DNA of 64,000 bases from Ancylonema sp. (taxonomy: Eukaryota), in the NCBI GenBank assembly GCA_050230475.1, contig JBFLGF010000001.1, positions 1 to 64,000 of the forward strand, read 5' to 3'. Under the pieces are notes generated by a model. It did not search any database. It was not told the DNA's origin and saw nothing but the letters and a program-made list of their open reading frames with translations. How positions within the stretch are numbered: position 1 is the stretch's first letter; each line of letters opens with the position of its first letter. The position numbers and the translations under genes were made by a program. Of the stretch, positions 1 through 64,000 are shown piece by piece.

Positions 1-2556
1 TCCCATAGCCATCTTCCAGAGGGTCCTCGTCCGGATCAGTGTCATCACTCACAAGGCTGGGGAGATCGTCATCCTGGGGAGGGGGTGGTCCTAAAAACAG
101 TGGCAATGGATTTCCAGGTGCATCTAGAACCTCCTCATCACCAGCAAGCACACCTCCTTGCACACCATGAGCGCCCTCGACATTGCCCCCTCCGACTCCA
201 AGCACTCCCAATCCTCCTCCAAAACCGCCCCCTCCGACAACAGGAACTCCGCCTTCCTCAGGTAGTTCTTGCAGACACGGCCACTCCATTTCCACGTATT
301 CTGGAAGATCCACCAAGTTTCCCTTTTTCCCAACATTCTGTCCCCTCCACCATCCACACAGAACCGTCTCATCGAAGTCTGCATGTCCATGGCCAACATT
401 ATCAACTTTGTTGGTTGACGGATCCCAAACTCTGTAGCATGGACTTTTGTCAAAGTATCCCACCAGCACCCCTGTCCATGCGAGAGGTCCCATCTTTCCA
501 CTCCTTTCTCTCTTCTCCATTCGCACGAACACTTTGCAACCGAACGAGCGTAGATGATTGATGCTTGGAACGTTCCCCGTCCACAACTCCTCTGGCGTTT
601 TGGCAAGGCCAGTCACCTGACAACGATTGTGAAGATATGATGCCATGGTGATGGCTTCTGCCCACAGACTAGGAGGAACCTTCATACCAAGGAGCATTGA
701 CCTAGCTCGATCATGCAAGGTCCTATTAATTCGCTATGTGATTCCGTTTCTCTGCGGTGTATACGGAGGTGTAGGCTCATGTTTTATACCCCTGCCTGCA
801 AGCCACGACTGAAATTTCTCATCGATGAATTCTCCACCACGATCTGAGCGCAAATTTTTGATTGCCTGTCCACTTTGTTTTTCCCAGATTGCTATCCACT
901 GTTTAAGTCGTTGAGCAGCCTCATCCTTGCTACTGAGAATTTATACCCATGATTTACGTTTGCACTCATCGACAATTACCAAGTCATATATGCCTCCTCC
1001 TATCGATGCAGGTTTGAAAGGCCCTGCGAGATCGACGGACACTCTACCCAACAATACTTTCTCGCCTGCTCCGGGCTCTCGTTGAGGATGAGGCTTATCA
1101 TGCGCTTTTCCAAGTCGACATCCATCACACCCTTGCATCACCCCAGAGATTCCTCCTTCCAGACCTCTCACCAATTTGTCACTTGCCATCTGCTTCACGA
1201 TTCGTTCACTGGCATGCCCCATTCTCCCGTGCAGACAATTGACATCGATGGCTGCAACGACAGCCTCTCCTTCTGTCGATTTTCGATGCTTCACTGGACT
1301 GCAGATCAGCGTGTGCCTTCCACTGATTGCTTCTCGTAGCGTGCACACCTGCTTCCCTGCTTCGGTGTAGAGTGGTATTATTCCACCTGGCTTCCCTCCA
1401 CAGGTGTACGACCATGCTGCTTGACGCAACTTCTGGCCGCTGAATAGATTCACACGAATGCCAGGTATGAACAGACATTCCTGTAGAGTGATGCCTCCAC
1501 TACAATCACACTTCCTCCATATTTGTCAATCCAACATTTTTTCCCCCTACTACCCCTTCTCCATGCCCCAAATCCTCGAATTTACCGACGAACGAAATTT
1601 GGCGAGAAGTTATAACACCAACACGTTGCATCCGAGGTGTTCCGTTCTTCTTGTATTAATGATGGCCAATGGCGCCACAGTATTCACATGCATCGTCTTT
1701 GCCACTCCAAGCACGAATGAGTTGACCCGTTTTGCCGCACGCGAAGCACGATCGAATATCTACTCCACATCTGCCACCTCCCCCACCGCTGCCACTCTCC
1801 TCCCGACCTCGCCCACCACCACCACTTCTTCCGTCCCCTTGATACTTTCCGAGACTCCCAGATCCCTGGCGAGCAAACCACCGCGCATAATCTACTTTTG
1901 CGACTAGTGCTTGTGCAACTTCATCATCCTTGTCTTTACTGTCCTCCAATTCCAATACGTCCCCAGACCCATACATTCCCGGGGACACTGGCTGGACGTA
2001 GTAGCTCTTTTAAAATATTCCGTATTTTGTTTTCGATATTCCTGAGAAAAGTGCCATGAATATGTCCTCCTCACTGATTATTAGCTTTTGATATCTAGTT
2101 GCACTAATTATCGACATAAAATTGACCTTCATCTGACGAACGCTGTGTTTTTAGTTTACTTTGAAAGAATTCAGTTTTTGCTCGGATAGTTGTCGGAGCT
2201 CATATGTAATAGTGTCACAGTCATCATGCACCTTCTCCCTCATCTTCGCCAGATTGAGTGTGTCACCCTCTAGCCTAGATGCGATGTTATCTCTCACCAG
2301 CAACATGATCACCATCGTTGTTTTCTTCTTCCGCTTGTTGTAGCTCTTCATTTCACGAGAATATTCGTTCAGTTCATTGGCGTATAAAAAATCATCATCT
2401 CACTCAAAAACTGGTTTGAATACGTCGGCTCTCTCTCGGTCCCGTCGCAAAGGTCCAGCCAATCTTTTGCGTCAATTATGGCCAACGATTTGGTGCGCCA
2501 TGCCTAGAAAGGTACCTTGTCCTCATCTAGGATCGTATATCTTGCTTTGATACCAA
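1..2556 (-). mobile_element. Degenerate Ty1/Copia LTR retrotransposon, internal region (gag zinc knuckles, GAG-pre-integrase, integrase); continues off the left edge
   Basis: ORF 941-1453 has LHGRMGH...CDGCRLGK...VSVDLAGP...LVIVDE (Copia pre-integrase and integrase core). ORF 1656-1988 has CFACGKTG and CEYCGAIGH knuckles. A tRNA-Met PBS (minus TGGTATCAAAGC) lies at 2544-2555. Frames are broken by stops and frameshifts. Confidence 0.9.
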
Positions 2557-2965
2557 TGTAAATACTTAATTATGCCATTTATACATATCGGTGTAGCATT
2601 CACACATCCATGAACCAAATAATGCAACACAACGCAAGAATACTTGCGAAAGAAGCAACAAAACAACGAAAGAAGAACTTGAGATCTTAAGCCTTTGATT
2701 ATCTTTTCTAAGTACAATGATTGCTCTTTAGCCAAACAACACAAGCCGCTCCCGGCGCCGCACAAGTCGATAAGGCCAAACCTCAATCTAATTGACAAAC
2801 ATCGACATCTCTCGATACGTGGCTTAAAATTCAAATCTTAAAATATTTCATATCAATCAAATTTACACTAATTAGATATAACAAATCGACACTTGCCGTC
2901 GATAAATCAACGCTACTAAAAAATCGATAAAACGACAAACAAGTTCCTAGCAATCAAACTTAACA
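2557..2965 (-). mobile_element. 5' LTR of the Copia element (~409 bp)
   Basis: Minus strand begins TGTTAAG and ends TTTACA, followed 1 nt later by the PBS. The partner LTR is outside the window, so the outer boundary is inferred. Confidence 0.7.
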
Positions 2966-4188
2966 TCCACCTCCACCTCCACATCCACCTCCACCTCCAC
3001 ATCCACCTCCACCTCCACATCCGCCCCCGCCTCCAAATCCTCCGCCGTTGGATCTGCGAACAAGGGTTCATGCCGACATGCCGATAGGTCAACTCAACGA
3101 CCTATTGAGATTTTTGTTTTTTCTGATTGCCAGTCTGTTGGTCTCACGAGAATTCATGTGATCCGTACAACCAACATCGTCACAACGATCATCAACCTCA
3201 TCATTGTCCTTGTTCGTCATTCCTTTTGAACATTTTTGTCAACGTACTCATAAGTTATACAACTCTCATTAGTTGTCCACAACAGCATGTCTTGTGCGAT
3301 CTATGGTAGGAAAGATAACCTCTCGGGTGCGCACAAACATTAAAGATTGAGAAATATCAGATTCATTCAATCAGACCAACACTGAAAACAAAAGCTTCCC
3401 ACAATGGTGGACTTTGCGAAGATCAATAAGACAAAAATATATTTCGGTTAAGTCTTCACAGTCAGCCCATGGATGTGCACTGTGGATGAATACACCTTGT
3501 TTGTAGAGCGCTAGCAACGCTGACTTGTGAGATTATCGGGTGAGGTCATTTGCTTATGTGGAAAGGTAAGTCTTCTAGTAACTTACCCCATGGCATATCC
3601 AAGGGCCATTCCTGACAGCATATTTGAGTCACCACCACGACCAGCATACGTGCCGCGAGGATTGCCTCCATAATACCCGCCATGATGATAACGGGGGGCG
3701 GGAATCGTTGAGAATGCCCCGATGCTGATGGACAGCTTTATTTCCCCCATGGGCACTCGGCCGAAGCAGCACACTCCCGAAGAGTCCAGGGGGTAGTTGA
3801 GGGAACAGCTTGAATCTAGGAGATCGCTTCGCCTTAACGGAAAGGCCAGGGGGATTTTAGCCCGCCCAAGGTTCTCATTAACGAACTCGTGCTTGGAGTA
3901 TAATTTGACAATCAGGAAAACTTTCCCGAAACACTTAGATTCAGTCAGAAAGAAGTCGTCAATGGTGATGAAGAGGGTCTCGTCCCACGTAACACTAACG
4001 CCCTGATTTTTTGCCACATCAGACTTCTGGCGGCGAGCAAGCAGTCTGCCGCCCGGGCCCAAGATATAGAAAACTGCAAACACATTCTGAAGGTAATCGC
4101 TGCGAGGGCCTATGAAATTAGCAAATTCTTGAGCACTGTGGAGACGAATCTCGACGCGTCGTGTCTGAAATTCAGTGGGCCGGGCCAT
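2960..4188 (-). CDS. C2-domain protein (SRC2-like) with Gly/Cys-rich tail; exons 4188-3587 and 3053-2960
   Basis: ORF 3583-4188 has C2-like strands (VEIRLHSAQ...VTWDETLFI...LIVKLY...LGRAKIPL...GEIKLSI). A GTAAGT donor at 3586 (phase 2) joins a TTCGCAG acceptor at 3054 in frame, giving GSNGGGF(GGGGGC)x4-stop. Confidence 0.75.
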
Positions 4189-4294
4189 GGCTCTCTCTTG
4201 ACGGAGTTACGCGAGTGACCTGGAGTCCTGCACTAACAGTGTTGATAGTCGCTGGTCATCATTTGTGCGCAGCTTGTCATTTTGGACTACTGGT

Positions 4295-4335
4295 TTTCGC
4301 ACGAGATTTCGCACGAGATTTCGCACGAGATTTCG
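4295..4335. repeat. 12-bp tandem repeat (TTTCGCACGAGA)x3.4 upstream of the C2 gene
   Basis: Read directly from the sequence, ~110 bp upstream of the ATG at 4188. Confidence 0.9.
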
Positions 4336-4629
4336 ACGGGAATCTCGTGGAACCAAACCGTTCAGTCGATGGCCGGCAGAATCTTGCGCAAAGTCAAAAT
4401 ATATGATCCGTCTTCCTAGTGTCTTTTCGCCAGCCCAGTTACGTTGCCAGCACGGTACGGTAAGTTGCCCGGTAAGTTGCCAATCCCCGCGCCTCCGCAA
4501 GTCCGCCGGTTATTAGACCCCAAGTTGCGGACCGGCAGGGACCGTGGTCCCGGTTCCGAGGTGTGGCCTTCTTCTGCCACACCTCCGGACCGGCTGTTTG
4601 GTATCTCTTTTTGGGGGTTCTATGAGGAT

Positions 4630-4848
4630 TAGGGTTCCGCTCCCCCGTTTGTAATCAATCGGGGGAGGCGGACTTTCCCGTCCCCCGTCCGCCTCCCCCG
4701 TATACGGGGGACACGGAGGAAAACGGGGGAAACCGGGGGCTAATCGGGAGACAACGGGGGACACGGGGGAGGAAACGGGGGAAAACGGGGGGCGCGGAGG
4801 ATAAACCGGTTTGCAACCCAGACTCTGGCGTGTTCCTGGGGGACATGC
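4630..4848. mobile_element. Truncated hAT-like MITE end
   Basis: Starts TAGGGTT with many CGGGG/CCCCG subterminal-type motifs. It is cut off by the next repeat and no second TIR is seen. Confidence 0.35.
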
Positions 4849-6172
4849 TATGGGGAGACTACCTCCTAGCTAGGTAGAGAATACCCGTAATATCGAGAAA
4901 ACGTCAGGACTCAAAATTTCGCTGTGCCAAGGCCGTCCAAACCGTGATTTTCGTTATGCGCGGCGTAGGCCCCAGCTGCTGCAGTCCTAAAGCGCTACTG
5001 TCAGCATTTTGCCGCAGATTGCCAGCGCTGGCTTCTTGCTGCTGTCATGCAGCCCTATAGGTGGGATGATGCTTCCGAGCCGTGTACTGCAGTGTGCGGC
5101 CGATTGTAAGCGTAGCTACGATCCCTTGCTGTCTTGACGCCTGCGTATTGTTGCATATGTATATTGCTTTTCGCATACTTGTGTTAAAACATAAGGGTGT
5201 CATGTTGGTTTCTTTCGGTAGCGCGTGTAGTTTTAGCGCGTAGGTTTCAAATCGGACAGCGTTGAAGCGATGGAATACATGTCGGTAAGTGTCTACGCCA
5301 TTCCTTTTGAAGAAGGTGGTGATGTAAAATTCTTCACTGGCCGAAGTCATGTGGTAGCGTGTAACGCTCACATATATAGGATATGATTTTGTGAGGGCAC
5401 GTAAGGTGGAATCCACTTTTTTTTGGCCGTAAATCTCCGAATAGTATTGTCACATGCATAATTATTTATTTTAGTATGTTAATGCATATTTATTTGTTTT
5501 TGCCAATTTTTGTTCGTTGCTGCAGCGCTGAACATACACCTTGGTGGCCTCGCGGTGGATGTACAACCGGAGCCAAAAAAAATCCACGTCTCTAGATGGC
5601 ACCAGCACCAGAGTGTTCCTCGGAGTGTTCAGCAGGAGGTGTGTTCATTTCTCGTTTTTTTTCATACGGCAGTTGATGATAGTTACATATGGTTGATTGA
5701 ATCTCGCCAATGTCCGCGTTCAATTCAAATGCTTGAATATCTACCATCTCCGTGATAATTGGTATGTTGTTTCAATAATTTATGTATCCATGCATGCATA
5801 CATGCTTAGATGCCTGAATGCATACATGCACATGTGATTGTATGCACACACGCAGACATGCATGCATACATACAGACATGCATACATACATACAGATATA
5901 CATACATACATATATACATTCATGCATACTCACATACATAAATATATACATACATGTATACATACATACATACATACAAATATACGTACATGTATACTTA
6001 CATACATACATATATACATATACAGATACGCATACATGCATACATACATACATACATACATACATGCATACATGCATACATACATACATACATACCTACA
6101 CACATACACACATACATGCATACATACATACATACATACATGCATGCATGCATGTATGCATGTATGTATGTA
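4849..6172 (+). mobile_element. Dispersed ~1.3 kb non-coding repeat with (CATA)n-type tail, copy 1
   Basis: Colinear and highly similar to 46797-48146, starting at the same base (TATGGGGAGA). Confidence 0.85.
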
Positions 6173-9100
6173 TATATTCGTACTAACGAATAATATTAAA
6201 GTTCCCGGCATAGGCCTCGGGCCTCGAGTGCCACGCGTTGTAAGCTAGCCAATTTATAGGCGCACTCTCGATAAGCACTTTATCAATAAGTTTCGGAAAG
6301 CGTAAATACGTACACTCGTCCCGGCCGATACTCCCACCGAAAGTCGAACGACTGTCCATCGTGCTTGTCGCCTTGACAACTCAGCTTTAGTACTTAGGAA
6401 GCCATTCGGGTTGTGACCCATCACTACCACAAAAGAATGCGCACCTTCCAAATAGCACCTCCGCTCGCGCATACGGACGGTGGCAAGAAGCTCTTGCTCT
6501 CCCACTCCGTAGCGTTGTTCAGCGCCATTCATTGTTCGGGACTCATACGCAATAGCGTGGTTACCCAGGAGTAGCACTCCGCCTAATGAATGCTTGCTAG
6601 CATCCGTGACCATTTCACATAGAAGTATCGGGTCAACTATTGCCAATGTTGGCGCATGCGTTAAGCAATACGTTAGCCGATCGAACGCCTGCTGACACTG
6701 CAGTGTCCACTCAAAGTGCGTCGATGCCTTAGTCAAATTCGTCATGGGTTTTGGAATCTCCGCACATTCATAAATGAACTTACGGAAGTAATTTGCTAAA
6801 CCCAGAAATGACCGAACATCTTTGTCATTTTTTTGGTGTGGGCCACGCCGGGATCACACTTAATTTGTCCTTGTCGGGCCGAATACCGTCGGGACCGACC
6901 TCATGCCCTAAATTCAGAAGCTTCTCTTGCATGAAGGTACACTTCGCTATACTATCGCAGTATCGACAAAGCGTGTCAAACATGCTGGACACAAACATAA
7001 TTGGTTGACCATACAACGAAGAGGATGGAATTATCTAACCTTTTGCTATGTATTCCGTGATCTTTTTTTTCGCCTCGGTAATCTCTAAAGGACTTAGACG
7101 ATACATTGTCCGAAACACCGGTTTAGCCCCAATGGGATCGTATGATCGGTACCCCAATCGGGTGGCAATCCAACCGGACTGTCATCGGGAAACACATCGA
7201 TGAATTCATCGAGTAAAGTTTGCATAGGCGGAGGGATGCCCGGCATCGACTCCTTCTTTTGCAATTGCCACTCTTTACCATTGCTTACTCTTCTTCAAGA
7301 GTTTTCGAGCGTAGTTAGACGAAGAAAGCTTGTGCTCCTCTCACAAAGCCTTGGAGAGTTGTAGGGATGATAACAAAGGTGCCGTTGGCTTTTAAAGAGA
7401 AAGTTGGCAAGCTTCCAAGGTCATATAACGCAACCCTTTACTAATTCGGCATGATTTTGTACCAAAAATCTATAACGGCATTATGTTGATTCAACCATTC
7501 TTGTCCATGAATGGCGTCCATACCCGGTGCACACAAGCTAAGCACATGGAAAACAACTTTGCTATTATATGCCCCCAATTTCACATGTAGAGTCGCACGA
7601 CCCTTTATGTCCACTTGTTTCCTTCCCCGAACGTCAACCATGACATTGGTACCGGGAGTGTAAGCAATGTTATACAGTGCTCACCAACAAACTATGTTCT
7701 TCACGGCAGTTCGCACGGGTTACCCCGTATGCATGCAGGTGATTGATGTTTTCAAGTTTGTTGATTTGCTGGACTAAATGCAACCGGCCAACTACTGTGG
7801 CTTGCATTCGGTTTCATGCACATGCATTCAAATGATCCCATTATTATTTTCAAATGCTTCATGTAGTCTTCCATCTCCTTGCTAGGAGGCATGCATATAT
7901 ACACATGCGCTGGCATATTGGAAAGGTCGAAGAGCAAGATAGGAGTTCAGGCATTACACAAGTACCCATAGTCAATAAATGATTTATGCTCATCCAAGCA
8001 TGCTATGAGGTGGTCACTCCACCCCCATTCAATCAAATCATTTATTTGACAAAGTACAAATGTTGCCCTACTTAACTCACCCGTGACTCCAAGTCAGGGT
8101 TTCGGAGTCTTGTGCCACCCTAGTGGACTTATCTCCATTATCTTTTCTAATTCATACCCATCCTGGTAGGACACCCTTATCCAATCAACAAGACTATCGT
8201 CAAATAAAGCATTATTTGAAGTCTTTTCAAGTGATTAACTGTCACTCCTAACATAGGCCTCGCGAGGGACCACCCTCGGCCATTACCCCGTACATGGGTA
8301 GCATCTCTTGAACAATCTTATGAATATACTTGCACGTGGCCTAGCATGGCTTTGTACTTATACTTCATGTCATCAAGGGATGCTCAAGACATCTGTAGCA
8401 GTCTTGCTACAGATGTTGCGCCCATTGCGCCCATTGCGCCACTGCAGCCTTCATCCATGCGCCACCTTACGCCTTGGAGCTTGGGCTCAATTCTGCTCCT
8501 CCGGAGCTCTGACTTTGAAAAGCTGCCAAAGTGAGACCACTTTTTAGTTTGCAGTTCTGTAAAGTTCAGAAGACATCTATACAAATTATGTATCACCTAC
8601 ATCAAATTTCAGCGTAAACGGAGAAAATCCGAGAAGGCAGCAGTCTTTCAAAAACAGACTATGAAACAGACGACTGTTTCCTGAACCAGATTCAGCAGTC
8701 AGCGCGTTTGAACATCAGTTACAAACTACTGGTTCATTTTGAGATCAGAAACGTGCGCCAGTTTTAAAATTTTGTTGTCTACACACTCTCAAAAGAACAT
8801 GCATTTTGACCCAGCCAACATGGAGCAATGTGTAGTTATGTGCAGCTGGTCAAATAAGACATCTGGATGAAATTTTTGCCAATATCTTCCAATCCCATAA
8901 TTGGTTTGACTTCAAACTACTACATGCGTTAGAAAACATCTTCCCTGATACGCTGACCGAGTTTGATCTCAAACGGAGCAGTCAATATCTCGCCGCATCC
9001 AATCGCGTCTCCGGACTCGAGGTCGCCAAAATTATGGGCGCGATTCGGAGGCGTAGTAATTCGTATAACTCGGATTTCGGGTCGAAATTGACTGATCATC

Positions 9101-9755
9101 AGTAAGATAAAATACACTGATGATAGAATGTTGTCCAATGAGCGTTTTCAGCTCTGATACCAATGAAACGTATCGCCACAAGGCAATACATTTGTTATAC
9201 TCATAAGCTAAATATACAAACGACTCGAACGTTTTGTCACGCTGTGTCCGAGGTCTGCACCAACTAGAAGATTATTCACCCACTGAATAGTGAATGCGTC
9301 GTAACCTCGGCGTGAGTATACTAAGGCGAGAGTCCTCGGATGAACCGAGCTCAGACTCTGATCAGTTGAGGGAGTGACACCCCTCAGCTGACAGTAGTTG
9401 CCCAAGCCGCTTGACAACTCCCAGTTGTGTTCGCCAATGCGGGCTCCTAGCCTCGCGTTGACTGTTGACCATACGTCACTGTCAGTTCGTCCGGCACGGT
9501 TACACCGTTCACGTGGACTGGTATTTCGACCCGTCGAAATGCCGGTTCAATATTCGTACAAGTATTAATTGAATATTTCGTTATATCACGAACCGCGATT
9601 ATATTCGTACTAACGAATAATATTAAAGTACCCGGCACAGGCCTCGGGCCTCGCGTGCCGCGCGCTATAAGCAAGCCAGCTTATAGGCGCACTCTCGATA
9701 AGCACTTTATCGATAAGTTGCGGAAAGCGTAAATACGTACACTCGTTCCGTTACA
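6173..9755 (-). mobile_element. Degenerate Ty3/Gypsy LTR retrotransposon (5' LTR 9164-9755; partial 3' LTR 6173-~6323)
   Basis: Protease C-terminal motif (MDAIHGQEWL, 7441-7641), RT tail (KCTFMQEKLLNLGHEVGPDGIRPD) and RNase H (VTDASKHSLGGVL...IAYESR...EQELLA). PBS minus TGGTATCAGAGC at 9151-9162. LTR termini TGTAACG...CGTTTCA. About 150 bp of the LTR is repeated at 6173. Confidence 0.9.
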
Positions 9756-9771
9756 AAAATTGATAGGAAAA

Positions 9772-10184
9772 CGGTAGGGGGTAGAAACCGGGCAGCAACC
9801 CCACACCCCCAGTCGAAAATGCAGTGTCACCAACCCTAACCCAAACCCAACCCGAGCACGCTCCGCGCGAGCTCGGGACGTGAGCATTCCACGAAATCCC
9901 GTAATGCGGCTATCACGGGGAAATAAGTCCCCTGTAGGGCTAAATTCCGTGCCCCCTACCGCATATTTTGGCATCGGTATCAACCGCAGTAGTTACCTCG
10001 GTAGGACGGTAGGGAGTAGGGCGGGAGGGTGGTAAGAGCACGAGCCGCTTGGAAGACGTGCGACCGTCAACCGAACGCGCTTAAGCCCCAACACGCTCGA
10101 TATACGGCCAAAACGCGACCGCCCATGAGTCATGGGCGCTCGCGCCCATGAGGGGTCATGGCCCATGACCCAAACCCTAGCCAT
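9772..10184. mobile_element. Fragmentary GC-rich MITE(s), hAT-like
   Basis: Repeated CGGTAGGG/CCCTACCG motifs as at 22365-22815. Ends with CCCAAACCCTA, an hAT-type TIR end. Confidence 0.4.
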
Positions 10185-11341
10185 TAGGGTGCGGGGAGCC
10201 CAAGCATACGCTCTGGGCTCCGGCTTCCGGCCTCATGAGCTCGGAGCCCAAGCCTCATGAGCCCAAAATGAGCCCACATCCAGATCAGAGCCCGGAGCCC
10301 AAGTGAGCCCGAATGAGCCCAAAATGCCCGGAGCCCAACAAAAAAAAACAAGAAAAATAAATCACTCCGCAAGGTCACTAGTGAAGAGGTAGCAACTCCA
10401 TTAAGGGTCGCTGATAGCACACCCTCTTCATCACACTATTGATCATTTATAATTAAAAATTAAGAAAATCCTAAGAGTTTTCCGCGAAGTTGACAATTTC
10501 AAGGTCATATTTGTGTACTAGATTACTTATCATGTTCACTTGGATCACTAGGAGTGAGTGGCATGGTAATTATCTTTCACTCTCCATCTTCATGTTTCCA
10601 TTGATGTTCGAGACTGCATAGGAGTGTTTACTATTTCCCTATCGGACAATATTAAGCAAAAAACAGGATAGAGTGCGTGCCTTTGGAACAAAGTATATTT
10701 TCGGCACATTTATGTGACAAGTGAGTGAAAGTAATATTAAGCATTTTTATCGATCAATCGTGTAAAATACTTATGTATCACACTAGCGTGTGAGGCTAGT
10801 GAGACTACTGAATCTACTTCCAGTAGTGCTCAATAAATATAATGCACTATGAGAGGTAAAATTCCGTGAAATCCATAGCACCCATAGACATGAAGACCTC
10901 TTTCACTTGACGCTTCCCCCCCATAAAAGATGTGGTGTCGCTTTTGTCGACGTCATCGTCCGGAGGTAGGGTGGAATGCACACTCCAGTTCCAAAGCTCC
11001 TTTAAATCATCCAATCCCTCCAACCCGAACCCTCCAATCCGAACTCACCTAAACCCTCAACCTTTATTTCCCGGGTGTTGATTTCGCTTCCAAATGAGCC
11101 CAAATGAGCCCAAATGAGCCCACATGAGTCCAAATGAGCCCTTAAGAGCCCCTATGAGCCCAAGGGAGCTCAAATGAGCCCAGCATTTTTGGGCTCCGGG
11201 CTCCGGGTCAGATCTGGGCTCCGGCCTCATTGGGCTCCTTGAGCTCGGGGGCTAGGATTTTTAAACCTTTGGTCTCCGGGCTCAATGAGCCCGGATCTTG
11301 TGGGCTCTGGACTCATTGGGCTCCGGGCTCCCCGCACCCTA
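10185..11341. mobile_element. Non-autonomous hAT DNA transposon (1157 bp)
   Basis: 17-bp perfect TIRs TAGGGTGCGGGGAGCCC / GGGCTCCCCGCACCCTA, an 8-bp TSD (CTAGCCAT / TTAGCCAT), and arrays of subterminal (AAAT)GAGCCC motifs at both ends. Confidence 0.9.
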
Positions 11342-11363
11342 TTAGCCATGACCCCTCTACGAT

Positions 11364-11370
11364 TATAAAA
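11364..11370 (+). promoter_or_regulatory. Candidate actin TATA box; probable 5' UTR intron at 11595-11815
   Basis: TATAAAA upstream of a CAG|GTAATC donor and a pyrimidine-rich GTCAG acceptor 12 nt before the ATG. A leader intron is typical of plant actins. Confidence 0.45.
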
Positions 11371-11827
11371 GGAGTCGGGGATCCGTCTTTTGTTGCGGAT
11401 AACCGCGTCTTTGAATCTCGTCGTGCTGATGTTCCTGCAACCGCAAAGCCGTGGTACGTGCTACCGCATAGCCACAGACAGATAGGCAACAAATAGCCAC
11501 ATTCGCTTGCTGTAGGTGCTGCTCACATCCTCGTGACGCACGCAGAGAAGCACCAGCAGAAACAAACCATCGATTGACGGTGGAAGCGAGACAGGTAATC
11601 AATAGCAGCGCTAAATCGTTAGAGGGTTTGGCCGTTTCGGTTATGTGAATTTACGAATGTACGACTTATAATCCCTATCGTGTACCTATTGACGACCGTC
11701 TTTCAGCTCCCGTTTGATCCTTTTGTTTCTGAATTCGCCTTCGATCTTTAACGATATATGTTGATATAGATATACAGAATACCCCTGACGACATTGCTCC
11801 CCGCTTCTTTGTCAGGCTTAAGTCACC

Positions 11828-13701
<1,874 letters not shown>

Positions 13702-15574
13702 ACTCCCCTCTTATGCGGGAGCAATTCCAAATTTCGGATCTCGTGCCCCTCCATTCCAGCTTGTAGACGTCGCCTTGATCACAGTATAGTCACTAGCAAT
13801 TGATCACTCTCTGCTTTAAGGACGGCTCTTTGATTAATTCATCAGTTTCATTGCTCTTCCGAGAACGGAGAGATGCCTGTGTTTACCTCTGATAACAATA
13901 CGGGTAGAAATAACGAAGGTCGTAGTAATTTTCGTTATTTTTGGTTATAGAGAAGCTTGGGTGTCTAGTGGCACTGTGGTTGTCCGCCGTGGCTTTTAGC
14001 GGCTAAGGAGTGAAGCCCTGATCGACAGCAGGCAGGCTCTGGTCAAAACTTTTGTCTGTTCCCTATATTAAGCAAAATTTGTGATAAAATGACTCACGCT
14101 TGTCTTCAAGATCTTTCTGATTGCGAAGTTTTGAATCACTGATGCACTTTCTGCGACATACTGTCACTGCGACCAATGGGGTTCACGAACAGGAGTGGAG
14201 GATGATATCAGAGTTGATTATGCACTGATCGAGTTCTGAGCGGTTAGGACTGATTTGCAAATCCTTGGGGATTTGGAAGAAAAGAAGTTCACAGATTACA
14301 GTCCATGACGTGTCTCTTTTTCTCTTCCTGCTTTGTTTGTTCCATTGTTTTTTTCTTTTTTTTTCATGAGGGTCACGTTTCTAAGAAATTGTTTTTACTC
14401 TCTTATATGTTTTCTGATTCTCCTTTGTGACGATTGGAGTAACAACCAAGCAAGTGTAGTTAAGTATGGCTCTAAGACACTGTGGGTGGTTTGTGAACCT
14501 ACTGATGTACCACTCAGAATATAATGCTGGAAATGTGAGTTGTTATTACAGATGGTGACATTGGCAGTTCCCTGTTACGTGTCCTACATTTTGTTGAAGC
14601 ACCCGTACCAGCAGGGTTCTACCGACTCCAACAGTTAGGCATGGTTTGATTGGAAACAGTTGTCTGCTGGCTGAGAGGCAAACGAGATATTGTTTTGAAT
14701 TCCGACAGTCATGTCACGCCAGCCTGTCCAGTTGCAGGAGCGCGATACGAGAGGTATTGAGAATTCAAGAGTGAGTTATCAAAGAAGCAAATGCTCAGGT
14801 TACAAAAAATTATCGATGAGAAAAGTGATAGCGAATAGTCAGTAGCATAGCCTGCTCCTCTTGTTTCCCAATAGTGTTATACTCTTGCCAAAGTGATTAC
14901 CCACATTGCGAAGAAAAAAAAAGATCCACAGGTCCTGACAGCCCACCTTTCCTGACCACCTGCTGCCTTTAGTTCTCTCCTAAAATTACATGCATGAATG
15001 AGTGCAATTCATCCCAGCCTATCCGCATGCAGGAAGCCAAGCACTCAGATTTTGTGGTGTAGGCTCTAACACGGAACTGGCAAGGTCTGCCTCCCACCGA
15101 CCCGAAAGGGTAAAAAAGGGGGTGCTGATGTGAGGGAGCTTTGGAAGAGAAAAAAAGAGACCTCCGGATAGCAAGTCAACCACCCACTATGTAAACATTA
15201 GCTGGCGACAAATTCATCTCCCGTCTCTGTGGAGGTCCACAAGCTTCTTCAGGGAATGTTCCCGTTGACATCCAAAATTGCAGCTTGCCAAATAAATAAA
15301 TAAATAACAATCCAAAATAAAGATCACATCTTGTATCCAGCCAAAAACGTAGCAGATGCTACTTTCCCCAAGACACACTGCGCAGCGCCTCTCCATGTCC
15401 ACGTCAACCTTCCGACAGACCTTCAAAAAATGCATTACCCACGCTTTCTCTCGCACCACAAATAAAAAAACAGAAACCCCAAAAGTGCCCAGCCACCATA
15501 AAACCGCCACGTCAGCAGTAGTATAAAAATAATAATAATGATAAACCGTCTGAGCCCCCCCCTCTAGCCCCCCT

Positions 15575-16273
15575 TCAGACAGGGAGCACATTGTCCGAAT
15601 CCGCTTGCGCAGCCAGCGTCTCTCTGTTGTCATGCGCCCAAAACGCGGCGATGTCGATGAGCATAGCGGCCACCGTATGGCCCTGGCCGCACTGCAAAAG
15701 ATCCTCCAGGGTGATGCGCAGAGGGTCCTGGGGTTTAACCATGTCGAAAATCTCGTCCTTGACGTCTTCTATGACCAGTTCGTAGTTCCCCCCTTCCATC
15801 CATCTTCGGTGCACAGACCTGGGGAAGAAAGGCGGCCACTCATATTATGCCACGTGTCCCACCCCTCCCCCCAAAAAAAAACAAACAAAACAAAAAGAGA
15901 ACAAAAAAATAGAAAATAATAGAAAAAAAAAAAAACACACACACACACACACCCACACCTGAACATGGTGTATATGTCTGCTGCCGTCAGGTACCCGTTC
16001 CCCCTCAGGTCTAAACAACGGAAGATGTACGCGAGGCCTTCCCGCGTCTGCTTATTCTCGAGCGCCAGCAGAAGTTCCAGAAAGCATCCCAAGTCCATTT
16101 CCCGACGGTCCCCTCGCTCCCCACGACTCCGCCGAACTTGCTCGTCAAAAACTGAACACCACAAAAAGCTCACGGAAATGAGACCAGTAGGGGAGGGAAA
16201 AAATATTTTACAAAATATTATGGGTGGGAAGGAAACACTCACTTCACAAACGTAGGAAAGGAAGACAGAACGA

Positions 16274-16305
<32 letters not shown>

Positions 16306-17325
16306 CACTTGTCGTTCTTCTTTTTTCTCCTCTTTTTTATCCTACTCCATTCATCAACATATCCCTCCTGCAAATTCGACATGTTCCTCTTCCGCACCAG
16401 AAAACGCCATCCCCCAGATGTCACCTCTTTCTATAAATAGGTCCGTCAGGCTTTCGTTGCTCATCCTTCCCACCTCCTCCTTGCTCAACGCCCCGCTGTG
16501 ATCCACGTCCAAACCAAGGAACTCATCTGGCACGTGCCAGGGAAGGAGACGCCACGTCAGCAAAACGCAACAGCACACGCCAGGTCATCAATTCACTTTT
16601 ATAGTCTCTTCGGGGGAGCTACAAGAGTGGATGCAAATCGCGAGGATGCGCACGACCAGGTGTTTCTTTAAATACCGATAAATGAAACCATTGGGTGCGA
16701 AAATTAAATGGGATTTGTAGCACTTCAATGGATTTTGCCACGCCAGCAGAAGGTATTCCACGTCAGCATGGGGTTGCCTTACGGTACACTGCTTTGGTGT
16801 GCTCCAAAGAGAACCAGTTGGCAGCGACCTCCTCTTCACTACACCCCTCCTGCGAGGTGGGGGGGGGGAGAGAGAGAAATGGAAAAAGTGAGTGAATGAA
16901 GTTTCTCATGTCGAATTTGCAAACTCCAAATATACTATAGCTACAGGTATAGGTATAGGTCTACGTGTCGAACAGGCGGTACGACTGTAAGATCGAAACC
17001 GCGGTTGGATTCTTGTGCTGAGCTAGGAGACGAGACGAGACATACGTACTATGGTACATATTATGGACCTATGTCAACTATCGTCATCATTATTACCTAC
17101 CATTGTTTACTTGTATGTTTCCTTGTATGTTTACTTGTATGTTTACTTGTATGTGTACTTGTATGTGTACTTGTATGTTTACTTGTATGTTTACTTGTAT
17201 GTGTACTTGTATGTGTACTTGTATGTGTTCTTGGGATCATCTGGAATCAATAAAGCGATTACTACTGAGATTGTAATCATCATTTTTATGAAACCATAAT
17301 GATGATGATGAGATCATCATCCTCC

Positions 17326-17358
<33 letters not shown>

Positions 17359-18114
17359 CCATAACCGTCATCCTCAATGTCTGATTGTTAGTAATGATAC
17401 TACTATTAGTACATCACAGTAGAGTTGTTACTGATCATGTTGTTGTAATGACTGATTCTCTATAATAAGAAGTCCATTGACTCTAAATTTATAATACTTG
17501 TGATCATCATTACTTTGCTCCAAAACATGATGAGTGAGATTACATAATCTACCAGAATCATTGTCTTGCATCATCCATCTGATTCATTTTTTCATTATAT
17601 TTTCCGTTCAATTATATGCACTATCTTCCTACTCATTGACACCCCCTGAGCAATATCCAAAGCCATTCACAACTACCACAACCGCAGTCTTTACGACAAA
17701 AGTGACGGCGATCGAGAGACTACTTTCCGAAAAAAGCACCAAAAAGCACCGAGAGTCAAAACTGTACGATTCAATCATTACACCTTCACAATGTTCTCCG
17801 TAGATCCTCGATTACTATTCTCCTGATTTTCTTTCGTTTTTATTTTCGCATGCTTCCCAATACCTGGGACCCACTCTCTCACCTGCCTCAGCTCCATGAG
17901 CTCGGACAGAACGGGACTCAATAATATTTCTCGAATCAATAGCTTCCCTGTCGGGAGAACCAAAAACCGAAATTCAAAATCCGAGAAAGGAAACCCTAAA
18001 CGTTGACTTGGGGACCGCTAACAATTATTTGTCTGTAGTGACTTTTAGTTCATCTATCATAGCCTCCAACCAGCTGGAACAGTCATAACGAGGCACATTT
18101 ACCACACAAACCAA

Positions 18115-18148
<34 letters not shown>

Positions 18149-21100
18149 AACATGTTGACACGTTACCATGTGGTTGACATGGGAACTGCGTTGTACACCT
18201 TTTGATATAGAAGTGAACAGACTGCACACTCAATCATCACAATCATCACAAACATTGTTTATTTTCCTTACCTCTTCGTTGAGGGTCGCAAAAGAAGAGG
18301 AATTTCCTGGCTGCGATCCGGCAATAGAGCGATAAAAAGGAGGGGTCCATAAATTGAAGCAAACGGAGATTGGGAACCAGTTGGGCGATGTACGCCTCCA
18401 TCTCCTAAAAATAAACCCCACCACTGAACCAGGGTCAATTTTCAACCCTATGAGGGGGTTAGGACGGGAACAATATCGTGGGAGAGGGGGGAGGAGGTGA
18501 AGGTCCTTCGACCTTGAGTTTAAATCGACCGGAAGCTGAACGTAGTACGGAAGTGTTCTGTAATATCTGTCGAATTTAATCCCGGTCGGGAGTGGAAACA
18601 AATTTTGATTTATGAAGGCCATCTGTAAAAACAGGATGGATCTCTGGCGGCAATAGAGTAGTGGGCAGGATGAATCTGACATCAAATCCGACAGGAGACT
18701 GATCAACTCAGAGTCATTTACGCATGTCCACCTTTTCAGGCGTCGTGTACTCAGGCGCCCGTCGTTTATTGTACTCCTTCCACGTCATACAGTCAGTGCC
18801 TTCCGATGTTGCTTTGACTTGTGGACCCATTCAGAAGTCTGCCTCCTTGAGCATAACGCGAACAATGAAAAGCAAAATAACTGTCCTCCACACCGAGTCA
18901 TAGATCCCAACCCTTCCTGTTACAATATTCCACGTGTCCATCTCTCATCCCGTTCTGCATGCAGGCGACACGTGGGAAGAACGGCCCATGGACCACAAAC
19001 TGTAGCTCTGACTGTAGCTATGGCTGTAGCTGTGGCTGTGGTGGCTGTGGCTTTGAGTTGAGGCAGATGGGAAGACAGGAACTCGTACTGGTGAGAGGGG
19101 GGTTTCACTAAAGCTTGCACACGTGCATACCCGTACAAGAACCGTACCATACATACATACACACCTGTACCGGACATGCATCAGATAACCATGCGTCATG
19201 CATACACACATACAGCCTGTGTACATACAACCATATTGTCGGCAGGAGTACACATACACTGACATGCATACATGCACACATGCACACACGGAATCACACA
19301 GACATGCGTACAGACTTACAGACGTATTTACACACACACACACACATACATATCGACCTAATTGAAAGAAGAGAGAGAAAAGAGAGAGAGAACCCACCTG
19401 AGGCAGCAGGGATCCGTCTACGTCGCTATCCAACAGGCACATGTCGATTCGTGATTGGGCCATGGACACCTGGACACAACAGACACTCCACAAGGCCAAA
19501 ATACAAACAATGATTCAACCCCTCCATAAAAAAAATCTCGATGTAAGAAACCAGAAGAAAAATTTGGAACGTTGTTTGTTGTGTGAAACACTACGTTCCT
19601 TCCATATCGTGCAGGCAACCTTCAATCCCCCACGAATCATCTGCCAAGGTGCTTGATTGGGGTAACGAAATGGCTATTATTCAATATTCATACTCATGCT
19701 TTTCAGTGTATGCTCTCATTACTGAAATTCGAAAATTGCGAGGATCGAGTATAAGATTGAGCACCCTAGACAAAAAAAATTGAATTTCTTTGTTGGGGCA
19801 CAATTAAGGGTTAGCGATACTTGATGAGAAAACCGGCCAGGGATATGGGGGTGGAAAGCATGAAGCTCCTAGGATGTGACACACGTGGTTACCATGTGAT
19901 GTTTTTTATTGTATTGGAGAATCCCCAAAAAAAAAAACAAACAAACAAATAAACTGTGTGCTAAGAATTTTCTTATATCAAGGATTTTAAGGGTTTTTTA
20001 TTGCCTTCGAACATGATTTTGTTTTTTGTGTTTTTTTTTTGGTTTGTTTTTTCTTTCTTTCTTTTCCTTTTTCCTTTTCCGTTTTTGTCCCCCCCTCTTC
20101 TTCACGTCGTCTCCCCCATCACATCTCTTCTTCATGAATGCTTTGTTATTTTTGTTTTGTTTGTCTTTTTTTTTATTTTTTAAATTGTTCTTTCCTTTTC
20201 TCATGTCTCACCCATCTCATCACATAGAGGTAGAAAGGAAGAATCGCGAGTCGCCCAAAATCGTCTGCCTCAAAAATGAGAAACGTGGCGGCGCTAAAGT
20301 ACCGCAAACAGCGCGGACCAATCATGTGGCCGCAAACAGCCGCCACCTGGCAAAAGTCATCATAGTTTATCTGCAGGCAATGGCAGAATCCGGCAAAAAT
20401 CCCAACCAGGCAGAAGTCAACTTCTGCTACTTCTGCCCGTATAGCCCCGTGGCAGAGCACACATTGTGCCACCTGGCACGTCTTAAATGATTCTTTCCTC
20501 CCGACTCAGAAACTGCCACGTGGCCCAGTGAAAGAGTGCCACCTGGCAGCATTCTGGCCATTCGGAACGGCATCTTTGTACCCCCACTCAATCATAACCT
20601 GCACTGACTTGTGCATTCGATTCACTGAACCTGGAAATTCAGGCACCTGACTGCAGACCCTTAAAAAAGCTTAGGCAGGTCAAATGCGAGTGGAATACAG
20701 ATATATGTTTTGATAACCGTACCCGCTCTCCTGTCAAGTCATCCGGCGGTGTGCGGTTTTCGCGCAGGCATCCCCACAACTGCTCCAGCTCTCGTTGGTC
20801 TAGCAGGGCTTCTGCCTCTTTCTGCCACGTGGCAGAAAGGAGGCGTCAGAAAGTGGGCAGAAGTGGCAAATAGAACATAATTGATGAGATTCGGGTTGTT
20901 CTATGGGTGACCTTCTGAAAAGATCCTGAAGGTTCTCATCATTACCATGCCACCGACATACAGTCACTGGGTGTGACAGGTGGCAGTCCTCGGGTATCAC
21001 CATTGCGAGTTGTCTTTCCAGCCCCCAATGATATGTACCCCTTCAAAAAAATCCGAAAAAGTACTCGTGAACATCCCCAAGTATCAAACGCGGTCTCCAA

Positions 21101-21988
21101 TCCATTCCAGGGAGGTGTTACTGTATAGAACCGTAACCGTAACCGTACCCGCAGTCGTCCCGCCGTGACCGTCGTACCTTGTAGAACCGTAACCGTGCTG
21201 CTCGCTGGATCCTCGCAGCCAGGGAGGTTGGGGCTTGTTTCTGAATCCCGGACCCGGGACCAGGGTAAGGGGCGGCCGAAAACGGCAAATCGACGGGAGA
21301 ATTGCGAACGGCATTGGTGAGTCCCGTTCCCACTTGCCTGCTTGAAGAATTGGGGGATCGCATCCTCTTGGGGCTTCTCAGCGCCGTTTTGCGTCATCTG
21401 GCGCATATGGCGCTCCGTATCTTCTTCTGCTCTCACCATCTAGTGGGGCAGGTGTTACTAGATTAGACTTGAATTTATGTGACCCGACTTAACTTGACTT
21501 GAATTGACTTCAGGGTGGAGTTTTGGGCCATCAGGTGGGGATATTTAGAACCAAATTACCGGGCCGGTAAAAGTGCGGGGTCCAGATGTGACACGTGGAT
21601 TGCGATATGGGTAGGTGTCTGACGAAATACACTCACGTGAAGGTCTTTTACAGTCACCTCTAGGAGGCGTAATGCACCCAAATTTCGATTGTACGTTCCA
21701 GCACTTATGTATTCTGCCTGCATTTGATACAGGAGGTGAGAGCATCGCCCTACTTGGCAACTCACCGAGCGACGGCTGTCCATCCATTGGCTCCTCCGAC
21801 TGGGCGGACTGAAGCGCGCGGACCCACAGCTGCGGAGGCCTAACGGCGAGACCCTGGCCAGTTCCGGACCCACTTGACGACCGCAATGATCCGCGAAGAC
21901 TTGAGCTAACGGAGAGCAGTCCGGGGCCGGACTCCAATACATCCGCCCCATTCGCCCAAGAATACCCCGTGACGTCACCCGATCCCAT
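15575..21988 (-). CDS. TON2: PP2A regulatory subunit B'' TON2/FASS (PPP2R3C-like), ~12 exons
   Basis: Exon translations follow plant TON2 in order: PPQLWVRAL; IPQFFKQ; SLAARIQRAARLRFYK; LEQLWGCLREN; INYDDFCQVAAVC...GRLAILPFYLYVMR; VSMAQSRID; EMEAYIAQLVPNL...YCRIAARKFLFFCDPQRRG; ILLSPVLSELMEL; NWFSL; LTDLFIER; VFDEQVRR...LALENK...FRCLDL; EDVKDEIFDMVKP...FWAHDNRE. The exon 1/2 junction is uncertain. Confidence 0.93.
17108..17228. repeat. 12-bp tandem repeat (TACTTGTATGTK)n in a TON2 intron; a (CAT)n run follows at ~17300-17360
   Basis: About ten units read directly from the sequence. Confidence 0.9.
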
Positions 21989-22364
21989 CGGCTATCTCGT
22001 GGGGGTTAGAGGCATGGAGCAGGTGAAGAGCAGTCCGAGAGGTCCTGTACCATGCACTTGTGGCTCTATCCAATGCGGAGAGTATGATGTCGTGGCCGGG
22101 AGTGCCTGCAGGTGCAACGGGGCAAAATACGGGAGGGCGTGGGTCGGGCGTGAGGAAGATGCTCGACCGTCGTTGACACGTGTCTGATATATGCGTGGAG
22201 ATGGTTCACACGAGGCGCTGAGTGGGAATTGTGGAGCAGCTCGCAGAAACTTCAGGCAGGAGAAGAGCACGACCCGTGCCAAAACCGAGCTCAGTGGCGA
22301 GCCCATTTATTGCTTTGACGTTTCGGCGCCATTGACTTCTACACCTGTTCAGCTGAAAATGCTG

Positions 22365-22820
22365 ACACCGCATTTTCGGATCGCGGTAGGGGATTGCTAC
22401 CGCGTAGCTATCCCCCTACCGAGTCCCGGTAGGGCAAGGTCACTAGCCCGGTCGGGCATCTGTGGAGGGCAGCGGTAGGTGGTAGGGAAATCGGTATTTT
22501 TTTGTGCCGGGTTAAGTAACCCTATGATATTAACCCTGATTTGGGAGGCGGGTTATCTGGATATTAACCTCGAGTTTAAGGGTTAAGGGTTATTTGGGTT
22601 AAGGGTCGACCCCCACTATTGTAGGGGAAAATGGTGGGGAGTAGGAGTCGATCTGTTTTTTTCTTAAAGCGTTAAAGGTAGAAGTTGCAACAACAAAAAT
22701 CATACGGGCGCGATCCGGTTGGTGTTAACTCCCTACCCCCTACTCATATTTGGGTCGCGGTACCTACTGCGAGGGCTATCGCGGTAGATGGTAGGGCGGT
22801 GTCGCTAACTCTAACCAGGA
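22365..22820. mobile_element. MITE-like element between TON2 and EDM2
   Basis: GACACCGC ... GCGGTGTC inverted ends with many CGGTAG/CTACCG subterminal motifs. No TSD resolved. Confidence 0.4.
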
Positions 22821-25241
22821 CCATTAAGAACGAAGCTTTGACCAACTTTAGACATTGTCTATCGGAATTAAGGCTAGGGCGCAAATGCCCAACAATCAAC
22901 CGCTAAACATCATTTTCTTAATTGTTCTTTTATTTTCTTTCTATGCACTTATTTTCTTTAATCTTAATATTACATATTAAGACATGTACATGCACATGCA
23001 CATGCACATGCACATGCATTTTGCATGTTTCATCTCAATATTGTCACAATCCATTATCCAATCAACCATCCCTCATACCATTCGTATTCCTTCTTGACAT
23101 GTTAACATCTATATTTCATCTTCTACTACGTTATCGAAATTGAAAGAGAACGCAAAGGCCGGATATTGAAGAATTTTATCTTAGTCGTCGCCACCAAAAT
23201 TTTGCACATGCGGAAGATGGGTCGATCAAACATCCTTGTAAAGTGGAGTGTGTGTGGGATACAACGTTCAGATCCGGATGCGAGAGTCGTCCGACGTTCT
23301 TCATAAAAAAAATGGTATAGGATCGTACTCTCAAGTTGGTGGCGGATCCGGACCCCGACTGAACTCGGAAATACATGCATACACCATGCGATACCCTACC
23401 AGGACTCGGACAACTTCCGGAAAACATCGTAAAGAATACCATTTAGATAAAGAAAACCATTTTTTTGGCCGTTTTCTGAGTTGTGTAAACGCGAGCACTT
23501 GGAAAATAGAATTTGAAAGAATCCTCGCCATTTGGGTGCGCTGATGAAACCACATTAAATTTTGAATAAACAAATTAAAAATTGTTAAAACGATTCGGGA
23601 AATCCCCTTTCTTCTATGTAGTGCCGAGGTTCAGATTTAATCGAGTTTTCCGTGAACATTCAAGAATCATATAAGATGCCCGCTACCGGCAAGCGGAAAG
23701 ATTCAAAGTTGCACCAGTCCGCGAAGGGCGAACGCCAAATGCCAAAACGCCGGAACGTGAAAGTTATGGGTTGTGGCAAGCGTTGTGATACACCCATCGC
23801 TTGTATGGTTGTTTTGCTAACGTTGTACGGACGCTTCCAAAACGGTAGTACATTTTCTATATTTCATAGAGCACACGTCAGTGTAAGTGTATGGTCGTCA
23901 GAGGCCTTTACAATCGTACAATCGTACAATCGTACAACCGCCTTGATAACCGGCGGACTTGATATGTTATGTATATTTTTATTAGTTGCTCACTCTTCGT
24001 CTTATTTGTGACATTTGTCATTCTTATAGAGATAGTTAGAAAGAAAGCTTCTTTTAAATTGATTGGCAACTCAAAACAACGAGTTTCAAAGTTTGTCGAT
24101 TTTGTTACATTATAAACGAACACTTTCTTTATAAGCGATTTTGTAGCTCCAAACTCTGATCTTATCATGTTTAGACATTTAGTGCACCAAGAAAATTCCG
24201 TGTACCACATTTCAGATCCTAATTCCGAGTTGTTTGTCGTATAGCCGAATACTTTCATTCTAGTGTGCACATATTATGCTAGTCAGTTTGTCAATATCAT
24301 CGATGAGTTGTCGCAAGTGCTAGTCAGTTTACGCCATTTGTGCTACGCCGTTTTACGCCTTCATAATCTGAAATGTTTTTTGAGATCATTTGTTTGCACT
24401 CCTCAATATTTTCCCTGTTTCCATCGCGAATTCCTCGCGCCCGCTTTCAGATTCATGCAATTTGCATAATCGCCATCGTTTGACGTTCCCCGTAGCACTT
24501 GCCGTTGAAAATGAATGATATTTCGCAAAGGAATGCGTTCTCAAAATGGGGTTCCGGTAGATTTTTGTTGGTTGGGTGCAATTATGGAAGGACACGCGTG
24601 GATTGAGGTAGGTGTAAACGAGATTGTGTTCAAAGAATGTAGATGATAATAATCAAATGGTGTTGGTTTTGCTTCGTGCTATACTAGTATGCAAAGATAC
24701 CCATATGGGTAGGATGCTTTTGTCAACACACATATTACAACTTCTTTCTGAATTTGTGTGACTTTCAATTTGTGTTTGTTGGCTAGTTATCCTATCGCGA
24801 TAGGTATCTTATAAAGGTATCTCGTAGCAAAAAGTTCATTGTAACGAAGTTCATTATATCGAGTTTCCTATCGCCTTTCCGTACATCTCCACCCGCTTGC
24901 TCCGCCTTCCGGGGAGGCGCCAACCAACTCGGGGGTAACAACTCGTCTGGCTCACGATGGGTGCCGGAAACCGGAATGCTTGGAGGAGCTGAAGCTCAGG
25001 TAGAGCATGCCCGAGGATAGTGAAAACAGCCCTTTAGTCACATATATTTCCTAGGATTATAAGTTCTCTACTGGAGGATGTACAAGGCCGCTGCCTGCGC
25101 TCTGGCTTTGAAGATGGGCTAACATAAATTAAATCTACAAGCTATCGATAATGATTTTGGTACAAGTTTCTGACGCTACATACTGTACACTCTGATGATA
25201 CCTGTATATATCCAGTAAGCTGAACTGATACCTTTGCCGAC

Positions 25242-32035
<6,794 letters not shown>

Positions 32036-33623
32036 CCGTATGATGCAACCTACTACCCACCCCCTCCCCACCACCAACCTCCCCCCCACATACCTCCCCC
32101 CCACCAACCTCCCCCCGACCAACCTCCCCCCCCACCTCCCGACCAACCTCCGCCCCCTCCGCCCCCTCCCCCCCCTCCTTCCATGTTTACGGACATTGAC
32201 CAGCCACAGATGGATTGATCCCCACTTCCGCCAACCTCTTTCCAAGAACCTTCCTAGAACCTTCCTAGCTTTGGCGACAAAAAAACTTGTGGGAAGCTTC
32301 CTCCCTTGCCTGGCCCTGACTACCGCTAACTCCTGCGACTCACCCACCACCACGTCGCCCATGTGTGTTTTTTTTTTTTTTGGGAGGATGAATCTTCTTT
32401 GTTGTACATAGGGAGGATGTGGAACGACGAAGCTGGTTTCAATGCTTGTACGGCGTTTGTGAAGTGATGTTTGTGTAGGTGCACAGTTTGGAGGTTTGTT
32501 ATTTGGTTAGTCACCATCGGTTCCGGAATGAGAATGTAAACCAAAGTCATGGGAGTTGGAGCAAAATGTTCAGAATGAGAATTCTTTGCTCGTTCTCTAT
32601 CCGTCCGTGGTCTTCGTTGAGAGACTTGAGGGTGGTGTGTGTCTCTTAACGACAATTGTTGAGACCTCAATAACTCGGAATTTGGTGGAGAGCTAGCCAT
32701 TCGAGCTTATGGCTCGAACAAACGGTTCACATAATCTTCATCATGAAGTAGGAAAGAATCCACCGATCACACATCATATCATTCTTACATAATGTGATGT
32801 GAAAGCGATTTTCTGAATGCAACCATTTTCCATATGCGCTCAGTCACGATATTTGGATATCGTTTTATTGCAGTAAAAAAACAAATAGACGACAGCGTCA
32901 GCACCTATCCATAGTGTATAGAACGTCTACTAAAATCATAAAATGTGAAATTTTATTATGTTAGGTCAACACTAAGTGTCAAGACCAAAGCGTCATCACA
33001 TCATATATACAATACTCGCCACCACTTCACAACTTTTTAAGGCATAAACAAGAAGAATCATATCAATAACTCCGTCGCGCCACGTCACACGAAGAATGTG
33101 CAAAACACAATTTTGAGACACATATTTGCGACAACCACACTCCTGACTACAAGAGCGAGGGGTTTGATTTCAATCTAGATATCAAAATCAAACAAACAAT
33201 CTTACTATATACGCTATTAGAATCATGTGCGACCGGCTTAAAGAAGAGCCTAGTGAGTTGTTTATCTCAAAAGTGTCTAGATTTCGGGTTGTTATCATAT
33301 GTTTGAAATTTTGGGATCTCTTTCTTTTTCTTGTGATTAGATAGCGAGACAAATGTTGGGCGCTATAGAATCGCAAGTATGAAATTCTATGAGTGAGGAC
33401 TCACATGCAGACCGAGTTGCTCGTACTCTCAGTATAACCAACTCATGTGAAACGTGTCTACTTGAATAAAACAATGGGAGATTTGTTACGGGATATATAC
33501 ATCATCAAAATTCACAAGCGAGTAAGGGAATGAACGACATAAACAAAAGTAAAAAGTTTGTGGCATTGTTGGAATAAGTCGAAACAATATGTTTTTTGTT
33601 GAGACACATCAACTGGCGTAAGC

Positions 33624-34352
33624 TTAGTAGATATCCTCAAAAATATTTCGGGGCAAGGACTTGACCGCCTCTGTTTGCTTTGCAACGACTTTTGCATTCA
33701 TCACCATGAAACATAGACAGTAATCCTTGATTTATACCGCAAGGCGGACATCTGCACGTGACAACAAATTGATGACGTTCCCCACGTCCACAAATTTTGG
33801 CAAAAGATTCACGATGTCCTTTTGGAGGACCTCCACTTGGTACATGTTTGCGAGACCCCACAAATCTGCCGCGTGCGATTGAAGGACGGTCGTTGAGAGC
33901 TGATGGTAGTAAAGGTAATCCACGAATCGGGCCGTCGAATTCGGCGATATCGACTTTTTTTGTCGTTGCTTCTTTCATGCCAGACTCAAACATTTTTTGA
34001 AATACAGGGGACATCGCCACCTGCACCCATAAGTTTGACAATCAACCTTGATGTGCGGTTGATCGGAATTAGATTTGTCGAATGCCGAAATGCATCATAC
34101 TTAGTGAAAACGAATACATACATTTGATTTTATTTGAAAAATAAATATATGCACATTACATATCCGACTATTACTGCGGGAATGAAATGTTTGTCAAGTC
34201 CATTTACTTACTAGAACCACCTTGTGAGCATTGATGCTTTCGCTGCCGACGACTCGAATCACAACGTCTGTGAACGCACCATTCGTGTAAAGATCTTGAA
34301 TGACCGTTGTCAAGGCGGGTTTCGACACGGGGAGCTCTTCGAGAAAGCTCAT
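33624..34352 (-). pseudogene. BTB/POZ-domain pseudogene, two exons
   Basis: MSFLEELP...FTDVVIRV...INAHKVVL|VAMSPVFQKMFESGMKEATTKKVDI, then a frameshift before FVDYLY, then LWGLANMYQVEVL. An in-frame TAA precedes IKDYCLCFM. Confidence 0.8.
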
Positions 34353-34967
34353 CTGTATGTCCAAAAGAATGATGTGTTATGATGTGATGTGAGATATCAC
34401 ATTTATTGAAGTGATGGGATGGAGGGTCAACAACGCAAATAGCGTTAGATGCCGCTAATCAGATGTACGCAAAGGGGAGGCTCATAAATAAATAATTCAA
34501 CGCGTATCGCAACATCATTTTTGTTTGATACCGAAGTTACATGATATTGCAAAATGGAGAGGTGATGCGATCGAAAATCGTATATAGTGCGTGGTGGAGA
34601 GTAACATATCAAACGTCACCTTCGAAAACAGGTTCATGTGTATGCTTCTTTGTGTGCTTTTGCTTGCCGTACCTCACTGTGAGACAAAGTTGGCGACGTG
34701 GGAGTATGATATCGTGGGAGAACCCATCGGACCCATGACGTCATCGTCGTGGCGTCATCGTCAACCTGCGACGTACAAGTGAGAGGAACACGAGGCGGGC
34801 CTTGTTTCTTTAGTCAATCGGACGAGATCACGTCAAAGTTTTGCATGCTGAATGAATTGATAGGAATTGATGAGTCCTCATTCAGCAAAGCAGCTCGTCA
34901 TGCCTAACGAGACCGGAGTCTCGAAAACAGTATCGGGTGGTTTTAGAGAGATTCCATAGAACCTCGT

Positions 34968-35753
34968 TTACAAACTGTGAGACGTACTGCCCCGTACTTC
35001 GAAGAAGACCTTGAAAGAAAAACTTCCTCCACTCACGTATCCTCCGGCTGCGTCAAATACGTCCTCTATTGTTGGCAGGGGACCAGATTCTGATGGGTCC
35101 CAATTGTGTTGCCGACCTGTAACACCTGAAGTTGATCGCTTGTAATTGATTAGGATCGATCTTCATACCGTTCACCATTAACGTGCTCAAAGTAATCTTC
35201 ACACGTCATTATACGTTGTCATTGGCAGGTTACGATGCGGTGACCACAAATAATAAAACTACCGGCAGAGTATCCTACTTGCAACAACTAGTATCCCTCT
35301 TTTTAATATAATTTACATAGTTAGTGCGCTTAGTAACGTCAGAAGCGATATGATGGCCAAGGGACGAGCGAGCGATGAAACCACCTCTCGGAGAGTAATG
35401 CTTTTGTTATACTATGGAAGGGGCAGCTGGTGCCGCCCCCAGCTTTATTCACCAATAGCAAGTAATATTGGCCATGTATTTCTGTCGTTGAATCTCCGTA
35501 ATGGTTGTATGGGACATAAAATTGTACTTGAAACTTGCTTTCGGACATTGACAATGTCCCTTGCCTGCAAACGGGGCAAGGAAGACTCGAAGTCAAACGG
35601 AGAGCCGACAGTACGGAAAAAAACGAACCATATCCTCAGCAAATGTACTACTCCGGAACTCTCTAATGTATTGCGTAATCTAGTCGCCGTTAGACAAATC
35701 TGGTTACCAATTCTGATTGTCGTGCGCAAACGCGGTTTTCCATTCACGATCAT
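34968..35753 (-). pseudogene. Possible MATH/TRAF-domain relic
   Basis: Fragments SAGSFIICGHRI, KFQVQF and LPTIEDVFDAAGGYVSGGSFSFKVFFEV* resemble MATH strands. Plausible GT-AG introns, with internal stops. Confidence 0.35.
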
Positions 35754-36042
35754 TCGTTCTGTATGCTGTAGGAAAACGAAATTCGTGCGCCGGCTTCAAT
35801 ATCACTTCATCTGTCACCCCATGGGCCATTAGAGTTGCAGGGGCAAGATCTGCCGAGCCGATTCAACTCTTCATAACTGTTATGGCAAAGTCCTTCCGTG
35901 CATCTCCTATCCCGAAACATATACGTTGGCACTCGGAGTGATGACGTCATTCTTTGGTTCAGCAACACGGCTAAACCGTCGGATGAACGGCGGGCGTGAC
36001 GGAAAGGACGGATAAATTTGCTGCGTCGAACTGGCAAGGATA

Positions 36043-36702
36043 CCTGTACTGGGTACCCTAAATGATTTCTGTTTTTCCAAAATTAATTATTTTCGTAATG
36101 AGTTTTCAAAATGATCCCCGGGATTCCGTTCGTTATTATCGATGATTTCTGGTAATAATTCCATGAATCCGGTAGTTATTATCAATGATTTTTGGGGATG
36201 ATTCCGGATTGTAGGAATAAAAAGCGTAAAAGATTTCGTTGTTTAAGAGTTAAAAATCAAATCATTTTTCTTTATCTGGGTAATTCTTACATATTTACCG
36301 TACATTTTGACGTCTCAAGTGCACGTGGCAAGCACTCGTACTAGTCGCGATAACTTGACCGGCAATTTGGTCGTTATGGATGGTCTTAATTGGTCATGTA
36401 GCGCGTGTAATCGGTAATATTTCCCATATCGGGGGACTTTAGGGCCCGGTACGTAATTTCTGACGTCGTAAATGTCTCTCGTCCAAATATGTGTCCTTTT
36501 GCACGTGCCTACTTTGTCGTGTCCGCCGTTTCATCACATCTAGAGTCACATCCAGGTGACCCCCAATTTCCCGTAAATGATTCCTAAAACGGGTTTTATT
36601 AATGATTTTGAGTATCCTTTTTCTACCATTTAGTAATTAATTTAAATGATTACTTTCGGGTTTCAAGAATTAATTAAGAACCATTTACGGTGCCCACTAC
36701 GG
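36043..36702. mobile_element. Tc1/mariner-like MITE (~660 bp)
   Basis: Imperfect TIRs CCTGTACTGGGTACCCTAAATGATTTCT / AGAACCATTTACGGTGCCCACTACGG, with TA on both flanks. Confidence 0.65.
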
Positions 36703-38345
36703 TATCATCGTTTCGTATGTTTACGACACCGCCGCATCTGAAATGGTCAATCATCAGAATGGGTGGTTGCCAATGTTAAATTAATTCAACACGCACAGCC
36801 CGGTGAGAAGTTGTTACAGACACATCCATGATTACATTATTGCTTATCGATTATTATTTTTTGCCTTTTAGTTTGCATCAGTTACTCTGCCCTTCAATGA
36901 TATTTGTCGTGAAAAAATTCCTCGTCCACGTCCTGGTCAATATTTTTGGTGATTTCCCAGAATAGTGACTGCCACGGGCAGCTCGTGGTCTGGATTTTGT
37001 GCACAAAGTCATGTTATAAAAGGAGAGTGTAAATCAAGCCCTCACGTGCATGTGGAGTTGATGTCTTGAATAGGACTTCTACCTCCATCGTATAGATGAG
37101 TGTTGAAAGTCATTGTACGTGGCGATTATTAGGTTTTCGGTCTAGTCGGCGTGATTTATTTCTCTTGAGTTGTTCGGCGATCTCAAGTAGTGGTAGACAT
37201 GCTTTATTTCAAATCAGTCGCTTAATTTTAACAATTGGCAACAGTAGACCATCTTTCCATCAGTATAATATAATTTTAAAAGCCCAATTATGGAAGTAAA
37301 TACAACATGATTCTAGAAACACGTAAAAAGTAGAGTTGGTGTCAACGATAAAATATAATACATAATTTTCATCTCCGAACATGGCCCACAAAAATCGAAT
37401 GCTTCGTAACTCTTTGTATAAATCCCATTAATCCTCCATGGAAATCAATTATGAAGCACTACCAATCACGTCGACATGCTACATCGACATATCGATATCT
37501 TCACCATTCGTGTCATTCTCAACGGTGTTGATTACAAAACCACTCTTATTGCACAACTATGACAAAACTAAGTTACACCCACAAAGTCCCGATGGATCAG
37601 TCAAATAATTTCGTCACCATCACTATTGATAAAATAGTCCAAAATAAAAAAATCAACACACGCCCTTCAAATGCGTCGATACAAAAATAATGTAACAAAC
37701 ACCGATTCTTAAACCGATCAAAGGTGTATATGCAACCTACGAACAAAAGAGGTTGTCAAGATTTTATCCGTTCCCCAATGTTTTCACCTACTCCCTTAAT
37801 TGACTTCCCCCACGCGTATACATCGCAAGTGGCTGATGAGCTGGGGGACCGGTTGGTGACTCGGGCGGGAAGTTGGCCATCCACTCCCCAGGGGCTAAGC
37901 CACTTGTCGCCTTCGTTGTGATTCGTACGACGTATTTTTTAACGTTCTGTCTTTATCTCGTTTAAATAGATATTACGAAACCAGAATCATAACGAATGGG
38001 CGTTCCGTAACCATCCATCTGTTTTTGTCGTACGCATCAGTGATTAGGACGCAAGTTCAGGTCGTTCGATGATTTTTCTATATGTGCTGTTCACGACTGA
38101 AACCCAAATAAGCCTTCGACAGAAATCGTGCAGTATTCGACAGCGCCGATAATGTTTCTGCACTAACGGATTGCTACCCTCATCGTCGTTTTCGAATAAT
38201 GTCTCGGGCGGCTGGGACGAATCCCGTGTGGTTACTTTCTGCCTCTTCTAGTATAGACGAAACCCTGAACCAAACATCATGTAGCAGATTATATTGCATG
38301 ATCTGATCATCACTTGTCGTTTTGGTTCAGTGTTTCTAACAAGAA

Positions 38346-44248
<5,903 letters not shown>

Positions 44249-44692
44249 TTTGCCAATTCGTGTGTGAAATAGCAAGAGTGTATCACGTACAATTTAGGAC
44301 AATCTCTCAATGCTTCATGGTTGTACACGGTTTGGCCACTTGGAAATCGACCCCTCTTCGAAAGTGTACTTTACAACGCAGTGGCGAAGATTCTATCGGG
44401 CGATTTCGGACCCTTCTTCCCTTCATCTTTTGGGAAAATCATCACATTTTCCGATTGAAGTTGGAGGTATAGCAACTGAGTCTATAAAAAAAATAAGAGC
44501 ACCGAACAACAAAACACCAACTAAAGTGCGTATTCCCAAGCAAAAAAGAATTGGAGTCTACCTTCCGTCTAGAGTCAAGTAACCTCTATAAATAAAGCAT
44601 CAAAAATAAATACACTTTACATGTGTATACATACAACAAAGATATTGACTCATTCAGAACTTGAATGACGCACCTATGATATCTCGACCACT

Positions 44693-46635
44693 TCAGTGGC
44701 GTAAGCCAAAGATGCACCCCCATGCATCCAAGGCAAACTTTGCAATGGGTTTTAGTTTGGGGTCAATGTTGTGCGCATCGATTACATGCTTGCCCGGAGG
44801 CACCACCAAAACCTGCGTATCAAACACAACAAAAAACAAACACTAAGGATCTGAACATTTGACTCTTCAGCTTTTACTGCTTTTTCAACCCCATACAATT
44901 TTAAGAAGGATACGTGTCTCTCACATGAGAAGACACGTCTTGCCTGTGAAAACAAATCCTTTTGTACTCGGATTACAATGCGGCTCATCCACAACCCCCC
45001 CCCACCCGCACTCTTTCCACACACCCCAAAACTCCTTATCCTCTTCTTGGTATCCCATTTCTCATTCCAAAGAAAACCAGAAAACAATCGTCGACTCTTC
45101 AACACCCCCCCCCCTCCCCCCCCCCCCCCCCCATCCCCACCTCCAGCTCCCTCCTCCCCCACTCTAGTGCGTCCCTATGACTCATGTGGAAGAGATCCAC
45201 GTGTAACCCGCCTCGAATGGCGGACCCATGGTCTTGCACCACTCCCAACCCGTACCCGGGCACGTGCAGCTGGGTCTGGAAGGGGAACCAGGTGGTATCC
45301 GCTGCCACGGTGCCAACCGCGGGTGGGGCCTTCCAGGGCAGCAGGAGGCGGATGGGGATGCGGTGGGGTCGCACTGCCAGCTGTTGCGTGGAGAGGAGGG
45401 GGGTGCGGGCCTGCTGGGGGAGGACACCTGTTGACGTCACGCCCGTATAGGGCATGCCTACCTGGCACACCACCGGAGACAGGGGACACGGGTACGGGTA
45501 CGGATATGGTTGCAAACACCGTACAATTACGGCTGCTATGGTTATGGGTCCGAACACCCGAATAGGGGCAGCCAGGCGTACTTGGGGGTGAGTATTTGGT
45601 GTAATTTGTACAATCGTTTGCAGAATGGATTGGGTGAAAGTTGGCGAATTTGCAAATGGACGATTTGGCGATTGGGGTAGAAGGCAAGTGTGAGCCTGTA
45701 CAGGGTTGAGATTCAGGTCTTCTTCTATAGGCCAACAAAGGTGCAAAAATTTGAATCACTCGTTTCCAGGTTGTTCGGGAAAGAGGGAATGTAAGTTATT
45801 CATTTCTACTTCTGCTAGTAGAGCTGGCCTAGGGGTGCGGTGGCGGTGATTACCTGGCGCGTGTGAGTCCAGTACCTGGACAGAAAGCGAAGGGAGGACA
45901 AAAAGGATACAACCACAGTCGTCTGCAGAAAGTGCATAGACGTTATGCATTAATAAATGTGAAACTGGCTGGTGCTCACACGTGGCAATGCATGACGTCA
46001 GACAGACACGAGACTCTCTAGTTTCCGAAATTGGTTCCCGTGGCTACCGGGGAACAGGGTCCACATACCGACAGAACAGTCCGGGTTTGAGGTCCTCCCG
46101 CACTTCCCGAGGCTTCACGCAAATGTTTTTAGGGCGCAGGGCTGTCAAGTCAAAGTTTTGCAGTCGCTTTATTGTTTCGGGCCAAGATTGGCGGAGCAAG
46201 AGCGGGTGGCGGGTACCCGCAGGAGAATGAATATCCCCCAGCGAAAGGTACTTGGACCGCCCGAATATCGTCAAACCCCATTCGTAGCCGCAGCAGTGAC
46301 CACACCTAGGGAAGTCATAGAAGGGGGATATTTGGGGGTCCTGGGCGTAGACGAGGCGCAATTTGATCTATAACTATTCACTAATGGGAATAAAGTGTAG
46401 GATGGGACGGGAGAAGACATGAATTCCAGCTATTATTTTTCCGTGACCATGGCCATCATCATAAAATATATGGTTGATAGAACATGCAGTTGTGAGAAAC
46501 AAGAATATCAAATGGTGACTGGAGACGCGGGATTGGCGTCGAGACTCACCCACAGTATGCCGTACACATAATTTTGAGTTTTCGAGGATTTCCAGCTTTC
46601 ACTACAGAGGTGTGCTTTTTCGGGGCGGAAGCCAT
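44693..46635 (-). CDS. 3D (Asp-Asp-Asp) domain protein, MltA/YuiC/YocH-like double-psi beta-barrel, 261 aa; exons 46635-46550, 46305-46069, 45875-45854, 45461-45141, 44812-44693
   Basis: Spliced product: MASAPKK...MCTAYCG|CGHCCGYEWG...LFCR|YWTHTRQ|VGMPYTGVTSTG...GTVAADTTWFPFQTQLHVPGYGLGVVQDHGSAIRGGLHVDLFHMSHRDALEWGRRELE|VLVVPPG...LRH*. Four GT-AG introns with compatible phases, 786 nt in total, no internal stops. Confidence 0.85.
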
Positions 46636-46796
46636 TAAGTCTGCTTGTGCACGTACTGGGAAGGGCAGCGCGTCCGGCGTGCTCTCTCTCGTGCTCTCTG
46701 AAGGTGGGCAGGATGCCCGGGTCTGACACCACTAGTGTGGGGGCCCACCCGCTAGACACCTCCGGGTGGCAGGTCGAAGGCAGGTGGGTTAAACGT

Positions 46797-48146
46797 TATG
46801 GGGAGATTACCTCCTAGCTAGGTAAAGAATACCCGTAATATCGAGAAAACGCCAGGACTCAAAATTTCGCTGTACACAGGGGCCAAGGCCGTCCAAACCG
46901 TGATTTTCGTTATGCGCGGCGTAGGCCCCAGCTGCTGCAGTCCTAAAGCGCTACTGTCAGCATTTTGCCGCAGATTGCCAGCGCTGGCTTCTTGCTGCTG
47001 TCATGCAGCCCTATAGGTGGGATGATGCTTCCGAGCCGTGTACTGCAGTGTGCGGCCGATTGTAAGCGTAGCTACGATCCCTTGCTGTCTTGACGCCTGC
47101 GTATTGTTGCATATGTATATTGCTTTTCGCATACTTGTGTTAAAACATAAGGGTGTCATGTTGGTTTCTTTCGGTAGCGCGTAGGTTTCAAATCGGACAG
47201 CGTTGAAGCGATGGAATACATGTCGGTAAGTGTCTACGCCATTCCTTTTAAAGAAGGTGGTGATATAAAGCATTCTACACTGGCCGCAGTCATGTGGTAG
47301 CGTGTAGCGCTCACATATATAGGATATAATTTTGTGAGGGCATATAAGGTGGAACCCACTTTTTTTTGGCCGTGAACCTCCGAATAGTAATGTCAGCTGC
47401 ATAATTATGTATTTTAGTCTGTTAATGCATATTTATTTGTTTTTGCCAATTTTTGTTCGTTGCTGCAGCTCTGAACATACACCTTGGTGCCTCGCGGTGA
47501 TGTACAACCGGAGCCCAAAAAAATCCACGTCTCTAGATGGCACCAGCACCATCACCAGCACCACCTCGGAGTGTTCAGGAGGAGGTCATTTCTCGTTTTT
47601 TTTTCATACGGCAGTTGATGATAGTTACATCTGGTTGATTGAATCTCGTCAGTGTCCGCGTTCAATCCAAATGCTTGAATATCTACCGTCTCCGTGATAA
47701 TTGGTATGTTGTTTCAATAATTTATGTATCCATGCATGCATACATGCATATATGCTTAGATGCCTGATGCATACATGCACATGTGTTTGTATGCACACAA
47801 GCATACATGCATGCATCCATACAGACATGCATACATACATACAGATATACATACATACATATATACATTCATGCATTACTTACATACATAAATATATACA
47901 TACATACATACATACATTACATACATACAGATATACGTACATGTATACTTTACATACATACATATATACATATACAGATACGCATACATGCATACATACA
48001 TACATACATACATACATGCATACATGCATACATACATACATACATACCTACACACATACACACATACATGCATACATACATACATACATACATGCATACA
48101 TACATACATTCATACATGCATACATACATACATACATACATGCATA
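46797..48146 (+). mobile_element. Dispersed ~1.3 kb repeat with (CATA)n-type tail, copy 2
   Basis: Aligns by eye to 4849-6172 with small indels. Confidence 0.85.
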
Positions 48147-48917
48147 GGTTGAACCCGGACCCAATTGTACTAATCCTCGAGGATGGTAATCTTTGGTTTT
48201 TAGGACATTTGTCACTCAATAGGTTGCCTCGCATCGACCCGGAATGAAGATGTCACAAGGATACGCTGCCAACTTTAGTCCATATTTACGAAGCAGTAAA
48301 AGAGGGAACTACTGCGTGGCTCCAATTCAACGAGTGGTGTGAGTTGAATCTGCAAGGATAAGGCGGGAATTTTGGGTTTGTAAATGATTGTATAATTTGT
48401 AGAGAGTTGGGGCAATTTGCAAGACTCGCCATGTATTTTATGTTAGAGGAATTACATTAAGTTCGTCACAAATAGTTGTTTCCCGATGTTATTGTCGTAA
48501 AGTTGAATTGCCGGATTCGTATCTAGTGTTTTATCTAGTTGACACACATGACAACTTGTATTCTTTATCGATGGGGCATAGAAAACTAAGCTCCTACTTC
48601 TTTCACTCCATTCCGTGAAGTTTCCAAAATGTGCGTTGCGATATGTAAAAATCTTTACAACACAACGAACAATGGGAACCAATCCCACATCATACACATC
48701 CTAACATCCATCCATCTTCCTTACACATGTTTTTTTGTTCATATGAACAACCAACCAACCCAACTCCCCATTGCATTTCTAAGTCTCTTAGCACAATCAT
48801 CCCACTTGCAACAACACACCAAGCCGACATCCACCTATCGCTACATGACCGGATAGACCCACGGGCGATTCGACTCAATCTATCGAGTTGTGGGATACGT
48901 ATGCATTGGTATATCAT

Positions 48918-49710
48918 CAGGGATGCACCGGGACGGCAAAAATGTATACAAACGCCGTTTTGCAAACGGAATACGTGCGTACGGCAAAAGTGTTGCAAAC
49001 GTTTGCATTTTGCAAACGTTTTGCAAACGTTTGCATTCGCAAACGTCCGCAAATTTATTCCTAGATAGGCCCCTTCCCGGCTAAGCTTTAAACCCAATAT
49101 ATCCGGCGGACTCTCTATTTTGTCGTACCGCCAGTTCGTCCCCGTCAGTTTGTTGTATCCCCGTTTATGTCATCATTACATTTCCCCCGTGTTTTTCCTG
49201 TCCCCGTCGTTTTGTCCTGTAGCACGTCCCGATTCTGTCGTGTCTTCCGTTCCACCATCGTATCTTGGCCCGTAGCCCGTCTCCCGTTCGATCATAGATT
49301 ATGTTTGTCGTGTGTGAGACAGAATCTTTCCGGGTGAGTGTCGTTCACGACCCTGTCCCATCCCCCGATGCCGTCCGAATCCCCTGGAATCCTCTGTTGT
49401 GAGTAGATTCTGTACACATTCACGACCTCTTTTTTTAATCAATCTACCTGTTTTTTTAATCCGGAGTCATTAGTACGGAAATGTACGGACATGTACGGAC
49501 ATGTAAGGACTGTACGGACACAAACGTTTGCAAGCGCAAACGTTTGCATCCGTATAGTCCGTACCCATTTGCCGCATTTCACGGCCGTATTCCGGACGTT
49601 TGCGGGCAAATCCGTACGCCGTTTGCATTTGCCAGGGCCGGCAGATTGCCCTCGGCCCCGTCCGGAAAACGTGCTCTACAGAAAACGGGCCCCGGCCCGG
49701 TGCATCACTG
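48918..49710. mobile_element. hAT MITE (793 bp)
   Basis: TIRs CAGGGATGCACCGGG / CCCGGTGCATCACTG, a perfect 8-bp TSD TATATCAT (48910-48917, 49711-49718), and subterminal GCAAACGTTT and GTACGG repeats. Confidence 0.92.
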
Positions 49711-50455
49711 TATATCATTACTAAGCAAAAATCTAAAATAAACTTCCTAAACTACTACTTAGACTTCACCGACCACTACTTCGTTTAGTGCGACTGTAGA
49801 AATAACTCAACGTGATGATATCAAAATAAACACTCTTCGGAAAATGTCTCCACGTCTTTGAACCAAACATACGCGTAAGTTGCAAGCTCCATGAAACATA
49901 TATTGTGAAGGGCCTACACACAGCAAGTATGTTAGTAATCATTAACCATCCATTAGTCACTTGGAAGTGAGGAAAGTAGTTTGTTATTTTTTCGGGGAAA
50001 GTGAGGGAGAGAAGAATCCCATTAGTTTGGCAAGTGGTACGTATTTACTACTATTCGAATTAACACGTAGATTAAAAAGGGGGTTGCGAGTATACATACA
50101 TTTTTTTTGTTCCTTCGTGTTCGAAGGCCAAGGAGGTTATTAGAGTGACTTCGGGTACCGGTATATTACTTAAAAAATGATCGTGTTTTTTTTGGGAGGC
50201 CAATGTTAATGAACGACACTCCTAAATAAATATGCACCCAAATATATCATTTATATCATTACATATATTAGTATATTCATTAATTAGATTCATTATGTAT
50301 ATTATGACATATATTCATTCATATCATTTATATCACTTATATTTATTTCATGTTCACAAGTATCCACATAGATAAGAGTGCGGAGTGGTATATGAATGTA
50401 AGTAGTTCATTTGTATGATTTAATTCAAATTATAAATATGGAGGGAAAAAAACTT

Positions 50456-50580
50456 AAAGAATAAAGAATAAGGAATAAGAATAAAGAATAAAGAATAGAG
50501 AATAAAGAATAAAGAATAAAGAAAAAAAAATAAAGAATAAAGAATAAAGAATCAATAATCAAGAATCAAGAATCAAGAAT
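50456..50580. repeat. (AAAGAAT)n heptamer repeat
   Basis: Read directly from the sequence. Confidence 0.9.
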
Positions 50581-50742
50581 TATGTCCTCCAATCTCAGCC
50601 AATAATGAATCCACACGTTTTTAGAGTTACAACACTCAATACGGACCCTGCAGACATATGTTAGGGCCAATACCACCAATAAAAACTACCGTACTATCCT
50701 AAAAAATGATGGGAGCTCAGCTCGGAGCTCATATGTCGTCAC

Positions 50743-53700
50743 GTTAGATGACTTGGAGACGAGGAAAGGATTCGTGGCATGGCATTCTGCTGCTGCTCTC
50801 CTCCTTACTGTCGATTCCTTCCATACTGCTGCCTTCCGTTACGTTCTCCACCGAAGTGCTGCCGCCCTCCTTGATGTCGTGTCTGTCCGCCTGACTGCTG
50901 GCTATCGGGCCGCAACTGTTAGGAGTGGAATAGAATGGAACTCCTAGCAATCTATGAGCAATCTGGGTTGCAAGTGCACACACAAGATAATGGCGAAAAT
51001 GAGTCGATAGGTTGGAGGGAAATGAGCCGATGGTCAAATGGTCGGGTTGATAGGGTATGGACACAAGGTGCAAGTACATGAGTTGATAGGAATGCTCTAT
51101 AGGCATTCCTATCGGCTAGCGGCCCTAGCCGACTCTAGGAATCATGTGGGATAAATAAGTCAAGGGCGGCTGAGTACACAACAGAATGTAGCTAAAGGCA
51201 CAACTGCCATGACTAAGGACACACCAGAATACTCCCTAGGGGCCATGCGGCCGCTAGGGACACAACTCCCGCTCTATAGGGACAGAACTCGCTATAGAGG
51301 AAACTGAGCTAGTAGCTCTCTAGCGCTAAGTGTGGAGACCTCGCTAGGGAACCCTAGTGACTGTAGCGAGGGTCCTTAACAATACCCCCCCCTCAAGGCG
51401 CGAACGCGATGAGGGAGGCGGTGCAGGCCGAGCGGGAAACGTGACATGGAAATCTGCGACCGCGTCAGCAGCATTGTCCATGTTGTCGGCAGGTTCCCAA
51501 GAACGCTCCGATTCATCGTACCCGACCCAGTCGACGAGGTAAAAGAGCCGGCCCCGCACGAACTTGGAATCCAGAACTGTGGCCACCTCATGTTGTGGCG
51601 CGCCGTCACCACGACCGGAGGTGGAGGCGCCACGACACGACCCGGGAATGTGTTGGTCGGTAGCTCCAGCGAGGAGGCTGACGTGGGAAGACGGGAATGG
51701 ATTTGAGGACAGAGGACGGCAGCTCCAAGCGATACGACGAGGTGCCAATCTGGCCAAGAACCGGAAAAGGACCCAGACGACGGACATCGAGTTTTGAGGA
51801 AGGACGAGTGGATCCGACGTGGCGCCGGGACAGCCAAACTTTCTGACCCGGCGAAAATATCGGAGCAGATCTCCGCTTCCGATTGGCCGAAATTTCCATC
51901 GCCCGCTGGGATTTGCGAAGCGCTGACTGGAGGAAACTTGGGTGTCGTGGATCGTTTGACATAGTCGTCGGCTGCGGGGTTGGGGGAATTTGGGGAGGGT
52001 GGGAGCAGCGACATCTGCGGGTGGATGCCGTAGTTGGCAAAGAACGGGGAGAGGGTGGTGGCGGAGTGCTTGGAGTTGTTGTAAGCGAACTCCGCCAGCG
52101 GCAAAAGTTGGGCCCAATCGGATTGCTGGTAATCGGTGTAGATCCGCAGATATTGTTCGAGAACCGAATTCAGGCGCTCCGTCTGCCCGTCCGTCTGCGG
52201 GTGAAAAGCAGAGGAGCGGTTGGCCCGTACACCGAGCAGCTCCAACAGCCGGCGCCAAAAGTGGCTGGTGAAGATGGGATCGCGGTCGCTGATGAAGCTG
52301 CTGGGCAACCCATGCAGGCGCACGACTTGCTGCACGAACAGCGCTGCGACCTCAGGAGCCGCCATGGCCTTGGTGGTAGGAATGAAGTGTGCCTGCTTCG
52401 TCAACCGGTCGACGACCACTAGAATGGCGTCGTAGTAGTCGCTAGGGGGGAGGTCCGTAATCCAGTCTAGGGAGACGCTGGTCCATGGCTGGGTAGTAGG
52501 GATAGGTAGAGGGGACAGCAAGCCAGGCGCATGGCGCACCGGCTTGTTCCGGGCGCGTTGTCGCACGTGCGCACGTAGTCTTCCACTGCCTTTGAGAGGC
52601 CAGGCCAGTGAAAATACTGCGCTACCAACGCGTGCGTGCGGGCAGTGCCGAAGTGGCCTGCCATAGGTGCGTCGTGGTACTGCGTTAGGATAAGAGAGGA
52701 TAAATGGTAGCAGCTGTACGAGGGATAGCGAGGCGGCCGAGATGGTTATAGAAGGCCGTCTCGTAAGGTGTAGGAGATTTGGGACTCGCCTGTAGTGCGA
52801 CTCGGGTTAGATTCCCGAGCGGGTCCGGGTTGCAGGGATGTAGCTATAGCGTGGAGGGTAGGGTCGGCTAGTTGACTAGATCGTATGTCCAGGAGGATAG
52901 GGTCGTTAGGTGCCAGCATGATAGCTGCCGCACGCACCGGGGGAACTGGGAGAAGAGCTGGTGGGGGGAGAATCGGGTGGGGGGATGTAGCTGGCAGCAG
53001 ATAGTCAGGTATGCGGGATAGGGCGTCTGGCTTGCCATTGGTGGACCCCTTCCTGTAGACGATAGTGAAGTCGTAGGCTGCGAGCGTCTCGGCCCGCCTT
53101 GCGTGTTTGCGGGATGTAGTTCTGGCTGCCTGGAAATACTCCAGGTTTTTATGGTCGGTGTAGACCATGATAGGATGGGCTGCTCCTTCGAGATAGACCC
53201 GCCACTGACGAAAGGCAGCCACTATGGCGAGCAGCTCTTTGTCGTAGATAGGATAGTTAAGTCTGCTGCAATGAACTTGCGGGAGTAGTATGCTACGGGG
53301 TGGAGCTCGCCGCGGGGATCTGGCTGCGATAAAACGCGAGGCCGAAGTCGGAGGCGTCGGCTTCGAGGGTGAGTGGCTGCAGGGGTTGGACGTGCTGCAA
53401 GACCGGAGCGGAAGTGAAGGCGAGCTTTAGGGAGTGGAAAGCTGCGTCGGCCTCAATTGTCGAGCCAAAGGTTGCCCCCTTTCCCCCTTTCGTGTCAATG
53501 AGGCACGCCACCGTAGAATAGCCTTTAACAAAATGCCTGTAGAAGTTAGCGAACCCAGGGAAGGACTGGACCTCCTTGACTGACTGGGGCTTTGGCCAGT
53601 CAAGGAGAGATGCCACTTTCTGGGGGTCCATACCCACGCCGACTGGGGATACCTGGTAGCCGAGAAAGGCAATAGTGTCAGTATGAAACTGACACTTCTC

Positions 53701-55920
53701 GATCTTAGCGTAGAGGTGGTTCTCGCGTAGGATTGCCAGGATAGCACGGACGTGGGGGACATGTTCGGCGTAGAGGACTGTATGATCAGGATCAGAGAAT
53801 CTGATAGGAGCTACCCGGATCTGGTTGCGCACTAGCCGTAGAAATGTAGCCAGACTTGCAGAATCTCCTGAATATTATTGTAAATCAGGAAGGACCATTT
53901 CTGAGTGAGTTGGCTGGTAGGCTGGTGGGGAAACAGGGATAGGCTGAGGGAAAGAAGTGGGTGGGGCTGAGATAGGAGATGGGGTGCTGAGGTGCGCCTC
54001 CACCACCTTTTGTTTTTCATGAAGCTCATTGGATTGTGCGAATAAGGTCGTGATTCTTTCATCTAATTTTGCCTGCCGTTCCATATTCTCGCTCATTTGC
54101 AAACTCATGGCTTTCAGAGTCTCCACAATCTGTTGCAACTCCATGAGGAAAACTGGAAACTCAGAAAAAAAAATGAGGTTTTCGCCCTTAAAAGAAGTTA
54201 AACCTCAATTGTATTCCTATCAAAGTGTTAGGAGTGGAATAAAATGGAACTCCTAGCAATCTATGTTGCAAGTGCACAAGATAATGGCGAAAATGAGTTG
54301 ATAGGATGGAGGGAAATGAGCCGATGGTCAAATGGTCGGGTTGATATGGTAGGGGCACAAGGTGCAAGTACATGAGTTGATAGGAATGCTCTATCGGCAT
54401 TCCTATCGGCTAGATATCGGAAAGTCGGCCCTAGCCGACTCTAGGAATCATGTGGGATAAATAAGTCAAGGGCGGCCGAGTACACAACAGAATGTAGCTA
54501 AAGGCACAACTGCTCAGACTAAGGACACACCAGAATACTCCCTAGGGGCCAGGCGGCCGCTAGGGACACAACTCCCCCCGCTCTATAGGGACAGAACTCG
54601 CCGCTATAGAGGAAACTGAGCTAGTAGCGCTCTAGCGCTAAGTGTGGAGACCTCGCTAGGGAACCCTAGTGACTGTAGCGAGGGTCCTAACAGCAGCGGT
54701 CGTCGGTAGTCTCGCATGAGGTGACCTGGCGCATTGCAGCTGTGGCACTTCTTCTGAGGTCTAGCTCCTCGAGCTTGGCCACCTCCGTCTCCGTTCGGGC
54801 AGCTAGTTCGATAGTGGCCGAACTGCTGACAACCGTGGCGACGGACGTTGCTGAAGTCTGGTCCTTGCTAGGGCGTGCCGCTAGATCCGGCTCCGCCAGA
54901 TCCGCCATAGTGGGCTTGTGGGCCGTCGAGAGGCTCGCCACGCTTCCGCGCGCTGACGATGAGCTTGGTGTCTTTTTGCTGTAGAGCCGAGGTGATGTGG
55001 GGGATTGTGTAGAGGGTCGGAGAAGACTCTGCCCAGCTCTGAACGACCTCCACCATGGAGTCGTATCGGGAGCTGAGGGAGTTTATCAGGTTCGTCGCCT
55101 GGTCTGCTTCGCTGACTGGCTTCCCCAGGTGCGCAAGCTCTCCATGGATGACCTGCAGGCGTTTGACAAACTCTTGTAAGTCTTCTGCCTCCGCCATTAC
55201 CGTAGCACTCAGTTTAGCCAGGGCATTAGCTACTTCAATAGCGCCCTGGACTTCGTAAAATGATGCAAGGTTGTTTCACATTTCAAAAGCGTTATTTACA
55301 ATCCCTGACATGGACCTGCTCTGACGGACCTAAGAACCGAACAATGTAGGCCTGCGCCTTAAGTCCTGAGCATCCTAAGCATCAACAAGTACATTCCTAG
55401 CATCGACATTTTGTTGGTGTGTGTTGGCAGCTGCTATTCTAGCTGCAGCATCACCAATCAATGACTCGACTACTGCCTGAGTCAGCGGCTCGATAACAGC
55501 TGGGCGAGGTATTCTCGTCCTCCCTTTGAAGTCGATGACATATCGATGAAGCTCTTTCTCGATCAGGCCGAACCTGACCTTAAAGGCCCATCCCTGATAT
55601 GCTGCTCCGATGAACTGGGGAATAATTGCCTTATCCGCCATCTGCACCAGAGTTAATACACAAATTCCAACACAAAATATGCAGCAGCTAACAGATCTAG
55701 CAAAACTTTGGCGGCAATTTGGAACACGAAGCTCTCAGCTCACAATGCGAAAATAGAAGCAGAACGTAATTCAAGAATTACGAGCTATAGCAATTCCGGA
55801 TCTAATTGCCCTAAATTAGGCACAATTTACCTTGATTTCCAGAGCAACTTTGCCTGGTGAAAACGTGGAAATCTATAGGATCCGACTCGGATGTCCTAGA
55901 CAATATGTGGGCCCATAACC
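50743..55920 (-). mobile_element. Truncated Ty1/Copia element (gag only), interrupted by the chromovirus
   Basis: PBS minus GGTTATGGGCCCA at 55908-55920. gag N-terminus YQGWAFKVRFGLIEKEL, UBN2-like DLQEFVKRLQVIHGELAHLG...LINSLSSRYD, and knuckle CHSCNAPGH. The gag tail resumes left of 50917. Confidence 0.8.
50917..54692 (-). mobile_element. Ty3/Gypsy chromovirus with both LTRs (54226-54692, 50917-51381); internally deleted
   Basis: Highly similar TG...CA LTRs, [32 protein letters not shown]-terminus, RNase H (LEADASD; WRVYLEG; VYTDHKNL), integrase (GHFG; PWTSVSLDWITDLP; ISDRD; HPQTDGQTER) and chromodomain (YLVDWVGYDESERSWEP). Frameshifts are present. Confidence 0.95.
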
Positions 55921-56387
55921 TAAAACGATTTGTCACTTAACACGGTAGCGCACAAGTTCATTGCTTTACAATACACGACAATAAACTGTACGGTAAAGCA
56001 ACATCGTTTTGGTATGATTGTGAAATGTAATTAGAAAAGCATTCTCGTCGGGCTAATGTACCCGACGTGGCGACACCGGTACAATCATTACTGAACACTT
56101 TTCTAACCGACGGTCGGAACTATCGACCGCCGTCGTGCTACCGCACGTGTGTCTACGGCAACCTGCCGCCGGACACGACTGTCACCGCACGAATCCAACT
56201 AATGGAGTGGGGACACCGCATAGCATCCTACAACGACTACTAGTTTTTGGTCACGTCGTGCAAGTGTGGACGTGCATGTGCGGACGGATACCCGGGTATG
56301 CATTCCCGGCTCCGTGTCCTAAAATACAATTTAGCCCGACAAAGCAAACAAGTTATTTTCGTACCTATCCGAACTCAAATTCCTAAC

Positions 56388-56470
56388 AGCCCCGCCCCGA
56401 AAATCCCGCCCCGCTTCCCGCCCCGGGCGGGTCCGCCCAGGGCGGGAAATTCCCCGCCCGGGGCGGGGCT
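56388..56470. repeat. Short GC-rich foldback (MITE relic)
   Basis: AGCCCCGCCCC ... GGGGCGGGGCT inverted ends with internal CCCGCCC motifs. Confidence 0.5.
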
Positions 56471-57585
56471 CACTATGCTTTGTACCCATACTTTCTCGAT
56501 ATCTCGATAACATCCCGGAATCTCCATCGCTTCCTCGCACGTGTCTTGCTAGCTACGCTTGATAGTGCTGCGCTGCGTTGCGGTAGAGGTTGGCAGGATA
56601 CCCACTGGCCAAACAGATCACCAGCTCACGGCGCATCTGGGCAACCAAGGGCTCCATTGCCTTGGATATTGGGCCCAGATCTTAGCCTAGCCGCACGTGT
56701 GTGACGTCATCGATCTCTATAGGTACGTCAACTTCAAAGGCATAAAAAATCGACATGCAAAGGAAATACAAGTTATGTTTACTGTGAGATTATCGAACTA
56801 CCTTCCAATGATTGTGTCTTTCTCATGTGCATTGCATTACTAATAAGAACGCTCAACTCGAATTATATGTATCATAAATTTGTTTCCAAACTCGCATTGC
56901 ATCATTTGGGGGTGAAAACCTTTTTTCTGGTGGTTTTTTGGGGTTGCGTGTTGCTTTTCGGGGTTGCGTGTTGCTTTTTGGGGTTGCGTGTTGCTACTTG
57001 GGGTTTCGTGGGGTTGGGTGGGGTTGCGTGGGGTTGCGAAAAAAATAACAACACGCAACCCAAAGGGGTTTGGGGTGCGCGGGTTAAACGGACGATTCGG
57101 ATATGAAAACTTACACATATACGAATACACATGCATGTATTGTATTATTTAACGGGCAACATGCAAATAGATATCCAATTTCTCGGATTCCGGAAAATTC
57201 GGAAATCAATTTCCCCTATTGCAAGGGTGTTGTTATACATGAAAATATATACCACACAGACACTCTTCTGGTGTATGTATCCTGTGAAGAGTATTATGTG
57301 TACATCCAAGGGGAGATTTATAGATGGAGTTGCAAGTTGATTGCTTATTTTTTATGTGGATCGCGGTGGCCGTTGTCATTCTACATGGTTGGCCCCGCCC
57401 GAAAAAGTACGTGAAATGATGGTTTTTTGGATGTGGCATTAGTTGGGTGACAATATTCAAGTCTTGGCTATGCGTGTTAAGATTCCCATAGGAACAATAG
57501 CTATTGTAATTGTGTGGAGATGAAACGCATGAAATAAATAATAAATTGTTGCAAAATTTCAACAATTTTTGCATATTTGATTAAA

Positions 57586-58114
57586 TACTCAAATCCCGAT
57601 AGAAGAAACCTAAAAATGCTAGGAGGGGGGAATCATATGGCGATATTTCTTTTACTGTGTATAAGAATCTTTGTATGGGTGACCTCGTAAAGATGCTTCA
57701 TATGACGAGGTTTGGACACGTGCATTCATATCGTCGAATCTATAAGCGTGCATATTATATTCGGTACATGTGGACGTGCAATACATGAATTGGAGGACGT
57801 GAGAAGATTTCGTGATGATATTTGCACTCGCGTTGTACGCGTAAATTGTTAATTGCAGGCGGTTTCGGGATATTAGGTGAGACATTTACGAAGAGTTATG
57901 TATAAAAAATATTTATTAGGGGAATACGAAGTTAGAGGGGTTTTACTTCATACAAGAAACCCGTAATAGTGAATCGGAAATAATTGTTTCGTATATCGAA
58001 GCTGCTCATGCTTATATCGGGGGAATTTTAGCGGGGAAAATATAATGTTGAGAAAAAACCTTATTTTAGCGAGGAGTTTCTTATATCGAAGTTTCGTATA
58101 TCGAGGTTTGAGTG
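57586..58114. mobile_element. pogo-like MITE
   Basis: Inverted ends TACTCAAATCCCGATA / TATCGAGGTTTGAGTG followed by TA, with repeated TATATCG motifs. Confidence 0.55.
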
Positions 58115-59020
58115 TAACCAACTAACTGCCAATCACACACGTATTCCTAGCATACTAAAACTGTCAATTATCCATACCACCCGCCACTTTTGGCGGGTCG
58201 GCGGATGTATCGCGGTTGGGGCGGGTGGATGGCGGGTAGAGGGCGGAGGGGGGGTGGGCGCTATAGCGACCGCCAAAGTGTTGAGGGTGGGACGGGTTTC
58301 GGACCCGATCAGATCGCGGGTGGATGAGGGTGGCGGGTGGGCCCAAACACGATACACTAGGCCCTTTTGTTGACAGGAGTTGTGCGGCTTTGGGCTCCGG
58401 CCTCGTCCGTGAAGGATCAGCCATAGTGGGCCAATCCCTTGCCTGCCGCACTGGTCTTAAATTCGCTGGCTCTCCGACTTCTCGTGAATTACATACAAAG
58501 CCAAATTGTCCGTGACAAATGGCAAGACACCAATAGACTAGGATCCCACTGGACACAAAAACGATGATGGTATGAATTATTTGTTATGAAAACTCCGTAG
58601 AGTATATATTGAATTTGCCTCACAAGCCGAGGACAAATTGGTTCAACCAACCGGTGCGTAGGTTGACTAAAGTCTACTCGCTAACGTCATTTCCCGTGAA
58701 CACATTAATGCGACTATTCATATTCACCGCATTGGTGCACACTCAACTATGCAAATCTAGTGCAACTTAGTCCGGTACTAGAGTAAACCTGTACAAACTC
58801 ATAGTACTCGCTTCCACGCCCATTGCGCCTAAGTGCGACCTACATATTTGTCGATTCACATCCTCATGCATATTGTATCGACTCACAACATGGACACACA
58901 TGCACATTATAGTCACATCTCCGGTCCACGCTAATTCTACAATTATTATCATCGCCACATACATACATTTTCTGCATTAAGACTACCAAAAAACTTACTA
59001 CCAAACTTTGTCGCTTCTTT

Positions 59021-59609
59021 TGATGCACATTGCACATTGCACATTGCACATTGCGAGAGCAATCTGCCCGGCAGATTGCTCTCGGCCCCGAATTGATTTG
59101 CAGATTTTGCCGTCCTTGGCAAATGCAAACTTCGTACGGATTTGCTCGCAAACGTCCGGAATACGTACGTGAAATGTGGCAAACGTGTACGGGTTGTACG
59201 GATACAAACGTTTGCGATTGCAAACGTTTGAAGTACGTCCGTGAAACAACGTGTACAGATTGTACGGATGCAAACGTTTGCGATCGCAAACGTTTGCGTG
59301 CAGTTTTTTTTATAGCTTTTTGGAAGTTTCGCATAATATTGGTTACGTTTTTATCATGAACGTCATGAACCAATGATGACGAGTCTTACAAAATTTCACA
59401 CTACAGATACCGGAAGTGTAGCACATGTAAAGTAAAGCAACACGTTGCGGACGTTTGCAAAACGTTTGAAAATTCGAACTTTTGCAAAACGTTTGCAAAT
59501 GCAAACGTTTTGCAAACGCATTTGCAACAAACGCCGTACGCACGTATTCCGTACGTACGCGTTTGCAATACGGGGTTTGCAAGCATTGTTTCCGTCCCGG
59601 TGCATCACT
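59021..59609. mobile_element. Second, decayed member of the 48918-49710 hAT MITE family, in inverted orientation
   Basis: Right end CCGTCCCGGTGCATCACT with the same GCAAACGTTT/GTACGG repeats. The left TIR is reduced to TGATGCAC followed by (TGCACAT)n. Confidence 0.75.
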
Positions 59610-60929
59610 TATCAAAACTCGAAATTTGGAGGGGGGGGGGGACCGCTACGTTTGAACATCACATAGTTTAGACTCATCACAATGTGGCGTCACAAATGCG
59701 GGAACAATTTAAATTAGAACATGAATCCTATTGTTCATAACCCGAAATTACTCAAAAACATATAAGGTTAGAGTCTTCGAAATCCACGTGCAAGAGTTCA
59801 ACGAGATATGATTTCTTGCGACGAAAACATGTCGGGTCCTCTACCACATCTTCGGTAATAGTCCACTCTACCGCCCTTGTGGCATGTACATACAGTGAAC
59901 ACTCGATGCAATGGCATGTGTACCAACGGTGTCAATTCAATGTCCCTCCATCGAATACCGGGGCTCTCATTATATATTGTATAAAGACATTTGCTAGGGA
60001 GACATTGGTGTCTGTCGCTATATGAGTTGAAAGTGAAATGTAGGTAATTTGAGGTATTGGACAGGGTTCACAATTGGATTTCATATCCTTTTGTGTAAAT
60101 CGATGTGGTGTTAACCCAAGGCTAAAGCAACAACCAATGTATTTTTAAGATTAGAGCACATAATATAGTTGCTCTTTTGGTACTACGGCACACCCGAACA
60201 CGAAGAGAATGAACAAAGGGTTGAATTTAAGCTTGATAAAAAATACCCCTATTTCATTTTTTGACTCAACCTCGGCTTTTCGTGCCCCAATTTTTGTCAC
60301 AACAATAAGAACGATCAAGACCTTCAAGAAGACCAACCAACGTCAGCGACTGTTCTAGATGAGCACGTTCATAAATATATGGTATATAATTTTGGATGTG
60401 TGAACCCACACCAAAGCCCTGACGTGCTGTTTGGAGTCGGCCGCCCGGATTGATGTTTTCAACACTTTGTCACAATTGTTCTCGAATGTTTCTCAAAATG
60501 GTGCATGTGGTAATGCTCGTGGTGGTGTAGCGATGATGTCAATTGGGTTGGTATCGATGATGTTCGTAGGTGGTAGAAGAGTCTCTGGTGAACTTAGTGG
60601 TCCGGCTGCTCTCACTTGAAGTAGTATTGCAGATTGAGTCTCTGCTGAGATATCAATATTATATCTATCACACGTCTTAGCGGTCTGGTGAAATTCACTA
60701 CTTAACGCTGAGGGCAAGCTAACAGATGGTTTACAGCACACAAGTCTGAGAAAATACTGTAAAGCAAACAAGATAGTATGGTGCAGACTATCAAGGTTAA
60801 CAGCCGTAAGAGATACTTTCGGTGCGAAAGCAAAGTATCGACGGCGAGTCGATAAAAAATGCTGGCTATTCAGTAAGAGCGTCAGCAAATAGGTGTAAAC
60901 AACAGAGGCTGGCTCGGAGCGAGCGACAA

Positions 60930-60969
<40 letters not shown>

Positions 60970-62216
60970 TGAAATAGCCGGTTCGGAGCGAACGCAGGCA
61001 AATCGAGAGATGCTTTACACACACACACGCACGCTTGCTGGCTCAGAGAGAGAGTCAGCGAATCGATGTAAGAAATTACAATCGATATCAAGGCTGGCTC
61101 ATAAAGAGCGTCAGCAACAGATTTAGATGAATCATGAATACACACACATACAGATTGCAAAGAATGATTTGCAAACTTGCATGCTGGCTCACGGATGTCA
61201 GGCTGAGTCGCGAAGTCGCGTAAGCGAAGGGATGCAATATTCACGAAATTGCAAGGTTTCAGATAACACACAAAAGATTGTTGGAAGATATTTCTTAACA
61301 GCGCAATCTGACAGCGGAAGCTGGCAGATCTGAAAGTACGTTGACTTTTATCTCAATAGTTGTTGCGCGGTGCTAACCAGCATAGTTTAACTAGAGTTAA
61401 GCTATCGAAGATAACGACAGGTTGGCTTCTAGAACATTACAATTAATCTCGGCGCTACACTGAACGGCGCGAGATATTACTCCAGTTCCACGGCTGAATT
61501 TAATCGCCGGAATTATCGACAAGTCGAAAGTGACTTGTGATTTTAACAAAATCGACACGCAGCTATTTGTTGAAGACTACTGGATTCTAGACTTCGGAAA
61601 ATACGCCACGCGTTATTTTCGAGTGGTACAAATTTCGTACTTCACTATTTTCCTTTGAAAGTACTAATTCTAAAAAGTCGTTGTATCGAATACTCTCGTT
61701 ACAGCGGAGTATTAATCTAGAGGGGTTTCTGATCAATCTAGAGGGATTTTGCCTTAGCGATCTCTAGCGTCATGAGAGCCCCATGAGGTGGGGATTTAAA
61801 TATTTTGACGCTAGAACTTAATCGTATTGATTCGTTTCCCCCCCCCCCCCTTTTTACATGAATATGTTACTCGAATCGTGTATGGTCTCATAGAAAATTG
61901 TTATGTAGTCATCTCAATAATATAGTCGTGAATTTTGGCCACTCCAACGTGTGTCACAATAGTGTTTGTCACTATATTGTGTGTGTAGAATTGGAATAAA
62001 GGCGGAAACACTGTGGCAATATGTCGAAATTGTCACCATATGTCGAACTTGTCACCATCTGTCAAACGTCACCATATCGAGCTATTCAATATACCTTGCT
62101 ACGGTAGTACCAAAAATAGAAGAAATCCAAAAACCATAAAAGAGGATTTTTGATGTAAATCATGATACGAGTTGTAAGAACGGAAAAACTTCCCCAACCA
62201 TCGGTTCAAATCATAC

Positions 62217-63757
62217 TAGTACCCGGACGCAGGGTTGCACAATACGCACAATACGTTGAGTTATCATACGCTAAATACGCGTATTGTGTTCCAAGCGTAT
62301 TAACACGCTAGAATACGCTTCAATATACGCTAACTTTTGAATTTGCACGAATTTTTGGTATGATATTGCAGGTACAAAATTATGACGGAGGCAAACCCCA
62401 CAGCGAGGTCCACGTGGTGTGAAAGTGAAATGGTGAAAGTGAAATTTATTCGATACAAAATCGCACGGCGAAAATCATCTACATCTTTGCTAGTACACCT
62501 TATCCGACCGTTCATGTTAAAATGGGATGTTGGCGGGAAGGATGGAACGTGTTACCCCATTTTCCACGCCTTGCAAGATCATTTGACTCGGCCGTAATAA
62601 GTAGCGTGCGGCTGCAAAGATATACTTCATCCATGTTCAAGTCACTGTGGATTTTGGGCCACCGGTTCCGTCTTTCAATGCCGAGAGGATCCATACTGTC
62701 ACGCAGGGAGGAGAAAACACGGAGCCAGGTTTGCATTTTGCTTCAATACTCTATTGACCCTCATGTCGATTATTGTCATCGTCAAAAGAAATCTAGAGGA
62801 GGTTGCACTATAATTATGGAAGATTATAAAAACTAAAACTCTATACTTGTATCAATGATATGCGTTGTGTCAATGATTCATTCTCATAGATGTTGTCGAA
62901 AAAACTTTGTAGTGAAGAAAATAGTTGATTTGAAGTTGTGGTTAAAAATATGTAAAACTTATAGTTTTAGCGTGTTGCGTGCCAGAAATAAGGGTACAGA
63001 CGTAGTTTGGTCCAAACGTTGACTCATTGGACACGAGTAATTTGTGGTCCGATTGATGTGATGAACATCAATGAAACGTGTGCAGATGAAATCAAATGAA
63101 AGTAGAGGAGATGAGAAGAGTGGATCTATCAACGAATGCCCCATTCTCTCACCAGAAAAATGGATAAAACAATTGCACATCTATTGGTAGAACATGCGGC
63201 TGTCATGTATTTCACTAGTAAAAGCCTCCAATTCGATTTTGGATAGGCACCCAATGTTGTCATTCTACTTCCGGGTATGTGTGGGGTATCAAAACCATGA
63301 AAAACCACATGTGTATAGACACGTATTCTCGAATCGTGAGATTTTTCAACACGCGAAATACGGCGTATTGTGACCCCACCGTATTGATAGCGTATTGCGT
63401 ATTGCGTAACCCTCCCCGGAGGATCATGGCTCATAGCGGATGCATTCGGAAGACGTTCGCTAGCGGACGCGTCCGCGACGTCCGGGTCCGCAAGGCGTCC
63501 GGGTACGTAGGGAGTATTAACCAAATCAAAAAGTTGCCGGGCGACAAAGATATTTGTGTTCTTCCGAACTTGAGATCCTACAACTTTTAAGATACAGGGC
63601 AACTTTAAGGCCTGGGGATAATCGCCCATACGAATTTTAGCGAAAAAGAAATAGGACGGGGTCTATGGGGTGTGAGGATCTGTACGGTACCTGGACGTCC
63701 ACTGGAAATTTGCGGACGCGTCTGCGACGTCTGCGTACGCAAAGCGTCCGGGTACTA
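62217..63757. mobile_element. TIR element relic of unknown superfamily
   Basis: TAGTACCCGGACGC (62217) is inverted at 63744-63757 and partly at 63495-63510. AATACGC repeats on the left are mirrored by GCGTATT repeats on the right. No TSD found. Confidence 0.55.
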
Positions 63758-63760
63758 CCA

Positions 63761-64000
63761 CAGTAAAACCTGTCTTAAGTAATACTGTCTTAATTAATAA
63801 CTTGTCTTAATTTATAATTTTTTCCGGTCCTGACCTTGGGCGAGTGTAATTATTAACAAACCTCTCAAACGTGATAACTAATAAGTTTTCCCGGTCCCGC
63901 CTACATGTTAGTTAATTAATACGTGCTAATTAATAATGTACGGAATCCGTACGTATTTGTACAAAATATTTGTACGGATTGAGGATATGAGGGAGGGGGT
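63761..64000. mobile_element. Start of a pogo-like MITE related to 26005-26177
   Basis: Begins CAGTAAAACCTGTCT, identical to the TIR at 26005. Confidence 0.55.

Follow-up and report, generated by a model that had tools for sequence, protein, structure and literature searches.

The question raised by this locus is whether a spliced gene of bacterial type, located on the reverse strand of a contig of Ancylonema sp., is a genuine nuclear gene, from which source it was acquired and upon which glycan its product may act. In the current work "the window" designates the whole stretch of DNA that was analyzed (64,000 nt, positions 1 to 64,000 of contig JBFLGF010000001.1), and residue numbers refer to the product of this gene, named the window protein. 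The initial annotation of the window had proposed a gene of five exons, including a micro-exon of 22 nt, encoding a 261-residue protein with a peptidoglycan-cleaving 3D domain, and had regarded it as a domesticated enzyme acquired by horizontal or endosymbiotic transfer.

The spliced coding sequence of 786 nt specifies 261 amino acids followed by a stop codon, and all introns begin with GT and end with AG (Table 1). Nearby open-frame combinations of GT/GC donors and AG acceptors were scored against three algal homologues, and the chosen junctions were the top-scoring ones among 3, 5, 5 and 6 open-frame alternatives for introns 1 to 4, respectively. A 268-residue model, in which the donor of intron 2 is placed at 46047, was dropped since the 261-residue form aligns better with the homologues. 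Skipping of the micro-exon causes the frame to stop at 108 residues, and the Trp110 residue encoded by this exon is invariant in all 35 aligned homologues. The transcript-derived algal homologues P0143 (61% identity over 243 residues by BLASTP, with a single gap that is located away from the junctions), P0001 (57%) and P0002 of Netrium digitus (52%) align without gaps across all four junctions. Exon 2 matches P0180 and P0183 at 90% and 86% identity, respectively, with divergence directly past the exon end, these two proteins being intron read-through translations from close relatives, the former of which then contains the micro-exon peptide. Finally, the spliced contig L081, when mapped onto the genomic locus L103, reveals five introns, three of which match introns 1, 2 and 4 of the window gene in position and phase, while the other two are absent from the window; each exon of L103 encodes a segment with 96-100% identity to Sphagnum protein P0237, i.e. 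L103 is a Sphagnum-type locus.

Table 1. Features of the window gene and codons of the three conserved aspartates.
Feature	Position	Strand	Description
Exon 1	46550..46635	-	86 nt; start codon, 24-residue basic leader and first barrel strand with T25-A-Y27-C28
Intron 1	46306..46549	-	244 nt, phase 2; position and phase as in L103
Exon 2	46069..46305	-	237 nt; remainder of the CxCxxCC motif, then EWG and a lineage-specific insert, as far as the RYW junction
Intron 2	45876..46068	-	193 nt, phase 2, donor GTATGT; common to L103
Exon 3	45854..45875	-	22-nt micro-exon, encodes W110
Intron 3	45462..45853	-	392 nt, phase 0; without counterpart in L103
Exon 4	45141..45461	-	321 nt; YxGxT motif, PxRLLLPW insert, Pfam 3D core
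Asp170 codon	45297..45299	-	corresponds to YuiC D129 / MltA D261
Asp192 codon	45231..45233	-	corresponds to YuiC D151 / MltA D297
Asp204 codon	45195..45197	-	corresponds to catalytic YuiC D162 / MltA D308
Intron 4	44813..45140	-	328 nt, phase 0; common to L103
Exon 5	44693..44812	-	120 nt; last barrel strand, streptophyte-type C-terminal tail, stop codon

Judged from these sequence comparisons, the locus is a real spliced nuclear gene, its splicing in the window organism resting on conservation. The exon structure of the initial annotation, including the micro-exon and the length of the product, thus agrees with the junction scores, the homologue alignments and the introns of L103, and every motif that it had named is present in the window protein. 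Its argument against contamination, drawn from introns and eukaryotic neighbours, holds as well: four GT-AG introns, three of them common to the moss-type gene, interrupt an intact frame, the neighbouring genes and elements (actin, GH79, NSD-type PHD fingers and LTR elements) are eukaryotic and the protein is nested among algal proteins, so that readings of the locus as a bacterial contaminant, as fortuitous frames or as a pseudogene appear already refuted and retain a negligible probability.

Exon 4 alone matches the Pfam 3D profile (PF06725) with 44.7 bits (cut-off 23.8; E=1.6e-11), a profile that also matches each of the 35 aligned homologues scanned, and its best sequence match is YuiC (E=3e-10), which belongs to the SpsC group and comes from Bacillus subtilis (PDB 4WLI/4WJT/4WLK). 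The aspartate equivalences of Table 1 were counted along the alignment of the window protein with YuiC and follow the numbering in the available text of PMC4499186, in which YuiC D151 is described to bind the N-acetyl group at the -2 site; in addition, S195/A196 of the window protein correspond to YuiC S154/A155. None of the three aspartates varies among the 35 near-full-length eukaryote-type homologues examined, a hand-chosen set that includes near-duplicates and from which fragments and mis-spliced isoforms devoid of part of the core (P0256, P0181, P0272) were left out. T25 and Y27, the putative counterparts of YuiC T91 and Y93, are kept in 31 and 30 of these 35 proteins, respectively, and position 177, being Gln in the window protein, is occupied by Gly in 34 of them.

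An AlphaFold model of homologue P0143 (pLDDT 87), which is 61% identical to the window protein, places YuiC (Foldseek E=4e-4; Z 10.9, rmsd 4.2, 99 aligned residues) and MltA (Z 10.5, rmsd 1.7, 85 aligned residues) above loosenin (Z 8.2) and the expansins (Z of 7.9 or less), and on this model a double-psi beta-barrel fold is predicted. The proposed assignment to the 3D domain is therefore upheld by a Pfam score above the cut-off, by retention of the three aspartates and by YuiC and MltA as best structural matches of the P0143 model, the structural comparison being one that the initial annotation had suggested; the Asp that it had considered catalytic, in HVDLF, is Asp204 and aligns with MltA D308. 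Like the window protein, YuiC is a minimal 3D/double-psi barrel with three aspartates and the Ser-Ala pair, whereas the CxCxxCC motif, two inserts and a C-terminal helix distinguish the window protein from it, as does the signal peptide which YuiC-group proteins possess according to the available part of PMC4499186. Exon 4, the only part scanned, scores 51.4 bits against the SpsC equivalog NF058633 (cut-off 280). With MltA the plant family shares the catalytic barrel and Asp, as judged from the P0143 model, yet it differs from MltA in carrying no lipoprotein signal, and the Pfam MltA-specific domain was found neither in the window exons nor in the 35 family members. Considering that the cysteine motif and the inserts differ between subgroups, the barrel might have been retained in a non-catalytic sugar-binding or structural membrane protein, a role rendered improbable by the catalytic Asp in all 35 homologues and by an orienting Thr position conserved in 31. 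Moss/fern-type transcripts (L085, P0181, P0392-P0394) were also observed in which the exon bearing the second and third Asp is skipped or truncated, and which, from their sequence, would represent inactive isoforms.

The family is not confined to the window organism. Homologues with an organism name were obtained from streptophyte algae (Netrium, Spirogloea with three copies, Klebsormidium), from land plants (Marchantia, Riccia, Physcomitrium, Sphagnum, Diphasiastrum, Adiantum, Colocasia) and from other green algae (two from Pyramimonas, Tetraselmis chui, Prasinoderma coloniale, Micromonas commoda); such names were available for 30 of the several hundred proteins returned, the remaining eukaryote labels resting on sequence type. 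No member from Arabidopsis, Chlamydomonas, Ostreococcus, red algae or glaucophytes was present among the named matches listed. The ESM Atlas clusters, taken as leads only, carry mostly Streptophyta (82 members) and Chlorophyta (55) labels, followed by Thermodesulfobacteriota and Verrucomicrobiota.

A quick tree of 91 rows places 32 of 33 eukaryote rows in one clade (SH-aLRT 98), and a careful tree of 57 rows, from which 34 long-branched or redundant rows had been dropped, unites all 24 eukaryote rows (99/94, the bootstrap not being settled); neither tree includes a cyanobacterial protein. The window protein belongs to the same clade as the automatically annotated plant proteins Mp1g05360 (Marchantia), XP_024399183 (Physcomitrium), GAQ85878 (Klebsormidium) and XP_002505849 (Micromonas). 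Together with Netrium and two others it forms one group (100/95), a placement in the gene tree that suggests a zygnematophyte, probably allied to desmids, as the host. This group joins Klebsormidium (97/85), apart from Spirogloea and the land plants (100/95), and, compared to other plant members, is distinguished by a longer first insert and by His in QDHG and HVD; the split may go back to an old pair of paralogues or else be an artefact of long branches. Seven streptophyte proteins are 56-74% identical to that of Sphagnum, and the window protein is 43% identical to that of Marchantia. The family is thus ancient, shared across green plants and not unique to this genome. The idea of an acquired enzyme stands insofar as a bacterial-type gene has become a spliced nuclear gene; it fails as an acquisition special to this genome or to streptophytes, since one clade spans prasinophytes to ferns and includes one angiosperm.

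That angiosperm protein, P0257 of the taro Colocasia (MQL80846), is the only one seen and bears a Ser/Pro/Ala-rich N-terminal extension; it nests among the land-plant rows but is devoid of the second insert and the tail, and may be a partial model or degenerate. Two further members deserve mention. The Pyramimonas member P0418/P0262 carries a C-terminal LysM-like domain (E=1e-4; P0418 was identified by sequence) and, by eye, an EF-hand-like N-terminus, its cysteine motif being reduced as in the Micromonas subgroup. An intronless member with a streptophyte-type tail is encoded in DNA of 75% GC (L087, and L088 at 2989-3627), adjacent to a gene which has no Pfam match and presumably resembles plant RHL1; this setting suggests a green alga as its source.

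The closest bacterial relatives found are Desulfobacterota-type 3D lipoproteins (P0003-P0007, L001-L080), which have the cysteine motif and both inserts in common with the plant family, sharing the T[AG]YCxCxxC, W..G, YxGxT, PxRxxxPW and ALEWG segments, and are 45-54% identical to exon 4. A lipobox-like motif, a shorter first insert and the absence of a tail set them apart from the window protein. Of 148 genome loci found, the 80 listed comprise 56 from Thermodesulfobacteriota, 17 titled Deltaproteobacteria and 7 others, and all six organism-named proteins among the best 120 matches are from Desulfobacterota, the searches having been seeded with Desulfobacterota-like sequences. The initial annotation had suggested a likeness of the CxCxxCC and PxRLLLPW segments to non-cyanobacterial bacterial homologues, and both, in the forms CxCxxC and PxRxxxPW, are indeed shared by these proteins, as retrieved by searches seeded in this manner. 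The subfamily is patchy even here, with a full-length match in 6 of 151 sampled Desulfobacterota genomes, among them the genome of the seed.

Endosymbiotic transfer from the cyanobacterial ancestor of the plastid, rather than from another bacterium, would suit a green-plant-wide range, and is favoured as well by the patchiness of the bacterial subfamily, which points to movement between lineages, and by the 57-row tree, which does not resolve the bacterial sister of the plant clade. Such an origin is nevertheless very improbable: none of the 80 loci listed out of 148 is cyanobacterial in these Desulfobacterota-seeded searches, for which cyanobacterial genomes lay outside the direct search, the six named proteins are all from Desulfobacterota, and the listed matches include no named red algal or glaucophyte member. 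That the relatives are Desulfobacterota-like is evident from their sequences, while Desulfobacterota as the donor would go beyond the data; the donor is left unnamed because of the seeding of the searches, their scope with respect to cyanobacterial genomes and the sister relationship mentioned above. A precedent for a deltaproteobacterial gene in the green-plant ancestor is stated in the available text of PMC7455551, namely quinolinate synthase. Among the viral contigs and plasmids searched, no mobile vector for the plant/Desulfobacterota subfamily was seen: the 4 viral loci match nothing beyond the core barrel, and the 5 plasmid records, all from Bacillota, each cover less than 80% of the query. 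The gene neighbours of the Desulfobacterota-type loci are varied, the top real partners occurring in 15-17 of 80, and no common peptidoglycan operon was seen. In 16-17 of the 80 loci (L015, L037, L038, L040, L072 and others) the gene is located between mutL-like and trmFO-like genes, named by eye, and in 8 of the 80 a PBP1A-like gene, also recognized by eye, is present further upstream on the opposite strand.

Where the plant proteins act depends in part on their termini. The window protein possesses 24 basic or polar residues ahead of T25, without a hydrophobic N-terminal stretch, and an in-frame stop precedes its start codon with no Met in between; likewise, an upstream in-frame stop without an intervening Met was found in all five spliced contigs L081-L085, two of which are near-identical, and land-plant members begin 10 residues before the T-x-Y-C motif. 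Judged by this length and the upstream stops, no transit or signal peptide is present in the window protein, even if the gene may have a further upstream exon; longer predicted N-termini occur as exceptions in taro P0257, P0241, P0270, P0418 and P0378. The lack of room for a transit or signal peptide weighs against both a simple plastid and a simple secreted antibacterial reading, plastid peptidoglycan pathway enzymes having predicted transit peptides according to the available part of PMC4815162.

A lipobox-like motif precedes the barrel in 59 of 77 bacterial members (with a loose pattern and no control), and the plant proteins are without a bacterial lipoprotein signal. Most prasinophyte-type members carry hydrophobic inserts, with a 19-residue hydropathy of 1.75-2.3 in six of nine measured, and that of M. 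commoda is modelled as helices 78-106, 110-121 and 124-142. In streptophyte members, as modelled for P0143, a C-terminal helix is present instead, the tail encoded by exon 5 being predicted as an amphipathic helix (234-251 in P0143). From these models we infer that a hydrophobic helical hairpin in prasinophytes, or an amphipathic tail in streptophytes, may replace the lipid anchor; for the tail, the hydrophobic moment is a weak criterion, as bacterial C-ends also lie at the 81st-92nd percentile. All 25 eukaryote-type proteins measured have a net charge of +10 to +25.

The best reading of these data, to which we assign a probability of roughly 45%, is that the window protein is a membrane-associated lytic transglycosylase acting on plastid peptidoglycan; its gene was likely acquired once, from a non-cyanobacterial bacterium and early in green-plant history. 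By the chemistry of YuiC and MltA, Asp204 would protonate the glycosidic oxygen and the C6 hydroxyl would close the 1,6-anhydro end, while Asp192 would hold the N-acetyl group at the -2 site. The protein would then have to reach the intermembrane space of the envelope without a cleavable transit peptide, and, while plastids grow and divide, would trim or terminate the strands synthesized by plastid PBP, these two being the weakest steps of the scheme.

A plastid substrate is favoured because, among polymers of N-acetyl sugars, plastid peptidoglycan is the one known to be shared by most of the named holders, the full toolkit being reported in Physcomitrium, Sphagnum, Klebsormidium, Marchantia and Prasinoderma, and MurE, MraY, MurG and PBP (4 of 10 pathway genes) in M. 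commoda. Chloroplast division in a desmid is stopped by peptidoglycan antibiotics (PMC3398972, in its available text), and the high conservation of the family (56-74% identity to Sphagnum) would suit a housekeeping function better than immunity. The non-cyanobacterial donor is no argument against a plastid role, as a source other than cyanobacteria is given for the majority of plastid peptidoglycan enzymes (PMC8227023) and for moss MurE (PMC9434261), to judge from the available parts of both sources. Against the reading counts Gln177, which replaces a near-invariant Gly, and so does M. commoda, which is reported to be without MurA-D, MurF and Ddl (6 of 10): an intact family copy (P0421, XP_002505849) is retained there despite the six missing genes. 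For Tetraselmis, also a holder, no statement on its peptidoglycan genes was found in the literature listed.

A known plastid peptidoglycan hydrolase is DipM which, like the window protein, is nuclear-encoded, being reported from charophytes, a moss and a lycophyte, and which, unlike the 3D family, combines LysM and LytM domains and is of cyanobacterial origin; moss DipM1, a point in favour of the plastid reading, is located at the chloroplast surface even though no targeting peptide is predicted, its N-terminus, in contrast to that of the 3D family, being long enough for processing (available text of PMC4015805). LytM enzymes cut peptide cross-links and not glycan.

The catalytic residues leave the substrate unfixed, since YuiC also cuts plain GlcNAc oligomers, penta-GlcNAc included (available text of PMC4499186). 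This activity, the precedent among double-psi barrel proteins (expansins, loosenins and GH45, whose folds turn up in the structure search), large lineage-specific inserts between barrel strands and a peptidoglycan gene content that varies among holders could all be accommodated by a shift to a host glycan, be it GlcNAc oligomers, a lipid-linked glycan or a wall polymer. We consider such a shift unlikely, given that every top match, in structure as in sequence, is a peptidoglycan lytic transglycosylase, that the N-acetyl-binding Asp is invariant and that no signal peptide is available for reaching the wall.

Peptidoglycan of other provenance is the substrate in a further alternative, in which a cytosol-facing, membrane-bound lytic transglycosylase would clear peptidoglycan of invading or ingested bacteria or of damaged plastids. 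The missing targeting peptide, the positive charge of all 25 proteins measured and retention of the gene by M. commoda without most precursor genes are in line with this, as is the LysM-like fusion in one Pyramimonas, which is equally counted for the plastid-peptidoglycan reading. Defence enzymes usually diversify, whereas this family is highly conserved and displays no large expansion in the named genomes listed (Spirogloea having three copies), and no signal peptide is present that would lead to a food vacuole or out of the cell; clearance is accordingly given a low probability.

Returning to the plastid-peptidoglycan reading, its widest form would hold that plastid peptidoglycan is cut by a green-plant-wide transglycosylase, which was obtained from a bacterium resembling Desulfobacterota when chlorophytes and streptophytes had not yet diverged, and which needs no transit peptide to arrive at the envelope, the hairpin or amphipathic tail replacing the lipid anchor. 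Taken as a whole this is a tentative and somewhat doubtful proposal; if true, retention of the gene by Micromonas commoda and taro would point to a glycan layer, poor in peptide, that persists in spite of a disrupted classical pathway.

The domain and its chemistry are already known, and the plant proteins are automatically labelled '3D domain-containing' by NCBI and UniRef. No study of plant 3D-domain proteins was found in the literature, where subscription papers and supplements may mention the gene: family gene identifiers, PF06725 and IPR010611 returned bacterial subjects only, and the term '3D domain' is absent from PMC4815162, PMC12681378, PMC8227023, PMC7455551, PMC3493653 and PMC13519894, as far as their available text extends, and from four of the five supplements of PMC11135702. 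According to PMC10784329, in its available part, it is still open how plastids remodel or cut peptidoglycan and if lineages with a partial pathway keep a glycan layer; here the family offers a conserved candidate in plastid-wall turnover with a defined catalytic residue in the knockout-ready Marchantia and Physcomitrium. If the plastid reading is true, the family would be a further instance of bacteria other than cyanobacteria contributing genes at the base of green plants, and one of a protein targeted to the envelope although it has no transit peptide; should the substrate be another, the family would still be an ancient bacterial-derived plant glycan enzyme for which no study was found.

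The surroundings of the gene in the window include several further features. A 1.36-kb dispersed repeat, ending in a simple-sequence tract, is present in two copies (46797-48135 and 4849-6183; 92% identical), the former starting 162 bp upstream of the start codon of the 3D gene and thereby crowding or supplying its promoter. Tail to tail with the 3D gene and approximately 440 bp apart lies a multi-exon GH79 (heparanase-like) gene (38340-44249, forward strand; last exon assigned by eye), an arrangement treated as incidental. Beyond the gene itself, nothing in the flanks of eight moss and algal loci clearly corresponded to the window, among the matches listed. A gene on the forward strand (27200-32000), which we take to resemble plant EDM2, encodes NSD-type PHD fingers and contains a Gln/His-rich 30-nt repeat (31627-31776). 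An LTR element (50981-54688) with terminal repeats of approximately 400 bp (96-99% identical) and remnants of integrase and RNase H-like sequences is short for a full element, and is followed by a copia-type gag remnant (54871-55275). Finally, an inverted pair of 123-nt repeats (49521-49643 and 59108-59230; 88% identical, 9.5 kb apart), with more matching pieces near 48916-49046 and 59462-59612, is possibly the remnant of a DNA transposon.
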